Source of the DNA: Oceanococcus sp.
GTDB taxonomy: Bacteria; Pseudomonadota; Gammaproteobacteria; Nevskiales; Oceanococcaceae
DNA: 64,000 nt
Assembly: GCA_041619555.1 (NCBI GenBank)
Contig: JBFKDQ010000005.1
Span: forward strand, 31,004-95,003
Direction of reading: 5' to 3'
A program made the position numbers and the translations under genes. Under the pieces are notes generated by a model. That model did not search any database. It was not told where the DNA came from and was given only the letters and a program-made list of their open reading frames with translations. This document shows, piece after piece, positions 1-64,000 of the stretch; within the stretch, counting starts at the first letter, position 1, and each line of letters opens with the position of its first letter.

Positions 1-1668
1 CGCCAGAAAACGGATCTGAAAGGCTATGTGTCCGGCAGCCTGGTGTTCGGTCTGCCGGTGGTGGTGTTCAGCCTGCACGCCACGCTAGTGGCCGAGCTTC
101 CGTATGCGCTGGCCTGGAGCGCCTTAGGCCTGGGCGCCTTCTACTTGCTGCTGGCTTACGTCCTGATCCGTAGCCGGCGTGAGCATTGCGCACTGCTGGC
201 CGAGGCCTTCGCCGCTCTCGGCATGATTTTCGCCAGCCTGGCCATTCCGCTGGCCTTTGACCGGCAGACCACCGCGGCGATGTGGGCCATCGAGGGCGCC
301 GGCCTGCTATGGCTCGGCCTGCGCCAGGCGCGGGCACTGACACGGGCCTTCGGCGCGCTGCTGCAACTTGCCGGAGGGCTGGGTTACCTTGCCGGTCTGG
401 CCCGCCTGTCCACCGATCTTGTCGTGTTCAACAGCGCCTGGATCGGCAGCACGATGCTCGCGATCGGGGGGCTCTGCAGCGGCCTCTGGCTGCATCGGCA
501 TCAAGAGGCCCTGAAGAGCTATGAAAAACCCGTTGCGGGGCTGGCCGGGCTCTGGGGGATCGCTTGGTGGCTGGGTGGCGGTCTGGCTGAAATCCAGCGC
601 AGTCTCGACGCCCCTGCCGACATCACCGCGGCTCTTCTGCTGGGAAGTCTGAGCACCATGACCCTGTTCTTTGCCGGCCGGCGTCTGGCCTGGCCACTGC
701 TGAGCCAGACCAGCGCCCTGCTCTGGCCGGCAGTCAGTATCGGCGGCCTGCTCGCAAGCGAACAGCTCGGTCATCCTCTGGCCGGCTGGGCGGTCGCGGC
801 CTGGGTGCTGCAGCTGGGCGTGCTCTATCTCTTGCTCTGGCACATCGACGCCAGCTCGGATGAGATCCTGCGCCGTGCCCGACCCTGGCTGCATGCCGGT
901 GGCGCCTGGCTCTGGGTGTTGCTGATCGCCTGGGAAGCCGACTGGCGGCTCGTCCATACGCTCAGCGGCGTCTGGCATGAACTGGCTTTCGGGCTGTGTT
1001 GCGCCGCGTTGCTCTGGCTGTTGACACGGGCCTCGCCTGCATGGCCGGTGCGCCGCCATCTCGAAACCTATCTCGGCTTGGCGGCCGCACCGGTCGCCGT
1101 CCTGGCCTGGGTCTGGATCCTGCGGATGAATCTCGGTCAGTCCGGCGCTTCCGGGCTGCCCTACCTGCCTTTGCTCAATCCCTTGGATGTGGCCGTCGCC
1201 GTGGTGTTTCTGGCGGTGGCCAACTGGTGGCTGACGCTCGGGCCACAGATGCGCGGCCGGCTATGGCGATGGCAGGCACCCAGCCTGCAGGTGCTGGTCG
1301 GCCTGTGGCTGTTCATCTGGCTGAACTCTGCCCTCATTCGGTACCTCCACCATGGCTTCGGCACGCCGCTGGATTTTCACGGCATGCGTCAGTCGTTCAT
1401 GCTGCAGGCCTCGCTGTCGGTGTTCTGGAGCCTGCTGGGACTTGCCGCGATGAGCTTCGCCACCCGCACCGGCCGGCGCAAATTGTGGCTGAGCGGCGCC
1501 GGCCTGATGGCTGTGGTGGTGCTCAAACTCTTCCTCATCGACCTGTCCGGCCATGGTGGCCTTGCACGCATCGTCTCCTTCCTGTCCGTCGGCGCCCTGC
1601 TGTTACTCGCCGGCTATCTATCGCCGCTGCCTCCTAGCCGACCAGCGCCTCAGGAACATCCAGAATGA
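1..1668 (+). CDS. DUF2339-family predicted multi-pass membrane protein (5'-partial; frame is open from base 1)
   Basis: Frame 1 is open from the edge (RQKTDLKGYVSGSLVFGLP...). Many Trp/Leu/Ala-rich TM helices; the C-terminal LFLIDLSGHGGLARIVSFLSVGALLLLAGYLSPLPP is typical of DUF2339. Overlaps the next gene (ATGA). Confidence 0.8.
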   Translation, partial: RQKTDLKGYVSGSLVFGLPVVVFSLHATLVAELPYALAWSALGLGAFYLLLAYVLIRSRREHCALLAEAFAALGMIFASLAIPLAFDRQTTAAMWAIEGAGLLWLGLRQARALTRAFGALLQLAGGLGYLAGLARLSTDLVVFNSAWIGSTMLAIGGLCSGLWLHRHQEALKSYEKPVAGLAGLWGIAWWLGGGLAEIQRSLDAPADITAALLLGSLSTMTLFFAGRRLAWPLLSQTSALLWPAVSIGGLLASEQLGHPLAGWAVAAWVLQLGVLYLLLWHIDASSDEILRRARPWLHAGGAWLWVLLIAWEADWRLVHTLSGVWHELAFGLCCAALLWLLTRASPAWPVRRHLETYLGLAAAPVAVLAWVWILRMNLGQSGASGLPYLPLLNPLDVAVAVVFLAVANWWLTLGPQMRGRLWRWQAPSLQVLVGLWLFIWLNSALIRYLHHGFGTPLDFHGMRQSFMLQASLSVFWSLLGLAAMSFATRTGRRKLWLSGAGLMAVVVLKLFLIDLSGHGGLARIVSFLSVGALLLLAGYLSPLPPSRPAPQEHPE

Positions 1669-3032
1669 AAACACTCGCAACACTGATGCTTGTTTCGATC
1701 TGGCCCCTTGCCCTGTCCGCCAATCCGCCCATACCGCACCTGAACGATTACGTCGAAGGCCTGGCATTGCAGATCGATGACCTGCGCCCGATTCAGTCCT
1801 TGCCGCTGCCGGACCGCGTCTATGCCGGCGTGATGCGCAGCGATCTGGGTGATCTGCGCGTTTTTAATCGCCAGGGCCTGAGCGTTCCTCATGCCCTCTG
1901 CCCCGGACCGACGCATGAGGTTCGTGCCGAAGGTCGTAGCCAGCTGCCTTTATTTCGGCTGCCCACCGCCGTGCCATCGCCCGACGCCACGGTGGAATTG
2001 AAAACAGCGGCGGGAACCCATCTGCGGGTTCTGGAGCCTGCCGGCGCTTCGCCCGGCGCTGCTGCCGATGACTGGATTATTGACGCCGGCGGCTTGCCCG
2101 CGGCCATCAATGTCCTGGAACTTGACTGGCAGAGCGCGGCGACAAACTCGGAAGCGACGCTGAGAATCAGGACCAGCGACAACCTGGATCATTGGCGCGA
2201 TCTGGTCGCCGCCACGACGATATTGCGCAGCCGCGGCACCGATGGACTGCTGGAACGCTCCCGGCTGCCCCTGCCGGCCAGCCACAATCGCTACCTCCGC
2301 ATCGAGGTGCTGGACCGCACGGCGACTTTCGCCCTCAATGCGGTTCATGCGCACTGGCTCGGTGCGACCGCGGAACCGGCACTTCAGCACCTGATTGCCC
2401 GACCCTTGCCGCAGACCGAAAGCCGGATGTTCGACTTCGACACCGGCCGCCAGGCGCCAGTGCAGCGCGCCTGGCCACGTCTGCCGATGACCAACATGCT
2501 GTTGCGCGTCGCGCTGGATTCCCGCAGCACCCGGCAGGCAGCCTGGCAAAACCGCTGGACCGGCGAGGCCTACGAGCTGGCGCTGCCGGATGGCCAGATG
2601 CACTCAAGCCAGGCCACTTTCTCCCCGGTCACCGATCGCTGGTGGCGAATCCGGATCTTGAGTGGCGGTGAAAGCCTGGGCCGCCTCGCACCGCAACTGG
2701 AACTGGCCTATCAGCCCGCGACTCTGCGCTTTCTTGCCCAGGGAGAAGGTCCCTTCATTCTCGCTTACGGCAGCGCCCGCGCGGCCGTCACCCCTGCGCT
2801 GCGCTGCTCCGCGCTTCTGGCCAGCGCCCAGATCAAGGCCGATTCCGATCTGATCGGCAGCGCCCGGCTGCTTTCGGCCGAAGTCACCACGCTGGGCGGC
2901 GCCGCAGCCCGGCGGGCGCCCCCTCAACCCTGGCCGTGGAGACTCATCCTGCTCTGGTCCGTGTTGATCGGCGGCTGCGCCCTGGTGCTGGCCATGGCCT
3001 GGAAGTTGCTGGGCGCGTTACGGCCAGACTGA
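1665..3032 (+). CDS. DUF3999-family protein (signal peptide, C-terminal TM anchor)
   Basis: N-terminal signal peptide, SDLGDLRVFN motif, LRFLAQGEGPFILAYGS motif, C-terminal LILLWSVLIGGCALVLAMAWKL helix. This is the usual partner of DUF2339. Confidence 0.75.
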   Translation: MKTLATLMLVSIWPLALSANPPIPHLNDYVEGLALQIDDLRPIQSLPLPDRVYAGVMRSDLGDLRVFNRQGLSVPHALCPGPTHEVRAEGRSQLPLFRLPTAVPSPDATVELKTAAGTHLRVLEPAGASPGAAADDWIIDAGGLPAAINVLELDWQSAATNSEATLRIRTSDNLDHWRDLVAATTILRSRGTDGLLERSRLPLPASHNRYLRIEVLDRTATFALNAVHAHWLGATAEPALQHLIARPLPQTESRMFDFDTGRQAPVQRAWPRLPMTNMLLRVALDSRSTRQAAWQNRWTGEAYELALPDGQMHSSQATFSPVTDRWWRIRILSGGESLGRLAPQLELAYQPATLRFLAQGEGPFILAYGSARAAVTPALRCSALLASAQIKADSDLIGSARLLSAEVTTLGGAAARRAPPQPWPWRLILLWSVLIGGCALVLAMAWKLLGALRPD

Positions 3033-3239
3033 CAGGGGACGCAGCCAAGCCGGAAGGGTCCAGCCATCACTGCGATGGTGAGCCATGGGGCAGACGCGAA
3101 AGCCGCAATGGTCCGTTCAGGGGCATGATTGCCCTTGTTCGCCAATGCGCGCAGACTCATCACACGCCAACGAGAAAGAATTTTTTAGGCCCGCTACCTG
3201 ACCGGGGCCTGGACTTATTGCATGAAGGAGAAAGATAAG

Positions 3240-4376
3240 ATGGATCGATTAAAACTCTGCTGTTCCGCTGTTGTGCTCGCTGCCACGCTGGGGGGATGCG
3301 CATCGCACCAGGGACGCGGCATGGGTATGGGCATGGGCGGCGGCGACCGCACGGCACAGCTCGAAGCGGAGCTGTCCGCCGCCCAGGCCGAACGCGCCCG
3401 ACTGGCGCAGGAAAACGAAGCGCTCACCGCGCGGATGCTGGCAAGCCCGGGCGCGCCCGCCGACCAGTACGCGGCGACATCAGCCAACATGTCTTTGCTC
3501 CCTCCCAAGGCCAAGCCGGGCGAGTGTTATTCCCGCGTCACGATTCCCGCACAGTACGCCACCAAGACCGAGCAGGTGCTGAAATCAGGCGCCTCTGAGC
3601 GCGTCGAAATCATTCCGGCCAAATACGGCTGGGTCGAAGAAACCGTGATGGTGACGCCGGCAACGGAAAAGGTCATCGAGGTGATTCCGGCAAGCTACCG
3701 TACGGTGGAAGAACGCGTCATGGTCAAGCCGCCGAGCGAAACCATCGTCGCGGTCCCGGCCACCTATCGCACCGAAACCGAGCAGCAACTGGTCTCTGCG
3801 GCAACCACCATGTGGAAAGCTGGCGTCAGCGAGCCCGGCGCGCCGACCAAGATGTCAGAGAGCGGTGAGATCATGTGCCTGGTCGAAGTCCCGGCAGTCT
3901 ATCGCACGGTGACCCGCAAGGTGGTGGATACGCCGGCCACCACCAAGACCGTGACCATTCCTGCCGAGTACACCACGGTGAAACGCAAGGAACTGGTGAA
4001 GGAAGCCAGCGTGCGCAAGGAAGTGATTCCCGCGGTCTACAAGACCGTCAAGGTGCAGAAACTGCTGAGCCCGGCGCAAACCCGGCGGATCCCGATCGAA
4101 GCCGAATATCAAACCGTCACACGACAGGAAAAAGTCTCGGATGCCAAGGTTGAATGGAGCCGCGTGGTCTGCAAGGCGAATTCTGACACCCAGTTGATCC
4201 GTTCAGTCCAGCAGGCGCTGCAAAAGGCGGGGCATCATCCCGGCCCCATTGATGGTCGCCTCGGCGCGCAAACGCTTTCAGCCGTGCGCAGCTTCGAGCA
4301 CAGCAACGGGCTGGCCATCGGCAGCAGCGGCGCGATTCCCTATACGACTCTCGAAGCGCTGGGACTCGGCGTCTAG
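3240..4376 (+). CDS. Lipoprotein with coiled coil, about eight 23-aa PAxYxTV repeats and a C-terminal peptidoglycan-binding (PG_binding_1-like) domain
   Basis: AAGGAG RBS before ATG 3240; lipobox LGGC; C-terminal IRSVQQALQKAGHHPGPIDGRLGAQTLSAVRSFE is PG-binding-like. Confidence 0.75.
   Translation: MDRLKLCCSAVVLAATLGGCASHQGRGMGMGMGGGDRTAQLEAELSAAQAERARLAQENEALTARMLASPGAPADQYAATSANMSLLPPKAKPGECYSRVTIPAQYATKTEQVLKSGASERVEIIPAKYGWVEETVMVTPATEKVIEVIPASYRTVEERVMVKPPSETIVAVPATYRTETEQQLVSAATTMWKAGVSEPGAPTKMSESGEIMCLVEVPAVYRTVTRKVVDTPATTKTVTIPAEYTTVKRKELVKEASVRKEVIPAVYKTVKVQKLLSPAQTRRIPIEAEYQTVTRQEKVSDAKVEWSRVVCKANSDTQLIRSVQQALQKAGHHPGPIDGRLGAQTLSAVRSFEHSNGLAIGSSGAIPYTTLEALGLGV
3546..4139 (+). repeat. 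Intragenic ~23-aa degenerate repeats (PA-x-Y-x-T-V...)
   Basis: PAQYATK, PAKYGWV, PASYRTV, PATYRTE, PAVYRTV, PAEYTTV, PAVYKTV and EAEYQTV are visible in the translation. Confidence 0.85.
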
Positions 4377-4397
4377 CCACCGCATTCAGTGACACGC

Positions 4398-4426
4398 AAA
4401 GGCGGCCACCATCGGCCGCCTTTTTT
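4398..4426 (+). terminator. Rho-independent terminator
   Basis: AAAGGCGGCC-ACCATC-GGCCGCCTTTTTT, about 20 bp after the stop at 4376. Confidence 0.85.
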
Positions 4427-4475
4427 CATGCAAGCAATCCGTCCACGCCACGCCCCGACTGCCCCCCGAGCCACA

Positions 4476-4506
4476 TTGTTAACAAGCGGTAACTAGCGGT
4501 AACATA
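4476..4506. promoter_or_regulatory. Candidate operator upstream of TetR gene
   Basis: Perfect palindrome TTGTTAACAA (4476-4485) followed by the direct repeat AGCGGTAAC at 4485-4493 and 4495-4503; AT-rich relative to the surroundings. Confidence 0.5.
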
Positions 4507-4511
4507 GGACC

Positions 4512-5132
4512 ATGAGTGGGCCGAAGAAAAACAAGGAACTGACCAAGGATCGAATTCTGCGCACGGTTGAACGACTGCTCGTCGATGAAGGCTTCTCCGC
4601 CCTCGGAATCAACCGGATTGCAAATGAAGCGGGCGTCGCCAAGGTCCTGATCTATCGTTATTTCGGCGATCTGGAAGGGCTGCTGGATCACTTCGTGAAA
4701 AGTGCGGATTTCTGGCCGACCCGGGAAGAGATCATTGATCTACCGCTGGACGAGTTCTTTGCCCTGGATCTGCGTGAACGCATCAGACGGGTCATGTTGA
4801 ATTTCATCGGATCCCTGGGGCAGCGTCCGCAAACCATGGCGATTCTGGCCTGGGAAATGTCCGGCAACCCCAGTCTGACGCGCGTGATGGAAGATGCCCT
4901 CGGGCAGTTTTCCGACCAGATCACCGAAACCCTGTCGCATGACGAAAAAACCATTCATCCCCAGTTGCGCGGCATGCTCTCGGTTCTCAGCGCCGGCATG
5001 GTGCACCTGGGCCTGGCCTATCAACATCACCAGCGATTCGCGTCCTTGCGACTGGAAAACGCGGATGACTGGAAACGCGTCGTCAAGGCGCTCAATACGA
5101 TGATCGATCACATCCCCTTGCGTGCTGCATGA
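4512..5132 (+). CDS. TetR/AcrR family transcriptional regulator
   Basis: HTH motif GFSALGINRIANEAGVAKVLIYRYFG. Confidence 0.9.
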   Translation: MSGPKKNKELTKDRILRTVERLLVDEGFSALGINRIANEAGVAKVLIYRYFGDLEGLLDHFVKSADFWPTREEIIDLPLDEFFALDLRERIRRVMLNFIGSLGQRPQTMAILAWEMSGNPSLTRVMEDALGQFSDQITETLSHDEKTIHPQLRGMLSVLSAGMVHLGLAYQHHQRFASLRLENADDWKRVVKALNTMIDHIPLRAA

Positions 5133-6202
5133 AATCTTCCCTGGTACTGCGTGCCGGCCCCGGCGCACGCGAACTGATTGAAACCGATGGCCTGCGCAGC
5201 CAGGACGTCAAGGTCATGCCCGGCGCCGCAGGCGGGCCCAAATGGCTGGCTCTGGCCGGGCTGGACCGCTTCCTGTTCGGTCATTGGTTCGCCGGGCGTA
5301 CAGACCCGCTCCACACCATCGGTTCCTCGATTGCGACTTGGCGTTTCACTGCCGCGGCGCAGCACGACCCGGTCGCCGCGATCAACCGCTTCGAGGAAGC
5401 GTATCTGTGCCAGCCCTACAGCCCGAAGCCCGATGCGGCCGAAATCAGTCGGGCCTGCGTATCGCTACTTGATACCCTGCTGCCCGCCGGCCACGAGCAG
5501 CAGGTGCTGGAGCACGCTTTTCTGCGCCCTCACATCATCACCGCGCTGTGTACCGGCGCGGCGGCGAGCGAGAGCCCGCGACAACTCAAGGCCGCGCTGG
5601 CGCGGATCGCGCTGAGCAACGTCCGTGCCCGCCACGGGCTCGCCCAGCACGTGCAACGGGTGATCTTCCATACCCAGCGGGATCACGCTCCGTTCCTGCC
5701 GTTTCGCGACAGTTTCACCACCCACGAAGTCGGCCTGCAGCAGGCCAATCTGCGCCCGGCCCTGATGGCCAGCGCATCCATTCCCCTGGTGATGGAAGGG
5801 GTGCGCGACATTCCCGGCGCGCCGGCCGGCATGCACCGGGATGGCGGCCTGATCGACTATCACATGGACCTGAATTTCCGCGTCGACCAGGGTCTCGTGC
5901 TGTTCCCCCACTTCAGCACCCGCATCGTGCCCGGCTGGCTGGACAAGTTCCTGCCCTGGCGCAAACCGCAAACCCACCATCTGGATCGCGTCCTTCTCAT
6001 CGCCCCCTCGGATGAACTGCTGGCGCGTCTGCCCGACGGTAAAATTCCCGACCGCAGGGATTTCGCACGCTGCAATGGCGATCTCGATGCGCTGTATCGC
6101 CACTGGCGCCGGGCCACCCTCGAGTGCCGTCGCATGGCGGACGAACTCGAAGACTTGCTGGCCCGGGACCAGATCGCCTCCCGTCTCGAAGCCTTCCCCT
6201 GA
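5129..6202 (+). CDS. Patatin-like phospholipase/esterase family protein
   Basis: Gly-rich GAAGGPKW, nucleophile elbow GSSIA, ASASIP and catalytic DGG motif; ATGA overlap with the TetR gene. Confidence 0.7.
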   Translation: MKSSLVLRAGPGARELIETDGLRSQDVKVMPGAAGGPKWLALAGLDRFLFGHWFAGRTDPLHTIGSSIATWRFTAAAQHDPVAAINRFEEAYLCQPYSPKPDAAEISRACVSLLDTLLPAGHEQQVLEHAFLRPHIITALCTGAAASESPRQLKAALARIALSNVRARHGLAQHVQRVIFHTQRDHAPFLPFRDSFTTHEVGLQQANLRPALMASASIPLVMEGVRDIPGAPAGMHRDGGLIDYHMDLNFRVDQGLVLFPHFSTRIVPGWLDKFLPWRKPQTHHLDRVLLIAPSDELLARLPDGKIPDRRDFARCNGDLDALYRHWRRATLECRRMADELEDLLARDQIASRLEAFP

Positions 6203-6217
6203 AGATCGCCGGCCGGC

Positions 6218-7126
6218 TCAGGATCGCGCCGAACTGACCAGCTTGGCGAACTTGGCGGGCTGCTCCATGCCCGAGCGCAGCGCCTGCGCGCCGGCTTCAT
6301 CGCTGATCGCGTCCGCCCAGTTCTCCGCCACCAGTTCCGGCGTAACCTCGCCGCCCAGGAAGATCCCCTGGGTTTCGACCATCCGCGCACGGGCAAAACA
6401 GCCGGCCCCAGCGCACAGGATTTCGCCATTGGGCGCCTGCTCACTGCTGAGAAAAAGCACGCCTGGGGTGACCTGCTCCGGCCCCATCAGTTCCAGCATG
6501 TCGGCGGGGAAAAGTTCCTCGGTCATCCGCGTCGCCGCGGTGGGCGCCAGCGCATTGACCCGCACATTGTACTTTTCACCCTCGAGTTTCAGCGTGTTCA
6601 TGAGTCCGACCACGGCCATTTTCGCGGCGCCGTAGTTGCTCTGGCCGAAATTGCCGTACAGGCCGGAACTGGAACTGGTCATTACGATGCGCCCGTACTG
6701 CTGCTTCCGCATCAGATCCCAGACCGCCTTGGTGCAATTCACCGATCCCATCAGATGAACATCCATGACGAACGCAAAGTCCTCCAGCGTCACCTTGGCG
6801 AAGGTCTTGTCGCGCAGGATGCCGGCGTTGTTGATCAGGATATCCACCCGTCCCCAGGCTTGTTCCGCCTCGGCGACCATGGCCTGGACCTGATCGAACC
6901 GGGTCACGTCGGCACCGTTGGCAATCGCCTCCCCCCCCGCTGCCCGGATGCTTTCCACCACGGCCTGCGCCGCCGCAGAGGAAGCCCCGGTACCATCGCG
7001 CGCCCCACCCAGATCATTCACCACAACCCGTGCGCCACGCGCCGCCAGTGCCAGGGCATGCGAACGCCCCAGTCCGTTCCCTGCACCGGTCACGATCGCT
7101 ACCTGTCCGTCGAATCGAATACTCAT
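6218..7126 (-). CDS. Short-chain dehydrogenase/reductase (3-hydroxyacyl-CoA dehydrogenase/MFE-2-like SDR)
   Basis: TGAGNGLG, NNAG and YGAAK motifs; VVVNDLGG is typical of MFE-2-type SDRs. Start moved to MSIRFDGQ, which has an RBS. Confidence 0.88.
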   Translation of the reverse strand: MSIRFDGQVAIVTGAGNGLGRSHALALAARGARVVVNDLGGARDGTGASSAAAQAVVESIRAAGGEAIANGADVTRFDQVQAMVAEAEQAWGRVDILINNAGILRDKTFAKVTLEDFAFVMDVHLMGSVNCTKAVWDLMRKQQYGRIVMTSSSSGLYGNFGQSNYGAAKMAVVGLMNTLKLEGEKYNVRVNALAPTAATRMTEELFPADMLELMGPEQVTPGVLFLSSEQAPNGEILCAGAGCFARARMVETQGIFLGGEVTPELVAENWADAISDEAGAQALRSGMEQPAKFAKLVSSARS

Positions 7127-7391
7127 TCCTGCTTTCTCCATTTTTGCTTGCATGGGATTGAAAAATTGCGCGTTCGCATTGTCTTCGATCGCTCACGCAA
7201 AAGTCATCCAGGGCTGCGCCGGCATTCCCATTGGTGTGGTCTGGTCAAGCGACTCAACTTGTCAGAGCTCAGGCGCTGAGCGACCATGGCCCAACGCTGC
7301 CCCCGTCGCCGCGGCTTGCTGACCCACCCGCCACGGATCCCACAGGGGCCGCGAGCTTGCAGATTTCGACCCATTTACGGAGTGCCTCGGC

Positions 7392-8414
7392 ATGCTCTTA
7401 CGCGCCCAGTCCACCTGGCTTCTCGCCCTGCTGGCCGGCCTGCCCCTTCTGCAGGCCTGCCCCGGCCAGCAAGCCCCGCCGGAGGATCCAGGGGAGGAAT
7501 ACGCTCTGTGTGTCAGCAGCGACTGTGGCGAGGTCACCGTTCTGCTGCCCATACCGGACGCAGAGAATATTCATTTCACCCCGCAGGGACGGCTATTCGT
7601 CACCGGTGGCAGTCAGATTTACGAGGTGAGCACAGACAATGACGGCACGTTCAGCGCAACCGCCCTGAGCGACGAAAATTGCAGCTACACCGGCATGGCG
7701 CAGAAAGGCGACATCCTGTATGCCGCCTGTGGCGATGGCCGCCTGTTTGCCGGGCTGATCAATTCCGCGCCGCAACTGCAGCCCATCTTTCAGATGGAAA
7801 ACATGTGTATTGCCAACGGCATGGCACTGGGTCCTGACGGCCATCTGTATGTGGTCGACGAACCCCTGAACCCCGCCTGCCTGCCGCCCGAACCCAAGAT
7901 CGTTCGTCTGCAACTGGATCCTGCCGATGCACTTCATGTCATCCAGCAGGAGATCTGGCTGGCCGGTGATGCCTTCGGCACCCTGCCCTTCGGGGCTGGC
8001 ACGCAAAGTCGATTTCCCAATGGCCTAGCGGTTCGCGACACACGCTTTTACAGCACGGATGGCGGCAGCATTTTTTACGTCGATCTGCTGCCGGATGGCA
8101 GCGCCGGACCGGTGACGCCGATCTTCTTCGAGGCCACCGCGCACGACGATCTGAGCATCGCCGGCGACAGCCTGCTTGTCACCGATTTCTTTCAGGGCCG
8201 CATCCTGCAACTGAGCCTGGAAGGCGAACTGCTGCAGGCCACCGATCCCGGGAGCTTCGACTCGCCCTCCGCGGTACAACAGGCGCAGCCTCCGATGTTC
8301 CGGGCCGATGACATTCTGGTGACGGAAAAGGGTCTGCTGCTGGAACAGAACCTGCCCATCGACGTGCTGAGCCTGTTCCGGCGCAGGTCTGCGGCCGAAG
8401 CCGCGCCACCTTAG
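7392..8414 (+). CDS. Putative lipoprotein, SMP-30/strictosidine-synthase-like beta-propeller
   Basis: Signal peptide ending LQAC; blade-like motifs ENIHFTPQGRLFV, ANGMALGPDGHLYV, FPNGLAV, DDLSIAGDSLLVTDF. Confidence 0.6.
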   Translation: MLLRAQSTWLLALLAGLPLLQACPGQQAPPEDPGEEYALCVSSDCGEVTVLLPIPDAENIHFTPQGRLFVTGGSQIYEVSTDNDGTFSATALSDENCSYTGMAQKGDILYAACGDGRLFAGLINSAPQLQPIFQMENMCIANGMALGPDGHLYVVDEPLNPACLPPEPKIVRLQLDPADALHVIQQEIWLAGDAFGTLPFGAGTQSRFPNGLAVRDTRFYSTDGGSIFYVDLLPDGSAGPVTPIFFEATAHDDLSIAGDSLLVTDFFQGRILQLSLEGELLQATDPGSFDSPSAVQQAQPPMFRADDILVTEKGLLLEQNLPIDVLSLFRRRSAAEAAPP

Positions 8415-8580
8415 ATCCAAGCGCAGCCCGGATGCCCACCCGGTGACAGTTGGCGGCTTGGCTCGCTACCATTCAGCCAGGGCATCAGCAGATCGGCCCG
8501 CCGACGCGTTTCGAAGCGGATCGGAATCCGTCCGGCGGCGATGACGAAAACATGACAGGCCAGGCCACAGGATTCCGTGC

Positions 8581-9588
8581 ATGACAAGCTCCGAAGCACG
8601 CCGCGTACCCCCGCCGGCGGATCATCTCTCACCGCTAGACGCCAGCCTTGCCGGCCCCCACCCGCACTGGCAACCGATGGGCAAGGACCACGGCCCACAT
8701 GAGCACGTGGCCGCGATCGACGATCTGCAACTCGTCTATACCCGTGAGGGTCGACCGCAAGATCCCGCCGTGGTGCTGATCATGGGCCTGGGCGGCCAGT
8801 TGCTCAGCTGGCCGGAAGACTTCTGTCGCGGACTGCTTGAGGCGGGATACCAGGTCATCCGCTTCGACAACCGGGATGCGGGTCGCTCGACCAAATTCGA
8901 CACCCACGGCGAACCCCCTTTGCTGCGTCTGGCCGGCGCCAGCGCGCTGGGGCGGCCCTTGCAGGTGCCCTACCAGCTGACGGACATGGCCCTGGACGTC
9001 CTCGGGCTACTGGATGCCCTGCAGATTGAAAGCGCGCATATCGTCGGCATTTCCATGGGCGGCATGATTGCTCAGATCCTCGCCGCCGAAGCGCCGGCCA
9101 GAGTGCTCAGTCTGACCAGCATGATGTCCACCAGCGGCCATCCCGAACTGCCGGGCCCCAAGCTGCACCTGCGCCTGCGCATGCTGCGGCGACGTTCGCC
9201 CCATCCGGACCAGGCCTTGCGGGATTCCATCCGCAGCCTGCAGCTGATGGGCAGTCCGGCCTATCCGCGCTCACAGGAGGAACTGGCCCGCATCCTGCGG
9301 CCGCAAATCCAGCGCGGATTCCACCCGGCGGGCATCAAGCGCCAGCTCGCCGCCATCCTGGCCAGCGGCAGCCGGACCGGACTCCTGCCCGCCATCCAGA
9401 TTCCTGCCCTGATCATGCACGGCGATGCCGACCCCTTGATTCCGGTCGCCGCCGCCCATGATCTGGCGGATCGAATTCCCGGCGCGCGCCTGGATATCAT
9501 CGAAGGCCTGGGACACGATCTGCCGACCCTGGCCCTGCCTCGCATTCTCGACACCCTGCTGCAGCATCTCCACCAGGCCGACACCTGA
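8581..9588 (+). CDS. Alpha/beta fold hydrolase (esterase/lipase); start uncertain (8581 or 8677)
   Basis: LIMGLGGQ, RFDNRDAGRS, nucleophile GISMGG, HGDADPLI and GLGHDL triad motifs. Confidence 0.88.
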   Translation: MTSSEARRVPPPADHLSPLDASLAGPHPHWQPMGKDHGPHEHVAAIDDLQLVYTREGRPQDPAVVLIMGLGGQLLSWPEDFCRGLLEAGYQVIRFDNRDAGRSTKFDTHGEPPLLRLAGASALGRPLQVPYQLTDMALDVLGLLDALQIESAHIVGISMGGMIAQILAAEAPARVLSLTSMMSTSGHPELPGPKLHLRLRMLRRRSPHPDQALRDSIRSLQLMGSPAYPRSQEELARILRPQIQRGFHPAGIKRQLAAILASGSRTGLLPAIQIPALIMHGDADPLIPVAAAHDLADRIPGARLDIIEGLGHDLPTLALPRILDTLLQHLHQADT

Positions 9589-9603
9589 ACGGCAGGCGGC
9601 GAT

Positions 9604-10362
9604 CTAAGTCTCTGCAGTCGGCTCGACTGGCGGCGCTGGCGGCGCGTCCGGCCGCGCGCCAAAGATGTCCACGTAGCCACGATAATTGGCCGCCAGCGTC
9701 ACCGGCACCAGAACCAGCAATCCCAGCCCCAGAGGGAGAACGGCAATCAGACCCAGTGGAATCATGATCAGGCCGAAAACACTCAGCGCAGCCAAGTTGC
9801 GCCAGCAACCCCGGTAGCTGGTGCGCAGCGCCTCGAACACCGGCATCGGCTGCAAGGCGACCAGGGCGGTGGCAAACCACATGGCCAGAACCAGCGGTAA
9901 AAGCAACAACAGGCTGAAACTCAACAGCCACAGCAGGGCCGCAGGCTCCGCCGCCGCCGTGTCGAGCGAAGCGCCGTCCACCAGCACCAGTCCCAGCACC
10001 GAAACCAACACGGCAAACAGCGCGAACAGACCCAGCGTGGCGAGCCCCAGCAGGGCCAGGGCGCCGACCCGATTACTGGAAAAAGCCGAAAACAGATGCG
10101 CAATTCTGAGGCTGCCGCCGGTTTCCAGCGCCAGGCAGCCAGCGAGCATGCCGGCCGTCAGCACCGGGCCAAGAATCGCCATGGCCAGAGGCCCCAGTGG
10201 CAGCAGATTCGCGCCCGCCTGTAGCAGCAACCAGATCAGTGCGATCACGATCCACTCGCCCGGCGCTCGCATGAACAAGCCGAAACCCTGTCGGACCCAT
10301 TGCCAGCCCTGCGCAGCCGGCCAATGGCGAAACCTCTGTTGCTCATCCTGTTGCGAATTCAT
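9604..10362 (-). CDS. BPSS1780-family membrane protein
   Basis: AAQGWQWVRQGFGLF start, LGPVLTAGM, EALRTSYRGCWRN motifs; multiple TM helices. Confidence 0.75.
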   Translation of the reverse strand: MNSQQDEQQRFRHWPAAQGWQWVRQGFGLFMRAPGEWIVIALIWLLLQAGANLLPLGPLAMAILGPVLTAGMLAGCLALETGGSLRIAHLFSAFSSNRVGALALLGLATLGLFALFAVLVSVLGLVLVDGASLDTAAAEPAALLWLLSFSLLLLLPLVLAMWFATALVALQPMPVFEALRTSYRGCWRNLAALSVFGLIMIPLGLIAVLPLGLGLLVLVPVTLAANYRGYVDIFGARPDAPPAPPVEPTAET

Positions 10363-10419
10363 TCTGTCCCCTGCGCGATGGCCCCGAGCATCGCACAGCC
10401 CGAGTGCTGCGCCAATGGC

Positions 10420-11088
10420 TCAGCTCAGGCCAGCGACCATCCCCTGCAGGGCATCCAGGGTTCGATCCAGGGTATAGGCGAAAACGGCGTCGTCATCGTG
10501 TCGCCCCAGTTGCGGGAGGATTTCCAGCCAGGCCCCGCGGCTCTCGGGGGAAAGGCCTTGCAGCGCCTTCTGCACCCCGCTGAATTCATCCGGCACGCTG
10601 CTGGGCAGCACCAGTTCCATCAGCACACTACCGATCACCACCCGGCTCACCCAGCGCTGGGCATCGGCCAGCTGCGCCCCGTGCAGGCCGGCCTGACGTA
10701 AGGCCAGCAAGAGCGGGTTGGACAGCTCCAGCCAGGCCGCCGGCGTCGCCACGCCGGCGCGCAGCTGACTGGCGATAAAGGGATAACGAAGCAACTGGGC
10801 ACGCAGCGCCTGCGCCCAGCACCGCACCGTGTCCTGCCAGCGCGCCCCCGGACTGATTCGGATCTCACCCAGGACCTCCTCGGCCACCGCCTGCAACAAG
10901 TCCTCACGATTGCGCACATGGGTGTATAGCGACATCGGCGCGGCCTTCAGGGCCGTGGCCAAGGCCTGCATCGTCAGATCCTTGTCCGGCTGCCGGCGCA
11001 TCAATTCCAGCGCCGCCGCAACAATGCCGGCGCGCGACAACTGCGCCGGTCGACCGCGTTTGCGAGGCCTCAATTCGGGGCTTGACAT
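10420..11088 (-). CDS. TetR/AcrR family regulator with TetR_C-like C-terminal domain
   Basis: RGRPAQLSRAGIVAAA and LTMQALATALKAAPMSLYTHV HTH. Start set at MSSPELRP (CAT at 11086-11088). Confidence 0.88.
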   Translation of the reverse strand: MSSPELRPRKRGRPAQLSRAGIVAAALELMRRQPDKDLTMQALATALKAAPMSLYTHVRNREDLLQAVAEEVLGEIRISPGARWQDTVRCWAQALRAQLLRYPFIASQLRAGVATPAAWLELSNPLLLALRQAGLHGAQLADAQRWVSRVVIGSVLMELVLPSSVPDEFSGVQKALQGLSPESRGAWLEILPQLGRHDDDAVFAYTLDRTLDALQGMVAGLS

Positions 11089-11109
11089 TATTTCCGTATG
11101 CCTTACGTT
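11082..11109 (+). promoter_or_regulatory. Candidate sigma-70 promoter and operator for the DUF1214 operon
   Basis: Perfect TTGACA (11082-11087), 16-bp spacer, TACGTT (11104-11109); the inverted repeat CGTA-N5-TACG (11095-11107) overlaps it. Confidence 0.45.
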
Positions 11110-11120
11110 ATTTGCCCTTG

Positions 11121-12335
11121 ATGGTAACGACCCAGGAGCCAATCATCAAAGCTTTTCTCGTCAAATGCCTGCAGGGATTTCGCAAGATCCGCCTGCTCAT
11201 GCTCAAGCTACGGGGCCAGACCGAAGCCGATGTCGCCGCCAGACGAATCGTCGAGGGCAAGTCCTGGGAAGAATTCTGCGACACCCTCAAGGCGGCCGGC
11301 AGCGCCATGGTCTTTCCCGGCGCGCCGCGCGACGCCTTCAATCAGGCCGAGGGCTATCGCTACCTCAGTCGCCTGGTCCGGGCGGGCCTGGAGGCTTTCG
11401 TCGAACACGCCGACCCGCGTGCCCCGGTGCTGCGTCGCATGGTGCACGAGACCGTCAAGATGGGCTCCGACAATCCCGACAACGACTACCGCAACGCGCC
11501 GATCAGCGGCGCATACCGCTATCGCATCAGCGGGAAGCGCGGCACCGTTCACTACCTTGGATTCGGCACCCAGAAAGGCCATTACGGTCAGGGCGGCCAG
11601 ATGCCGACAACCGGCTATCTGGAAGCCTCACAGATGCAGATCGACGCTGATGGCCGCTTCGAAATCATCGTCAGCGTCGAGCCACAGGACGGCAACTGGC
11701 TGCCGATGCAAGCGGAATCGAGCATGATCATCGTGCGCCAGACCTTCGAGGACCGCCGTACGGAAGTGCCGGCCAGTCTGAAGATCGAACGCATTGGCGG
11801 CGATGGCCTGCCCTCGCCGGTCACGGCCCAGAGCATCGATCACGGCCTCAACATGGCCAGCACCCTGGTCGCCGGCGCATCCATGCTGTTCGCCAAGTGG
11901 TCGCGAGATTTCCAGCGTCATGTCAATGAGCTCCCGATGTTCGACCCGGAAGTCTCCACCGCTGCCGGCGGCGATCCCAACATCATCTACTACCACAGCT
12001 ACTGGCGATTGGCGGCGGATGAGGCCCTGCTGATCGAAGCCACGCCGCCGGTTTGCGACAGCTGGAATTTCCAGCTCGACAACCACTGGCTGGAATCCCT
12101 GGACTACCGCTACTTCACCATCCATGTGAACAAGCACACGGCGATCTACGAAAGCGATGGCTCGGTGCGGATCATCGTGGCGCACGAGGACCCCGGACTG
12201 CCCAACTGGATCAACACCGTCGGTCATGACTGTGGCGGCATGAGCTTTCGCTGGATCCGCGCCGAATCCCACCCGCAGCCGCAGACCCGGCTGGTCAAGC
12301 TGGCCGAACTGCGGGCTGCAGGGCGCGACCGATGA
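11121..12335 (+). CDS. DUF1214-domain protein (start uncertain, see findings)
   Basis: WEEFCDTLK, AEGYRYLSRL, DNPDNDY, DADGRFEIIVS, WNFQLDNHWLESLDY, DGSVRIIVAHEDPG motifs typical of sulfotransferase-associated DUF1214 proteins. Confidence 0.75.
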   Translation: MVTTQEPIIKAFLVKCLQGFRKIRLLMLKLRGQTEADVAARRIVEGKSWEEFCDTLKAAGSAMVFPGAPRDAFNQAEGYRYLSRLVRAGLEAFVEHADPRAPVLRRMVHETVKMGSDNPDNDYRNAPISGAYRYRISGKRGTVHYLGFGTQKGHYGQGGQMPTTGYLEASQMQIDADGRFEIIVSVEPQDGNWLPMQAESSMIIVRQTFEDRRTEVPASLKIERIGGDGLPSPVTAQSIDHGLNMASTLVAGASMLFAKWSRDFQRHVNELPMFDPEVSTAAGGDPNIIYYHSYWRLAADEALLIEATPPVCDSWNFQLDNHWLESLDYRYFTIHVNKHTAIYESDGSVRIIVAHEDPGLPNWINTVGHDCGGMSFRWIRAESHPQPQTRLVKLAELRAAGRDR

Positions 12336-13576
12336 GCGCCGAATTTCGCCCCTATCGGCCCAGAGCAATTGCCGTGCTCAATCAAATCGGCCGCCTGCTC
12401 GCCACACTGGGCTGGCAATCCAGCCTGGAGCCCGCCCGGCTGCTCCGCAAGGCGCAGGCCCAGACCGGCCTGCCGCCGCTGCAGGACCAAAGCTGCTTGC
12501 CGGCACTCGAAGTGCTGTGCGAATCCATCGACCGGGAAGCCCGCCTGCACCCCTTTGGCCGCTGGGTCATCCAGCAACGTCTGGTCGGCATTCTGGCCAT
12601 GCGCATGCGCGTCGAAGCCGTGCTCGCCGCGCATCCGGACATTCTCGACATCGAAATCGACGCGCCTCTGGTCATCGCCGGCCTGCAACGCACCGGCACC
12701 ACGATGCTGCACCGGCTGCTGGCGGCGGATCCGGACAATCGGGCGCTGCTGTCTTGGGAGGCGATCAGCCCCCTGCCCCACCCGAAGCAAAAGGCCGGCA
12801 AACCGGATCGCCGTGTGGCGCTGGCGCGCACCGCGGAGAAAGGTCTGGCCTATCTTGCACCGGAATTCTTTGCCATCCATCCGGTGGAGGCCGAGGCCCC
12901 GGAAGAGGACGTGTTGCTGCTGGAATACAGTTTCATGAGTCAGGTCCCGCCGGCGACCCTGAATGTGCCCAGCTATGTGCGCTGGCTGGATCAGCAGGAC
13001 ATGACACCGGCGTATCTCTATCTCAAGCAACTGCTGCAGATCCTCCATTGGCAGAAGCCCGGCCGGCGCTGGGTTTTGAAAACTCCGGCGCATCTGGAAC
13101 ATCTGGACGTGCTGCTGAAGGTCTTCCCGGGGGCCCGGATCATCCAGACCCACCGTGATCCACTGCGCACGACCGGCTCCTTTTCCAGCATGCTGGCGCA
13201 CGGTTTTGGCGTATTTTCCGATGCGGTGGACGCAAGCGGCGTCGCGGCGGAATGGCTGGAACGCAATGCCAGAATGGTGGAACGCGCCCTGCAGGTGCGC
13301 AAGGCGCACCCGCAAGCCTTTGTGGACGTGTCCTATTACGACCTGATGCAGGACCCATTGCAGCAGGTGGAACGCATTTACGCCCATGCCGGCCTGAAGC
13401 TTGACGAGCGCGCGCGCACCGCAATGCAGGCCTCGCGGCAACAGAACCGGCAGAACAAGCATGGCAAACACCGCTATCAGCTGGAGGATTTCGGCCTGAG
13501 CGCCAGCGCAGTGAACACACGCTATGCCCGGTACCGCGAATACTTCCAGATCCCCGTCGAAGAAAAGGCAGTCTGA
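12332..13576 (+). CDS. Sulfotransferase (Sulfotransfer_3 family)
   Basis: 5'-PAPS-binding GLQRTGTTMLH, WVLKTPAHL and 3'-PB THRDP motifs; ATGA overlap with the upstream gene. Confidence 0.9.
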   Translation: MSAEFRPYRPRAIAVLNQIGRLLATLGWQSSLEPARLLRKAQAQTGLPPLQDQSCLPALEVLCESIDREARLHPFGRWVIQQRLVGILAMRMRVEAVLAAHPDILDIEIDAPLVIAGLQRTGTTMLHRLLAADPDNRALLSWEAISPLPHPKQKAGKPDRRVALARTAEKGLAYLAPEFFAIHPVEAEAPEEDVLLLEYSFMSQVPPATLNVPSYVRWLDQQDMTPAYLYLKQLLQILHWQKPGRRWVLKTPAHLEHLDVLLKVFPGARIIQTHRDPLRTTGSFSSMLAHGFGVFSDAVDASGVAAEWLERNARMVERALQVRKAHPQAFVDVSYYDLMQDPLQQVERIYAHAGLKLDERARTAMQASRQQNRQNKHGKHRYQLEDFGLSASAVNTRYARYREYFQIPVEEKAV

Positions 13577-13577
13577 C

Positions 13578-14603
13578 ATGAGCGAAACCGGCAACTACCG
13601 CAACCCTGTCCTCGCCACGGTGCATGGCATTCTCGATCTCTTCAAGCGACAGTCGCCAATCGGACAGCTCGGCGACGACGAGCGTCTCGATGGCCAGACC
13701 TGCCTGGTCACCGGCGCCAATTCCGGCCTGGGCCTGGCTACCAGCATCGAGCTTGCCCGCCGCGGCGCCCATGTGATCATGGCCTGCCGGCGCAATGACA
13801 GCGCCGCACTGCAACAGGTCCAATCCGCCAGTGGCGGCGACAAGGCGGAACTGATCGCACTCGATCTGGCCGACATCCCGGCCATTCACGCCTGTTGTGA
13901 CCTCCTCAGAGACCGCGGGGTCCGCCTCGACCGCGTGGTGTTGAATGCCGGACTGGTCCCGCAAAAGGCCAGCCGCACGGCGCAGGGCTTTGAGACCATG
14001 TTCGGCGTGCATTTTCTCGGCAACATGCAATTCGTCCTGCGGCTGCTGGCCGACGGCAGCATCCCCAACCGCAGTTTCAGCGTGACGCCCGCCACGCCGA
14101 CATCCGGCAGCCCGGCACGCATCATCTTCGTTTCATCGGAATCCCATCGCTCCGGCAGCCCCATTGATCTGGCCCACCTTGGCGACTTCGTGGATTATTC
14201 CGCAATGGGCAGCATCGCCCAGTACGGCCATAGCAAGCTGGTGATGACCAGTTTCGCGATGGAACTGGCGCGACGACTGCAAGACGAACAGGGGATTGAC
14301 GTGGCCGTGCATGCGCTGTGCCCGGGGCCGATCAATTCAAATATTGCCCGTGAGGCGCCCGCCGCCTTCAAGCCACTGCTGAAACTGGTGATGGGCGCAT
14401 TATTCGCCAGTCCCGAGAAGGCCGCCGCACCGGTGCTGTTCCTCGCCTGCTCACGCCAGATCGACAGGGAAAGCGGAATCTACCTCCACCTGCTGGTTCG
14501 CAAACAGCCGGCCGCCCAGGCCTGCGATGCCGAACTTGCCCAGGCCATCTGGCAACGCGGCGAGCAGTGGCTCGCGCCATTCGCCCCGGACAGCGCAAGC
14601 TGA
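13578..14603 (+). CDS. SDR oxidoreductase (retinol dehydrogenase/WWOX-like)
   Basis: TGANSGLG, LNAG, FGVHFLG, YGHSK (YxxxK) motifs; ATG lies 1 bp after the upstream stop. Confidence 0.85.
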   Translation: MSETGNYRNPVLATVHGILDLFKRQSPIGQLGDDERLDGQTCLVTGANSGLGLATSIELARRGAHVIMACRRNDSAALQQVQSASGGDKAELIALDLADIPAIHACCDLLRDRGVRLDRVVLNAGLVPQKASRTAQGFETMFGVHFLGNMQFVLRLLADGSIPNRSFSVTPATPTSGSPARIIFVSSESHRSGSPIDLAHLGDFVDYSAMGSIAQYGHSKLVMTSFAMELARRLQDEQGIDVAVHALCPGPINSNIAREAPAAFKPLLKLVMGALFASPEKAAAPVLFLACSRQIDRESGIYLHLLVRKQPAAQACDAELAQAIWQRGEQWLAPFAPDSAS

Positions 14604-14628
14604 CCCCACTCAAGAACGAGACCTGACC

Positions 14629-15132
14629 ATGCCCAGCGCCAGCACCGAAATCCTGATTCATGCCCCGATCGACAGGGTCTGGACCGCCATGACCGACATC
14701 AAGGGCTACCAGAACTGGAACCCGTTTGTCGAAAAGATCGAATGCGCCAGCCTCCCTCCCGCAGTCGGCAGCGATCTGACCCTGCACGTGCGATTTGCCA
14801 ATGGCAAAAAAGTCACGACCATCGAACGCATCACCCGCCTGAACCCACCGGCGTCCGACCCGGACGGACAGCTCAGGGCCACGCTGGAATATCGCTTTCT
14901 CGGCATTCTGGCCAATCTGAACATGGTGCGCGGCAGCCGTCCGCAGATCATCGAACAAGTCGATGCCAACACCACACGCTACCGCACCAGCGAGACCCTG
15001 AGCGGCTGGCTGTCATGGGCGGCGCCGATCAAGTTGGTGCAGGACGGCTTCGAACGTCATGCCGCCGCGCTCAAGCGCTATTGTGAAGAAACCCGGCAAG
15101 ACGCCGATGAGGCGCCGGAATCTGCCGGCTGA
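14629..15132 (+). CDS. SRPBCC/START-like (polyketide cyclase-like) ligand-binding protein
   Basis: EILIHAPIDRVWTAMTDIKGYQNWNPFV and TRYRTSETLSGWL motifs. Confidence 0.8.
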   Translation: MPSASTEILIHAPIDRVWTAMTDIKGYQNWNPFVEKIECASLPPAVGSDLTLHVRFANGKKVTTIERITRLNPPASDPDGQLRATLEYRFLGILANLNMVRGSRPQIIEQVDANTTRYRTSETLSGWLSWAAPIKLVQDGFERHAAALKRYCEETRQDADEAPESAG

Positions 15133-15151
15133 GCGGCAGGTCCTGCCGCGA

Positions 15152-15763
15152 TCAGAATTTGTCCGACCAGGCCAGGGTCCCGCGCATGATCATTTCCACC
15201 GAAATCGTGCCGACGAACAGGGCCGTGATCCGGCCCGCGACCGCGATGTAGCGATCCACCAAGGGCTCGTTGCGCAGGCTGACAAAGTCATGCAGGGCCT
15301 TGAGCAGCAACATGACCCCGACCGACACCAGCACCGCCACATTGATGCAGAGCACGGCAGGCAATGGCCCATGCTCCTGCCCGATCAACACGCTGGCACT
15401 GATCGTGCCAGGGCCAATCAGCACCGGCATGGCAATCGAGCCGGCCAGATGGCGCGATTCTCCCCGCAGGATTTCGATCGCCTCCGGGCCCTTGAACACG
15501 AACTGCAGTCCGATCAGCAAGAACACGATGCCACCGAAGATCTGAAACGAGGCGAACTCGGCTCTGACCAGGGTCGAGAAGATCACATCGCCCAGCACGG
15601 CAAAGCAGGAGAACACCACCGCTGCGATCAGGCCGGCCCGGATCAGCACCCGGTCGAAAGCACGCCGCTCAAGCTTCTTGACCACGTCGACCAGATAGAC
15701 GATGACCAGAAAAGGATTCAGCAACACCAGCAGCAAGGCTGCCGACTTGATGTATTCACTCAC
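15152..15763 (-). CDS. MarC family membrane protein
   Basis: LLVLLNPF, FQIFGGIVFLLIG, SIAMPVLIGPGTIS motifs; GTG start with GGAG RBS. Confidence 0.88.
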   Translation of the reverse strand: MSEYIKSAALLLVLLNPFLVIVYLVDVVKKLERRAFDRVLIRAGLIAAVVFSCFAVLGDVIFSTLVRAEFASFQIFGGIVFLLIGLQFVFKGPEAIEILRGESRHLAGSIAMPVLIGPGTISASVLIGQEHGPLPAVLCINVAVLVSVGVMLLLKALHDFVSLRNEPLVDRYIAVAGRITALFVGTISVEMIMRGTLAWSDKF

Positions 15764-15823
15764 GTCGAACTCCAAAGGAAAAGTGTGCATGGTCGAAAAT
15801 CTGCTCTAGGCCGCAGACCGATC

Positions 15824-16918
15824 TCAGGAGCGCCGCCCCTTGTTGCCACGCGCCTGCTTCTGGAAGCGTTTCTGGCTGCGACTCGGCTTGTCCGCGGTCG
15901 CCTTGCGCGCGGCGATCCCGGCCTGATTCGTGGCCTGCTCCAGCCGCAAGTGGCTGTAGCTATGCCAACGCCGCGGGTCCAGATCTCCGCCATCGATCGC
16001 CGCACGGATGGCACAACCTGGTTCACCCAGGTGCGCGCAATCCGTGAATTTGCAGCGATCAACAAAGGGCATCACATCCGCGAACAGGATCGCCAGCCCC
16101 TGCTCGCAACCGGGCAACTGAACCTCACGCATGCCAGGCGTATCAATAATCAGGCCGCCCCGGCGCAGCCGGTGCATCGAACGCGCGGTCGTCGTATGCC
16201 GACCCTTGGCATCCGCCGCGCGCGCCGCGCCGGTATCCTGGCCCTGACCCGCAGATGCACCAGTCAGCTGATTGCTCAGGGTGGATTTGCCGACCCCTGA
16301 AGAACCGACCATCGCGATGGTTTGCCCGGGCCCGCACCATTCCTCCAGCCTGGCCACCTCGCTGGTGTCCTTCGCATTAAGGGCACAGACCGAAAGCCCA
16401 TCCAGCAGCCCCCGGGCCTGGGCCAGATACGGCTGCGGGTCAGGACAATAATCGGCCTTGGTCAGAATGACAACCGGCCTGACCCTGGCTTGCAGCGCGA
16501 GCAGAAGATACCTCTCGATCCGCTCCAGACTGAAATCCGCATTGCAGGAACTGACGATAAACAGGAAATCCACGTTTGCCGCAATCAGCTGTTCATCCGC
16601 ACGCTCGCCCGCCGCCCTGCGTTTGATGCAACTGAATCGGGGCAGACGCCGCAAGGGCAGTGTCTGCCCGCAGGCATCAGCCCCCAGCAGCAGCCAGTCT
16701 CCGACCGCGAGATCGTAGGACTTGCCGTACAGGGCCAGATCCACGTCATGGATCCCTTCCGCGGACCACAGCACCGCCCTGCCCCGCTCAATGCGAGCAA
16801 TCCTCGCCAGCCATTGGCCCGGCAGGACCTTATCCAACGCATCTTGCCAGCGCGGACCAAAGCCCAGTTCGGCCAGGCTGCAGTTGACCGCCCCGGCGGC
16901 AGATTCCGGCGCCATCAT
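15824..16918 (-). CDS. rsgA: Ribosome small subunit-dependent GTPase A
   Basis: AVGDW, IAANVD, LTKAD (G4), GSSGVGKSTL (G1), GRHTTT, DTPG and C-terminal CKFTDCAHLGEPGC zinc finger. Confidence 0.93.
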   Translation of the reverse strand: MMAPESAAGAVNCSLAELGFGPRWQDALDKVLPGQWLARIARIERGRAVLWSAEGIHDVDLALYGKSYDLAVGDWLLLGADACGQTLPLRRLPRFSCIKRRAAGERADEQLIAANVDFLFIVSSCNADFSLERIERYLLLALQARVRPVVILTKADYCPDPQPYLAQARGLLDGLSVCALNAKDTSEVARLEEWCGPGQTIAMVGSSGVGKSTLSNQLTGASAGQGQDTGAARAADAKGRHTTTARSMHRLRRGGLIIDTPGMREVQLPGCEQGLAILFADVMPFVDRCKFTDCAHLGEPGCAIRAAIDGGDLDPRRWHSYSHLRLEQATNQAGIAARKATADKPSRSQKRFQKQARGNKGRRS

Positions 16919-17030
16919 CCGCCTCCGGCGCGGCCAAGCCTTCCAGGCAACAGGGCCGGGCAGCCGCAGTCCACCAGCGCGCAGCCCGGCGCGGCCAACC
17001 CACGCCCCTGCGCAACCAACGCCACACTCT

Positions 17031-20000
17031 TCAATCCAGGGCCTCCACCGCCGGATCGACCACTTCGGACGCTTGCGCCGTAGAAGCGAGATACAGTTCC
17101 AGGAACTTGTCCCGCGGCACGGCCGGACTCATCAGATAGCCCTGGAATTCGTCACAGCCCATCTTTTCCAGCAGCCAGCGCTGGCTTTCCGTTTCCACCC
17201 CTTCGGCCACGGTCTTGATGCCGAGGCTTTCGGCCAGCGCCACGATCGCGCGGCAGATCGCCGCGCGATCCGGATCGCTGTCGACATCACGCACAAACTG
17301 GCGATCAATTTTCAAAGTATTGATGGAGAAATTCTGCAGATGGGTCAAGGAGGAATAGCCCGTCCCAAAGTCATCCAGCGCGATCGAGAAACCCTTGTGC
17401 TTGAGATCATCAACCACCTGCCGGGCCTTGTCCATGTCGCGCATCAAGCCGGATTCGGTCAGCTCGATTTCCATCACGCCGGGACGGATTCCATAACGCC
17501 GGCAGTGCTCCGCAAAGGTGTGAACGACGCGATCATCGTTCAGGTTCACGCCGGACACATTGACCGCGATACGGACCTGCTTGCCGGACTTCTGCAGCCA
17601 ATGACGCAGATCATGACAGGCCCGCTGTATCACCCAGCAGTCGAGATCAAAGATCAGATCGGATTCCTCCGCCAGGGTGACGAACTCGACCGGAGAAATC
17701 CATCCACGCTGCTGATCATGCCAGCGCAGCAAGGCCTCGGCACCGGTAATCCGCCCTTTGAAGTCATACTTCGGCTGATATTGCAGTTCCAGCTGATCGG
17801 TTTCGATCGCGATGCGCAGGCGCGACTCCAGGTCCAGCCGCGCGGCGGCTCGGGCAGTCATGTCCTTGTCATACACCAGCAGTCCGGTCTTGCGGTGCCG
17901 CGCCTGTTCGTAGGCCGCAGTGGACGCGAACTTCATCATCGAAGCGATGTCTTCGGCATGCTCGGGATAGGTCGCGATGCCAATGGACAGAGAAACCGGC
18001 ACCCGATGCTCGCCAATCAAGATGGGCAGTGCAACCAGGGCATTGAAACGCTCCGCCAACGTGACCGCATAGGTTTCGGCGAAGTCATCGCGAACGAAAA
18101 TCGCAAATTCGGCCCCTTCGATGCGCGCCAGATCCTGGCCGACGGCCTCGGCGCAATTGTCATGCGTCAGGCGCATGAAATTCGCGACCAGGCTGCGCAG
18201 AAGATCATCCTTGCCTTTGCTGCCCAGGGTATCGGTGATCTGTTTCGGAATTGCGACGACCACACTCATGACGGCAAGGGACTCGCCTTTCGCCTTGGCC
18301 TGGCGCAAGGCATTCTCGGCCCGGAGGGTGAAAAGATCACAGTTGGGCAGCCCGGTGAGGGGATCGTAATAGGCCAACTGGTTCAATCTCGCTTTGCGCT
18401 CCTGGTTCTTGAAATTGATCCGCAGGAACAGCCACAGCAGCAGCAACACGACGATACTGTAAAGGCCGTAGGCCCACCAGGTCGCCCAGGGCGCTGAAAG
18501 CACCGTGATTTTCAATTCCAGGGCCTGTTCCGACCAGACCCCCTCGCTGTTGGAACCACGCACCCGGAAAACATACTCGCCGGCATCCAGATCGGTATAG
18601 GTGGCGCTGCGGCGCACGCTCGGCGCGCTCCAGCGACGATCGAAGCCCTCCAGCAGAACCGAATACAGATTCTTGTCCGGCGCCGCGAAATCCAGCGCTG
18701 CGTATTCCAGGGTCACCACGTCGTCGTCATGCTCAAGCACCAGCGACCGCAGGCGCGGCACGGGCACATTCAGCTGTGCCGGCTTGTTGAACTTCTCCAC
18801 TTGGGTCAGCACCAGTTTCGGGGCCGCCGTACGATTCTCGACTGCAGGCGGATCGACGATGTTGTAACCGCCGGCGCCACCGAAATACAGCAAGCCATTG
18901 CGCGACGCGAAATGCGCGCCGAAATTGAATTCATCGCCGAACAGGCCATGCTCCTGATGGAAGACCCGCACGCGTCGGCTTTCCGGGTCCAGGCGCATCA
19001 GTCCCTTGTTGCTGCTGAGCCAGAGCTGGCCGCCGCCATCGGCGCGGATGCCATAGATCACGTTGCTCGACAGTCCGTTGCCGGTGGTGAACCGCCGCAC
19101 GACCGGCGAACCACTCATCAGCGCCTCGCGTCCCAGCACCGCGACACCATGGCCGGCGGTACCGAGCCAGACATCTCCCCGCGGATCGACATGGATGCTG
19201 TAGATGGTTTCCGATGGCAGGCTGGCGGCATTCGCGGCCACTGCACGAAACCGGGTGATCTCGCCGTTGCCAGTGTTCAGTCGCGCCAACCCGAGATCTT
19301 CGGTACCGATCCAGATCTCCCCCTCCGGCCCGCCGGCCAGGGCGGTGGCCCGGCTGGTCACCAGGTCCGTATGGGGGCCGCCCCAGGCCACCCGACGGAT
19401 CTGCCCGGACTCCGCATCGATGCGGCTGACGCCACCATTGTACGTGCCGGCCCAGATCGAGCCATCGGCGCTTTCCAGCAAGGACATGACGCCAGGACTA
19501 CCCAGCGCATGCGGATCATCGCGACCGATGGGAAAGCCTTGCAGCCGCCCGGTTTCCGGCTCATACCGATACAGGCCCTGCAACTGAGTGCCAATCCAGA
19601 TGCGCCCACGCCGATCCCGCAGCAAAGACATGATGCGGGCATCAGCCAGGGCATCGACTTGCGCGTTCAAGGGCAAGTCACCCAACAGGCGCCCGAAGGC
19701 ATCCAGTCGCAGCAGACCCCGACCGATGGTGCCGAGCCAGATCTCTCCATCTGGCCCGTCGGCGAATGCATTCACATGAGCCCCGGACAACCAGGTCGGC
19801 AGACGGGCACCGAGCGACCAGCTGCGTGGGTTCCACCGGGAAACGCCACCGCCACGGGTGCCGATCCAGACCAGATCATTGGCATCCTGATGGATCGACA
19901 TGGCGTAATCATTGGACAAGCTGTAGGGGTCTGCCGGATTGTGCCGAATCTGCCTGAACGTCTGTGTCGCCGGATCCAGAACACTGACTCCATTCTGGGT

Positions 20001-20885
20001 GGCAAACCAGATCTGTCCGCTGCGATCTTCCAGAATGTCCTGAATCAGACCGGACAGCACCCCGTTCGCGCCGGCTTCGGCACTGGGATAGTTGACGAAA
20101 CCACGCCCCTCAGGCTCCCAGCGCGATGCACCGGCATCGCTGGTGCCGATCCACAGCCGCCCCTCAGCACCGGCATGCAGGGCGTAAATCTGGTCGCTGA
20201 GCAGACTGGACGGATCGCCGGGATCATGCCGAAAAATTTCGACCGACCGCCGGTCCGCATCGATCCGGTTAAGACCATTGCGGGTGCCCACCCAGACCGC
20301 GCCATCCTCTGATTCGGCAATGGCGGTCACGAAGTTGCCGCTCAGACCGAGCGCAGCCTGACGATCGGCGACATATTCGCCAATCAAATTGCCATCCGCA
20401 TCCAGCACATACACGCCGGCGCCGCGGGTGCCTACCCAGATCGTGCCATCACGGGCGATGACCAGCGCGGTGCTCCGCCGTCGTTCGAGTTGCGCGGTCC
20501 CGGTCTTGACCAGGAACGACTGGAACTCGTCATGATCGCGGCGCCAGCGCACCACCCCGGCTTCATTGCTTGCCAGCCACAAATCGCCACGCGCATCTTC
20601 GACAATCTTCCAGATGTAATCACTGGCCAGACCATCGCTGCCAAAGCGGTCGCGGTAATAGGTCTTGACCGTATAGCCATCAAAGCGATTGAGCCCGTTC
20701 TCCGTCGCCAGCCAGATGAAGCCGTGGGAGTCCTGCAGGATGTCGAGCACCGTATTCTGGCTCAGCCCTTGGCGCACGCCTAGGCGCTCGAACACATAGG
20801 GCGCGTCATCGTTGGCCCAACCCGGCATACAGGCGAACCATAGCAAGCAGATCCCGCTGACCAGGCGCCATACACACGGAAGCAT
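17031..20885 (-). CDS. Membrane sensor c-di-GMP phosphodiesterase: signal peptide, two-component-regulator beta-propeller repeats, Y_Y_Y domain, TM helix, degenerate GGDEF, intact EAL (start 20885 or 20957)
   Basis: GLSQNTVLDILQDSHGFIWLATENGLNRFDG and many D-x-x-G-x-x-W-x-G-T blades; YSVLLEGFDRRW...YTDLDAGEYVFRVRGSNSEG; TM after APWATWW; RIEGAEF replaces RxGGDEF; EAL domain has AEALLRW, EIELTES, DDFGTGYSS, KIDR, AEGVE, QGY. Confidence 0.9.
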   Translation of the reverse strand: MLPCVWRLVSGICLLWFACMPGWANDDAPYVFERLGVRQGLSQNTVLDILQDSHGFIWLATENGLNRFDGYTVKTYYRDRFGSDGLASDYIWKIVEDARGDLWLASNEAGVVRWRRDHDEFQSFLVKTGTAQLERRRSTALVIARDGTIWVGTRGAGVYVLDADGNLIGEYVADRQAALGLSGNFVTAIAESEDGAVWVGTRNGLNRIDADRRSVEIFRHDPGDPSSLLSDQIYALHAGAEGRLWIGTSDAGASRWEPEGRGFVNYPSAEAGANGVLSGLIQDILEDRSGQIWFATQNGVSVLDPATQTFRQIRHNPADPYSLSNDYAMSIHQDANDLVWIGTRGGGVSRWNPRSWSLGARLPTWLSGAHVNAFADGPDGEIWLGTIGRGLLRLDAFGRLLGDLPLNAQVDALADARIMSLLRDRRGRIWIGTQLQGLYRYEPETGRLQGFPIGRDDPHALGSPGVMSLLESADGSIWAGTYNGGVSRIDAESGQIRRVAWGGPHTDLVTSRATALAGGPEGEIWIGTEDLGLARLNTGNGEITRFRAVAANAASLPSETIYSIHVDPRGDVWLGTAGHGVAVLGREALMSGSPVVRRFTTGNGLSSNVIYGIRADGGGQLWLSSNKGLMRLDPESRRVRVFHQEHGLFGDEFNFGAHFASRNGLLYFGGAGGYNIVDPPAVENRTAAPKLVLTQVEKFNKPAQLNVPVPRLRSLVLEHDDDVVTLEYAALDFAAPDKNLYSVLLEGFDRRWSAPSVRRSATYTDLDAGEYVFRVRGSNSEGVWSEQALELKITVLSAPWATWWAYGLYSIVVLLLLWLFLRINFKNQERKARLNQLAYYDPLTGLPNCDLFTLRAENALRQAKAKGESLAVMSVVVAIPKQITDTLGSKGKDDLLRSLVANFMRLTHDNCAEAVGQDLARIEGAEFAIFVRDDFAETYAVTLAERFNALVALPILIGEHRVPVSLSIGIATYPEHAEDIASMMKFASTAAYEQARHRKTGLLVYDKDMTARAAARLDLESRLRIAIETDQLELQYQPKYDFKGRITGAEALLRWHDQQRGWISPVEFVTLAEESDLIFDLDCWVIQRACHDLRHWLQKSGKQVRIAVNVSGVNLNDDRVVHTFAEHCRRYGIRPGVMEIELTESGLMRDMDKARQVVDDLKHKGFSIALDDFGTGYSSLTHLQNFSINTLKIDRQFVRDVDSDPDRAAICRAIVALAESLGIKTVAEGVETESQRWLLEKMGCDEFQGYLMSPAVPRDKFLELYLASTAQASEVVDPAVEALD

Positions 20886-21177
20886 TGTGTCGGCGCCATC
20901 AGTTGGTCGAGCAGATCCGCGTGGACTGCAATCTTCGGTTTGCGCAATTGAAAGCATAGAAAGGGACTGGCCGCGGCGCGGAACACAGGCCGCACGGCAA
21001 TAATAATGTTGCAGTGTAAAGCCTAGCCCGCAGAGGAACAAACAAAACCCCACAGCCCTGCAAACCCCATGCCGTTGGTCGGTGCCATCGTCTTTCTGCT
21101 GGACCTGAGCGGCAAGCTTCAGTAGGATCAGAACAAATGTCCCGTACTGCATCCGTGCTACGAAGCGAACCAGAAAA

Positions 21178-23037
21178 ATGAAAATCGCCAAACTGTTTAT
21201 TCTCTGCTCAAGCGTGGTTCTGCTTGGCGATCAGCTCAGCTCCGCCACAGCTGTTCCGCAGAGCAGCGGCCAGCAGGTTGCCGCCCAGCTGACCTATCTG
21301 GTGCAGGCCGAGACCGCAACCGCCGCCGCATCTGCGGTCAAGACCGTATCCGGCCAGATCATCAGTCAGCTCGAGGTCATCGACGCGGTCGCCGCCAGAC
21401 TGGATCCGGCGCAGGTCGACCGCCTCCGCAAGGCCGGTCTGAGGCTTCATGAAAATCGGCAGATGAAACTTGCAGGAGACCTTTCCGAGGGCTCTGCGGA
21501 AGGAAAAAACAGCATTGCTGATTACGTGGCCTGGATTCAGGCCGACCGTCTGCATGCCGAAGGCATCGACGGCAGCGGCGTCACGGTCGCGTTTCTCGAC
21601 ACCGGTGTCTGGGAGAAGGTCGCCAAGAAAGCCGAGTTTCTCGCCTGGGCGGACACCAGCGGGGATGCCACCGGCGAAGAGAACCTGGACGGAAACGCAT
21701 GGAAAAACGTCAGCGATGAGAACGGTCATGGCAGCCATGTCGCCTCGGTGGTCACCGGCAACCGCAACGAGCCCAGCGGCAAGGTGAAAGGCGTCGCCCC
21801 AGGCGCACGCTTGGTCATGGTGCGTGCCTTTGATGCCGAGGGTAGCGGCTCCTACCTAGATGTCGTTGAAGGCATCGACTGGGTTGTTCGCAACAAGGCG
21901 GCTTTGGGCATCGATGTGCTCAATCTGTCATTTGGCGCCGAGCCCATATCGTATTATTGGGAAGATCCGGTCAACCAGGCGGTGATGGCCGCATGGGCAG
22001 CCGGCATCGTCGTGGTCGCCTCCGCCGGTAATACCGGCCCGGAGCCGATGACGATCGGCGTACCCGGCAATGTGCCCTATGTCATCACAGTGGGTGCGGC
22101 GGGCGATGGCCTGACCCCGACAGACGCCAGCGACGATCATCTCAGTCACTTTTCATCGACCGGACCGACAATCGAAGGTTTCGTCAAGCCGGAACTGATT
22201 GCGCCGGGCGAATATATTCTGGCGCGCATGGATCCTGACAGTAGCATCGCGAACGAGCACTACCAGAACCCGACCGACGAAGAAAAGGCGCTGCCGGAGA
22301 CGTACTACCGCATGTCAGGCACCTCGCAGTCGGCCGCCATCGTCAGCGGTGCGGTTGCGCTGATGCTGCAGGCCGAACCCGGTTTACGCCCCGATGAAGT
22401 CAAATGCCGTCTGATGAGCAGCGCCAGAGCCGCGATGAGATCCGCAGAGTCGCCGCTGTTCTCGATCTTCCAGCAAGGCGCGGGACTGATCGATGCGTAT
22501 GCCGCGGTCTACAGTCAGGCCAATGCTTGCGCCAATATCGGCCTGGATGTCAACGCCGAACTGCGAAGCGAAGCCCATTTCGGTGGCCTTGCCGCTTTCG
22601 ATGAAAACAGCGGCGAATATTTTCTTCGCGACCCCTCCGACAGCAGTGGCAACAGCCGAATCGAAGCTGAGGCCTATACCTGGGACGGCCAGTACAGTTT
22701 CAGCCAGGGTTACACCTGGGGAGGCCATAACATGATGAGTCAGGGGTACACCTGGGGTGGTCACAACAGCTTCAGCCAGGGTTATACCTGGGGTGGCCAC
22801 AACATCACGATGAATGGCTACACCTGGGGTGGTCACAATGGCGTCAGCCTCGGCTATACCTGGGGTGGTCACAATGGCGTCAGCCTCGGCTATACCTGGG
22901 GCGGCCACAACGGCACCATCTCCGGCTACACCTGGGGCGGTCATAATGTCGCCGTCACCGGCACGGCAGAGCAAAGTTCCCAGCCGGACACCAGCATCAG
23001 CATCAATCGCTGGGTCGAGCCTGAACCCCGCCCCTAA
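21178..23037 (+). CDS. Secreted S8 (subtilisin-like) serine peptidase with C-terminal GYTWGGHN tandem repeats
   Basis: Signal peptide, short prodomain, Asp (VAFLDTG), His (ENGHGSHVAS), oxyanion Asn (ASAGN), Ser (MSGTSQS). Confidence 0.92.
   Translation: MKIAKLFILCSSVVLLGDQLSSATAVPQSSGQQVAAQLTYLVQAETATAAASAVKTVSGQIISQLEVIDAVAARLDPAQVDRLRKAGLRLHENRQMKLAGDLSEGSAEGKNSIADYVAWIQADRLHAEGIDGSGVTVAFLDTGVWEKVAKKAEFLAWADTSGDATGEENLDGNAWKNVSDENGHGSHVASVVTGNRNEPSGKVKGVAPGARLVMVRAFDAEGSGSYLDVVEGIDWVVRNKAALGIDVLNLSFGAEPISYYWEDPVNQAVMAAWAAGIVVVASAGNTGPEPMTIGVPGNVPYVITVGAAGDGLTPTDASDDHLSHFSSTGPTIEGFVKPELIAPGEYILARMDPDSSIANEHYQNPTDEEKALPETYYRMSGTSQSAAIVSGAVALMLQAEPGLRPDEVKCRLMSSARAAMRSAESPLFSIFQQGAGLIDAYAAVYSQANACANIGLDVNAELRSEAHFGGLAAFDENSGEYFLRDPSDSSGNSRIEAEAYTWDGQYSFSQGYTWGGHNMMSQGYTWGGHNSFSQGYTWGGHNITMNGYTWGGHNGVSLGYTWGGHNGVSLGYTWGGHNGTISGYTWGGHNVAVTGTAEQSSQPDTSISINRWVEPEPRP
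22672..22947 (+). repeat. 36-bp / 12-aa coding tandem repeat, 8 units (GYTWGGHNxxxx)
   Basis: Units start at 22672, 22708, 22744, 22780, 22816, 22852, 22888 and 22924. Variation in the conserved core is mostly synonymous. Units 5 and 6 differ by one base. Confidence 0.95.
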
Positions 23038-23083
23038 GAACCAATCAAGCAGCCAACCAGGCCGCTAGCTCGCATTGGCAACT

Positions 23084-23106
23084 CGCCCACCCGGCACGGG
23101 TGGGCG
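23084..23106. terminator. GC-rich hairpin downstream of the S8 gene (no U-tract; possible terminator or RNA-stability element)
   Basis: CGCCCACCCG-GCA-CGGGTGGGCG, a perfect 10-bp stem. Confidence 0.4.
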
Positions 23107-23200
23107 GCGCAGAACACGACGAATCCCAGTGTCCTGCTAGGGGGGTATCCGGGCGTATTTCGCCACTTCGGATTCCTGTCGAACCGAATTCAAGTTAGAA

Positions 23201-23216
23201 TTAAACGATCGGTTAA
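23201..23216. promoter_or_regulatory. Palindromic operator upstream of the thiolase operon (PsrA/TetR-like box)
   Basis: TTAAACGATCGGTTAA, 14/16 self-complementary, AT-rich, about 100 bp upstream of ATG 23314. Confidence 0.55.
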
Positions 23217-23313
23217 GCCGACCTCGGCCCTGCGAAGCTAATGCCTGGGTCCGGCCATTTCCCTGGCCAGGGTCCATCACACCAGCACCTCACAACTTTC
23301 AGGAGAAAACACC

Positions 23314-24498
23314 ATGTCAAACCACGAAGTCGTGGTGCTGAGCGCCGCTCGCACCGCCATCGGCACTTTCGGGGGCTCGCTCAAATCCGTGCCCCTGGCC
23401 GATCTCGCGACCACGGCCGTGAAGGAAGCCGTGAGCCGGTCCGGCGTCACCCCGAATGAGTTCGGCCACCTTGCCATGGGCACGGTGATTCCAACCACAC
23501 CGCGCGACGCCTATCTGTCCCGCATCGCCTCCATTCAGGCCGGCCTGCCCCAGGAATGCCCGGCATTCAACGTGAATCGCTTGTGCGGATCCGGCCTGCA
23601 AGCCATCGTTTCCGCGGCACAGGCGCTGATGCTGGGCGACGCCGAGGTGGCGGTCGGCGCCGGCGCTGAGTGCATGAGCCAGGGGGCCTACGGGCTGCCC
23701 AGCGGACGTTGGGGTGCGCGTATGGGCGATGCGCAGATTCTGGACTTCATGACCGGCGCCCTGCACGATCCCTTCGAAAATATCCACATGGGCATCACCG
23801 CCGAAAATGTGGCCGAACGTTACCAGATCAGCCGGGAACAGCAGGATGCCCTGGCCCTGGAAAGCCAGCAGCGCGCGGGCCGCGCGATCGCCGAAGGTCG
23901 GTTCAAGTCCCAGATCGTGCCGGTTGAAATTCGCAGCCGCAAGGGCGTCACCGTGTTCGATACGGATGAGCATGTGCGGGCCGACTCATCGCTGGAGGTG
24001 CTGTCCGGCATGCGCCCGGTTTTCAAGAAGGACGGTCTGGTCACAGCCGGCAACGCATCCGGAATCAATGACGGCGCCGCCGCGGTGGTCATGGCCACCG
24101 CGCAGGCCGCCGAACGGCTCAATGCCCGTCCGATCGCGCGGCTGCTGGGCTATGCCCATGCCGGCGTCGATCCGGCCTACATGGGCATCGGCCCGGTCCC
24201 CGCCACCCGCAAGGTCCTGCAGCGGACGGGGCTGAAGGTCGAGGATCTGGATGTGATCGAGTCCAACGAAGCATTTGCCGCACAGGCCTGTGCGGTGGTC
24301 AAGGAACTGCGACTGGACCCGGCCAAGGTCAATCCCAATGGCTCCGGCATTTCGCTTGGCCATCCGGTTGGCGCCACCGGGGCGATTATCACCACGAAGG
24401 CCCTGTACGAACTGCAACGCATTCAGGGTCGTTATGCACTGGTCACCATGTGCATTGGTGGCGGCCAGGGTATTGCGGCAATTTTCGAGCGGATCTGA
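23314..24498 (+). CDS. bktB: Acetyl-CoA C-acyltransferase (beta-ketothiolase, BktB-like)
   Basis: NRLCGSG (catalytic Cys), TAGNASGINDGAAA, NEAFA, GHPVGATG, MCIGGGQG; recognisably close to BktB; AGGAG RBS. Confidence 0.88.
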   Translation: MSNHEVVVLSAARTAIGTFGGSLKSVPLADLATTAVKEAVSRSGVTPNEFGHLAMGTVIPTTPRDAYLSRIASIQAGLPQECPAFNVNRLCGSGLQAIVSAAQALMLGDAEVAVGAGAECMSQGAYGLPSGRWGARMGDAQILDFMTGALHDPFENIHMGITAENVAERYQISREQQDALALESQQRAGRAIAEGRFKSQIVPVEIRSRKGVTVFDTDEHVRADSSLEVLSGMRPVFKKDGLVTAGNASGINDGAAAVVMATAQAAERLNARPIARLLGYAHAGVDPAYMGIGPVPATRKVLQRTGLKVEDLDVIESNEAFAAQACAVVKELRLDPAKVNPNGSGISLGHPVGATGAIITTKALYELQRIQGRYALVTMCIGGGQGIAAIFERI

Positions 24499-24501
24499 AG
24501 C

Positions 24502-25350
24502 ATGAGTATCAATCATCTGGGCGTCATCGGCGCCGGCCTGATGGGCCATGGCATTGCACAGATCGCGGCCATGGCTGGCCTCGGCGTGGTCCTCGTCGAT
24601 CTAAATGATGAAACCTTGGAGCGCGGCATGTCGAGCTTGCGCAAGAGTCTCGACAAGAGCGTCGCCAAACAGAAAATCAGCGCGGCCGATCGCGACGAGG
24701 CCCTGGCGCGTATTCGCACCACAACCAACTATGCTGACCTGGCCGGTGTCGATCTGGTGATCGAGGCCGCAACAGAGAATCTCGACATCAAACGCAAGAT
24801 TCTCCAGCAACTCGACGGCCTTCTGCCGGCCGACGCGATCATCGCCACCAATACCTCGTCGCTGTCGGTGACCGAACTGGCGGCAGCCACCGGACGACCG
24901 GAGCGCTTCGTGGGCATGCATTTCTTCAACCCGGTGCCCTTGATGAGCCTGGTCGAAATCATCAGCGGACTGCAAACCAGCGCAGCGACCCACACGGCGG
25001 CGATGGAATTTGCCCACCGGATCGGCAAGAACCCGATTGCGGTCAAGAATGCCCCCGGCTTTGCCGTAAACCGCATTCTCTGCCCGATGATCAACGAAGC
25101 CATTTTCGTTCTGCAGGAAGGGATTGCGACGGCCGAGGACATCGATGCAGGGATGAAGCTGGGCTGCAATCAACCCATCGGTCCGCTGGCGCTGGCGGAT
25201 CTGGTCGGTCTGGACACCCTGCTCAGCATCATGGAGACCTTCCACCATGAATTTGGCGACCCGAAGTACCGTCCGGCCCCCTTGCTCAGGGAACTCGTGG
25301 CGGCAGGCCATTACGGACGCAAGAACGGGCGGGGTTTCTACCGTTACTGA
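24502..25350 (+). CDS. hbd: 3-hydroxybutyryl/3-hydroxyacyl-CoA dehydrogenase
   Basis: GAGLMGHGIA, IEAATE, TNTSSLS, GMHFFNP, PGFAVNRI, PIGPLALADLVGLD motifs. Confidence 0.9.
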   Translation: MSINHLGVIGAGLMGHGIAQIAAMAGLGVVLVDLNDETLERGMSSLRKSLDKSVAKQKISAADRDEALARIRTTTNYADLAGVDLVIEAATENLDIKRKILQQLDGLLPADAIIATNTSSLSVTELAAATGRPERFVGMHFFNPVPLMSLVEIISGLQTSAATHTAAMEFAHRIGKNPIAVKNAPGFAVNRILCPMINEAIFVLQEGIATAEDIDAGMKLGCNQPIGPLALADLVGLDTLLSIMETFHHEFGDPKYRPAPLLRELVAAGHYGRKNGRGFYRY

Positions 25351-25364
25351 TCTGCAGGCAGGTC

Positions 25365-25394
25365 CTGGCGGGCCTTAAGAGTGAGGCCCGCCAG
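25365..25394. terminator. Hairpin after the thiolase/hbd operon (no U-tract)
   Basis: CTGGCGGGCCT-TAAGAGTG-AGGCCCGCCAG, an 11-bp stem 15 bp after the stop. Confidence 0.5.
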
Positions 25395-25474
25395 CTGTGG
25401 TTCCTACGCGAGATGTCACTGGCGGCCATTGGGTCTAGACTGAGTTTGAATCCAGAGCCGAAAACCCGCCAGAA

Positions 25475-26509
25475 ATGAAGCCACCCGCGCCTACAGCCGA
25501 CGAAACCGAGCGCCTCGAAGCGCTTGCCAGCCTGCATATCCTCTATTCGCCAGCCGAAGCACGTTTCGATCGCATCACCCAGCTGGCACAAAAGATATTC
25601 GATGTCCCCATCGCCCTGATCAGTCTGGTCACCAGCGACTGCCAGTGGTTCAAGTCCGCGCAGGGACTTCTCGCCGAGCAGACGCCGCGGACCGTATCCT
25701 TCTGCGGGCATGCCATCCATCAAGACCAGTGTTTCCTCGTTGAGGATGCTTCGACCCATCCGGATTTTCAGGATAATCCACTGGTTGCAGGCGCGCCGCA
25801 CATCCGCTTCTACGCAGGCCAGCCAGTGCGCTATGCCAATCGCCGCATCGGCACCCTCTGCCTGATTGACCGGCGCCCCCGCAAGCTGGAAGAAATCGAT
25901 CTTCAGACCCTACGCAATCTCGCCGAATGGGTGGAAAACGAGCTGAAAGTCACCGCGATGAGTACGCCCCAGACGCTCTTGCTGGCCGAGCTTAACAATC
26001 AAGGGCGACGCCTGCTGGTGGATTCCGCGAGTGGCTGCTGGAATCGCCGTGCTGCCGAAATCCTGGTGCCGCGCGAGTTGGGCGCCTGTGATCCGGAGGC
26101 TCGGATCACCGCAATTGAGGCGTACTGGATGCAGGATGAAGAACTGCCAGAATCTTCCGGCCCGGTGGTCCCGTTGAAAGCCATTGCCAGAGCTCTGCGC
26201 GATGTCATCGCGGCGGAAGATCTGATCGTGCAGCTTGGCGCCGACCGCTTTCTGCTGCTCTCGCTGCACCTGGACTCCCCGGGTGCGCAAGCGCTGGTCA
26301 CACGACTGGAACAGCGCCTGCGGGGCGTGCTGCGGACCTGCGCTGCGGACTCGACATTGGGCGCACTGATCTTGCGTGGCTTTTCAGGTCCGCTTGAACG
26401 GGATCTGAACCTGGCCCAGATTGAGTCCCGCTGCCATGCTGCCGAAAAAGCCGCCAGCGCAGATTGTGGCGCGCTGTATTTTCGGCTGCAGACACCAGAC
26501 CGCGCATAG
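25475..26509 (+). CDS. GAF sensor domain fused to a degenerate GGDEF-like domain
   Basis: ETERLEALASLHIL, FDRITQLA, SFCGHAI, HIRFYAGQP, IGTLCLID (GAF); C-terminal GCWNRR...QLGADRF in place of RxGGDEF. Confidence 0.75.
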   Translation: MKPPAPTADETERLEALASLHILYSPAEARFDRITQLAQKIFDVPIALISLVTSDCQWFKSAQGLLAEQTPRTVSFCGHAIHQDQCFLVEDASTHPDFQDNPLVAGAPHIRFYAGQPVRYANRRIGTLCLIDRRPRKLEEIDLQTLRNLAEWVENELKVTAMSTPQTLLLAELNNQGRRLLVDSASGCWNRRAAEILVPRELGACDPEARITAIEAYWMQDEELPESSGPVVPLKAIARALRDVIAAEDLIVQLGADRFLLLSLHLDSPGAQALVTRLEQRLRGVLRTCAADSTLGALILRGFSGPLERDLNLAQIESRCHAAEKAASADCGALYFRLQTPDRA

Positions 26510-26596
26510 GGTCCAGCCGTCCATGCCGCTTGCGGGCCCACTCGTCAGGCCATCCCTGCGCCGTCCGCTGAACTCACCGGCCCGGCCTCACCGCGC

Positions 26597-26872
26597 TCAG
26601 CGCCGCCAGATTTCGATGAACAGCATGCAAAGAAGATAGATACAGAACAGCATGTCCATGAGCACCAAAGTGCCCGCTTCAAAGGGATCATCGCTGTGAA
26701 TATTGGTATGGCGGAAGCTCCAGACCCCGAGATACATCAGCGTGCCATGCACGACCAGACGCCATTTCTGCCGCCGCGCCTCCTGCATTCTTTGCGCAGC
26801 CATGGCCCGTGCCTTGGCCTCTCTGCCCTTGTTGCCAAGTCTCCGCGGCGTGCGCGGATCGATATACACCAT
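26597..26872 (-). CDS. Small hypothetical membrane protein (two hydrophobic segments)
   Basis: Fills the gap between the GAF gene and the TonB receptor; basic N-terminus then VVHGTLMYLGVWSF and GTLVLMDMLFCIYLLCMLFIEIW helices; GGAGG upstream. Confidence 0.4.
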   Translation of the reverse strand: MVYIDPRTPRRLGNKGREAKARAMAAQRMQEARRQKWRLVVHGTLMYLGVWSFRHTNIHSDDPFEAGTLVLMDMLFCIYLLCMLFIEIWRR

Positions 26873-27056
26873 GCCTCCCCCGTGTGCTGACATGCTTGCT
26901 GCCCCCGCTCAAGTCTACCGTGAGCGCTACGGCACAGTCTGCCCGGACGCATTGCCGCTAGGCCTTTGCGGTAATTTTGGGCATCATCACCCGGCAAGCT
27001 GCATGGGGATCCGGCTTGCTCGGTACATCACCGGTCATTGGGAGACCACCATCAAC

Positions 27057-29483
27057 ATGTCTGTCACACGTCTTGCAGCGAGCTCATCATCATCCGCCTC
27101 GGCAGGCCGATTGGTCACCACAGCCGGGGCAGCCCTGCTGCTTGCGCCCGTGCTCGCTTACGCCGAACCGGCGCAGGATGCCGGCATCGGACAGACAGCC
27201 GAAGCCGGTGCGGCCGCCCGGCAACCGTCGACGAGCGAGAACGTAATCACTCTCGAGGAAGACAAACCGCTCTTAAACACCCCACGCCGTCCGCCAGTGA
27301 CTCTGGAAGAAATCGTCGTGACCGCGCAGAAGCGCCCGCAAGCGCTGGGTGATGTGCCCATCTCCGTGACCGCCGTGGACGGCGCAAAATTGCAGGACAG
27401 CGGCATTGAAAATCTCACCGATCTGTCCGAATACGCGCCCAATTTCAAACTCGTCGACAGCGGCCTGATCCCCAATGTGTACATGCGCGGGGTCGGCTCG
27501 GGTTCGAATCAGGGCTTCGAGCTTTCAGTCGGCATCTTTGCCGATGGCATTCATCTGGGGCGGCCACATCAGAGTCGCGCCGCCTTCATGGACGTTGAAC
27601 GGGTCGAAGTGCTGCGTGGGCCGCAATCGATCCTCTTCGGCAAGAACGCGATCGCCGGCGCGCTGAACATCATTTCCGCCCGCCCCGGCAGCGAGACCGA
27701 AGCCCAACTCAGCGGTGCGCTGGGCCTGCTGGCGGATGACACGGAAATGGCGGCCGTGCTTTCCGGCCCCCTCACCTCGTGGCTGGGCGCCCGACTGGCC
27801 CTGCGCCAGCGTGGCGAACAGGGCGATCTTGAGAACCCGCTGCAGGAGCGCAAAGAGCCCGGCGTGGACGAACAGGCCGCCCGCCTGACCCTCGACCTGT
27901 GGCCGGATGGTGACTGGAGCAGCAGCCTCAAACTGGAACGCACACGCCGCGAACAGCGCGGCCGCCGCTTCCAGACCACAGCTCCGGGTTCCCTGACCCG
28001 CTGTACCGGTGAGGATGTCCGTCTCGACCGCGCCAAGGTCACCGATGCGCGTGAAGTCGCCCGCATCGAAGCCTTTAATATCACCCTGAGCACGGATAAG
28101 GAATTGGCGGATGGCGAACTGAGCCTGGTGTCCGGATACAACGGCTTTGACTCCAGCGATCTATTCGATGCCGACTCCAGCAGTCTGGATACTCTGGCCC
28201 TGCTCGGCGAGGAAAGATATCGCCAGTTCAGTCAGGAAATCCGCTATGCCGCCAGCACCGTGGGCGTCCTCGACTATACGGTCGGCGCCTTCTTCCAGCG
28301 GGGCGATCTCAACTTCTATGAATTCGGCCCGACCAAAGCTCGCGCCGGCGCCCTGAGCGACAGCCCGAGTTGCGATGCCAATCTGGAGGTCATCGCGGCG
28401 GCCGATCTGGAACGTGACTTCCGGATCGACGGCGACGCCTGGTCGCTATTTGCCCAGACGACCTTCTGGTGGTCGCACGCCTGGCGCACCACCCTGGGCC
28501 TGCGTTACGTCCACGAGACCAAACGCGGCTACCGGCGTTTCGACATTTACGAGCCCGGCACGCGGCAGCAGGCCAATCCGGCCACCTTGCTCGCGCTCGA
28601 CCGACTCCTGATCAATGAACACGAACTGCAGCGCAGCCGTGAGGTCAGCAATCTGCTGCCCTCAGTCAACCTGCAATTTGACTGGAACGACGACGTGATG
28701 CATTACCTCGCCTACACCCAGGGAGCCAAGTCTGGCAGTTATGATGCCCGCAACAACAATGGCAACACCGATGCCAGTGGCGGCGCCACCCGCTTCGAAT
28801 TCGATGACGAGGTGGCCGATGCCTTCGAACTCGGTAGCAAGCTGCGCCTGCTGCAGGGTGCGGCAAGTCTCAATCTGGCTCTCTACCATGTCCGCTACAA
28901 GGACATGCAGGTCAGCGTCTACGATGGCGTCGCCGGCTTTACCGTGACCAATGCCGGCAGTGCCCTCACCCAGGGCCTGGAGATCGATGGCCGATGGCTG
29001 TTCAGCGAATCCTTGAGTTTCAATGCCTCGCTGGCCTTGCTTGACTTCGAATGGCTGGATTACGTCGACGGCCCCTGCCATGCCAATTCCGACAATGTGG
29101 ATCCGGATACCGGCACCTGTGACATGACCGGCAAGGAGAATCAGCAAACCCCCAAGCTGACCGGCAGCCTGTCGGCAAGCTACATTCACCCCATGCCGAA
29201 TGCGCACTGGCTTTCCCTCACCCTGGATGCCAGCTATCGAGGGCGCCACTACACCTCCGGCGACCTGGACCCGCGTGGCACCCAAAATGCCCTGGCCCGC
29301 TACAACGCCCGCCTGTCATACGGACCTGCGGACGATCACTGGGCCATCGCCCTGGTCGGCAAGAATCTCGGCGACGCGTTGAGTATCGGCATCGGCGCAC
29401 CAACCTCGCTGGATCTCGGCGGTTACCGCGTGGCGACCGAATCGAGCCGCAGCCTCGCGCTGGAGTTTCGCTCGCGCTTCTAG
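27057..29483 (+). CDS. TonB-dependent receptor
   Basis: TonB box-like LEEIVVTAQKR, plug DVPISVTA and ERVEVLRGPQSILFGKNAIAGALNI, C-terminal aromatic (RSRF); GGAG upstream of ATG 27057. Confidence 0.92.
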   Translation: MSVTRLAASSSSSASAGRLVTTAGAALLLAPVLAYAEPAQDAGIGQTAEAGAAARQPSTSENVITLEEDKPLLNTPRRPPVTLEEIVVTAQKRPQALGDVPISVTAVDGAKLQDSGIENLTDLSEYAPNFKLVDSGLIPNVYMRGVGSGSNQGFELSVGIFADGIHLGRPHQSRAAFMDVERVEVLRGPQSILFGKNAIAGALNIISARPGSETEAQLSGALGLLADDTEMAAVLSGPLTSWLGARLALRQRGEQGDLENPLQERKEPGVDEQAARLTLDLWPDGDWSSSLKLERTRREQRGRRFQTTAPGSLTRCTGEDVRLDRAKVTDAREVARIEAFNITLSTDKELADGELSLVSGYNGFDSSDLFDADSSSLDTLALLGEERYRQFSQEIRYAASTVGVLDYTVGAFFQRGDLNFYEFGPTKARAGALSDSPSCDANLEVIAAADLERDFRIDGDAWSLFAQTTFWWSHAWRTTLGLRYVHETKRGYRRFDIYEPGTRQQANPATLLALDRLLINEHELQRSREVSNLLPSVNLQFDWNDDVMHYLAYTQGAKSGSYDARNNNGNTDASGGATRFEFDDEVADAFELGSKLRLLQGAASLNLALYHVRYKDMQVSVYDGVAGFTVTNAGSALTQGLEIDGRWLFSESLSFNASLALLDFEWLDYVDGPCHANSDNVDPDTGTCDMTGKENQQTPKLTGSLSASYIHPMPNAHWLSLTLDASYRGRHYTSGDLDPRGTQNALARYNARLSYGPADDHWAIALVGKNLGDALSIGIGAPTSLDLGGYRVATESSRSLALEFRSRF

Positions 29484-29715
29484 CAGCAGTGTGCTGAAAA
29501 TCTCCGATTTTCGACGGCCGGCGCGAAGAAGACGAGCTGATCCAATCGTGAACGCGGCATCGCCGGTCCGCAGCAGCCCTTGACCGCATGGGCTGTCTTG
29601 CTCATGCAACAAGAACTTGCGGCAAGGCCGGGCTTGGACGAACGATTTCTCAGTTCGTGCACCTCAGTCCAGGAAGTCTTTACGGCGGCCCTTGCCTGCA
29701 ACCCGAGGGAATTAC

Positions 29716-29806
29716 TGCACCAACGCAGTGTGAATTGCAGTGTTATGAGAAGCTTTGCACCATGCCGGCTCAAGCTTCGGCCGCGGCCGCGCACTGGCGT
29801 GGTGCA
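29716..29806. promoter_or_regulatory. Candidate NtrC-type enhancer binding sites (three)
   Basis: TGCACC-AACGC-AGTGTG (29716-29732), TGCACC-ATGCC-GGCTCA (29756-29772) and CGCACT-GGCGT-GGTGCA (29790-29806), against consensus TGCACC-N5-GGTGCA. Confidence 0.6.
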
Positions 29807-29853
29807 CGTTGCATGAATCCCCTTTTTTGCTGCGAATTCACACCACCAAATCT

Positions 29854-29869
29854 TGGCAAGCTCCTTGCT
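29854..29869 (+). promoter_or_regulatory. Sigma-54 (-24/-12) promoter of the TorF-like porin gene
   Basis: TGGCAAGCTCCTTGCT against consensus TGGCACG-N4-TTGCW: one mismatch, correct GG-to-GC spacing. Confidence 0.75.
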
Positions 29870-29976
29870 TAAGCCTTCCCAGATCGTGTCAAAAAGTCAC
29901 GACGGACCGTCAGACGCCGCCAGTTCAATGAGAGCGCCGCGGACTGATCATTTTTACCTGAAGGGAGTAACTAGCA

Positions 29977-30645
29977 GTGAGCACATTCAAAGGCATTACA
30001 ACCGCAGCATTGATTCTGGGCAGCAGCCTGACTGCAGCGCCGGCCCTGGCCGAAGTCAGCGGCAACATCGGCGTGGCATCGCAGTACATTTTCCGTGGCC
30101 TTTCCTTCGGCGACCCTCAGGTATCCGGCGGCATTGACTGGTCCGAAGGCAATCTCTACGCAGGCACCTGGATCTCCAGCGCCAACGGCGAGCAAGAAGT
30201 GGATTTCTATGGTGGCTGGGCCAATGATCTGTTCGATCTGGGCTACATCTATTACTACTTCCCCGGCACAGTCAGCGGCACCGCGGACGCCGCCGAAGTC
30301 TATGCCAGCGTCTCCTCCGGTCCCTTTTCCGCCGCCATCTGGTACGCCCCGGCCGGCTTTACCGGAACGCCGGATGACGAATATGTGTACGTCGAAGGCA
30401 ATCTCGACATTGCCCTGACCGAAAAGGCCACCTTGAGCCTGCATCTGGGCATGACCGAGAACACTGGCAAGGCCTATGACGGCGATGCCGATACGTCCTT
30501 CATGGACTATGCGCTGAGCCTGGGCTTCGGCGATCTGTCGGTCATGGTCTCCGCGATCGACTACGACTCCGCGGCCACCGCCCAGATGAAGAACGAGCCC
30601 ACCTTCACCGTGAGCTACGGCTGGTCCTTCGACGACATCATGTAA
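29977..30645 (+). CDS. TorF-family (TIGR02001-like) putative outer-membrane porin
   Basis: Signal peptide ending ALA; VSGNIGVASQYIFRGLS, QVSGGIDW, YAGTWIS, EVDFYGG, DLGYIYYYFPG motifs; GTG start with GGAG RBS. Confidence 0.85.
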   Translation: MSTFKGITTAALILGSSLTAAPALAEVSGNIGVASQYIFRGLSFGDPQVSGGIDWSEGNLYAGTWISSANGEQEVDFYGGWANDLFDLGYIYYYFPGTVSGTADAAEVYASVSSGPFSAAIWYAPAGFTGTPDDEYVYVEGNLDIALTEKATLSLHLGMTENTGKAYDGDADTSFMDYALSLGFGDLSVMVSAIDYDSAATAQMKNEPTFTVSYGWSFDDIM

Positions 30646-30686
30646 AACCCGTGGAGGACGCCGGCGGCGTCAACCATCGACACATC

Positions 30687-30720
30687 AGCCCCGCCCGCTT
30701 CGCGCGCGGGGCTTTCTTTT
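30687..30720. terminator. Rho-independent terminator between convergent genes
   Basis: AGCCCCGC...GCGGGGCT stem followed by TTCTTTT. Confidence 0.75.
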
Positions 30721-30733
30721 GCGCACGAGCGCT

Positions 30734-32284
30734 TCAATCTGGTGCAGAAGGCCCTCGCCAGGTCACGCCGTAGAGATCATGCCGGCGGTCTTTCAAATTC
30801 TGCACCGTGCCGTAGCGTCTGGCGGAACGCAGCTGTTCCAGATTTAGATCGGCGAAAGCCAGCATCTCGGTATTCTCCGTGCACTGCGCGGCAATCCCGT
30901 CCCGAGCGAAGGGAAAGTCACAGGGCGTCAGAATGGCGCTTTGGGCATAGTGGATGTCCATGTTCTGCACCCGTGGCAAATTGCCGACATTGCCGGCCGT
31001 CGCCACATAGATCTGGTTCTCGATCGCCCGGGCATGACAGCTGTAACGCACGCGCAGATGGCCTTGCCGCTCCTCGGTGGAATACGGCACGAAAATCATG
31101 TCCGCGCCCTGATCGACCAGATGCCGGGCCAGTTCCGGAAACTCCGAGTCATAACACACGAGCACGCCGATCGTGCCGCTGTCGGTCTCGATCGCACGCA
31201 GGTAATCGCCGCCCTGGATATGCCACCAGTAACGCTCGCCGGGGGTCGGATGCAGTTTGGGCTGCTCGTAGACCGCGCCGTCGCGCAGGAACACGTGCGC
31301 CACATTGAGCAGCCGCCCGTCTTCAGTCAAGGCCGGATGGGAGCCGCCGATGATGTTGACATTGAAGCGGATCGCCAAGCCTTGGAACAGATCCTCGATC
31401 TGGTCGTTGTATTGCGCAAGCCGCAGCATGGAGTCATGCGGCGTAAGGGCTTCATTCTCGATCGACAGCAGCTGACAGGCAAAGTATTCCGGAAAGACCA
31501 CGAAATCGCTCTTGTTGTCCGCCACCGCATCAACGAAATAGGTACAGATCCGGGCGAAATCATCGAAAGACTGGATCTTGCGTTGCTGGTACTGCACCAC
31601 CGCAATTCGCACCACATCCGGCGCGCGATCCGGCGAGGTGATCGCCTCCGTCAGCAGCTCCTCTTCCGCCGGATTGCGCCACAGCATGTGGGTGGCATAA
31701 CCCAGGGAATCGGTATCCGAAGGCAGATAGCCCGGCAGGACCCCCAGCAGATCGAATCCTTGCCGGATCTGAAAGGTGATCACCGGATCGCGCAGCTTGC
31801 GCTCGGCCACCGCCTGCGCATACGCCTCGGCCGACTCGAACTCCCGCTGCCGACGGGCATAGCTCGGCATGCGCCCGCCAAACACGATGCCCTTGAGATT
31901 AAGTTCCACGCACAACGCGCGGCGCGCAGAATACAGTCTTTCACCGAGTTTCAGGCCGCGGAAGTCCGGATCGACACAGACCTCGAAGCCGTACAGGTAA
32001 TCCCCATCCGGATCATCGGTGCTGCCGAAGCCGCCGCCGGAAATGCCGGCCCAGGTGTGTGGCGTCAGGGCGCGTTGCGCGGAGACCCGCAAGCTCGCGC
32101 AGTACCCCACAATTTCTCCATCATATTCGGCGACCAGTTGACCTTCGGCGAAATGATTTAAATGGCCCCGCAACTGATCCCGGGTATAGCCGTTGATCCC
32201 TGGATACACCTTGGCCACCAGACGGTGGATGCCACGCAGATCTTTCTTCTGCGCCTGTCGAATCGCAAGCTTGTGTTTTTTCAT
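30734..32284 (-). CDS. Bifunctional GNAT N-acetyltransferase / carbon-nitrogen hydrolase (YhcX-like)
   Basis: GNAT: VCVDPDFRGLKLGERLY. Nitrilase-fold triad: FPEY, QPKLH, VCYDSEF. Confidence 0.88.
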   Translation of the reverse strand: MKKHKLAIRQAQKKDLRGIHRLVAKVYPGINGYTRDQLRGHLNHFAEGQLVAEYDGEIVGYCASLRVSAQRALTPHTWAGISGGGFGSTDDPDGDYLYGFEVCVDPDFRGLKLGERLYSARRALCVELNLKGIVFGGRMPSYARRQREFESAEAYAQAVAERKLRDPVITFQIRQGFDLLGVLPGYLPSDTDSLGYATHMLWRNPAEEELLTEAITSPDRAPDVVRIAVVQYQQRKIQSFDDFARICTYFVDAVADNKSDFVVFPEYFACQLLSIENEALTPHDSMLRLAQYNDQIEDLFQGLAIRFNVNIIGGSHPALTEDGRLLNVAHVFLRDGAVYEQPKLHPTPGERYWWHIQGGDYLRAIETDSGTIGVLVCYDSEFPELARHLVDQGADMIFVPYSTEERQGHLRVRYSCHARAIENQIYVATAGNVGNLPRVQNMDIHYAQSAILTPCDFPFARDGIAAQCTENTEMLAFADLNLEQLRSARRYGTVQNLKDRRHDLYGVTWRGPSAPD

Positions 32285-32475
32285 GCGCGAATCTTGAGGC
32301 CGCAGGGCGCGTCGCGCAAATTGGCCGGCACGACCTTGAACCGCACCAGACCGTACACTGCTCATCCGTACTCCCTCGAGACGAACTGGAGAATCTCCGA
32401 TCGCGTCGATTTTCCAATTCTGGCAACTCGGCCATACTGCTCACTCCAATCGACGAGAAGACGCCGGAGAACGGA

Positions 32476-34377
32476 GTGCTGCGAACGCCCCACATCGTCC
32501 TTGCCCTCACCGCCATGGTCTCAGGTGGCGCACTGCATGCGGATCTGCCCGCGGACCTGACGCAACTCAGTCTGGAAGATCTGCTCAGCATCCAGGTGAC
32601 ATCGGTCTCCAAACAGCCGGAAACCCTGGCGACCGCCGCCGCATCGGTGCACGTCCTAAGCGGCGAGGACATCCGGCGCAGCGGGTCCCGCAGCCTGCCC
32701 GAGGCCCTGCGACTGGTGCCCGGGCTGCATGTGGCGCGGATTGACGGCCAGCGCTGGGCGATCAGCAGCCATGGTTTCAACGGCATCTATGCGGACAAAC
32801 TGGAGGTGCTCATTGATGGCCGGAGCATCTACTCTCCGTTGTTCTCAGGCGTGTTCTGGGATACCCAGGACATTTTCATGCCGGACATCGACAGGATCGA
32901 GGTCATTCGTGGCCCCTCCGCAGCGCTCTGGGGTTCCAATGCGGTCAATGGCGTGATCAATATCGTGACCCGCCAGGCGGCGCAGACCCAGGGCCTGCTC
33001 ACCTATGCCGGCGGCGGCAATGTGCAGACTGCGTTTGCCGGTCTGCGACAGGGCGGCGAGATCGATTCACGCACGCATTGGCGCGCGTATGCCAAGCACT
33101 GGCAACGTGCGGCACAGCGGACCGAAAGTGGTGCTGATGCCGAAGACGGCCTGCAATCCCTGCAGGCGGGCCTGCGCCTCGAACGCCGGCTCAATGCCAG
33201 CGAGCGCCTGCTCCTCAGCGGCGATGGCTACACAACCCGCACCGAACAGCCCGCAGGCGGCGCCAATCCGGAAGGCCGCGACGACGACCAGAACGGCGCC
33301 CATCTGCTGGCGCGCTGGTCCCGCAGCCGTTCCGCGGAATCCGAGCTCACGGCCCAGTTCTTCTGGGATCACACCGAACGCACCCAGACCGGGGTTTTCG
33401 GCGAGAAACGCGACACCTGGGACCTGCAAATCCAGCAAAGACTGGACTGGAATCATCGTCACCAACTGACGCTGGGCGCCGGCTACCGCATTTCCAAGGA
33501 CGAGCAAAGCAACTCTCCGCTCGTGATCTTCACGCCGGATGCCCGCACCATCAACAACGCCAATGTCTTCATCAGCCACCGCTACCAGGCCTCGGATGCC
33601 ACCGCACTGATTCTCGGTGCTCGGCTCGAAAATAATGAATTCACCGGCTTCGACTCTCAACCCAGCCTGAAACTCAGCCATCGTATCAACGATCGGGTCT
33701 TTGCCTGGTTCGCCTCGTCCCGGGCCCTGCGTCTGCCCACCCGCCTGGACAACGATGTGCTGGTTCCCATTCCGGACTTCGGCATCCAGGGCAATCGTGA
33801 CTTCCAACCGGAAAGCCTGCTGGCCAACGAACTGGGATTGCGTTGGGCGCTCAGCCCGGCGCTCAGCTTCGACCTGTCTGGTTTCTACAATCAGTATGGC
33901 AATCTGCGTGGCACGGAACCGCTCGCCGCGCCGGAGATTCCGCTGATCGTCAACAATCACGAAGCCGACAGCGCCGGCTTCGACCTGAGCGCCCGCTGGG
34001 AGGCCAGCGCACAGCTGAGGCTGCATTTTGCGTACAGCTATCTTGACCTGGACCTCAAGCCCAAAGGCGATACCGCGGATACCCAGACCGAACGCGCTGA
34101 AGGCCTGGCACCCCGGCATCAGCTCTGGCTGCGCGGACACTGGCAGGCCGGCCCACGCTGGTCGCTGGCCGCTCATCTGCGCCATGTCGATGGCTTGCCG
34201 GCGGCCCAGGTGCCGGCTTTCACCGATCTGGGCCTGCGTCTGGCCTGGCAGTTCAGGCCCCGGCTGGAAATCGCACTCACAGGAGAAAACCTGCTGGACG
34301 GCCAGCGCCGGGAATGGGAACTGGATTCCGAAGTGGAGCGCGGCGTCTACCTGGAATTCAGTTGGCGCCCGGAATGA
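32476..34377 (+). CDS. TonB-dependent receptor (plug plus barrel)
   Basis: LSLEDLLSIQVTSVSK, IDRIEVIRGPSAALWGSNAVNGVINI, C-terminal YLEFSW; GGAGA RBS. Confidence 0.9.
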   Translation: MLRTPHIVLALTAMVSGGALHADLPADLTQLSLEDLLSIQVTSVSKQPETLATAAASVHVLSGEDIRRSGSRSLPEALRLVPGLHVARIDGQRWAISSHGFNGIYADKLEVLIDGRSIYSPLFSGVFWDTQDIFMPDIDRIEVIRGPSAALWGSNAVNGVINIVTRQAAQTQGLLTYAGGGNVQTAFAGLRQGGEIDSRTHWRAYAKHWQRAAQRTESGADAEDGLQSLQAGLRLERRLNASERLLLSGDGYTTRTEQPAGGANPEGRDDDQNGAHLLARWSRSRSAESELTAQFFWDHTERTQTGVFGEKRDTWDLQIQQRLDWNHRHQLTLGAGYRISKDEQSNSPLVIFTPDARTINNANVFISHRYQASDATALILGARLENNEFTGFDSQPSLKLSHRINDRVFAWFASSRALRLPTRLDNDVLVPIPDFGIQGNRDFQPESLLANELGLRWALSPALSFDLSGFYNQYGNLRGTEPLAAPEIPLIVNNHEADSAGFDLSARWEASAQLRLHFAYSYLDLDLKPKGDTADTQTERAEGLAPRHQLWLRGHWQAGPRWSLAAHLRHVDGLPAAQVPAFTDLGLRLAWQFRPRLEIALTGENLLDGQRREWELDSEVERGVYLEFSWRPE

Positions 34378-34460
34378 TCAGCTAGACTTCTGCTGAGGGA
34401 TTGTGGCTTCCCGGGCAGGCGGCAAGGGCTGTCTGCTTTGCATGCAGATTCGGAGCACAG

Positions 34461-37193
34461 ATGATCAAGCCGCCACTGAGTGAGAACTGGCACGCCCTGA
34501 GCACCGAGGACACCCTCAGCGCGCTGGACAGTCAGTTGCAGGGACTGGCCTCGGACGAAGCCGGGCGCCGGCAGTCCGAGTTCGGCCCGAATCGATTAAG
34601 CCCTCCTGGTACGCGGAGCAGTTTGCGGCGCTTCATCGCCCAGTTCGACAATCTGCTGATTCATGTCCTGCTCGCCGCCGGCGTGATCACGCTACTGCTG
34701 GGTCACCGCATCGACGCCGGCGTAATTTTCGGCGTGGTCCTGATCAATGGGGTGATCGGCTTCATCCAGGAAGGCAAGGCAGAACGTGCCCTGGACGCGG
34801 TGCGCTCGCTGCTTTCCCAGCAGGCCACGGTGCTGCGTGGCGGACATCGCGTGACTCTGCCGGTGGAACAGCTGGTTCCCGGCGACATCGTTTTCGTTCA
34901 GTCCGGCGACCGGGTGCCGGCCGATCTACGCCTGCTGAAACTTCGAGAACTGCGCATCGACGAGGCCATCCTGACCGGTGAATCGATGCCGAGCGCCAAA
35001 CTGGGCGACCCCGTCCGCAGCGATGCGCCGCTCGGTGATCGACGCGATATGGCCTATGCCGGCTGTGTAGTCACCTACGGACAGGGCACCGGTGTGGTGA
35101 CCGCCACCGGGGATGCCACGGAGATTGGGCGCATCAGCGCGATGCTGGCGGAAGTTGAGACCCTGAGCACCCCGCTCACCCAGCAGATGTCCCGATTCGC
35201 CCGCATGCTAACCGGCGCCATTCTCGCCATCGCGACCCTCACGGCCCTGCTCGGCGTTCTGCTGCATGGCTTCCCGGCCAGTGAAATGTTTCTAGCCGCC
35301 GTCGGTCTGGCCGTCGCCGCCATTCCCGAAGGCCTGCCGGCCATCATCACCATTACGCTGGCCATCGGCGTTCAGCGCATGGCGGCGCGCAACGCCATCA
35401 TTCGTCGGCTGCCGGCAGTTGAAACCCTCGGCTCCGTGACGGTGATCTGTTCGGACAAGACCGGCACGCTGACCCGTAACGAAATGACGGTGCAGACGGT
35501 CACCACGCGGGCGCATCGCTATGACATCGACGGGGTGGGCTATGACCCCCACGGCGGCTTCAGCATGGATGGCCGGGAAGTTTCGACCGACAGCCAACCC
35601 GTGCTGCTGGAGCTGTGTCGCGCGGGCTTGCTGTGCAACGATTCAGCGATCCTCAACGAGGGTGGGCGCTGGCGCATTCAGGGCGACCCCATGGAGGCGG
35701 CCCTGGTCGTCCTGGGGCGCAAGGCCGGCCTGGAGCCCGGCCGCCAGGCCGAGGACCTGCCGCGCTGCGACGTCATCCCGTTCGAATCCGAACATCGCTT
35801 CATGGCGACCCTGCATCATGATCATGCCGGCCACTGGTTCGTCTACCTCAAGGGGGCGCCCGAAGTGATCTTCGCGCGTTGCGCCTGGCAGCGAGACGAG
35901 TCCGGTGACAGCGCCTTTGAGCCGGAACACTGGCTGGCCGAACTGGAGTCCATCGGCCAACGCGGCCAGCGCGCCCTGGCCATTGCAGTGCGCCCGCTGC
36001 CGACGGCCCAGCAGACACTGGCGTTTGAAGATGTCGCGCAGAATCTGTCGCTGCTGGGCCTGGTCGGCATCATCGACCCGCCCAGAAGTGAGGCGATCGA
36101 AGCGGTCGCCCAGTGCCGCAACGCGGGCATCCGCGTGAAGATGATCACCGGCGACCACGCCAGCACCGCCTCGGCCATCGCCCGTAGCATGGGCATCAGC
36201 GAGAACGGACAGGTGCTGAGCGGCAACGAACTCGACCAGATCGAGCCAGGCCAACTACAGGCGAAGGCGGCAGAGGTCGATGTTTTCGCGCGTGCCAGTC
36301 CCGAACACAAATTGCGCCTGGTCTCCGCCTTGCAGGCCCGCGGCGAGGTGGTCGCCATGACTGGCGACGGCGTCAATGACGCCCCCGCCCTGAAACGCGC
36401 AAACGTCGGCGTGGCGATGGGCATGAAGGGCACCGAGGCGGCCAAGGAGGCCGCCGAGATGGTGCTCGCAGACGACAATTTCGCCTCCATTGCGGCCGCC
36501 GTGCATGAAGGCCGCACGGTCTACGACAACATCAAAAAATCCATCATGTTCATCCTGCCGACCAACGGCGGCGAGGCCTTGACCATCGTCGCCGCGGTCG
36601 CGCTCGGCCGGATGCTGCCGGTGACCCCCGCCCAGGTCTTGTGGGTCAACATGGTGACCGCCGTCACCCTGTCATTAGCCCTGGCGTTCGAACCTGGCGA
36701 ACCCGATCTGATGCGACGACCGCCCCGGGCCTCCGGCCGCGCCCTGCTTGATGGCTTCATGATCTGGCGGGTGCTGTATGTTTCCCTGCTGATGGTCTGC
36801 GCCACCTTCGGCCTGTTTTTGTGGGAACGCCTGCAGGGCACCCCGATCGATACGGCAAGGACGATTGCGGTGAACACCCTGGTCGTTGCCGAAGTGTTCT
36901 ACCTGTTCAACGCCCGTTTCCTGACCGCATCCTCACTCAACCTGCGCGCAGTGCTGGGCAATCGCTACATCCTGATCGCGATCGCCTGTGTCGGCGTCCT
37001 CCAGACCCTGTTCACCTATTTGCCCCTGATGCAGGGCTTTTTCGGCACCACCGCCATCAATCTGGCCGCCTGGACCCGCATTCTGGCCTGCGGCCTGAGC
37101 CTGCTGTTGCTGGTGGAACTGGAAAAACTGGCCTGGCGGCGATTTGCGCATCGCAAGGCCCCCGATCCGGCCGGAACGCCGGGCGCCGCCTGA
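34461..37193 (+). CDS. Cation-transporting P-type ATPase (P2A/PacL-CtpF-like)
   Basis: TGES, PEGL, DKTGTLT, KGAPE, MITGD, TGDGVND motifs; GGAG RBS before ATG 34461. Confidence 0.93.
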   Translation: MIKPPLSENWHALSTEDTLSALDSQLQGLASDEAGRRQSEFGPNRLSPPGTRSSLRRFIAQFDNLLIHVLLAAGVITLLLGHRIDAGVIFGVVLINGVIGFIQEGKAERALDAVRSLLSQQATVLRGGHRVTLPVEQLVPGDIVFVQSGDRVPADLRLLKLRELRIDEAILTGESMPSAKLGDPVRSDAPLGDRRDMAYAGCVVTYGQGTGVVTATGDATEIGRISAMLAEVETLSTPLTQQMSRFARMLTGAILAIATLTALLGVLLHGFPASEMFLAAVGLAVAAIPEGLPAIITITLAIGVQRMAARNAIIRRLPAVETLGSVTVICSDKTGTLTRNEMTVQTVTTRAHRYDIDGVGYDPHGGFSMDGREVSTDSQPVLLELCRAGLLCNDSAILNEGGRWRIQGDPMEAALVVLGRKAGLEPGRQAEDLPRCDVIPFESEHRFMATLHHDHAGHWFVYLKGAPEVIFARCAWQRDESGDSAFEPEHWLAELESIGQRGQRALAIAVRPLPTAQQTLAFEDVAQNLSLLGLVGIIDPPRSEAIEAVAQCRNAGIRVKMITGDHASTASAIARSMGISENGQVLSGNELDQIEPGQLQAKAAEVDVFARASPEHKLRLVSALQARGEVVAMTGDGVNDAPALKRANVGVAMGMKGTEAAKEAAEMVLADDNFASIAAAVHEGRTVYDNIKKSIMFILPTNGGEALTIVAAVALGRMLPVTPAQVLWVNMVTAVTLSLALAFEPGEPDLMRRPPRASGRALLDGFMIWRVLYVSLLMVCATFGLFLWERLQGTPIDTARTIAVNTLVVAEVFYLFNARFLTASSLNLRAVLGNRYILIAIACVGVLQTLFTYLPLMQGFFGTTAINLAAWTRILACGLSLLLLVELEKLAWRRFAHRKAPDPAGTPGAA

Positions 37194-37218
37194 TTGCGAC
37201 GCGCCGCAAGGACCGCGA

Positions 37219-38211
37219 TCAGGCCGCCAGTGCGGCGTCTTGCTCCGCGCCCAGCAAGCGCTTGCGGGCCTGCGCATACTGCTGCTTGAGACGCTCGATG
37301 TATTCGCCGGCGGACGGCACATCGCGGATCACGCCAATGCCCTGACCACAGCCCCAGATGTCCTTCCAGGCCTTGGCTTCCTCCATGGCTTCGGCACTGG
37401 AGAAATCCATGCTGGTGACATCGCCTTGCGGCAGTCGCTCGGGATCCATGCCGGCACGTTCGATCGAGGGGCGCAGGTAATTGCCGTGCACGCCGGTAAA
37501 TAGATTGGTGTAGATGATGTCCTCGCCGCTGCTCTCCACGATCATCTGCTTGTAGTCGGCCACCGCATTGGCTTCCCGGGTGGCAATGAACGGGCTGCCG
37601 ATGTAGGCCAGATCCGCCCCCATGGCCTGCGCTGCGAGCACCGCATCCCCACTTGCGATACAGCCTGACAGCAGCAAGGGACCATCAAACCACTGGCGAA
37701 TTTCCTGCACCAGAGCAAAGGGTGACAGCCCCCCGGCGTGGCCACCAGCGCCGCTGGCCACCGCGATCAGGCCATCGGCGCCCTTCTCGATCGCCTTGTG
37801 GGCAAACTTCTGATTGATGACATCATGCAGAACGATGCCGCCATAGGAATGCACGGCCTCATTCACGTCCACGCGCGCGCCGAGCGAGGTGATGACAATC
37901 GGCACCTTGTACTTCACGCACATCTCCAGATCATGCTGCAGACGGGTATTGGACTTGTGCACGATCTGATTGACTGCATAAGGCGCCGCCGGCGACTCGG
38001 GATGGGCCTGGTTATGCGCATCGAGCGCCGCATTGATCTGTTGCAGCCACTGCTCCAGCTGTTCGGCCGGGCGCGCGTTCAGCGCGGGAAAGGAACCGAC
38101 GATGCCGGCCTTGCATTGAGCGATCACCAATTCCGGCCCGGATACGATGAACATCGGTGAACCCACGACGGGCAGTTGCAGATTTTTCTTCAGAATATCG
38201 GGGAGGGCCAC
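37219..38211 (-). CDS. Nitronate monooxygenase family / NAD(P)H-dependent flavin oxidoreductase
   Basis: PVVGSPMFIVS, AVNQIVH, GAGGHAG, AMGADLAYIGSPFIAT motifs; GTG start with AGGAG RBS. Confidence 0.88.
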   Translation of the reverse strand: MALPDILKKNLQLPVVGSPMFIVSGPELVIAQCKAGIVGSFPALNARPAEQLEQWLQQINAALDAHNQAHPESPAAPYAVNQIVHKSNTRLQHDLEMCVKYKVPIVITSLGARVDVNEAVHSYGGIVLHDVINQKFAHKAIEKGADGLIAVASGAGGHAGGLSPFALVQEIRQWFDGPLLLSGCIASGDAVLAAQAMGADLAYIGSPFIATREANAVADYKQMIVESSGEDIIYTNLFTGVHGNYLRPSIERAGMDPERLPQGDVTSMDFSSAEAMEEAKAWKDIWGCGQGIGVIRDVPSAGEYIERLKQQYAQARKRLLGAEQDAALAA

Positions 38212-38231
38212 GGCAGAAGCTCCTGTTGGTT

Positions 38232-38253
38232 TATGTGACTAATCGGTAACATA
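38232..38253. promoter_or_regulatory. Imperfect palindrome (candidate operator) upstream of the nitronate monooxygenase-like gene
   Basis: TATGTGACTAATCGGTAACATA, 16/22 self-complementary, AT-rich. Confidence 0.5.
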
Positions 38254-38441
38254 CCACAGCCTATGCGCCCGACCAAGGGCGTGATCGTGCCCTGCCGCGC
38301 AGCTCGATATGGCGCAGGCCACCACGCTTTCGAGCCAGGTTTTCACAGCCGCTGACTGCAGCGTTTACACCTCGCTTTGACAGGGACACCGCGAGTGGCA
38401 GTGATCCATGGCGACCTCGCCGCGCCGCGTCCTCGCGCCGT

Positions 38442-39965
38442 TCAGGCGGCCCTGGCCTTGAGTTCGAGGCCATCCTCGTTGCCGGATGCACCCAGGGCAT
38501 GGCAGGCATAGTTTTCGATGTCGAAGCGACGCGTGGCGAGTCGGAACTGCCATGTGAAATACGGCCAGAGGGTGACGTTCTTGCCGCTGCGGTCGAGATA
38601 CCAGCTCTGGCATCCCCCTTTCATCCACACCGTTCCCGCCAGCTTGCGCTGCAAACGGGCATTGAACGCCTCCAGCGCTACCGGCTGCAGTTCCACCGCA
38701 TGGACCTGACGCGCATCCATCTTGGCCAGCGCATCCATCACGTACTGGATCTGGGACTCGAGCATGAACACCATGGAACTGTGCCCCAGCCCGGTGTTCG
38801 GCCCCGCCAGCAAAAACAGGTTCGGAAAACCGCTGAGGGTGGTGCCCTTGTAAGCCTGAGGGCCGGTGCTTGCCCAGGCCGTGGTGATGTCCACCCCCCC
38901 CCTGCCGGTCAGAACACCCGGCGGCAGCGGCTCGGTCGCGGCGAAACCGGTGGCGAGGATCACCGCGTCGACCTTGCGCTCGATGCCGGCCTGATCAATC
39001 ACGCCATCGGCGGTGAAACGCGCGATCCCGCTGGTGATGACATTAACGTTGTCGCGGCACAGCGCCGGATAGTAGTTGTTCGACAGCAGGATTCGCTTGC
39101 AGCCCAGCACATAATCCGGGGTCAGTTTTGCACGCAGCACCGGGTCCTCGACCTGTCGCTTGATGTTGCGCCGGGCCTGTGGTTGCAGCAGTTTGAGTAT
39201 CCAGGGCGCCAGCGTGAACGCGGTCGCACGGAACTCCAGAAACCAGTACAGAAGCTTGCGATACAAATTCTGGCTGGCTGGCAGGCGGCGGAACAGACCC
39301 TGGATCCATTTCGGCACCGGATGATCCCATTTCGGCATGATCCAGGGCGGCGTGCGCTGGTACAGGTCCAGGCCTGCAAGCTGTGGTGCGATCTCCGGCA
39401 CCAGCTGGACCGCACTGGCGCCGGTGCCAATCACCGCCACCCGCTTGCCCTGAAGCGCATAGTCATGATCCCACTGCTGGGAGTGAAAGACCTTGCCATC
39501 AAACTGGTCCAGGCCGGGAAAATCCGGAATCGAAGCGCGGCTCAGAGTGCCCATGCCGGACACGAGAACCCGGGCGGTACAAAATCCGCCCTTGCCGTCA
39601 TGCAGTTCCCACAAGCCGGTTTCATCATTGTAATGGGCGCGGGCAAGTTCGGTGTTGAAACGGATGTGCTCACGCAAACCGTACTTGTCCACGCAATGAT
39701 CCAGATAGGAGCGAATTTCCGCCTGCGGCGAGAAGGTCCGCGACCAGTCGGGCTTGGGCTCGAAGGAAAAGGAATACAGATGCGACTGCACATCACAGGC
39801 GCATCCCGGGTAGGTGTTCACCAGCCAGGTACCGCCAACCTCCGCTTCACGCTCCCAGACCACGAAATCCTCATGGCCCATTTGCCTGAGCTTCACGGCC
39901 ATCCCGATCCCGGCAAAGCCGCTGCCGATGATCACCACATCAATATCCGCCGCGCTGCGCTGCAT
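38442..39965 (-). CDS. Flavin-containing monooxygenase (type I Baeyer-Villiger monooxygenase)
   Basis: GSGFAG, GGTWLVNTYPGCACD, fingerprint FDGKVFHSQQW, second Rossmann motif GTGASA, ATGF. Confidence 0.92.
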   Translation of the reverse strand: MQRSAADIDVVIIGSGFAGIGMAVKLRQMGHEDFVVWEREAEVGGTWLVNTYPGCACDVQSHLYSFSFEPKPDWSRTFSPQAEIRSYLDHCVDKYGLREHIRFNTELARAHYNDETGLWELHDGKGGFCTARVLVSGMGTLSRASIPDFPGLDQFDGKVFHSQQWDHDYALQGKRVAVIGTGASAVQLVPEIAPQLAGLDLYQRTPPWIMPKWDHPVPKWIQGLFRRLPASQNLYRKLLYWFLEFRATAFTLAPWILKLLQPQARRNIKRQVEDPVLRAKLTPDYVLGCKRILLSNNYYPALCRDNVNVITSGIARFTADGVIDQAGIERKVDAVILATGFAATEPLPPGVLTGRGGVDITTAWASTGPQAYKGTTLSGFPNLFLLAGPNTGLGHSSMVFMLESQIQYVMDALAKMDARQVHAVELQPVALEAFNARLQRKLAGTVWMKGGCQSWYLDRSGKNVTLWPYFTWQFRLATRRFDIENYACHALGASGNEDGLELKARAA

Positions 39966-39977
39966 CCTGATCCAACC

Positions 39978-40026
39978 AAGTGACAATTAATCTTGTCACT
40001 TTTACATCTGACAATTTTTCATGTCA
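39978..40026. promoter_or_regulatory. Two tandem TGACA-N8-TGTCA operators between the divergent BVMO and TetR genes
   Basis: AAGTGACAA-TTAATC-TTGTCACTT (39978-40001, perfect 9-bp arms) and TGACA-ATTTTTCA-TGTCA (40009-40026). Confidence 0.75.
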
Positions 40027-40037
40027 ACATGGTGTGC

Positions 40038-40673
40038 ATGTCCGCTCCAGAACGCACCTATCGTGGCCAGAGTCCGGCAACACGCCGCGCACTTCGACGC
40101 CAGCGACTGATTCACGCCGGCATGCAGATCTTCGGCACCACCGGCTTTCATGCCACCACGATCAAGCAGTTGTGTCTGGGCGCCGGCCTCACCGAGCGGT
40201 ATTTCTACGAGAGCTTTCCCAATCGTGAGGCCTTGTTCACCGCCTGTTACGACCAGGCCCTCGACGCCTTGCTCGAATTGATCATCGCCGCGCTGCGGGA
40301 GGCGTCCGACCAATCCACCACCAGCCTGGCACAGACCGGTCTCCGCGCTTTCTTTCATGCCCTGCAGCAGGATCACTACATGGCCCGCATTCTGCTCGTG
40401 GAAATCTATGGCGTGAGCTACGACCAGGAACGTTTGTTCCGCCAGTCCATCGGGCGTTTCTCCGCCCTCGTGGAACAAATCGCGCTGAACTCGAAAACCC
40501 GCGCGCAGGCCACCGTGGCCTTCGATCTGGAATTGCTCGCCACCGGCCTGGTCGGCGTCTGCATCCAGATGGCCCACCGCTGGGTGATGGAAGGATTCCG
40601 CCACCCGACGGAAACCCTGGTCGCGAACTGCATGCTGATCTTCAGCGGACTGGAGGATCGCCTGCGGGCCTGA
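40038..40673 (+). CDS. TetR/AcrR family regulator
   Basis: RTYRGQS...RRQRLI and GFHATTIKQLCLGAGLTERYFYESF HTH. Confidence 0.9.
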   Translation: MSAPERTYRGQSPATRRALRRQRLIHAGMQIFGTTGFHATTIKQLCLGAGLTERYFYESFPNREALFTACYDQALDALLELIIAALREASDQSTTSLAQTGLRAFFHALQQDHYMARILLVEIYGVSYDQERLFRQSIGRFSALVEQIALNSKTRAQATVAFDLELLATGLVGVCIQMAHRWVMEGFRHPTETLVANCMLIFSGLEDRLRA

Positions 40674-40785
40674 GTGCTCCCCGTCCGCCGGCCCCAGGCT
40701 CGGAGCACATGACAAACCTGGAACGCCGCAACGCCGGCCTGCGTTAAGATGGCCCCTTTTCCTTCACCAGTTGCAACATTTACCA

Positions 40786-41163
40786 ATGAACACAACGCTT
40801 TTGTATGCCGGCCTGCTGGGCCTGTGGTTTCTGGTTCTGAGCATCCGGGTGATTCAGGGCCGCGGCAAGATTCCCATCGGCGACGGCGGCGACCCGCAGA
40901 TGCTGCGCCTGATGCGCGGCCACGCCAATTTCGCCGAGTATGTGCCACTGATCCTCATCATGATGGCGCTGCTGGAAAGTCGGGGTCTGAGCCAGGGCTG
41001 GATTCATCTGCTCGGACTGGCCACCCTGATCGGTCGCCTACTGCACGGTTATGCCTTTGCATTCAGCGCCCATTTTCCACCCGGCCGGCTGATCGGCACC
41101 ACCCTGACCCTGCTCAGCCTCCTCGTTGGGTCTTCGCTGGCGATCTGGCAAAGCCTGAACTAA
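40786..41163 (+). CDS. MAPEG family membrane protein
   Basis: LYAGLLGL, IGDGGD, RGHANFAEYVP, IGRLLH motifs. Confidence 0.88.
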   Translation: MNTTLLYAGLLGLWFLVLSIRVIQGRGKIPIGDGGDPQMLRLMRGHANFAEYVPLILIMMALLESRGLSQGWIHLLGLATLIGRLLHGYAFAFSAHFPPGRLIGTTLTLLSLLVGSSLAIWQSLN

Positions 41164-41177
41164 GACCGGACCTGCCC

Positions 41178-42218
41178 ATGGCCAGCATCTGCATCTTCGG
41201 CGCCGGCAGCATCGGCTGTTATGTTGGCGGCCGTCTGGGTGCGAGCGGCGCCGCCATCCAGCTGATCGGCCGCCCGCGCATCGCCGAGGAATTAGGTCAG
41301 CACGGCCTGCATCTGAGCGACTACCGTGGCGACGCCCTGCACTGGCCAGCCGAGGCCGTGAGGTTCAGCACCGCCACCGAGACCCTGAACGATGCGGAAC
41401 TGGTCCTCGTTACGGTCAAGTCGGCCGCCACCACCGACACGGCCGACATCCTGGCCAGGCACCTGCGCCCCGGCGCGTTGGTGATCAGCTTCCAGAACGG
41501 CCTGGGCAATGCAGCCATCCTGGCGAAACGATTGCCAAAGCATCAGGTGCTCGCCGGGATGGTGCCCTTCAATGTCGTCCATCAGGGTCAGGGGCGCTTT
41601 CACCAGGGGTCGGAAGGCAGCCTGGAAGTCGCCGCGTCCAGTGGCCTTGCGCCGTTTCTCCCCGCCTTCAAGCAAGCCGGCCTGCCCCTGCTGCAGCACG
41701 CCGACATGCAGGCCGTGCTGTGGGCCAAGTTGCTGTTGAACCTGAACAATGCCATCAACGCCCTGTGTGGCCAGCCGCTCAAGCAGGAGCTGTCGCAGCG
41801 GGATTTCCGCCGCTGCCTCGCCCTCGCCCAGCGCGAAGCCTTACACCTGATGCAGATCGCCGGCATCCGTCCTGCCCGTCTGACCCCCCTGCCGCCCGGC
41901 TGGATTCCAAGCCTGCTGGGCGCACCGAATGTGCTGTTCCATCTGCTCGCCAACAAGATGCTGGCCATTGACCCCGAAGCCCGTTCATCCATGTGGGAAG
42001 ACCTGGAGAACGGCCGGGCCACCGAGATTGACTGGCTCAATGGCGAGGTCCTGCGCCTCGCCGAATCGCTGCGCACAACGGCTCCGGTCAATGCCCATCT
42101 GATCGCGTTGATCCGCGCTGCGGAACGTGGCGGCCGGCGAGACTGGACCGGCCCGGAGCTTTACGCGCAACTGCGCCGGCTCGCCAGTTCAGGTCGTCCG
42201 CAGCCTCAGCCGCGCTGA
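41178..42218 (+). CDS. panE: 2-dehydropantoate 2-reductase (ApbA/PanE family)
   Basis: IFGAGSIG, VTVKS, SFQNG, WAKLLLN, SSMWEDL, TEIDWLNGEV motifs. Confidence 0.8.
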   Translation: MASICIFGAGSIGCYVGGRLGASGAAIQLIGRPRIAEELGQHGLHLSDYRGDALHWPAEAVRFSTATETLNDAELVLVTVKSAATTDTADILARHLRPGALVISFQNGLGNAAILAKRLPKHQVLAGMVPFNVVHQGQGRFHQGSEGSLEVAASSGLAPFLPAFKQAGLPLLQHADMQAVLWAKLLLNLNNAINALCGQPLKQELSQRDFRRCLALAQREALHLMQIAGIRPARLTPLPPGWIPSLLGAPNVLFHLLANKMLAIDPEARSSMWEDLENGRATEIDWLNGEVLRLAESLRTTAPVNAHLIALIRAAERGGRRDWTGPELYAQLRRLASSGRPQPQPR

Positions 42219-43474
42219 AACCGATACGGCCGCGGGTCGATCGCTGGCGTCTCGCCGCTGATGAGTTCCGCCAGCAGCCGTCCGGAGCCCAGGGAATGGG
42301 TCCAGCCCAGATGACCGTGGCCGGCACACAGATACAGCCCTTCAATCGGGGTGGCGCCGATGTAGGGCACGCAGTCGGCGGCCATCGGACGAAAGCCACA
42401 CCAGGGAATCGCCGCTTGCCGGTCATAGCTTTCCAGTTGTGACGGCAACAGATTCTCCAGCAAGGTCCAGAGCGCTTGCAGCCGTCCTGGGGGCAGGCGC
42501 CGATCCCAGCCAGCGAATTCGGCCGAACCGGCCAAGCGCAGTTGATCGGTGAAAGGCGTCAGCGCGATGTGATGATGATGATCGACCACCGCCAGCGAGG
42601 GCAGCCGTGCACCCGAGCGCGCCGGAACCGTCAGGGAATAACCTTTCACCGGCCGCACCGGCAAGCTCAGCCCCAGCGACCGAAGCAGGGCCGGGGTGTG
42701 CGCCGCCGTCGCCATCACCACCCGATTCGCCGCATGCTCGCCCGCACTGGTTCGCAGCGCGACCACCCGTCCGGATTCCTGGCGGATGGCCTGCAGGGTC
42801 TCGTCGAAGCGGAACTTCACGCCGGCCCGCTGCAGCGCAGCAGCCAGACCCACGCAATAAAGATGGGCATTGCCGGTTTCGTCCTGATGAAAATGTACGC
42901 CGCCGACGAACTGATGGGCCACCTCAGCCAGCAGCGGCTCGGTCGTCGCGATGCCGGCCGGATCGAGCAGTTCGGCTTCCAGTCCCAGGCTGCGCAGCAG
43001 ATCCAGGTGGCGCCGCGCAGCCTGCAGGTCTGCCGCATGACGGTACACCTGCATGGTGCCGCGGGTGCGCAGGCTATAGTCCCACTCGACCGATGCACGC
43101 AAGGCCCTGAACTCGGCCAGACTCAGCTGGGCGAGCGCAAAATTCGCCAGAGTGGAGCGACGATAGGCCGCGGGCAGGGAATTGCGAAGAAATCGGAAGC
43201 CCCAAGTCAAATACTGCGGCAGAGCGGGCAAGCGCAACAGCATCGGCGCCTGTTCCCGCCCCAGCCAGGCCAGCAGGTGGCGCCACACGCCGGGCGAATT
43301 CCAGGGATCGGCCATCGAAGGCGTCAACATGCCGGCATTGGCGTAACTGGTCTCCAAGGCCACGCCCTCGCGGGCCTCCAGGATCTGCACCTGATAGCCC
43401 TTGCGCTGCAATGCCCAAGCCGAAGCCAGACCGGCCAGGCCGGCTCCGACGACCGTGATTTGCGTAGATCCCAA
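42206..43474 (-). CDS. dadA: FAD-dependent D-amino acid dehydrogenase (DadA-like)
   Basis: VVGAGLAG, ETSYANAG, PVKGYSLT, LRLAGSAE, WCGFRP, GHGHLGWT motifs; TTG start. Confidence 0.75.
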   Translation of the reverse strand: MGSTQITVVGAGLAGLASAWALQRKGYQVQILEAREGVALETSYANAGMLTPSMADPWNSPGVWRHLLAWLGREQAPMLLRLPALPQYLTWGFRFLRNSLPAAYRRSTLANFALAQLSLAEFRALRASVEWDYSLRTRGTMQVYRHAADLQAARRHLDLLRSLGLEAELLDPAGIATTEPLLAEVAHQFVGGVHFHQDETGNAHLYCVGLAAALQRAGVKFRFDETLQAIRQESGRVVALRTSAGEHAANRVVMATAAHTPALLRSLGLSLPVRPVKGYSLTVPARSGARLPSLAVVDHHHHIALTPFTDQLRLAGSAEFAGWDRRLPPGRLQALWTLLENLLPSQLESYDRQAAIPWCGFRPMAADCVPYIGATPIEGLYLCAGHGHLGWTHSLGSGRLLAELISGETPAIDPRPYRFQRG

Positions 43475-43491
43475 GATTCCGTTCTTATTTA

Positions 43492-43511
43492 TGTATCATA
43501 CAAGCATGAAT
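43492..43511. promoter_or_regulatory. Candidate TetR operator between dadA-like and TetR genes
   Basis: TGTAT-C-ATACA palindrome (43492-43502) overlapping ATACA-AGCA-TGAAT (43498-43511). Confidence 0.5.
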
Positions 43512-43533
43512 ATCTCTTTCCTTGCCCGGGTTC

Positions 43534-44181
43534 ATGCCGAATAATCTCAATACCCGTCAGCGCCAACAGCGCCAGCTGACCATCCCCGAACCAGGCCGCA
43601 AAGGCAACATCAAGGTGACGCGCGAAGGCTGGCTGGCCTGCGCGAAGGTCGTCCTCATCGAGGAGGGCATCAGTGCGGTCAAGGTCGATCGCCTGGCCAA
43701 ACGCCTGAACGTGACCCGCGGGGGATTCTACTATCATTTCAAGAACCACCATGGCCTGCTGGAAGACCTGCTGGAAATCTGGCGCAGCGAAAACCGCTTC
43801 ACGCCGGTGCGCTTGCAACTGGCCACGCCCGAAGAGGCGGCACGCACCCTGGAAGCCATTTGCGACGACGTGATGCACGAGCGCGGCTTCGATCCGCAGT
43901 TCGACATGGCGATCCGCGAATGGGCCCGGATCTCCGCCCCGGTGGCCAGCGTCGTCCACAAGGTCGATGATGAGCGTACCGTCGCCCTGCAACGGGTGTT
44001 CGCCGCCATCGGCTACCCGCAGGATGAAGCCTATATCCGGGCGCGGGTGTTCTACACCCATCAGATTGGCTACTACACCATCGGCGTGGATGAATCGATC
44101 GATGTCCGCGAGAAGAACCTGCGAATTTACCTTGAAGTTCTCGGCGGCAGCGCCTTCCGGCGCCTGAGCAGCCCACCCTAG
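43534..44181 (+). CDS. TetR/AcrR family regulator
   Basis: GISAVKVDRLAKRLNVTRGGFYYHFKN HTH; AIREWAR motif. Confidence 0.9.
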   Translation: MPNNLNTRQRQQRQLTIPEPGRKGNIKVTREGWLACAKVVLIEEGISAVKVDRLAKRLNVTRGGFYYHFKNHHGLLEDLLEIWRSENRFTPVRLQLATPEEAARTLEAICDDVMHERGFDPQFDMAIREWARISAPVASVVHKVDDERTVALQRVFAAIGYPQDEAYIRARVFYTHQIGYYTIGVDESIDVREKNLRIYLEVLGGSAFRRLSSPP

Positions 44182-44195
44182 GCCCTGCCGCCACA

Positions 44196-45617
44196 ATGGA
44201 AAGCATCAGCATTTTCGAGATGCTCAAGATCGGCATCGGCCCCTCGAGTTCACATACCCTGGGCCCCTGGCGCGCGGTGCAGCGCTGGATATCCGAAGCC
44301 TTGCACGACGCCCGCCCCAACCGCCTGCAAATCACCCTGTATGGTTCGCTGGCGCTGACCGGCAAAGGTCATGGGACCGCCACCGCCATCGCGCTTGCGT
44401 TGCTCGGCCAGGATCCCGAAACCGTCGACATCGATGCGATTGATTCCCTGATTACCGAACTCGAGCATGCGCGTTGCATCCGCCTTCCCAATGGGCAGGC
44501 GCTGCATTTCGATCCGCAAGCCGACATCCTCTACAAGGGCGACGAGCAGCTGCCCGGCCACCCGAATGGCATGCGTTTCTGCCACTGGCAGGACGGCAGG
44601 CCGCACTGCCAGATCTACTATTCCATTGGCGGCGGTTTCGTCATCGCCGACCATGACCGCACAGGAGCAGCGCCACCCCAGGCGCTGCCCTATCCCTGCC
44701 AGAAGGCCAGCGAACTGCAGAACTACTGCGATCGCGACGGGCTGCGCATCGCCGAACTGGTGCGCGCCAACGAACGCAGCTGGCGTGATGACGAGGCTAT
44801 CGACAGACAACTGGATCTGATCTGGCAAACCATGCTGAACACCATGTACCGGGGCTGCCATCGCGACGGCATCCTGCCCGGCGGGCTCAAGGTCGTGCGC
44901 CGCGCGGCCAGCATGAACCGGCAACTGCTGGGCCAGCAGCAGGTGGAGCACATCGATTCCCCTTCCGCCTGGCTACAGGCCATCCGTGAGCAGGCGCCGG
45001 GTTTCGCCAGCACCATGCGCTGGATCAGCTGTTTCGCCCTCGCGGTCAACGAGGAAAACGCCAGCCTGGGGCGGGTCGTCACCGCCCCGACCAACGGCGC
45101 CGCCGGTGTCATCCCGGCGGTGCTGATGTACCACCTGTGTTCCCGCACGCCGGAGCCCGATGCGGTAACCGTGCGCAACTTCCTGATGGTGGCGGGCGAG
45201 CTGGGCACTCACTTCAAGAAAAATGCGACCATCTCGGCCGCTGCCGGCGGCTGCCAGGCGGAAATCGGCGTGTCCTCGGCGATGGCGGCCGCGGCGCTGT
45301 GCGAAGCCCTGGGCGGCAGCGTGGCCCAGTCACTAATGGCAGCGGAAATCGCGATGGAACATCACCTGGGCATGACCTGCGACCCGGTCGGCGGACTGGT
45401 GCAAATTCCGTGTATCGAGCGCAATGCGATGGGCGCGGTGAAAGCCATCAATGCCGCTCAGCTGGCCTTAAGCCGGCATCCCGGCGAGGCGCGGGTATCG
45501 CTCGATGAGGTGATCCGTACGATGGCACAGACCGCTCGCGACATGAGCAGCAACTACAAGGAAACGTCCCTGGGCGGGCTTGCGGTCAATATTGCCGTCA
45601 ATCACCCCGAGTGCTGA
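44196..45617 (+). CDS. sdaA: L-serine ammonia-lyase, Fe-S dependent
   Basis: IGIGPSSSHTLGP, YGSLALTGKGH, YYSIGGGF, VTAPTNGAAG, GCQAEIG, HHLGMTCDPVGGLVQIPCIERN motifs. Confidence 0.95.
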   Translation: MESISIFEMLKIGIGPSSSHTLGPWRAVQRWISEALHDARPNRLQITLYGSLALTGKGHGTATAIALALLGQDPETVDIDAIDSLITELEHARCIRLPNGQALHFDPQADILYKGDEQLPGHPNGMRFCHWQDGRPHCQIYYSIGGGFVIADHDRTGAAPPQALPYPCQKASELQNYCDRDGLRIAELVRANERSWRDDEAIDRQLDLIWQTMLNTMYRGCHRDGILPGGLKVVRRAASMNRQLLGQQQVEHIDSPSAWLQAIREQAPGFASTMRWISCFALAVNEENASLGRVVTAPTNGAAGVIPAVLMYHLCSRTPEPDAVTVRNFLMVAGELGTHFKKNATISAAAGGCQAEIGVSSAMAAAALCEALGGSVAQSLMAAEIAMEHHLGMTCDPVGGLVQIPCIERNAMGAVKAINAAQLALSRHPGEARVSLDEVIRTMAQTARDMSSNYKETSLGGLAVNIAVNHPEC

Positions 45618-45674
45618 AGTCTCAGTCCGGGGCCAGGATTCGATCGCGGCCCCACGCGAACATGGCGCAGAGGC

Positions 45675-46271
45675 CTAGTCCTTGACGTTCTCGCCGCCGT
45701 CTTCGAGATCGGCGGGACGGCGCCAGTAGCTGTACTGCGGCGTCCAGGTCGAGGCATCCTCACCCGCCAGGCTGAGCACGCTCCAGATCGAGCAGAAATC
45801 ATCCCCGGGACCGAAGCTCGTCGCGTTCAGGCGAAAAATCCGTTCGCCATCACGCCGGTAGCAGACCATGCCGGGATAATTGCCCTCGCCAGGCACCACC
45901 GACTGCTCCTGGATGTAGGCGCCGCCGTCGTGCGAGGCCATGCGGAAACGCCAGCCGCGGGCATTGGCCATGCGGCGCTGCTCGGCGGGACTGTCCTTGG
46001 ACAAAAGGGCGACCGCGAAACGGTCCTCCAGATGCGGCAGGAAGCCGTTCAAACCATCGGCCCACAGGGTGCAATAGCGACAGCCCTGCCCCATGTTATG
46101 AATCGCAAACAGCACTTTGTGCTCGCCGAACAGGTCCAGCAGGCTCAACTCCCCGCTGAGGTCCCGCAATGGATAGTTCTGGATGCGTTGCGGCTCGGAT
46201 TTCTTGCGCAGGCCATCAAGCTGCTGCTTCAGATCGAAGATCTGTTTTTCCAGTTTCTGAATGTCTTCCAT
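45675..46271 (-). CDS. DUF899 family thioredoxin-like protein
   Basis: LLDLFGEH, HNMGQGCRYCTLWADGLNG, ARGWRFRMAS motifs. Confidence 0.85.
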   Translation of the reverse strand: MEDIQKLEKQIFDLKQQLDGLRKKSEPQRIQNYPLRDLSGELSLLDLFGEHKVLFAIHNMGQGCRYCTLWADGLNGFLPHLEDRFAVALLSKDSPAEQRRMANARGWRFRMASHDGGAYIQEQSVVPGEGNYPGMVCYRRDGERIFRLNATSFGPGDDFCSIWSVLSLAGEDASTWTPQYSYWRRPADLEDGGENVKD

Positions 46272-46311
46272 ACCCGTCCCCCCGGTTGAGTCGCCATCAT
46301 AGCGCAGGATT

Positions 46312-47103
46312 TCAGCGAAACAGAATGGCGCTCAGACGCGTACGCAGCGCGTTCACCCGCTCAGGATCATCCTGCCAGTAGGCCATCAGCCCCAGCAAAG
46401 CCTTGCGCGCGGCATCATCACCATGGTGACGATCGGCCTTGAGACTGCCGAGCAGCGATTCAACCGCGGCATCCAGCTGCAAGGCCCGCAACTGCTGCAG
46501 GGCATCGGCATACGCCTTTGCCGCCGGCGTCTCCGAACCATCCGGCTCGCGCAGCAATTGCGCCGCCAGCAGCTTGAGCTGCTCGGCCTCGGCCGCCTCA
46601 TCGGCATTGACCGGCAAGCGTCCCAGCAGACTCTGCGCTTCCGCTGGCGCCGACCACAGCTTGGCCTTGGCGAGCAGGAACAGCGCGGATGGAAGGTCGG
46701 GCTGCCGCGCCAGCACAGGCTCCAGCAGGCCGCTCGCCGCCTCGCTGTCACCGGCACGCAGCAGCGCAGCCGCTTGCTCGATCGCCGCCGCAAAGGGGCC
46801 GGGCAGATGCTGCGCCAGCCAGCGGGCAATCTCCGACTTCGGCAGGGCACCGGAAAACTCCGCCCGCACCGCACCGTCGATAAACAGCTTGCAATGCGGA
46901 ATGCTGCGAATACCCAATGAGCTCGCCAGCGCGGGCTGCTCTTCGGTATTCAGCTTGAGCAATTGCAAGTGCCCGGCATGCTCCTGCGCCAGTTCATCCA
47001 GCACCGGCGCCAGACTGCGGCAGGGTCCGCACCAGGGCGCCCAGAAATCCACCAGCACCGGAATCTCCCGGCTCCGCTCCATGACCTCCGCTTCGAAATC
47101 CAT
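46312..47103 (-). CDS. cnoX: Thioredoxin plus TPR co-chaperone (YbbN/CnoX-like)
   Basis: LVDFWAPWCGPCR, IRSIP, TPR-like helices, DDAARKALL...LRTRLSAILF C-terminus. Confidence 0.8.
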   Translation of the reverse strand: MDFEAEVMERSREIPVLVDFWAPWCGPCRSLAPVLDELAQEHAGHLQLLKLNTEEQPALASSLGIRSIPHCKLFIDGAVRAEFSGALPKSEIARWLAQHLPGPFAAAIEQAAALLRAGDSEAASGLLEPVLARQPDLPSALFLLAKAKLWSAPAEAQSLLGRLPVNADEAAEAEQLKLLAAQLLREPDGSETPAAKAYADALQQLRALQLDAAVESLLGSLKADRHHGDDAARKALLGLMAYWQDDPERVNALRTRLSAILFR

Positions 47104-47175
47104 GCTTCGCTCTCTTGTCGTTTGCCTCGTGTTCTCCCGCACCGGACCGGCCAAATTCGGGCCAGCCGCGTGGGC

Positions 47176-48663
47176 TCAGCAGCAACTGGCCTGGAAATGC
47201 CGATGCCCCGGCTGAGCGGCCGAACCGCTGGTCAGTCCCTCACAACTGGCCGCCGCATGGCGATCGAGAATATCTGCAATTGCCAGGGTCAGCTTCTTGG
47301 CAAAGGGCACATGCAGGAATTCGTTCGGCCCATGCGCATTGGAGCCCGGACCCAGCACACCGGTGATGACGAACTGCGCGGCCGGAAACTTTTCCCCCAG
47401 CATTCCCATGAACGGAATCGAGCCCCCCTCGCCGATCATCGCCGCCGGCCGGCCGAAAGCGGCCTGCGAAGCCGCATCAACGGACTGCGCCAGCCACGGC
47501 GCCAGCGGGGGTGCATGCCAGCCGCTGGCGGCCTTGTCCGCCTTGAAGCTGACCCGCGCCCCATAAGGCGGATCCGCCTCCAGGGTTTCGCGAATCCGCT
47601 GCGCCGCCACCTGGGCATCCAGGGTTGGCGGAAAACGGAAACTCAGGGTCAGGCTGGTGGATGGCCGCAGCACATTGCCGGCATCTGCCAGCGCAGGCAT
47701 CCCGCCGACTCCGGTATAGGACAGGGTCGGACGCCAGGTCTTGCTCAGAATGATCTCGACACCCTCATCAGAGCACAGGCGTGCGCCGGGAACCAGCGGA
47801 AAACTGTCCCGCAGTTCGTCACCCAGAATCCCGGCCGCCTGGCGCGCCTGCTCGATGCGCTGCGGCGGAATCTCGGCATTGAGCCAGTCGGGAAACAAAG
47901 CCCCGCTGTCCCGATCTTCCAGGCGCGCGATCAACTGGTTCGCGATGCGGAAACTCGAAGGCACCGCACCGCTGGCGGCGCCGGAATGCACACCTTCGCG
48001 CAGGATGTCCACCCGCAGCACACCGACCAGATTGCCGCGCAAGGACGTGGTCAGCCACATCTGCTCGTAGTTTCCCGCCCCCGAGTCCAGGCACACGACC
48101 AGACTGGGCTTGCCGATGCGCGCCGCCAGATGATCGACATAGAACGGCAGGTCCAGGCTGCCGGACTCCTCACAGGCCTCGATCAGAATCACGCAGCGGG
48201 CATGCGCGCGCTGCTGGCGCTGCAAGCTGATCAGGGCGGTCAGCGAGGCGAAACAGGCATAGCCATCATCGGCCCCGCCCCGCCCATACAGGCGACCATC
48301 TCGCAAGACCGGCTGCCAGGGTCCAAGATCCTCATCCCAGCCTTCCATTTCCGGCTGCTTGTCCAGATGGCCGTACATCAGCACCGTATCATCCACCGTG
48401 CCTGGCACCTCGATGTAGAGCAGCGGCGTGCGCCCGGCCAGCCGCACGACCTCCACGCTCGCCCCCGGCACGGCCTGGGCCCGACACCAGCGCTCGAACT
48501 GGCTGACTACCTTTTCCATGTAGCCATGGGCCTGCCAGTCGGCATCGAACAGAGGCGACTTGTTCGGTACACGGATGTATTCCATCAGTTCCGGCACGAT
48601 CTGCTCATCCCATTGCTGATTGATAAATGCAGCCGCGGCAGCGTGATCCAGGCTTTTGTTCAT
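47176..48663 (-). CDS. M20/M25/M40 family metallopeptidase (dipeptidase-like)
   Basis: YGHLDKQP, GRGGADDG, EESGS, GVHSG, NAHGPNE metal-binding motifs. Confidence 0.9.
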   Translation of the reverse strand: MNKSLDHAAAAAFINQQWDEQIVPELMEYIRVPNKSPLFDADWQAHGYMEKVVSQFERWCRAQAVPGASVEVVRLAGRTPLLYIEVPGTVDDTVLMYGHLDKQPEMEGWDEDLGPWQPVLRDGRLYGRGGADDGYACFASLTALISLQRQQRAHARCVILIEACEESGSLDLPFYVDHLAARIGKPSLVVCLDSGAGNYEQMWLTTSLRGNLVGVLRVDILREGVHSGAASGAVPSSFRIANQLIARLEDRDSGALFPDWLNAEIPPQRIEQARQAAGILGDELRDSFPLVPGARLCSDEGVEIILSKTWRPTLSYTGVGGMPALADAGNVLRPSTSLTLSFRFPPTLDAQVAAQRIRETLEADPPYGARVSFKADKAASGWHAPPLAPWLAQSVDAASQAAFGRPAAMIGEGGSIPFMGMLGEKFPAAQFVITGVLGPGSNAHGPNEFLHVPFAKKLTLAIADILDRHAAASCEGLTSGSAAQPGHRHFQASCC

Positions 48664-48666
48664 GAC

Positions 48667-49695
48667 TCAGACCTTCCAGTTCAGCAGGACCTTGCCGGAC
48701 TGGCCGGAGGCCATCACATCGAATCCCTGCTGGAAATCATCGATGGAGAATTCGTGGGTGATGATGGCATCGACATTCAGCCCGGATTCCAGCATCGCGG
48801 TCATCTTGTACCAGGTCTCGAACATCTCCCGACCGTAGATGCCCTTGAGCGTCAGCCCCTTGAACACCAGCTTTTCATAGTCCACTGCCACCGGCCTGGA
48901 CGGGATCCCGAGCTGGGCGATGCGGCCACCATGATTCATCGCGCTGAACATCTGATCCATGGCCTGCGGGTTGCCGGACATCTCCAGTCCAACATCGAAA
49001 CCCTCGACCATGCCGAGTTCACGCTGCACGGTCTGCAGGTCTTCCCGTGCCACGTTCACCACGCGATCCGCCCCCATGCCCTCGGCCAGCTGCAGGCGAT
49101 AGTCATTCACATCGGTCACCACCACATGGCGCGCGCCGACATGGCGGGCGATGGCCGCAGCCATGATGCCGATCGGACCCGCACCGGTGATCAGCACATC
49201 CTCGCCGACCAGGTTGAAGGCCAGCGCGGTGTGCACCGCATTGCCCAGCGGGTCAAAAATGGCGGCATGGCGATCATCGATGCGATCAGGAATCGGGAAC
49301 ACGTTGACCGCCGGCACCACCAGAAACTCCGCAAAACTGCCCGGGCGGTTGACCCCGACACCGACGGTATTGCGACACAGGTGGCGGGTGCCGGCGCGGC
49401 AGTTGCGGCAGAACCCGCAGGTGATATGCCCTTCCCCCGATACACGCTGGCCCACCTCAAGGCCGTTGACGTGCGATCCGATCGCGGCCACCCGACCGAC
49501 GAACTCGTGACCGACCACCATCGGCACCGGAATCGTATGCTGCGACCATTCATCCCAGTTGTAGATGTGCATGTCGGTCCCGCAGATGGCGCTCATGCTG
49601 ACCTCGATCAGCACATCATTCGGACCGGGTTCTGGCGGCGGCGTGTCAACCATCCAGATCCCGGGCTCGGCTTTCAGCTTGGACAGGGCTTTCAT
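48667..49695 (-). CDS. tdh: L-threonine 3-dehydrogenase
   Basis: [52 protein letters not shown] motifs. Confidence 0.96.
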
Positions 49696-50885
49696 GCAAT
49701 CACTCCCAGTTCACGACCGACGCTGGCGAAAGCGGCCAGGGCCCGATCCAGATCAGCGCGATCCAGCGCCGCGGACATCTGCGTACGGATGCGGGCCTGC
49801 CCCTTGGGCACGACCGGAAAGGAAAAACCGATGACGTAGACGCCTTGCTCCAGCAGCTTTTCCGCCATTTTCGCCGCCAGCCGGGCATCGCCCAGCATCA
49901 CCGGCACGATGGGATGCTCACCCGGGAGCAACTCGAAACCGAGCGCCGCCAGGCCTTGTCGCCAGAAACGGGTGTTCTCATCCAGCTTCTTTCGCAGCGC
50001 CGCACCGTCACGCACCAGTTCGATCGCGGCCAGCGCCCCGGCCACCAGCGCCGGCGCCACGCTGTTGGAGAACAGATAGGGCCGCGCCTTGTTGCGCAGC
50101 ATTTCGATCACCGGAGCACGCGCCGCGACAAAGCCGCCGGAAGCGCCGCCCAGGGCCTTGCCCAGGGTCCCGGTGATCAGATCGATGCGGCCTTCCACGC
50201 CACGAAATTCCGGCGTCCCCCGGCCCTCGGCACCAAGAAACCCATGTGCATGAGCGTCATCGATCATCACCAGGGCATCGTAACGCTCAGCCAGCGCACA
50301 GATGCTGTCCAGCGGCGCGATCGTGCCGTCCATCGAAAACACGCCATCGGTGACGATCAGACGATGGCGCCGGTCCTGGGTTTCCTGTAGGCAGGCCTCC
50401 AGCGCCGCCAGATCACAATTGGCATACCGTTTGCGCTGCGCCTTGCACAGCCGGATGCCATCAATCAGGCTGGCGTGATTCAGGGCATCGGAAATGATCA
50501 CGTCGTCGGGCCCGAACAGGGCTTCGAATACGCCCCCATTGGCATCGAATGCCGAAGGGAACAGAATCGCGTCCTCACAACCCAGCCAGTCGGCAATCGT
50601 CGCCTCCAGGCTGCGGTGCAGGTCCTGCGTACCGCAGATGAAGCGGACCGAAGCCATGCCAAAACCGTGACTGTCCAGGCTTTGATGCGCAGCCTGAATC
50701 AGCGCCGGATGATTGGCCAGACCCAGATAATTGTTTGCGCACAGATTGATCACCTCGCGACCATCCGGCAGGCGGATCTGCCCGCCCTGGGCCGAACACA
50801 TCACCCGCTCCGACTTGTACAGGCCTTCCTGCCGCAGCTGTTCGAGTTGTTGCATCAGCTCGTCGGTGAAACGGCTCTTGTTCAT
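49692..50885 (-). CDS. kbl: Glycine C-acetyltransferase (2-amino-3-ketobutyrate CoA ligase)
   Basis: [61 protein letters not shown] motifs. Confidence 0.96.
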
Positions 50886-50918
50886 GGCGATTTTCTGAGG
50901 GCAGTTGAACGCAGAATT

Positions 50919-50932
50919 ATACAGCATTGTAT
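50919..50932. promoter_or_regulatory. Palindromic operator upstream of kbl-tdh
   Basis: ATACA-GCAT-TGTAT, perfect arms, 34 bp upstream of the kbl ATG, in an AT-rich patch. Confidence 0.55.
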
Positions 50933-51203
50933 TTACGCTTAGGCGGACGGCGGATGCGGCATCCCACCAGACACGCTACCGCCGCCTGCGAAAGGCCCTG
51001 GCAGGCGCACCCGCAGGTGCATCTCGAGCGCGCCGCTTGAGTCTGCCCGCAACGCCAAGCACACTGCGTTCCCAACTTGCCTCGCTGCCCAGGCCGAACG
51101 CCCACACCCCGGCCATCGGGCAGGCGCCCAAGCGATCCCTGCCCGCGTCCGCGAAACCGAATTCCGGCGACGGCGACCCGACCATGCCAGAAAGTGAGCC
51201 ACC

Positions 51204-52409
51204 ATGTCCCAAAGCCCAATTTCGATTTGCAGCCTCGCTCTTGCCGCCGGCCTGTGGGGTACGGCCCAGGCCGCAGATTTCGAGACCTGCAAGGGGACAT
51301 GGCAGGAACAGGCCCGTGAGGCCGGCCTGTCACCCCGCATCATCGATCAGGTCATTCCAGCCCTGCAAGCACAGCCGCGGGTGCTGGAACTGGATCGCAA
51401 ACAGCCGGAGTTCACCAGCAGTTTTGGCTCGTATATCGGACGCCGCCTGACGGACAGCCGCATCGACAAGGGCAAGATTCTGCTGGAGGAGCACGCGGAA
51501 CTGCTGCGCGAACTGACGCGCCGCTATGGCATCCCCGGCCGGATGCTGGTGGCCTTCTGGGGTCTGGAGACCAACTACGGTGGTTATCTGGGCAATACAC
51601 CCACCCTGGATGCACTCGCCACTCTGGGCTGCGACCCGCGCCGCAGCCGCTACTTCAGCGCGGAACTGATCACGGCTCTGGGTCTGATCGAGGAGCATGA
51701 CCTGGAACCGGCAAGAATGCGGGGCTCCTGGGCGGGCGCGATGGGCCAGACCCAGTTCATGCCCAGCAACTACCGGCGCTACGGCATCGATGGGGATAAC
51801 GACGGCCAGGTCGATCTCTGGAACAGCGTGCCCGATGCCCTGCATTCGGCCGCCAATTTCCTCCATCAACTGGGTTGGGAAGCGGGCCTGCGCTGGGGCC
51901 GGGAGGTGCGCCTGCCACCTGGGTTCGACTACCGTATGGCCGGCCTCAAACAGATGCGGCCCTTGCAGGAATGGGCCGATCTGGGACTGCGCCATGGCCA
52001 TGGCGGACCGCTGCCGGTGGCGGACATCGATGCCGCGCTGCTGGTCCCGGCTGGCCACCAGGGCCCGGCGTTTCTGGTCTACGGTAATTTCCGCATCATC
52101 ATGCGCTGGAACAATTCCGAATTCTACGCTCTGTCGGTCGGCCTGCTGGCAGACCGTCTGATCGGCGCAATGCCACTTGCGGCCCCCTTGACCGAAGATC
52201 AGCGCACGATCCGGCTGGACAAAATCAAAGCCCTGCAAACCCGGCTCAATGCCCTGGGAGTTGATGCCGGGCCGGCCGACGGCATTCTTGGTCCGGGCAC
52301 CCGCGAGGCCATCAGCGCTTTTCAGGCCGCCAACGACATGATTGCCGACGGCTATCACTCCAGCGCGGTGTTCAGCGCCCTCGGCATTGATCTGGAAGCA
52401 GCGCAATGA
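51204..52409 (+). CDS. Lytic murein transglycosylase (MltB/Slt35-like) with C-terminal PG-binding domain
   Basis: DRKQPEF, AFWGLETNYG, GSWAGAMGQTQFMPS, DGDNDGQVDLWNS, WNNSEFYA motifs; signal peptide. Confidence 0.92.
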   Translation: MSQSPISICSLALAAGLWGTAQAADFETCKGTWQEQAREAGLSPRIIDQVIPALQAQPRVLELDRKQPEFTSSFGSYIGRRLTDSRIDKGKILLEEHAELLRELTRRYGIPGRMLVAFWGLETNYGGYLGNTPTLDALATLGCDPRRSRYFSAELITALGLIEEHDLEPARMRGSWAGAMGQTQFMPSNYRRYGIDGDNDGQVDLWNSVPDALHSAANFLHQLGWEAGLRWGREVRLPPGFDYRMAGLKQMRPLQEWADLGLRHGHGGPLPVADIDAALLVPAGHQGPAFLVYGNFRIIMRWNNSEFYALSVGLLADRLIGAMPLAAPLTEDQRTIRLDKIKALQTRLNALGVDAGPADGILGPGTREAISAFQAANDMIADGYHSSAVFSALGIDLEAAQ

Positions 52410-52486
52410 TGCACTGAAGGCGCGACACCGGGATTGGCGAGTATGAGAGACTGCCCTTGACGTGCGTGACCTATACGGAGGAGAAC

Positions 52487-53590
52487 ATGGCTGGATCCCT
52501 GCAATTCGCCCGGCGGCTCGGTGCAGCCCTTGTCCTGTGCGGCCTGGTCATGCTGCTGGCCCGCCCGGCACAGGCCCTGAGTCTGGGGGAACCGCTGATC
52601 GACTCCTTTCTCGCCGAACCGCTGCGGGCGCGCCTGCCGGTCGATGGCAAGGCGCCAGGGATCCACTCGCTGCGCGCCCGCATGCTGCCCCCTTCGGCCT
52701 ATGCCAGGCTGGGCCTTTTCCCGCCCGCCCATCCGCTGGAAGACTTTCAGATCGAACTGGAAGGCGATTCCGTCCAGGGCTACTGGTTCAACATCCTTTC
52801 CCGCGAGGCCATCCGCGAACCCATTCTCAGCATCCTGCTGAGAATCGAAGACAAAGAACGCAGCCTGGTGCGCCAGATCCATCTGGTCCTGGATCAGCAA
52901 CCGCTTCCACGCCACAGTTCCATTGCCGCGGCAAGCCCGTCACAGTCGACGCCGATGCCCACCACCGTTCCCGCAGCAGATCGGCCCGATCCCAGCCCGG
53001 TCACCGCCACCGCACCGGCCGCGCACCGGCCGTCCGCAGAGGTCGACACGCCCGATCCTTTCAGGCTCCCTGAACTGCAGCCCATCCTGTCCGCAACCAA
53101 GCCCGGGGCCGGACCGGCCGCCGGCACGCCCGCAGCGCCGCCCCTGCCGGAAGCCGAGTCGGCCTGGCCGGTACCGCAACCCATCCTGCGCCAGGCCAGG
53201 GCGTCGGCACCCGCCCCGCCAGTTCCCACCGAGAGCCAGACCTATGGCCCGATCAAGGCCGGCGAGGTGCTGTCCCGCATCTCCCAGATCGTCAGACCGA
53301 CGCCTTCGATCTCCATCCACAAGATGTCAGCTGCGCTATATGCCCTCAATCCGCAGGCCTTCCGCGGCGGTCCGCACACCCTGATTCTCGGCGCCCTGCT
53401 GCGGGTGCCCAGCGCTGAATTCCTGCGCGATTTCGAAGACGAACTGGACTGGTACACGCCGACGCGCACGTCTCCCAAGGATCCGGGGGCGCAGACCCCC
53501 CCCGCCCGAACTCAAACCTCACCGGCACGGCCAGAGACGCCATTCACCGTACCGGCGAGCCTGGAAAGCCTCAATCCGGTGCCACGCTGA
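52487..53590 (+). CDS. FimV-like protein (N-terminal FimV domain, Pro-rich linker, LysM-like domain), short form
   Basis: GGAGGAG RBS; ALSLGEPLIDSFLAEPLRARL, SREAIREPILSILL, YGPIKAGEVLSRIS, ALYALNPQAF motifs. Confidence 0.7.
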   Translation: MAGSLQFARRLGAALVLCGLVMLLARPAQALSLGEPLIDSFLAEPLRARLPVDGKAPGIHSLRARMLPPSAYARLGLFPPAHPLEDFQIELEGDSVQGYWFNILSREAIREPILSILLRIEDKERSLVRQIHLVLDQQPLPRHSSIAAASPSQSTPMPTTVPAADRPDPSPVTATAPAAHRPSAEVDTPDPFRLPELQPILSATKPGAGPAAGTPAAPPLPEAESAWPVPQPILRQARASAPAPPVPTESQTYGPIKAGEVLSRISQIVRPTPSISIHKMSAALYALNPQAFRGGPHTLILGALLRVPSAEFLRDFEDELDWYTPTRTSPKDPGAQTPPARTQTSPARPETPFTVPASLESLNPVPR

Positions 53591-53656
53591 GCGCGCCGGA
53601 TCGGGCCAAACAGCCCCCCGTGCTACCCTTGCCCCTCAAAACCAAGAGTATGTTTG

Positions 53657-54136
53657 ATGGAAATTGCAGCAAATTCCGTGGTCAGCTTCGACTACACCCT
53701 GACCAATGAAGCCGGCGATGTGCTGGACACGTCCCAGGGTCAGAGTCCGATGTCCTACCTGCACGGTCACGCCCAGATCATCAGCGGCCTGGAAGAGGCC
53801 ATGCAGGGCCGCAAGACCGGGGACGCCTTCGCCGTCACGGTAGCGCCGGAACAGGGATATGGCTTGCGCCAGGACGATCTCATCCAGAGCGTGCCACGCA
53901 GCGCTTTCGCCGGCGTCGATGAAATTGAAGCGGGCATGCGTTTTCAGGCGCAGGGCGCCGACGGTCCGATGATCGTCCGCATCGTCGATCTCAGCGAAGA
54001 CTCCGTCACCGTAGACGGCAATCATGAACTGGCCGGCGCCACCCTGCATTTCGACGTCGCCATCACCGACGTGCGTGCGGCCACCGCGCAAGAACTCGAA
54101 CACGGTCATGTGCATGATCACGGGGCCGATCACTAG
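53657..54136 (+). CDS. slyD: FKBP-type peptidyl-prolyl isomerase / metallochaperone SlyD
   Basis: VVSFDYTL, YLHGHAQIISGLE, VDGNHELAG, His-rich tail ELEHGHVHDHGADH. Confidence 0.93.
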   Translation: MEIAANSVVSFDYTLTNEAGDVLDTSQGQSPMSYLHGHAQIISGLEEAMQGRKTGDAFAVTVAPEQGYGLRQDDLIQSVPRSAFAGVDEIEAGMRFQAQGADGPMIVRIVDLSEDSVTVDGNHELAGATLHFDVAITDVRAATAQELEHGHVHDHGADH

Positions 54137-54156
54137 TTCCCCATCACGCCATCACG

Positions 54157-54184
54157 AAAAAAGCCCGGGTAACCGGGCTTTTTT
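54157..54184. terminator. Bidirectional Rho-independent terminator (slyD/deaD)
   Basis: AAAAAAGCCCGG-GTAA-CCGGGCTTTTTT. Confidence 0.92.
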
Positions 54185-54211
54185 GTGTTCCTGCGATGTG
54201 TCTCGGCCGCG

Positions 54212-56032
54212 TCAGTCCGCGGCCTTGCGGGGCGGCTTGGGCGCCTTGCGGGCCGGTTTCTTTGGCGCTTTTGTCGACCCGGACTTGGCTTTTCCGAGCT
54301 TGCCCGGCTTTTTCTTGCCGGCATGCGCGGGCTTGGGTGCTGCGTCCCCGTCGCTGCGGCCTGCGGCTGAACTCGACAGGCGGCTGATCTGCAGTTGCCG
54401 GCCGGACACCCAGACCTTTTTCAGATCCTGAAAGATATCCTTCGGCATCCCCTGGGGCAGGTCGACCACGCTGTGATCGTCGAAGATCTTGATCCGGCCG
54501 ATGTGCTGGGCGTCCAGACCGGCCTCGTTGGCCAACGCGCCGACGATATTGCCCGGCTGCACCCCATGAGTCGAACCGACTTCCAGGCGAAATCGTTCCA
54601 TTTGCGCGGGCACCCGGTCCTCTTCCTCACGCGCGTGTCTGGGCGGCTTGCGCCCCGCCCCGCCTTCCGGGCGCTCCACCGTGGCCGACGGTTTCTGCTT
54701 GCGCTTCTTCTCGGTCGGCAGGATCAGCGGGGTATCCCCCTGCAGCAGCTGGGCCAGGGCGGCGGCAATCTCGGTGGCCGGCACTTCATGCTCCCGCTGA
54801 TAGTCCTCGATCAGGCGGCGAAAAAATTCCAGATCGGCGCTGGCCAGGGTATCGCTGACCCGCTGCTTGAAGCGCTCGACCCGGGTATCATTGATGCGTT
54901 CCACCGTGGGCAGTTCCAGCGCCTCGATGCGCTGCCCGGTGGCTTTCTCGATCGCGTACAGCATCCGGCGTTCACGCGGCGCAACGAACAGGATGGCCTC
55001 GCCGGAGCGGCCGGCGCGACCCGTGCGGCCAATCCGGTGCACATAGGATTCCGTATCGTGCGGGATGTCGTAATTGATCACGTGACTGACCCGGTCGACA
55101 TCGATTCCGCGGGCCACCACATCGGTGGCCACGAGGATGTCCAGACGCCCGGCCTTGAACTGCTCCACCGCCCGCTCCCGCGCTTTTTGATCCATGTCCC
55201 CATTGATCGCAACCGCGGCATGACCACGGGCTTCGAGCTTTTCCGCCAGCTCCACCGTCGCCAGCTTGGTGCGGGTGAAGATGATGATGCCGTCAAAGGT
55301 CTCGACTTCGAGAATCCGGGTCAGCGCATCGAGTTTGTGCAGGCCGCTGACCTGCCAGACCCGCTGCCGGATTTTCAAGGCACTGGAGGCCTTGTGCTGC
55401 ACCGTGATTTCCTGCGGCGTGCTCAGATGCTTCTGGGCGATGCGCCGGATCGGCGCCGGCATCGTGGCTGAAAACAGCGCCACCTGGCGACCCGCGGGCG
55501 TTTCCGAAAGAATCCATTCCACGTCGTCGATGAAACCCATGCGCAGCATTTCATCCGCCTCATCCAACACCAGGCAGCGCAGCTGATCCAGCTGCAGGCT
55601 GCCCCGACGGATGTGGTCCATGACCCGGCCGGGTGTGCCCACCACCACATGCACCCCGCGACGCAGCGGCTTGAGCTGCAGTTCATACGCCTGGCCGCCG
55701 TAGATCGGCAGCACATGAAAACCCGGCAGATGCGCGGCATAGCGCTGGAAGGCCTCGGCCACCTGGATCGCCAGCTCGCGGGTCGGGGTCAGCACCAGGG
55801 CCTGCGGGCTCCGGCCTTTGAGATCCAGCCGGCTAAGAATCGGCAGGGCGAAGGCCGCGGTCTTGCCAGTGCCGGTCTGAGCCTGGCCGATGACATCGAC
55901 ACCGGCCAGCACGTGGGGAATGATCTGCGCCTGAATCGGCGAAGGGGACTCGTAACCTACTGCGTTGAGGGCAGTGAGCACTGCCGGATCCAGACCTAAT
56001 TCGGCAAACGAGGGCAACTCGGTACTCGACAT
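54212..56032 (-). CDS. deaD: DEAD-box RNA helicase DeaD/CsdA
   Basis: Q motif, AQTGTGKT, PTRELA, TPGR, DEAD, SAT, ARGID, HRIGRTGR; DbpA-type RNA-binding C-terminal domain and Lys-rich tail. Confidence 0.93.
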   Translation of the reverse strand: MSSTELPSFAELGLDPAVLTALNAVGYESPSPIQAQIIPHVLAGVDVIGQAQTGTGKTAAFALPILSRLDLKGRSPQALVLTPTRELAIQVAEAFQRYAAHLPGFHVLPIYGGQAYELQLKPLRRGVHVVVGTPGRVMDHIRRGSLQLDQLRCLVLDEADEMLRMGFIDDVEWILSETPAGRQVALFSATMPAPIRRIAQKHLSTPQEITVQHKASSALKIRQRVWQVSGLHKLDALTRILEVETFDGIIIFTRTKLATVELAEKLEARGHAAVAINGDMDQKARERAVEQFKAGRLDILVATDVVARGIDVDRVSHVINYDIPHDTESYVHRIGRTGRAGRSGEAILFVAPRERRMLYAIEKATGQRIEALELPTVERINDTRVERFKQRVSDTLASADLEFFRRLIEDYQREHEVPATEIAAALAQLLQGDTPLILPTEKKRKQKPSATVERPEGGAGRKPPRHAREEEDRVPAQMERFRLEVGSTHGVQPGNIVGALANEAGLDAQHIGRIKIFDDHSVVDLPQGMPKDIFQDLKKVWVSGRQLQISRLSSSAAGRSDGDAAPKPAHAGKKKPGKLGKAKSGSTKAPKKPARKAPKPPRKAAD

Positions 56033-56074
56033 GATGCAATCCAAATGGGGGCCGCCAACGTGGCAGTCCGCTGA

Positions 56075-56281
56075 CTAGGATACGTGCCTGTCAGGCTGGC
56101 CGCTTGGCTTTTTCCGGCCCAGCCCGGCCGCATGTGGCCGCCAGAGCACCGCCAGCAGCACGCCGCAGAGCAGCGCCGCCAGGATCTGATCAGAATGATA
56201 ATCGCCCGGCGAATGGCCGGCATGCGCCAGCAACGGGACCGACCAGAGCCAGAGCAGGCCGGCCAGAATTGCCGCCCTCAT
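56075..56281 (-). CDS. 68-aa small membrane protein (signal peptide, AHAGH motif, one TM helix), last gene of the hydrogenase operon
   Basis: ATG overlaps the hypB stop (ATGA at 56281-56278); MRAAILAGLLWLWSVPLLAHA-GHSPGDYHSDQ-ILAALLCGVLLAVLW. Confidence 0.55.
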   Translation of the reverse strand: MRAAILAGLLWLWSVPLLAHAGHSPGDYHSDQILAALLCGVLLAVLWRPHAAGLGRKKPSGQPDRHVS

Positions 56282-57078
56282 GCCAAAACCGCCTGCGATC
56301 GGTCGCACGCCGGCCTCGCCCGCGATCGGGCCCGCGCCCTGAGCCAGTCATACCAGCCGCTCAGCCCGGCGCCGCTATGCGCCGACAGCTGGAGGATTTC
56401 GAGGCCGGGATTGACCTGCCGGGCAGCCGTCAGGCAGGCCTGCAGATCGAATTCGAGATGCGGCAGCAAATCCACCTTGTTGATCAGCAACAGATCTGCA
56501 GCTCTGAACATGTGCGGGTATTTCAGGGGCTTGTCCTCGCCCTCGGTGACGGACAGGATCACCACCTTGGCCTCCTCACCCAGGTCGAACAGGGCCGGGC
56601 ACACCAGATTGCCGACGTTCTCGATGAACAGCAGGCTACCGGCAGGCGGATCGAGCTGATCCAGACCGCGCGCCAGCATGTCCGCTTCCAGGTGACAGCC
56701 TGCCCCGGTATTGAGCTGCACCACCGGCACACCGGTTTCGCGGATCCGGCGCGCATCGGCCAGAGTCTGCTGGTCGCCTTCAATCACCGCCATCGGCAGT
56801 TCCTCGCGCAGATCCGTCAGGGTCCGCTCAAGCAGGCGGGTCTTGCCCGAGCCCGGCGAACTCAGCAGATTCAGGGCAACAATTCCGGCCGTGGCGAACC
56901 GCTCGCGGTTGAGCTCGGCCAGACGGTCATTGCGCCCCAGCAGATTCTCTTCCAGGCGCAGGATCTGGGCATCCCGGGCATGGTGCTGATGCGGTCCGTG
57001 ATCCTTGTCCTCACCCAGGCCGTGCATTCGCGTTACCGTCAGTCGTGCCTCGCTGGAACATCCACAAGTCGTGCACAT
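56278..57078 (-). CDS. hypB: Hydrogenase nickel incorporation GTPase HypB
   Basis: N-terminal MCTTCGC, His patch, SSPGSGKT, GAGCHLEA, IENVGNLVCPA, EGEDKPLKYP, NKVD motifs. Confidence 0.96.
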   Translation of the reverse strand: MCTTCGCSSEARLTVTRMHGLGEDKDHGPHQHHARDAQILRLEENLLGRNDRLAELNRERFATAGIVALNLLSSPGSGKTRLLERTLTDLREELPMAVIEGDQQTLADARRIRETGVPVVQLNTGAGCHLEADMLARGLDQLDPPAGSLLFIENVGNLVCPALFDLGEEAKVVILSVTEGEDKPLKYPHMFRAADLLLINKVDLLPHLEFDLQACLTAARQVNPGLEILQLSAHSGAGLSGWYDWLRARARSRARPACDRSQAVLA

Positions 57079-57081
57079 GAA

Positions 57082-57420
57082 TCAGTCTCCTTCGCTCAAT
57101 TCCAATTCCGTAATTTTCAGTTCCTGCCCGGCCAGCAGGCGGAAGTCCATCTGCCCGCAGCTGCAGTGCGCACCGGTCGACGGCAAGGCGAAATCCGCCC
57201 CGCAAGCCAGGCAGCGCGCAAGTCCAGAAATCTCCTCGATTTCCAGACGCGCGCCGGCAAGCGGGGTGTTTTCCGTGACCACATCGAAGCAGGCGCGCAT
57301 CGCATCGGGCAGCACCGCGGACAGCGCGCCAACCGCCAGACGCACCCGCAGCACCCGCCGACCTTCGGCGTGGGTCCGGGCAATCTCGACAATGTTGCGG
57401 GTAATCGACAGCTCGTGCAC
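57082..57420 (-). CDS. hypA: Hydrogenase maturation nickel metallochaperone HypA
   Basis: (M)HELSI start (GTG), CLAC and CSC zinc ligands, GQELKI. Confidence 0.93.
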   Translation of the reverse strand: MHELSITRNIVEIARTHAEGRRVLRVRLAVGALSAVLPDAMRACFDVVTENTPLAGARLEIEEISGLARCLACGADFALPSTGAHCSCGQMDFRLLAGQELKITELELSEGD

Positions 57421-57422
57421 AG

Positions 57423-58475
57423 CTAGAGCTTCCACAGACGGCAGTACCACTCGCCATCCACCGGCAGGGGCAGTTCCGGCAGATCACACCAGCGCCGCCG
57501 CGGCAAGAAATAGATGCATTCCGCACAGCGCATCGGACCATCCGGCCCCGGCACCGGATGGTCGGCAAAGCCACCAATGACCAGGCGCTGCTGCAGATCG
57601 TCCGGCGCCAATTCGCGCAGCTGCTTGAGGATCTGTTCGAACTCCACGTCGGTTTTCGGAAACGGCTGAATCATGGTTTCAAGACCGGCCGCCATGAACC
57701 GCCCGATCAGCAGACGCAACACGTCCAGCGCCACTTCACGCAGGGTGATCCAGACCCGATGGCCCTCTGCCGCACACTGGCTTTCCAGGCTGACCAGTAG
57801 ATCGGGAAAAAAGTCCAGGCGGCGCAACTCGCAGAAGCTCTCACCGCCATCGAGCAGGATGGCCTCGACCTCATGCAGCTGCCCCGGCAGCGGCGCCAGC
57901 CGTCCCAGAACGGCGGCCACCAGCGTGCCCCACTGCGACTGCGCCTCCAGCCGCCCCAGCGGGCTTCGTTTCGCATGCAAGGGCTGGCCGATCGCCTCCA
58001 ACACGCGACCATCGGCCGCATCCAGGCGCCAAGCACGCAGCACGCCCGGTTGCTCCAGCATGCTTTGCACTCGCTCGGATCCGGCGGGCAAGCTGTGCCA
58101 GGCGGCCTGCAGGGCCCGCAGGCCGGCCAGATCGGAGCGATAATCCAGGGCCACGGCAAACGCCTCGATCGCCTCGCCCAGACAGATCAGCACGGCATGA
58201 CGACCGAGCTTGAGAGCCAGCAACGCCTGCGCCGGCATCTGCTTCCAGGCCTCTGCCTCACCCCGAAACAAGGCCATCGCCGCTGCCACAGGTGCCGGCG
58301 GGCAGGTCGCCTCGCCCAGATGACTGACCTCGTTGGTGCGCTGCGCGATGAGACCCAGGCGCGACCAGCGCCCATTGGTCGCGCCACAGGCCGACAGAAT
58401 CTGCGTCAGACTGTCGCGATCCAGACCCTGCAGCACGTCTGCGGCGATCCGACCTGCCTCCTCGTTACCGCTCAT
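57423..58475 (-). CDS. Hypothetical 350-aa protein: Roadblock/LC7-like region plus C-terminal 4-Cys HiPIP-like Fe-S module
   Basis: Coupled on both sides (ATGA with the NHL gene; 2 bp to hypA). C317-x2-C320-x9-C330-x14-C345-x2-W near the C-terminus. Residues ~136-250 resemble Roadblock-like domains. Confidence 0.65.
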   Translation of the reverse strand: MSGNEEAGRIAADVLQGLDRDSLTQILSACGATNGRWSRLGLIAQRTNEVSHLGEATCPPAPVAAAMALFRGEAEAWKQMPAQALLALKLGRHAVLICLGEAIEAFAVALDYRSDLAGLRALQAAWHSLPAGSERVQSMLEQPGVLRAWRLDAADGRVLEAIGQPLHAKRSPLGRLEAQSQWGTLVAAVLGRLAPLPGQLHEVEAILLDGGESFCELRRLDFFPDLLVSLESQCAAEGHRVWITLREVALDVLRLLIGRFMAAGLETMIQPFPKTDVEFEQILKQLRELAPDDLQQRLVIGGFADHPVPGPDGPMRCAECIYFLPRRRWCDLPELPLPVDGEWYCRLWKL

Positions 58476-59620
58476 GCACTAACCCTCCTGAGTCCATCTC
58501 GCTGGCAGGACAATGGCGCCAATGACCAGTCCTGAACGCGATTATTGCCGGTGTCCGCGATCAGCAGCCGCTCCTGATTCACCGCCAGACCGTAGGGCCA
58601 GCACAGGCTGTCGGTCGCCGGCAACTGCCAGCGATTGTCGCCGGCCCGCTCGAAGTCCACCTGGCCATGCAACAGACGGGGCAAACGGTCCCCCTGACAC
58701 CATCCCAGCAGGCGGGAATTGGCGGTATCGGCAACCAGCAACCACTCCCGCCATACCGCAAGTCCATAGGGCATCGACAGGCTGTCGCGCTGCGGCCGCG
58801 CGTGGCCCCGGTTGTGCAGCCTGCCGGCACAATCCGGCTGTCCCAGCACCTCGACGCAGGCCCTGCCGGAGCGGTCCGGCAGGCCCGACCAGCGCATGAT
58901 GCGATTGCAGCCGGCATCGGCCACCACCAGATCGCCGCACCAGCGCGCCAGCGCATGCGGCCAGACCATGCCGGCGGCATCCAGGTCCACCCCGCCGTTT
59001 TGATCACGCCGCTGCATGCTGAGCTGGCCGAGCACCAGATCGGCCGCCTGCCCGCTTTGCTGCGGCAGACCATGCCAGATCAGCACGCGCCGGTTGCCGC
59101 TGTCCGCCACCGCAAAGATGTCTTCATCCCAGTACAGCCCGCTCGGCCAGTGCAGGCTATCCGCCGTAGGCGCCGGCGCGCCGCGATTGGCCAGCCCTTG
59201 GCGGCCATCGTCCTGGCCCAGCACCAGATCAGGCGGGGCGTCGGAGGACTCCGGCGAACGACGCCAGATCAGCACGCGATGATTCCAGGAATCGGCAAGC
59301 GCCAGACCGGCACCAACCGCGCACAGACCCACCGGCGTGCTCAGGCTGAGGTCCTGCACCGCACCGCCCGCATTGCGCGCCTCGCCGCGAAAGTCAGGCT
59401 GGCCCCAGCACAGCTGGGCGCCACCGCCCGCACGATCCGGATCAAAGGCCAGCAGGCGGTGGTGTCCGCTATCAGCCACCCAGATTCGCCCTGCCTGCGC
59501 GCAGACGCCGCGCGGCCCGAACAGCTGGCTTGCCGACGGCTGCAAGGCCTGCTGGGCAAACAGCGTCGCCGCTCCGAACTCCTGTCGCGGCCGTTCGCCA
59601 AGCCTGCAGGCGGCGCTCAT
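58472..59620 (-). CDS. NHL-repeat beta-propeller protein, hydrogenase-associated
   Basis: Repeated P-x-G-[LV]...[VI]ADS-x-N-x-R-[VL]L-x-W and DLVLGQ motifs. Confidence 0.88.
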   Translation of the reverse strand: MSAACRLGERPRQEFGAATLFAQQALQPSASQLFGPRGVCAQAGRIWVADSGHHRLLAFDPDRAGGGAQLCWGQPDFRGEARNAGGAVQDLSLSTPVGLCAVGAGLALADSWNHRVLIWRRSPESSDAPPDLVLGQDDGRQGLANRGAPAPTADSLHWPSGLYWDEDIFAVADSGNRRVLIWHGLPQQSGQAADLVLGQLSMQRRDQNGGVDLDAAGMVWPHALARWCGDLVVADAGCNRIMRWSGLPDRSGRACVEVLGQPDCAGRLHNRGHARPQRDSLSMPYGLAVWREWLLVADTANSRLLGWCQGDRLPRLLHGQVDFERAGDNRWQLPATDSLCWPYGLAVNQERLLIADTGNNRVQDWSLAPLSCQRDGLRRVSA

Positions 59621-60153
59621 TCCGCCGCCGCCGCGAACGGACTCTGCACCGGAGCCGCACCGGCTTGCAGGGTACCGGCGGTGAGGTCCCGCACCTGGCG
59701 GATCTCCGGGCAGGCTTCACGGATCGCCCGGACCACGCCCGCGGTCAGCGTGATCGCGGAGGCCGGGCAGCCTTCACAAGCACCGACCATGCGCAGCAAG
59801 ACCGTGTCCGGCGGCCGGATCTCGATCACCTCCACATCGCCGCCATGGGCATGCAGCAGGGGCCGGACGCCCCGCAAGGCCGCTTCGATGCGCTCATCCA
59901 GCGAGGCCTTGATCAGACCCAGTCGACGCCAGACGGCATAGATCAACGGCCGCGTCGCCAGCGCCTTGAGCCGGCCGGCGGCGACCGGCTCGGCGCGCAG
60001 GCTGGCCAGCACTTCGGACCAGGCAGCGCGCTGTATGGCGGCATCCAATTCACGCGTCTCCCGCCAGGCCTGCGCCTGTTCCGGCGTCCATTGCCCCACC
60101 TGCAGTTCCAGCGCCTGCAGACGCTCCAGGGCCTGTTCGAGCTGAAAACTCAT
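59617..60153 (-). CDS. NifU/Nfu-like Fe-S scaffold or carrier, hydrogenase-associated
   Basis: EAALRGVRPLLHAHGGDVEV...GACEGCPASAITL (Nfu CxxC); ATGA overlaps on both sides. Confidence 0.88.
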   Translation of the reverse strand: MSFQLEQALERLQALELQVGQWTPEQAQAWRETRELDAAIQRAAWSEVLASLRAEPVAAGRLKALATRPLIYAVWRRLGLIKASLDERIEAALRGVRPLLHAHGGDVEVIEIRPPDTVLLRMVGACEGCPASAITLTAGVVRAIREACPEIRQVRDLTAGTLQAGAAPVQSPFAAAAE

Positions 60154-61088
60154 GCCAGCGCCATCCGGCTGGCGGCCACCAAAGTGGCCCGATCCGGCAG
60201 GCCATGGGCGCAGAACAGCTGCTCGGCCTGGGCCAGACAGTCGCGGGCCCGCGCGATCGGCTCGAAATCCAGATCCTGCGCCCGCAGGCTGGCCAGACAT
60301 TGCCCCATGTTGGCCAGGGTATTGGCGCGCTCCAGCGGGGCCGCCTGCACGGTGCGCACCTTCAAGGCCTCCTCATAGGCCTGCAGGGCGCGCAGACAGT
60401 TCTCCTGACGATGACCGCTGAGCACCGACTGCAGGGCGTTGCCAAGATTGTTCTGCAACATCGCGTACTCGCGCGGATGATCTTGCAGCCGGATGTGCGC
60501 GAGCGCGGTTTCAAAGGCCTGCACGGCCAGGGCCTCGCGCAATTTGCCGGCCTGGAGCTCGCCGCCCATGCTCAGATAGGCGGTGGCCAGATTGTTCTGC
60601 AGGATCGCGTATTCCGCCGGATATTGCGCTGGCAGGAACACCCGCAAGGCCTCCTGATAGGCGGCAATGGCGGCGCCCATGACCACCCCGGGGACACGCT
60701 CCGCCGCCAGACTCTGCAGCACCAGGCCGAGATTCATCTGCGCCTCCGCCCATTCCGCCGCAAGACCTTCGCAATGGAGCACCGGGATCGCCTGCTGCAG
60801 CAGATCACGCGCCCGCTGCAGCGCATCGATGCCGCCCTGCGGGTCCTGCGCCAGCGCGGTGGCCTGGCGTGCGCGGATCCGCGCCTGGGTGAGCGCCGGT
60901 TCGTTCTCCGCCCGACTCAGGGCCTCGCCGTAAAGCCTGACCGCCAGCCCGAGATCCGCCGGATCGCGCGGCCTTTGCTGCACGCCCATGGCCATTTCCA
61001 CCAGCATGTCGACTTTGGCATAGGCCGCCAGGTCTTCCCGTTCGAGCATCGCCAACGCCGCGGCGAAATCGGCTTGTGCGCGACGCAT
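60150..61088 (-). CDS. TPR-like helical repeat protein, hydrogenase-associated
   Basis: Repeats AEWAEAQMNLG, AEYAILQNNLA, REYAMLQNNLGNAL, ANTLANMG; start overlaps the protease stop. Confidence 0.85.
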   Translation of the reverse strand: MRRAQADFAAALAMLEREDLAAYAKVDMLVEMAMGVQQRPRDPADLGLAVRLYGEALSRAENEPALTQARIRARQATALAQDPQGGIDALQRARDLLQQAIPVLHCEGLAAEWAEAQMNLGLVLQSLAAERVPGVVMGAAIAAYQEALRVFLPAQYPAEYAILQNNLATAYLSMGGELQAGKLREALAVQAFETALAHIRLQDHPREYAMLQNNLGNALQSVLSGHRQENCLRALQAYEEALKVRTVQAAPLERANTLANMGQCLASLRAQDLDFEPIARARDCLAQAEQLFCAHGLPDRATLVAASRMALA

Positions 61089-61570
61089 CAGGCCGCCCTC
61101 ACCCGCAGGTCGCGATGCAATTGCAATCGCAGCCGGCCATTCAACTGCTCCACCGCAGCGGCCACCGGCGCGCTCAGTTCCAGGCCCAGCCCGGTGTCCG
61201 CCACCTCGATCAGGTAAACCCTGACCGTCGCCGGATAGCTCGCGGCCGACATGCGCTGGGCAATGGTCAGGGCATCATCCCAACGCAAGGCATGCGAATC
61301 CCGCGGCGGTTCACGGCGCGAGACGAAAGCTTCACCCGGCACCTCGAACACCGCCCCCGGCGGCTGCCCCGAGCGGCAGGCGTCGATCACGATCAGCTCG
61401 CGTGCACCACGCGCTGCAAACAGCACGGCCAGGCCGTCGGTGGCCGCATCCAACAGCCGCAGACCGGGCGCGGCAACCAGAAGGGGATCCTTGCGCAGAG
61501 CCGCCAGCACCGCCGGGCCGGCGCCATCATCCCGGCGTGCAAGATTGCCGCAAGCGACGACCGCGATCAT
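61088..61570 (-). CDS. Hydrogenase maturation endopeptidase (HupW/HybD-like)
   Basis: IAVVACGNLARRDDGAG, IVIDA, DSHAL motifs; ATGA overlap with the large-subunit stop. Confidence 0.92.
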   Translation of the reverse strand: MIAVVACGNLARRDDGAGPAVLAALRKDPLLVAAPGLRLLDAATDGLAVLFAARGARELIVIDACRSGQPPGAVFEVPGEAFVSRREPPRDSHALRWDDALTIAQRMSAASYPATVRVYLIEVADTGLGLELSAPVAAAVEQLNGRLRLQLHRDLRVRAA

Positions 61571-63165
61571 GCGATCCGGAACGCGGCCAGTTCCTGGCCG
61601 GTGTGCGCATCCTGGGCATGCACGGTGCACACCAGACAGGAATCGAAGGAACGCGCCACATGCCCCACTTCCACCGGGTCACTGGCCTGTGCGATGGGCG
61701 TGCCAATCAGGGCTTCCTCGATCGGCCCCCGATGGCCACTGCCATCGCGCGGCCCGACATTCCAGGTCGTTGGCGCGATGATCTGATAATTGTGAATCTT
61801 GCCGTTGCGCACCTCCAGCCAGTGCGCCAGCGCACCGCGGATCGCCTCGGTGGCGCCCCAGCCCTGTCCGTCACGTTCGGTCGGTTTCAGATACCAGGGT
61901 TCGGCCAATTCGAAAGCGCGCAGGCAACGCTCGGCTTCGCGATACAGCTTGACGGTTTCATGCAGGCGAGCGAAGTGGCGCAGCAGCACGCTGGCCCCGC
62001 CCATCTGCCGATACATGTCCAGCAGCAGCGGGTCATGGTGCTGCCAATCTGCTGCGTCGCTGCGACCCGCCACCAGCTGGCGCGCTAGCGGCCCCGCTTC
62101 CAGGCGACCATACTGCGCGTGCAGCACCGAGGTCGACCAGGAATACTGAGCGTCAAAATCGCGCTGATTTTTCTGCGTCGGGGTGGTTACCCGATCAAAG
62201 GGATGTACCGAGTCCTGGCCTTCGTCGTACCAGGCCCGCGACATGTTCTCGCGCACATCGCGCTGATGGGCACTGTAAAAAGCATCCGCAGCGGCATCAA
62301 AGATGCCATTGGGCATGATCAGGGCCGCGTCGCGCCCGTCGATATCGGGCTGCTGATAGCGGTCCTCATGCGGCAGATACCCCCAGGTCAGAAAACGATC
62401 CAGGCCTGCGCCATAGCGATCCAGGCCGATATCCAGACCCATGCGCCAGTACAAGCCGAGATCCGAGTTGGCATGGGCCGGCGACTCATCCAGCCAGGTC
62501 AGAAAATCCGCATGGCTGCGAATCTCCTCGTAGCGCTCCAGACTGCAGCCCAGCAGCACCGGCTCGATCCAGTTGCGACGGAAATATTCCAGGATCGAGA
62601 ACGATCGCGTGACGTCGGTGAGGGTCGGCGCGCACATCACCCCGCCCGGCACCATGAAGCTGGAATGTGGCCATTGCCCGCCGAACAGGGCGTAGATTTC
62701 CACCGGCTTGCCGGAAATCGTCACGCCGATCTCGTAGTGCCGCCCGGTGTAGGCGGTCCAGCGCGCACAGGCCTCTTCGTAGTACGGGCTGTTGCGGTAA
62801 TTGGGATGGGTGAAATCGATCGCGAACAGGGCGTAATGGTGGCGCGGAATGCTCTGCAGGCTTTCCGCGATCTGGCCGAGATTGCGCGCGAGTATGGCAT
62901 TGCGCGGCACTTCCGTCTGCCACAGGGTGTCCAGCGCCCACACCGCCGAGCTCAGATGCGAGGCGCCGCAGATGCCGCAGGTGCGCGGCGTGACGATCAG
63001 CCCGGCCTGCGGGTCCTTGCCTCGCAAGATGACTTCAAAACCACGAAACAGCTCGGCGCTGGTCCAGGCATCCACCACCCGGCCGTCGGCAATTGCGACC
63101 CGAACATCGAGATCACCCTCGACCCGACCGACCGGCGAAATATCCAGAGTCTTGATCTTGCCCAT
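61567..63165 (-). CDS. hucL: [NiFe]-hydrogenase large subunit, group 2a (Huc / cyanobacterial HupL type)
   Basis: PVGRVEGDL, L1 PRTCGICGASH, GGQWPHSS, L2 RSFDSCLVCTVH followed by a 16-aa cleavable tail. Confidence 0.9.
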   Translation of the reverse strand: MGKIKTLDISPVGRVEGDLDVRVAIADGRVVDAWTSAELFRGFEVILRGKDPQAGLIVTPRTCGICGASHLSSAVWALDTLWQTEVPRNAILARNLGQIAESLQSIPRHHYALFAIDFTHPNYRNSPYYEEACARWTAYTGRHYEIGVTISGKPVEIYALFGGQWPHSSFMVPGGVMCAPTLTDVTRSFSILEYFRRNWIEPVLLGCSLERYEEIRSHADFLTWLDESPAHANSDLGLYWRMGLDIGLDRYGAGLDRFLTWGYLPHEDRYQQPDIDGRDAALIMPNGIFDAAADAFYSAHQRDVRENMSRAWYDEGQDSVHPFDRVTTPTQKNQRDFDAQYSWSTSVLHAQYGRLEAGPLARQLVAGRSDAADWQHHDPLLLDMYRQMGGASVLLRHFARLHETVKLYREAERCLRAFELAEPWYLKPTERDGQGWGATEAIRGALAHWLEVRNGKIHNYQIIAPTTWNVGPRDGSGHRGPIEEALIGTPIAQASDPVEVGHVARSFDSCLVCTVHAQDAHTGQELAAFRIA

Positions 63166-64000
63166 CAGATCACGAAAATGTCATGTTCGGCCCAGGCGGG
63201 TGCCGTCGCCTTGGCCGCGGAGGTTAGCTGCACGTAGCCGGCCCGGTCGAGCCCGGCAGGCAGGTCACGCGGCAGCCCCATCACGGTCTGGCTGCGAAAC
63301 ACCGTGCCCGGCGCCAGATCGTAAAACGGGAACTCGGGCTCGGTGCAGCCGATGCAGGGCATGCCGGCCCGCGTCTTCGAGGACTGACGATTCCACAAAA
63401 TGCGATTGCAGGGCGAATGCGTCATCGGCCCGCGGCAGCCCAGATCATAGAACAGACAGCCCTTGCGCTGGGCGAACTCGGTGGCGGACACCTTGTAGGT
63501 GTAATGCATGTTGCGGGTGCAACCGGTCTGGGTGAAGCTTGCGAAAAAGGTCAGCGGTCGCTGCAACTCATCCAGGTCGATCTGCGCCGCCTGACCACTG
63601 GCCACCGCAACCAGGATCTGGGTCACCCAGTCGGGATGTGCCGGACAGCCCGGAATATTGATCACCGGCAGACCGGCAAGGCTTAAGAAACCGGTCCCCA
63701 GCGCCCCACCGCGTTGGCGCTTGAGATATTGCAAACCTTCGGAATCGGTCGGATTTGGCGCCATGGCCGGAATGCCGCCCCAGGTCGCGCAATCGCCGAT
63801 TGCGACGACATACCGCGCCACATCGGCCAGGTCCTGCACCCAGTCCTTCATCGGTCGCCCGGCATAGCGGTTCCACTCCCCGGTGCCGTCGGGAGCGTTG
63901 ATCACCGTGCCCTCGAAGACCAGGATATCCAGAGGCGTGGCGCCGCTGAGCACCGCTTGCAGCAGGGATTCGAGCGCCTCTCCCAGTTCCATGCTGAGCG
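63165..64000 (-). CDS. hucS: [NiFe]-hydrogenase small subunit, group 2a (5'-partial; runs off the window edge)
   Basis: DILVFEGT, VAIGDCATWGGIP, NIPGCPAHP, FTQTGCTRN (Gln at the distal His position), GCLFYDLGCRGP, SPCN, MPCIGCTEP; frame is open to the edge. Confidence 0.9.
   Translation of the reverse strand, partial: LSMELGEALESLLQAVLSGATPLDILVFEGTVINAPDGTGEWNRYAGRPMKDWVQDLADVARYVVAIGDCATWGGIPAMAPNPTDSEGLQYLKRQRGGALGTGFLSLAGLPVINIPGCPAHPDWVTQILVAVASGQAAQIDLDELQRPLTFFASFTQTGCTRNMHYTYKVSATEFAQRKGCLFYDLGCRGPMTHSPCNRILWNRQSSKTRAGMPCIGCTEPEFPFYDLAPGTVFRSQTVMGLPRDLPAGLDRAGYVQLTSAAKATAPAWAEHDIFVI

Follow-up and report, generated by a model that had tools for sequence, protein, structure and literature searches.

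A tryptophan-repeat tail of secreted S8 peptidases, carried in cis or in trans, and its candidate roles

Described repeat precursors and the Oceanococcus locus

The KEX2-processed repeat proteins of fungi (KEPs; see PMC9769878) are secreted precursors in which tandem identical peptides are cut by an S8 kexin. In burpitide pathways, the core repeats lie either within the enzyme polypeptide or in a separate adjoining precursor (PMC11253845). In this study, we analysed a secreted S8 protease with a repeat tail, encoded in a stretch of 64,000 nucleotides from Oceanococcus sp. (hereafter, the window). The locus resembles alpha-factor and KEP precursors in its secreted array of near-identical short units, its S8 protease and its variable copy number. 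We found a putative signal peptide and seven identical cores, where a KEP is recognised by a signal peptide and at least three tandem near-identical units; the dibasic (KR/RR) unit boundary of KEPs was absent from the window array and occurred only in split proteins of the Haliea type. Moreover, alpha-factor and KEP precursors are eukaryotic, are cut by a Golgi kexin and are never fused to the protease, whereas the window array is fused to its enzyme and its cleavage is only putative.

The cis and trans architecture and the aromatic (Tyr/Trp) cores recall the burpitides, with their BURP-domain cyclases, and the borosin OphMA, as an architectural analogy only. Those systems use a copper cyclase or a methyltransferase and belong to plants and fungi, whereas the enzyme here is a protease, accompanied by neither a BURP domain nor a cross-linking or tailoring enzyme. 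The cyanobactin precursor PatE, in turn, is a multi-core precursor processed by the S8 proteases PatA and PatG. We compared the window protease with the PatA/PatG model (TIGR03895, NCBIfam), and it scored 45.7 bits against a cut-off of 421; no PatE-like precursor, heterocyclase or macrocyclase was found here or in 86 related loci, and a cyanobactin system was rejected. In contrast to cyanobactin loci, the window locus has no macrocyclase/DUF domain, no recognition sequences and no separate leader.

The best matches of the enzyme itself were to Tk-SP (3afg, 9ues), with E-values of 3e-50 by sequence and 4e-29 by Foldseek. Tk-SP shares the catalytic fold, the triad and the N-terminal propeptide, but it ends in a beta-jelly-roll domain that the window protease lacks, the alignment stopping at aa 449-450 and the tail being modelled at pLDDT <50. 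JGI names homologues 'serine protease AprX' after KEGG K17734, a label taken here as a name and not as evidence of orthology to Bacillus AprX. The AprX of B. subtilis has neither a signal peptide nor a repeat tail, whereas the window protease begins with a signal-peptide-like N-terminus. Literature searches for a Trp-repeat subtilase tail or a protease/Y_Y_Y sensor pair found nothing relevant.

The protease and its repeat array

The gene encodes a secreted S8 peptidase of 619 aa, whose features are listed in Table 1. The Peptidase_S8 profile covered aa 132-419 with an E-value of 2e-54, and a sequence search returned more than 2500 homologues of the protease; an identical protein was absent from the contig index searched. 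Mapping onto subtilisin BPN' placed the triad D141/H184/S383 and the oxyanion residue N285 at BPN' D32, H64, S221 and N155, so that the Asp-His-Ser order, the oxyanion Asn and the subtilisin fold of S8 peptidases were all present. The residues equivalent to BPN' E156 and G166 are T286 and G294. A Foldseek search with the whole AF2 model returned subtilisins only, with TM-scores of up to 0.91, and the model aligned, prodomain included, to pro-subtilisin E (3whi) and ProN-Tk-SP (3afg). The I9-like propeptide of secreted pro-subtilisins was recognised from this alignment and from the predicted fold, and Pfam I9 gave no match at E<=1. The catalytic domain was modelled at pLDDT >90 and aa 1-24 at <50.

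Between the catalytic domain and the repeats lies a folded extension in which C451, A452, N453, G455, D461, L462, G464, H467 and G470 are nearly invariant, as is V613 in the terminal motif. The protein ends in ...SINRWVEPEPRP, without a hydrophobic helix, and no NCBIfam or Pfam match was obtained for the sorting signals PEP-CTERM, GlyGly-CTERM, LPXTG or T9SS CTD.

Table 1. Features of the protease gene and its divergent neighbour (window positions)
Feature	Position	Strand	Basis
Membrane sensor: periplasmic twin beta-propeller (Reg_prop), Y_Y_Y, degenerate GGDEF (EGAEF), intact EAL; start codon uncertain	17031..20882	-	Pfam
Divergent intergenic region between sensor and protease	20883..21177	.	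sequence
S8 (subtilisin-like, 'AprX'-labelled clade) peptidase gene with repeat tail	21178..23037	+	Pfam PF00082, PDB matches
Putative Sec signal peptide MKIAKLFILCSSVVLLGDQLSSATA	21178..21252	+	inferred, read from sequence
N-terminal propeptide, beta-alpha-beta-beta-alpha-beta, aa 38-97	21289..21468	+	AF2 pLDDT 87-98
S8 catalytic domain (D141, H184, N285, S383)	21571..22434	+	Pfam, PDB, BPN' mapping
Family-specific folded C-terminal extension (CANxGLDxxAxLxxExHFGG...), directly before the repeats	22495..22671	+	AF2 pLDDT 84-95
Repeat array: degenerate unit 1 (AYTWDGQYSFSQ), then seven GYTWGGHN cores with variable 4-aa linkers, period 36 nt	22672..22947	+	sequence
Units 5 and 6 (GYTWGGHNGVSL twice), most recent duplication	22816..22887	+	1-nt difference
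Ser/Thr/Gln-rich non-repetitive spacer VAVTGTAEQSSQPDTSI	22948..22998	+	sequence; low AF2 pLDDT
Conserved family C-terminal motif S-I-N-R-W-V-E-P-E, then extra PRP	22999..23025	+	family alignment

The units of the array run in the order AYTWDGQYSFSQ, GYTWGGHNMMSQ, GYTWGGHNSFSQ, GYTWGGHNITMN, GYTWGGHNGVSL, GYTWGGHNGVSL, GYTWGGHNGTIS and GYTWGGHN(VAVT). The preliminary description had counted eight repeats. Seven cores are exact and the remaining one is the degenerate first unit (core AYTWDGQY), so that the figure of eight is right only when that unit is counted. Tandem Repeats Finder reported a period of 36 with 6.8 copies and a score of 201, together with higher-order periods of 72 and 108. 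We then compared the codons of units 2-8 over all 21 pairs. The eight core codons showed 74 synonymous and 0 non-synonymous differences, whereas the four linker codons showed 4 synonymous and 71 non-synonymous differences, and the selection on the protein that had been proposed for the core was thus confirmed. A single nucleotide (TAC/TAT at 22821/22857) separates units 5 and 6, compared with 6-17 of 36 nt in the remaining pairs, in agreement with the one recent duplication that the same description had suggested. The window was assembled from short reads of a marine metagenome. In four marine metagenome runs, the Logan contigs all broke within the array; the unitig that bridges units 5 and 6 had 1-2.3x the flanking depth (raised in two of the four runs), so that the number of GVSL units in the assembly is provisional and any copy-number variation of this allele putative. 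The array contains no Lys or Arg, and its residue at W+2, the second after the Trp, is Gly.

A family-wide module placed in cis or in trans

We examined the tails of related proteases. About 190 homologues from Gammaproteobacteria, Acidobacteriota and Chloroflexota carried tandem G-[YF]-x-W-[SATN]-x units, and W-repeat tails were present in all 120 of the 120 best homologues and in most of the 80 genomic loci. Cultured carriers include Abyssibacter profundi (P0009), with 15-aa units and the same divergent sensor, Alteromonas salexigens ASW11-19 (L032), with 13 copies of GTSWNE and a sensor 149 bp downstream, Steroidobacter gossypii or flavus (L030, L064) and Glaciecola sp. SC05 (L066). The modal W-W spacing was 6 in 146 of 182 proteins (80%) and 7, 9, 10, 11, 12, 14 or 15 in the others, the repeat period ranging from 5 to 15 residues across homologues. 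Trp was the sole invariant residue of the unit, and the His and Asn of the GYTWGGHN core were private to the window protein. In many homologues, hexamers alternated in pairs (GYTWSR/GYTWSK, GYLWNN/GYLWNQ), giving a 12-residue super-period; most hexamer arrays had no spacer or conserved cleavage site, which weighs against processing of the array. These results show that the secreted S8 peptidases of this family share a C-terminal module, of which the GYTWGGHN array is the local variant with a 12-residue unit; the ancestral unit is a hexapeptide, G-[YF]-x-W-[SATN]-x. Across the family, the array is preceded by the conserved folded extension and usually runs out into a conserved end: 123 of 193 family members (64%) terminate exactly in W-V-x-[QN]-[EQ], with the consensus S-I-N-x-W-V-x-Q-E. 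Neither this end nor the family-wide occurrence of the tail, nor the syntenic propeller sensor considered below, had been part of the preliminary description.

Copy number varied between close relatives, as had been predicted from the window array. Two homologues (P0006 and P0010) were 100% identical except for one 14-aa unit, and another pair (P0005 and P0013) differed by two units. Paralogues at loci L035 and L050 had units with identical amino acids and mixed codons. The module is thus under amino-acid-level purifying selection in each unit, while linkers drift and units are gained and lost fast. Whatever its role, the repeat is a hypervariable marker useful in strain typing.

We searched aa 440-619 exhaustively with phmmer against 1.84 billion representatives. 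The results showed only the S8 family and spurious low-complexity eukaryotic or periodic proteins, so that a tail of this kind on other enzyme families is unsupported. When the 121-aa tail was the sole query of a homology search, 287 word candidates arose, none of which scored, with compositional filtering the likely cause.

The fold of the tail was assessed from AF2 models and from known repeat families. The pLDDT was 31-41 over aa 516-610 and 35.6 in a regular hexamer-type tail. A low AF2 score is not proof of disorder, above all with repeat-scrambled or shallow alignments; the values do fit a tail that is of low complexity, as first described, and probably disordered. Neither LbH hexapeptide, pentapeptide, RTX, CW_binding_1, GW, PKD nor PPC repeats were matched, all Pfam and NCBIfam matches at E<=1 being of S8 type. 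All PDB sequence matches ended by aa 450. The tail, the most distinctive feature of these proteases, is therefore without a Pfam, NCBIfam or structural description, in a clade that databases label only 'S8/AprX'.

Two assembled states had been proposed for it. In a beta-solenoid or beta-helix, a Trp/Tyr ladder and a His ladder would bind metal or polysaccharide on a 12-residue coil like that of the Tenebrio antifreeze protein, and the 12-residue period of the window array and the pairwise alternation of hexamers in homologues would suit such a coil. A 12-residue beta-helix has a fixed coil length and a confidently predicted stacked fold, neither of which was found here. Periods of 5, 7, 9, 10, 11, 13, 14 and 15 residues among homologues make a conserved solenoid hard to accommodate, the His and Asn of the presumed ladder are not conserved, Pfam returned no solenoid family and the pLDDT values are those given above. 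We consider the solenoid, and with it the His ladder of the preliminary description, very improbable. The other state, an amyloid-like or phase-separating tail that places the protease in the matrix, draws on the low-complexity sequence rich in aromatic residues, Gly, Ser and Asn, and on the S8 peptidase Vpr, known as a fibril (PDB 8jmw), although that fibril has no such tail. Highly charged units such as GLSWAD, NPWTDA and FSEQAANPWGRRD are common to many lineages and are poor amyloid formers, and no matrix-fibre gene is conserved nearby, so that this assembly is hardly credible.

We also clustered the neighbours of the protease in 84 loci. Signalling proteins, paralogous S8 genes and antisense ORF artefacts were the only recurrent neighbours, and no radical-SAM, P450, prenyltransferase, transporter or other RiPP-type gene was conserved. 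Since no tailoring enzyme is conserved nearby, a modified product of the RiPP type, the class with which the preliminary description had compared the array, is unlikely.

In six loci of Halieaceae (L071, L075 and L086-L089), the S8 protease had no array and kept one vestigial unit, NRKWGVKDH. About 300 bp downstream of each tail-less protease, a secreted W-repeat protein of 81-210 aa was encoded, with its own signal peptide, SGYKWG twice and 2-8 copies of FSEQAANPWGRRD; 30 homologues of this protein were found. The same module thus occurs inside the enzyme (cis, about 190 proteins) and as a signal-peptide-bearing repeat protein from a separate adjoining gene (trans, six loci). The split form is a single clade and therefore counts as one evolutionary event. 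Its units carried Arg at W+2 in 101 of 103 cases, 28 of 30 repeat proteins ended at W+3, and all six partner proteases had Glu at the S1-rim position equivalent to BPN' E156, a combination that fits a cut after W-G-R. Every unit boundary of the Haliea-type stand-alone proteins presented a basic W-G-R-R/K site. In place of the Reg_prop/Y_Y_Y sensor, the split loci had RR-GGDEF-EAL genes.

Candidate roles of the array and the neighbouring sensor

In the reading that we tentatively favour, and regard as plausible but short of probable, the protease has its substrate or partner in its own disordered array of Trp motifs, which may also feed the adjoining sensor. The tail is less likely to be a folded domain than to serve the enzyme in one of these ways. 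The array would be intrinsically disordered and multivalent, a string of short linear motifs that has the protease itself as its partner. Once exported, the S8 domain would most likely cut either its own tail or the repeat protein of the split form into numerous short Trp peptides of a single kind. More tentatively, these peptides or the uncut array might then act on the adjoining twin-propeller/Y_Y_Y sensor of Proteobacteria, a step that could link protease export to c-di-GMP turnover or a phosphorelay. Cutting of the array by the protease, one of the original suggestions and still putative, gains indirect support from the Halieaceae, where gene order and sequence place a separate repeat protein next to a protease of this family that has no tail. 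A processed array would make the system the bacterial equivalent of kexin-processed repeat precursors and, among Gram-negative bacteria, a rare candidate for a peptide signal. The conserved terminal motif S-I-N-x-W-V-x-Q-E lies outside what this substrate or partner model explains.

That motif could instead be a docking element, if the Tyr/Trp tail is a multivalent, flexible adhesive that keeps the exoprotease attached to the producer's own envelope, to polysaccharide of the matrix or to substrate particles. Its action would resemble that of choline-binding repeats, GW modules or aromatic CBM faces, with avidity tuned by copy number. Surface-binding repeats typically combine, as here, a conserved aromatic motif, free linkers and a variable copy number; the adjoining genes control c-di-GMP and hence biofilm, and the carriers are sediment and soil degraders that would profit from enzyme retention. 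Metagenomes of marine sediment, soil and freshwater are rich in this clade (Woeseiaceae, Steroidobacterales, Acidobacteriota and Chloroflexota). However, no known binding repeat was matched, Peptidase_S8 being the only Pfam hit at E<=1, and lineages differ in unit charge, from basic to strongly acidic, which speaks against a single shared ligand. The array that is free of its enzyme in Halieaceae is likewise not predicted for an anchor, unless it binds the protease non-covalently. Adhesion is accordingly a possible but rather unlikely role; if the tail is an anchor, it would retain the enzyme in a new way, of interest for sediment protein turnover.

We next examined whether the charge of the units follows the S1 rim of the protease. 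Family-wide, all charge within the unit sat at W+2. Where position 156 was acidic, W+2 was basic in 39% and acidic in 11%; where it was basic, W+2 was acidic in 58% and basic in 1%, and the raw family-wide Spearman correlation between the two charges was -0.54. A hand-computed, cluster-level Fisher test of acidic versus basic 156 at 30% distance gave about 0.008, a value that is suggestive only. In phylogenetically independent contrasts between sister pairs, the covariation was lost (6 consistent, 5 opposite, 5 ties, p = 0.5). The window protein combines Gly at W+2 with Thr at 156, so that a model with P1 at W+2 has no obvious carry-over to it.

The raw complementarity, which speaks for the array as a substrate, would also suit a C-terminal propeptide or pseudo-substrate, in which the array would occupy or shield the active site, or aid export, during passage through the periplasm and would then be degraded at maturation, with no further role. 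Secreted S8 enzymes commonly have C-terminal extensions that are removed after secretion; comparable cases are the tandem-repeat pro-region of lysostaphin and the C-terminal pro-regions and PPC domains of Gram-negative secreted subtilases. The split form would be no obstacle, since propeptides can also work in trans. Against this, an inhibitor needs neither many strictly conserved units nor their fast expansion, an N-terminal propeptide is already there, AF2 did not dock the tail on the enzyme and the charge covariation is not robust. We regard such a propeptide as unlikely.

Returning to the array as substrate or partner, we considered the sensor with which it might communicate. The sensor gene is transcribed divergently from the protease gene, and its periplasmic domain showed full-length homology to the Bacteroides HTCS structures 3v9f and 4a2l (E-values of 2e-77 to 3e-78). 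The intergenic region contained no Rfam family, c-di-GMP riboswitches included, and no sigma-70 consensus was found upstream of the protease. Disordered arrays of Trp motifs that dock on beta-propellers or other domains are known from the TolB box of colicin E9 and the eukaryotic GW/WG 'Ago hooks'. The window tail resembles them as a putatively multivalent, probably disordered string of Trp motifs rich in Gly, Ser and Asn next to a gene for a periplasmic beta-propeller, but it has no sequence homology to them, and the propeller is of the Reg_prop HTCS type, the known ligands of which are sugars. As in polysaccharide utilisation loci with BT4663-type HTCS, a sensor stands beside a secreted hydrolase that might make its ligand; in contrast to those loci, the hydrolase is a protease rather than a glycanase, and the output here is a degenerate GGDEF with an EAL domain (a hybrid kinase in other loci). 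Solved sensors of the BT4663 class are known to bind oligosaccharides, not peptides, which counts against a peptide ligand.

An exoenzyme-coupled peptide signal of Gram-negative and other bacteria, in which each exported protease molecule would bear or be co-expressed with n copies of a lineage-specific Trp peptide and free them for the adjoining sensor to read, resetting c-di-GMP or a phosphorelay, is in our view quite improbable. If true, the cell would gauge how much of its own protease stays nearby, in a built-in 'efficiency sensing' loop, and HTCS-type propeller sensors would have peptide ligands. The fused and split arrangements, together with the tight linkage to the sensor and c-di-GMP genes, make it a testable hypothesis that an extracellular protease is connected with signalling by way of its repeat array. 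In Chloroflexota, 22 loci had the tail without such a sensor, which counts against the link. Among 45 proteobacterial loci, a Reg_prop/Y_Y_Y sensor started within 1 kb of the protease in 26, and none lay at 5-9.5 kb in the 303 kb surveyed. The syntenic sensors of Proteobacteria had c-di-GMP enzymes or a histidine kinase as outputs, and the sensor was often located 4 bp downstream of the protease in the same operon.

Host protease and repeat array

Peptidase_S8 was the only Pfam family detected on the 619-aa protein (E 2e-54). The closest solved relatives were Thermococcus Tk-SP structures (3afg and 9ues, E 3e-50), and every PDB alignment stopped by aa 450. The subtilisin BPN' sequence was checked against PDB and then aligned to the window protein for residue mapping. 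This placed the catalytic triad at D141, H184 and S383 and the oxyanion residue at N285, with T286 and G294 equivalent to BPN' E156 and G166, respectively. Position 156 was reportedly described by Wells et al. in 1987 as an active-cleft and P1 determinant. The N-terminus resembles a Sec signal peptide. We modeled the protein with AlphaFold2 using 120 homologues as input (table), and Foldseek matched the model to pro-subtilisins. Among the structures neighbouring the catalytic domain was 8jmw, the 'fibril form of serine peptidase Vpr', showing that filament assembly is possible for S8 peptidases independently of W-repeat tails.

Features of the protease, its repeat tail and the surrounding genes
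Feature	Position	Strand	Basis or remark
Divergent sensor gene: Reg_prop (twin propeller), Y_Y_Y, GGDEF, EAL	17031-20882	-	Pfam
S8 peptidase ORF, 619 aa	21178-23037	+	ORF call
Propeptide	aa 38-97		AlphaFold2, pLDDT confident
Catalytic domain	aa 132-419		Pfam; AlphaFold2, pLDDT confident
Family-specific C-terminal extension	to about aa 500		AlphaFold2, pLDDT 84-98
Repeat tail	aa 516-610		AlphaFold2, pLDDT 31-41
Terminal motif	S608-E616		followed by PRP
Other-frame ORF, 196 aa	22384-22974	-	antisense, repetitive
Other-frame ORF, 84 aa	22814-23068	+	sense, repetitive
Site of related contig, run X4	22766-22798		…GEGYTWGGR…
Thiolase (394 aa) and 3-hydroxyacyl-CoA dehydrogenase (282 aa)	23314-25350	+	operon directly 3' of protease
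GAF-domain protein	25475-26509	+	weak partial GGDEF match (E 1.5e-4)
926-aa ORF	26703-29483	+	resembles TonB-dependent receptor

The GYTWGGHN repeats that the preliminary description placed at the subtilase C-terminus are present. From nt 22672, in the S8 frame, AYTWDGQYSFSQ is followed by seven GYTWGGHN cores, with the linkers MMSQ, SFSQ, ITMN, GVSL, GVSL and GTIS between them, as noted before, and VAVT after the last. Tandem Repeats Finder gave a period of 36 with 6.8 copies and higher-order periods of 72 and 108. Codons were compared among units 2-8 (21 pairs). The eight core codons showed 74 synonymous versus 0 non-synonymous differences, and the four linker codons 4 versus 71. Units 5 and 6 differed by a single nucleotide, with the remaining pairs 6-17 of 36 nt apart. 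Therefore, both selection on the protein and one recent duplication, as first proposed, hold. The window derives from short-read sequencing of a marine metagenome, and the number of identical GVSL units is given only as assembled; Logan contigs from four runs broke within the array, and the unit-5/6 unitig depth was 1-2.3x that of the flanks. The two other-frame ORFs over the repeat are by-products of its G+C-rich sequence; the synonymous-only variation fits the S8 frame alone. In metagenome run X4, a contig of a related allele or species, similar to homologue P0003, came from the same sample, indicating that several carriers of this protease family co-occur.

Distribution and turnover of the tail

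Tandem Trp-centred repeats followed the same folded extension in all 120 top-ranking homologues (40-52% identity; from Abyssibacter, Gammaproteobacteria, Acidobacteriota and Thermoanaerobaculia), many of which carry the JGI label 'AprX'. W-repeat tails also occurred in most of 80 reference-genome loci (Steroidobacterales, Woeseiaceae, Alteromonadaceae, Holophagae and Chloroflexota). Across 182 proteins the unit consensus was G-[YF]-x-W-[SATN]-x, with W as the sole invariant residue, and the modal W-W spacing was 6 in 146 and otherwise 7, 9, 10, 11, 12, 14 or 15. This variable period and two AlphaFold2 results, with the low pLDDT over the tail, disfavour the beta-solenoid suggested earlier, which we consider very unlikely; an amyloid-like tail appears extremely improbable. 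The module is probably disordered.

Two hexamers alternate in many arrays (GYTWSR/GYTWSK, GYLWNN/GYLWNQ), giving a 12-residue super-period. Judged by sequence, the window 12-mer looks like such a pair with a decayed second hexamer (AYTWDG-QYSFSQ in window unit 1; GYTWGG-RYLQSQ in the nearest relative, P0002), and its His and Asn are private to the window protein. The exact C-terminal end W-V-x-[QN]-[EQ] was found in 123/193 members (consensus S-I-N-x-W-V-x-Q-E); none of the readings considered here, the preferred one included, accounts for this motif.

The tail was covered by no curated family in Pfam or NCBIfam, and an exhaustive search without a profile, using aa 440-619 as query, detected it on no other protein family. 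That search also surfaced P0157 (671 aa, ~30 copies of the 12-aa Trp repeat PDFSWRVQNSIx) through periodicity only; it is unrelated and probably represents a different, folded repeat family. Analogous tails occurred on remoter S8 proteins (32-36% identity), built for example of GVVWGT, SVNWN or DGILMS. The last forms a tail of ~40 copies without any Trp on a distant S8 protein of a Pyrinomonadaceae MAG (L083, 9620-12043; 32% identity), so the hexamer-array habit reaches beyond the Trp motif. An extreme expansion was seen in a Chloroflexota MAG (L053, 5701-8166), with ~45 heptamers (GFTSWAD/GYQSWAD) in an 822-aa S8 protein.

Homologues P0006 (603 aa) and P0010 (589 aa) were 100% identical apart from one 14-aa unit, and P0005 and P0013 (93% identity) differed by two units. 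Tandem S8 paralogues of this family were common (loci L009, L026, L035, L037, L050, L055 and L063). Some share a unit sequence despite 61-63% catalytic-domain identity (L035, L055); in L035 both carry GYAWSG with AGC and TCT serine codons mixed. Units differed within other pairs (GYTWSQ and GYLWNN in L009; GYVWAG and GYLWTG in L063; also L037). These comparisons indicate that unit sequence is kept within a protein and diverges fast between lineages. Either gene conversion of tails or selection for a genome-specific motif could underlie the paralogue pattern.

Charge complementarity and split arrays

In BPN', position 156 has a recognised role as an active-cleft and P1 determinant (PMC7471176). 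Unit charge was almost confined to W+2, the second residue after the unit Trp, and was complementary to residue 156. W+2 was basic in 39% and acidic in 11% where residue 156 was acidic, 1% and 58% where it was basic, and 9% and 25% otherwise. The contrast weakly persisted at cluster level, and phylogenetically independent pairs gave 6 consistent, 5 opposite and 5 ties; as a sign of enzyme-tail contact it is suggestive only.

In two loci (L071, from a Haliea MAG, and L075), the S8 protein lacks the array and retains a single vestigial unit (…NRKWGVKDH…). The S8 gene is followed at about 300 bp by a small ORF that encodes a signal peptide of its own, a conserved LVHRVSHxLAA segment, SGYKWG twice and tandem FSEQAANPWGRRD units. 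This ORF had 30 homologues (81-210 aa, 2-8 units each), and four further loci showed the order RR-GGDEF-EAL gene, tail-less S8, small W-repeat ORF. The Halieaceae loci L086-L089 and L071 share a block of GGDEF-EAL, GGDEF, RR-GGDEF-EAL, tail-less S8 and W-repeat small protein genes, continued in most loci by a sulfatase, an Acyl_transf_3/SGNH acyltransferase and DUF3604. Occurrence of the array both in cis and in trans shows it to be an autonomous module with a functional tie to the protease. The arrangement recalls fused and split burpitide pathways (PMC11253845). The reading of the array as a multivalent anchoring tail is weakened by the free-standing form in Halieaceae, and we regard it as rather doubtful.

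Split-type units carried Arg at W+2 in 101/103, the proteins stopped at W+3 in 28/30, and Glu occupied the S1-rim position 156 in 6/6 partner proteases. These three features agree and match what cleavage by the protease after W-G-R, a putative specificity in one clade, would produce. As the most likely mechanism, held tentatively, the array would be the protease's own substrate or partner, cut after export into short Trp peptides, close to the multi-core precursor proposed earlier. A sacrificial C-terminal pro-region or pseudo-substrate is unlikely.

These results demonstrate an undescribed, fast-evolving Trp-centred short-repeat module, selected unit by unit, on or beside a secreted S8 protease. 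The enzyme itself belongs to an ordinary class; its C-terminal extension is novel, analogous in architecture to enzyme-fused repeat precursors. The tail module, terminal motif, fused/split forms and synteny were absent from Pfam, NCBIfam and PDB and were not found in literature searches. Hypotheses on the tail are now concrete, and carriers exist in culture.

The neighbouring sensor

Read from the sequence, the sensor's GGDEF is degenerate (EGAEF) and its EAL apparently intact (EALLRW, DDFGTGYSSL, EGVE). The protein probably acts as a ligand-gated c-di-GMP phosphodiesterase. With the TTG at 21191 listed as its start, the gene overlaps that of the protease; translation probably begins instead at the Met near 20882. 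The periplasmic part showed full-length homology to Bacteroides HTCS sensor domains (3v9f, 4a2l). The S8/sensor pairing repeats in the nearest relatives; it also recurs in distant Gammaproteobacteria, where the sensor outputs are hybrid histidine kinases. A sensor lay ≤300 bp from the S8 gene in 21/33 full-flank loci in Proteobacteria versus 0/22 loci in Chloroflexota. As an internal control across 45 proteobacterial loci, 26 sensors began within 1 kb of the S8 gene, versus 0 in the 303 kb examined at a distance of 5-9.5 kb. Several sensors follow the S8 gene after 4 bp, in one operon with it. The module is linked to periplasmic propeller sensors in Proteobacteria. Beyond the preferred substrate reading, released peptides or the intact array might address this sensor, a further, weaker step that seems distinctly unlikely. 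No RiPP-type tailoring gene was conserved near the protease in related loci, and no riboswitch was found upstream of the window protease.

The thiolase/3-hydroxyacyl-CoA dehydrogenase operon did not keep its adjacency in related loci. The GAF-domain gene, which lies downstream of the protease at a distance of 2.4 kb, is a second c-di-GMP-type signalling gene. The 926-aa ORF beyond it has a plug-like segment (EEIVVTAQKR...DVPISV) typical in appearance of an outer-membrane receptor.

Follow-up and report, generated by a model that had tools for sequence, protein, structure and literature searches.

In cyanobacteria, group 2a [NiFe]-hydrogenases recover the H2 released by nitrogenase, and across many phyla they sustain the oxidation of H2 under aerobic conditions and from the atmosphere; to our knowledge, the electron route to quinone is known only for mycobacterial Huc. 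The locus described here raises the question of what a conserved protein with no annotated domain does inside such a hydrogenase operon. The window, a 64,000-nt stretch of Oceanococcus sp. DNA, carries this operon tightly packed on its minus strand between 56.3 and 64.0 kb. In the direction of transcription, hupS, the small subunit (63165..64000, with its 5' end beyond the window), is followed by hupL, the large subunit (61567..63165), which its closest relatives and the content of the cluster mark as group 2a type. A maturation protease lies directly after hupL (61088..61630), and a conserved TPR/SNAP-like accessory protein (60150..61088), a NifU-like HucE homologue in a short form without a Rieske domain (59617..60153, with M50 of the listed ORF as its likely start; PMC6883350), and an NHL-repeat protein (58472..59620) come next. 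The ORF under study (57423..58475), hypA (57082..57420), and hypB (56278..57078), a G3E GTPase with an N-terminal CTTCGC nickel motif, complete the operon. The hucS/hucL-type structural genes thus stand together with NifU-like HucE, NHL-repeat, and TPR genes, as in group 2a clusters, and the gene order agrees with published descriptions of such clusters (PMC7784904, PMC6883350, PMC2408588).

The ORF is a real gene encoding 350 aa plus stop. Its ATG start overlaps the TGA stop of the NHL gene in a shared ATGA, and its TAG stop lies 2 nt ahead of the likely hypA start, a GTG at 57420 from which the frame reads MHELSI..., the canonical HypA beginning. A sequence-only reading of this DNA had placed the gene behind the NHL gene, where hypF follows in the Nostoc cluster, and comparison with relatives bears this out: their order is NHL-hypF-hypC-SIS-hypD-hypE-(gene)-hypA-hypB, whereas the window has no hypF-hypE block at this position. 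Among sequencing runs, only four matched, labelled marine metagenome and guessed to be DNA, not expression data.

The databases are silent on this protein. Scans of Pfam and NCBIfam at E<=1 gave no match for the window protein, nor did Pfam for 7 stand-alone relatives (E<=1) or 32 long forms (E<=10), and neither phmmer with the whole protein nor a profile of the C-terminal domain matched any PDB sequence. A word-indexed search of 5.8 billion proteins returned 14 full-length relatives only. When 1.84 billion cluster representatives were searched exhaustively with a profile, 138 matched, with ~45 of them full length (330 to 545 aa) and many others ~100-aa proteins confined to the final ~100 positions of the profile. 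A query limited to the C-terminal domain found 1,722 clusters (90% identity), mostly of 103 to 107 aa, so that the domain mostly occurs as a stand-alone protein of ~104 aa. The listed matches with names from their sources are all "hypothetical protein" or "uncharacterized protein", none with a Pfam domain, and RefSeq plasmid annotations of the short forms likewise read "hypothetical protein". Cultivable bacteria with the family include Bradyrhizobium, Mesorhizobium, Steroidobacter, Litorivivens lipolytica, and Sphingopyxis, where S. alaskensis encodes a 104-aa homologue in the plasmid gene SALA_RS16235. From the ORF, homologue searches, and alignments, the window gene is the long form of a hydrogenase-associated HiPIP-like protein family, conserved in the hydrogenase operon and predicted to encode two Roadblock-like domains joined to a four-Cys HiPIP-like domain. 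A family that is conserved yet has no Pfam or NCBIfam model merits a database model.

The C-terminal four-Cys module

Conservation along the protein is uneven, poor over residues 1 to ~260 and very strong over the C-terminal ~95. The conserved module (residues ~255 to 350) has a helical N-terminal half (residues 263 to 305; 57561..57689) defined by alignments and an AF2 model of the domain alone, with the motifs GLxT..PFPxTxxEF..LRxL..DL..RLxIGGFADH, and continues into the four-Cys region (residues 306 to 350; 57426..57560), which alignments, hhalign, AF2, and Foldseek mark as HiPIP-like and putatively cluster binding. The latter carries C317-x2-C320-x9-C330-x14-C345-x2-W348 (Cys codons at 57525-57527, 57516-57518, 57486-57488, and 57441-57443, respectively). 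A Cys motif with HiPIP-type spacing and aromatic residues had been noticed from the sequence alone. It is indeed present, and none of the four Cys, nor W343 or W348, varies among 44 diverse family members and 116 stand-alone homologues, which puts the motif far beyond chance. The tail CRLW(K/R)(I/L/M), CRLWK(L) in the window protein, is also invariant, and the chain always ends five residues past the last Cys.

Several comparisons point to the HiPIP fold. The ligand spacing of HiPIPs, C-x2-C-x(8-16)-C-x(13-14)-C with flanking aromatics, is found in the domain. An hhalign comparison of the domain profile with six Pfam-verified HiPIPs (27.7 to 97 bits, five of them 78 to 97) places C317/C320/C330/C345/W348 on HiPIP C43/C46/C63/C77/W80 with a score of 19.1 (P 0.0058). 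Of 200 controls made by permuting the columns of the HiPIP alignment, 0 reach this score; their maximum is 18.1 and their mean 9.9 (sd 2.6). In the AF2 model of the whole protein, built from 15 sequences, the Cys tail has a pLDDT of about 33; the domain modeled alone from 116 sequences reaches 86, with three helices (pLDDT 75 to 90) followed by a strand-poor knot holding the Cys. Foldseek against 350,542 PDB chains returned three matches only (E<=10), of which the best two are HiPIPs (TM 0.41 to 0.53): 3h31 of Rhodothermus marinus, at a weak E of 0.29 (probability 0.66, TM 0.43/0.53), superposing with an rmsd of 3.6 A over 65 columns at 28% identity, and 3hip, at a weak E of 2.6. The HiPIP family HMM (PF01355) does not recognise the window protein, stand-alone members, or long forms. 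The proposed HiPIP likeness stands in spacing, hhalign register, and the top Foldseek matches, each weak, but not in HMM recognition. Spacing and aromatic shell, profile register, and AF2/Foldseek are independent lines, each weak alone, and they agree; on these sequence comparisons and models, the domain probably has a HiPIP-like fold.

Classical HiPIPs are periplasmic and Tat exported. Neither the window protein nor the stand-alone forms share this trait: no signal peptide or Tat motif is seen at the N terminus of the ORF, whose Cys domain sits behind ~300 residues, the stand-alone forms begin without an RR motif, and HupS of a relative begins directly at MANLLWLQGGACSG, without a Tat leader. 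The earlier assignment to the cytoplasm is thus upheld, and the 350-aa protein is, to judge by its sequence, cytoplasmic, like the hydrogenase of relatives. There the domain would most likely bind a [4Fe-4S] cluster.

The four Cys could also bind Zn, and AF2 cannot tell Zn from Fe-S. On that footing the protein might be a structural adaptor, a nonredox docking element or scaffold that oligomerises or anchors the hydrogenase and resembles HucM in function, with the Roadblock module adding interfaces. The invariant CRLW(K/R)(I/L) at the extreme C terminus suggests a peptide-in-groove contact, tandem paralogues of the stand-alone form are common and suggest heteromers, and a HucM-like gene was not seen in the clusters annotated. 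However, the second CxxC knuckle of most Zn ribbons is absent, the Cys spacing, aromatic shell, and fold matches point to HiPIP, and the fusion to a haem b membrane protein found in rare relatives (see below) is more natural for a redox module. We regard the Zn-binding adaptor as decidedly unlikely.

The N-terminal tandem repeat

The N-terminal half falls into two predicted Roadblock-like domains, residues 1 to 128 (58092..58475) and 133 to 262 (57690..58079), the second ending in a long helix at 243 to 262. In the AF2 model of the whole protein (mean pLDDT 73, pTM 0.76), both follow the same order of helix, two strands, helix, three strands, helix, mostly at pLDDT 80 to 90, and this predicted order, from AF2 and not a solved structure, is the strand and helix order of Roadblock/LC7 (PF03259). 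The suggestion that the N-terminal part holds a second, degenerate copy was correct: residues 1 to 130 align with 131 to 262 by hhalign at P 1.7e-5 (probability 78%, 94 columns), so that the internal duplication of residues 1 to 262 is confirmed at the level of sequence profiles.

Kinship with Roadblock proteins is harder to establish. Against the PDB, Foldseek places LAMTOR2 first for the N-terminal half (E 6e-3, probability 0.9), with numerous chains of MglB and with Mon1-Ccz1 ranked below it; all E values exceed 1e-3, and IclR and phytochrome sensor domains (PAS/GAF-like folds) are interspersed. Pfam Robl_LC7 is absent from all 32 members scanned at E<=10, and hhalign of each repeat against a small verified alignment of MglB, LAMTOR2, and DYNLRB1 was not significant (P 0.2 and 0.62). 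The Roadblock likeness seen by eye is borne out by the predicted element order; LAMTOR2 and MglB are weak top matches, and family profiles show no similarity. The name used here for this half, a tandem Roadblock-like (profilin-like alpha/beta) pseudo-dimer, refers to its predicted fold and claims no family membership. A tandem chaperone of the HupH/HoxQ type was considered and dropped, there being no Pfam HupH_C match.

Roadblock/MglB-type domains are known partners of small GTPases, and the only GTPase near the ORF is HypB, of the G3E class. With the Foldseek matches to MglB and LAMTOR2, this raises the possibility of a maturation factor that acts with HypA and HypB in nickel insertion, the Roadblock pseudo-dimer binding or regulating HypB while the Cys cluster senses redox state or O2, or one that protects or assembles the Fe-S clusters of the small subunit. 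Rubredoxin-like HoxR/HupI is thought to do the latter in O2-tolerant membrane-bound hydrogenases. In the window, the ORF is translationally coupled to hypA (2-nt spacer), and with the hypF-hypE block missing, the gene stays by hypAB. HypB is, however, a G3E/SIMIBI GTPase and not of the Ras-like type known to be Roadblock regulated.

Genomic settings of the long and short forms

The bearing of the hypA adjacency depends on how the family is placed elsewhere. Loci were retrieved by the domain alone (10-sequence alignment), 80 from one-genome-per-species contigs, drawn from 407 confirmed stretches, and 68 from metagenomes, and were annotated by blastp/hmmsearch against reference proteins of the window and its relatives. 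At least one hydrogenase structural or maturation gene is present in 144 of 154 nonredundant loci. Of the ten remaining loci, six are shorter than 5 kb, and in two more the gene lies close to the end of its contig; that leaves L003 and L093 as the only clear cases without linkage, with good flanks and no hydrogenase, an observation that speaks against dedication to hydrogenase. The linkage of the family to group 2a hydrogenases is very strong.

Among 228 stand-alone copies, 201 have hupL as the first recognised gene upstream. The stand-alone form lies directly behind it, usually followed by one or two tandem paralogues with four Cys and then by the protease. A typical short-form cluster reads hoxA-like regulator, hupS, hupL, the 104-aa protein, its paralogue, protease, small ORFs, TPR, two ~75-aa ORFs, HucE (NifU plus Rieske), NHL, hypF, hypC, SIS, hypD, hypE, and sometimes hypA and hypB. 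The HiPIP-like module is thus tied to hupSL as tightly as the maturation protease is. That most stand-alone copies lie between hupL and the protease, among accessory genes, is also a point in favor of a maturation factor; a small redox protein in such company could equally be one.

Long forms, confirmed by an HMM of the N-terminal half, occur in at least three settings. In the first, found at 12 to 13 gammaproteobacterial loci (Nevskiales, Oceanococcus, Spongiibacteraceae, Litorivivens, and Zhongshania), the long form lies between hypE and hypA in the order given above for relatives, and the protease directly follows hupL with no short form. The window belongs here, apart from the missing hypF-hypE block, and since its protease is directly behind hupL, no stand-alone HiPIP-like gene is present there. 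In the second setting, in Acidobacteriota and Thermoanaerobaculia (L027, L074, and L080), the long form directly follows hupL, in the slot of the short form. In the third, in Burkholderiales, a 420- to 506-aa version lies ahead of the TPR gene (L033) or elsewhere (L001). At the L033 position, sister genomes have a 111-aa short form, and short forms precede the TPR gene in L022/25/26/28. Long and short forms are therefore positionally interchangeable.

The hypA adjacency itself is confined to one related gammaproteobacterial group and so may reflect a single event. Although the position between hypE and hypA speaks for a maturation factor, the long forms of Acidobacteriota come after hupL and have no hyp gene as a neighbor, hypE directly precedes hypA in short-form clusters L057 and L061, and a nickel-insertion role fits poorly with fusions to cytochrome b. 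No Roadblock-only gene, a possible fusion precursor, was found between hypE and hypA in short-form clusters. A maturation factor accordingly appears unlikely.

The surroundings of some long forms bring up signaling as well. Beside the L001 long form are a sensor-type hydrogenase, whose large subunit has 486 aa, a histidine kinase with PAS, and a regulator of the sigma-54 type, and in L020 a HoxA-like gene directly follows the long form; a sigma-54 regulator also precedes hupS in most clusters. The long form might thus transduce a redox or H2 signal, sensing through its cluster and signaling through the Roadblock platform to a HoxA/HupR-type regulator or a sensory hydrogenase. Yet regulator-adjoining long forms are a minority of loci, the stand-alone domain has no signaling module, and no conserved adjacency to a regulator was seen, so that we consider a signal transducer very unlikely.

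Rare fusions give the module a third form. In these (P0058, P0055, P0062, L092, and L093), a Ni_hydr_CYTB/cytochrome b561 membrane protein has the domain as its C terminus. The L092 fusion gene starts 10 nt past the 3' end of a group 2a hupS nearly identical in sequence to that of the window, and the L093 fusion is not beside a hydrogenase. We also considered strict complementarity between the HucE Rieske domain and the family and rejected it, as L013 has a long form with a long HucE ORF; L032 and L061, with a short form and a short HucE, contradict it too.

Proposed role and relation to known systems

Two roles had been proposed from the sequence alone, an electron relay for the hydrogenase and a redox- or O2-sensing regulator of HypB. 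The wider evidence fits the relay, or a partner of the hydrogenase more generally, better than it fits the HypB regulator, because the domain is usually a free protein after hupL, long and short forms swap slots, and cytochrome b fusions exist. The HypB idea is weaker, given that hypA adjacency is seen only in one gammaproteobacterial group and that acidobacterial long forms follow hupL. Its fullest version is a redox-gated checkpoint in which the HiPIP-like cluster would report O2, redox state, or electron output and the Roadblock pseudo-dimer would act on this signal to govern HypA and the GTPase HypB, so that nickel insertion follows the redox conditions. This is a slim prospect; if true, no Roadblock-type regulator would have been described before for a metallochaperone GTPase of the G3E class.

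We put at about even the chance that the long-form protein is a cytoplasmic subunit dedicated to the hydrogenase, HiPIP-like and serving in redox transfer or docking, with a Roadblock-like platform attached. This reading builds on what the sequences and models show: how the domains are arranged, the Cys that never vary, the folds predicted for both parts, the link to hydrogenase loci, the exchange of long and short forms between slots, and the fusions to cytochrome b. The HiPIP-like module would dock on the hydrogenase in the cytoplasm, its most likely site being close to the small subunit's distal cluster, and as first redox partner would take electrons from that subunit. These might then move toward the membrane by way of a cytochrome b, the quinone pool, or HucE. 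The Roadblock-like pseudo-dimer could provide a platform for protein-protein docking or oligomerisation and would not be catalytic. Classical HiPIPs have potentials of +50 to +450 mV, which would be too high to reduce ubiquinone, so that thermodynamics casts doubt on a simple path from hydrogenase to HiPIP to quinone, barring a lower potential in this protein.

Compared with HiPIPs (PF01355), the domain is likewise a small module with C-x2-C...C...C-x2-W and aromatics beside every ligand. It differs in being cytoplasmic without a Tat leader, in lacking HMM-level similarity, in its helical N-terminal extension with motifs of its own and its invariant CRLW(K/R)(I/L) C terminus, and in being encoded in hydrogenase clusters, here fused to Roadblock-like domains. 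With Roadblock/LC7 proteins (MglB, LAMTOR2, and dynein light chain), both N-terminal repeats share the predicted element order, and the tandem would mimic the usual Roadblock dimer; unlike those proteins, the repeats show no sequence or profile similarity to the family, and no Ras-like GTPase is encoded nearby. Should the cluster be confirmed, the family would present a HiPIP-type protein that resides in the cytoplasm and is dedicated to one enzyme as its partner.

The fusion of Roadblock-like and HiPIP-like domains is, as far as literature searches reach, undescribed, as had been supposed. For the free domain this does not hold to the same degree, as it is unannotated but may once have been flagged: a "putative HiPIP", DN052_04130, encoded beside hupLS in Acidithiobacillus ferrooxidans and detected in the proteome, has been proposed as an electron carrier and "missing link" from cytoplasmic H2 oxidation to the quinone pool (PMC7735108). 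The likeness is by description only, both being small proteins read as putative HiPIPs with genes close to those of the group 2a subunits, and DN052_04130 is stand-alone, without a Roadblock fusion.

The electron acceptor of group 2a enzymes outside mycobacteria has been called "enigmatic", with HucE as the only candidate (PMC6883350). HucE/HhyE (NifU-like, with Rieske or 2xCxxC), putative partners of group 2a/1h hydrogenases, resemble the present family as putative Fe-S proteins encoded in hydrogenase clusters and proposed as immediate acceptors (PMC6883350), and HucE co-occurs with the HiPIP-like family in most clusters; their sequences and folds are unrelated. HucM of mycobacterial Huc, a helical scaffold and small third component next to hucSL, links the soluble enzyme to the membrane and quinone (PMC10017518). 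It differs in being all helical, without a Cys cluster, and encoded upstream of hucS, and the domain profile gave no match among PDB sequences, which argues against kinship with HucM provided that the published Huc chains are in that PDB copy. The cytochrome b subunits HupC/HoxZ/HyaC (Ni_hydr_CYTB) offer a further comparison: the window protein has no membrane domain, whereas rare relatives fuse the HiPIP-like domain to just such a cytochrome b. Almost always encoded beside group 2a enzymes, whether free or fused to Roadblock-like domains or to a cytochrome b, this unannotated family is a candidate third component or electron partner of these hydrogenases.

Occurrence and arrangement of the HiPIP-like family

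The 350-aa ORF at window 57423-58475 (minus strand), which joins two Roadblock-like domains to a C-terminal HiPIP-like domain (the long form), recurs near verbatim in four sequencing runs of one study labeled marine metagenome, for which the tool's guess is DNA; the sequencing-run search found no RNA run with this sequence. Among genomes, the closest relatives of its C-terminal domain lie in Oceanococcus and Nevskiales MAGs, with 77% and 70% identity.

Downstream of the stand-alone HiPIP-like gene (the short form) there is usually a tandem paralogue or a pair of them, as in the collected loci L009 (8001-8683) and L160 (8917-9626) and in many others. These paralogues keep all four cysteines and carry the motif ...WSCRLWRI, an arrangement that hints at two proteins working as a heteromer or at a short chain of electron carriers. 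Natural fusion of the domain to a cytochrome b561/Ni_hydr_CYTB membrane protein is seen in two loci (L092, 429-1631; L093, 2858-4555) and in the database proteins P0058, P0055 and P0062, and in one case a group 2a hupS lies directly before the fusion. In two further database "proteins," P0112 and P0120, fragments of a hydrogenase large subunit are joined to the family; rather than true fusions, these joins most likely reflect gene calls that are frameshifted or chimeric. A DUF3422 protein is encoded just upstream of hydrogenase-associated genes in two unrelated loci (L001, 8364-9716; L160, 2853-4118).

Maturation genes in and around the operon

In all close relatives, the interval from the NHL gene to the counterpart of the 350-aa ORF holds hypF, hypC, a SIS-domain gene, hypD and hypE, and the window operon (56278-64000, minus strand) has none of the five. 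As blastp of the five reference proteins against window ORFs of at least 50 aa returned no matches, this set is probably encoded outside the window. About 2 kb past hypB, on the opposite (plus) strand, lies a gene for an FKBP peptidyl-prolyl isomerase that resembles SlyD and ends in a His-rich tail (EHGHVHDHGADH; window 53654-54136). Because SlyD is known to assist HypB during nickel insertion in Escherichia coli, a link between this gene and the hydrogenase operon is possible.

HucE, its neighbors and the small subunit

The NifU-like HucE homologue of the window (59617-60153, minus strand) is a short form of ~178 aa without the Rieske domain. Most proteobacterial clusters encode a Rieske-bearing HucE of about 290 to 310 aa, and the short version is also found in most gammaproteobacterial clusters with the long-form HiPIP-like protein. 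Between the TPR gene and HucE, most clusters contain two conserved ORFs of ~75 aa (L009 10811-11281 and equivalents), one with a hydrophobic stretch within residues 1 to 30; the window cluster is without the pair.

The small subunit of one relative (L009 4397-5359) reads GGACSGN where the GxCxGC proximal-cluster motif is usual, and the matching region of the window hupS falls past the window end. [3Fe-4S] clusters have been reported for Huc, and the GGACSGN of this relative is reminiscent of them.
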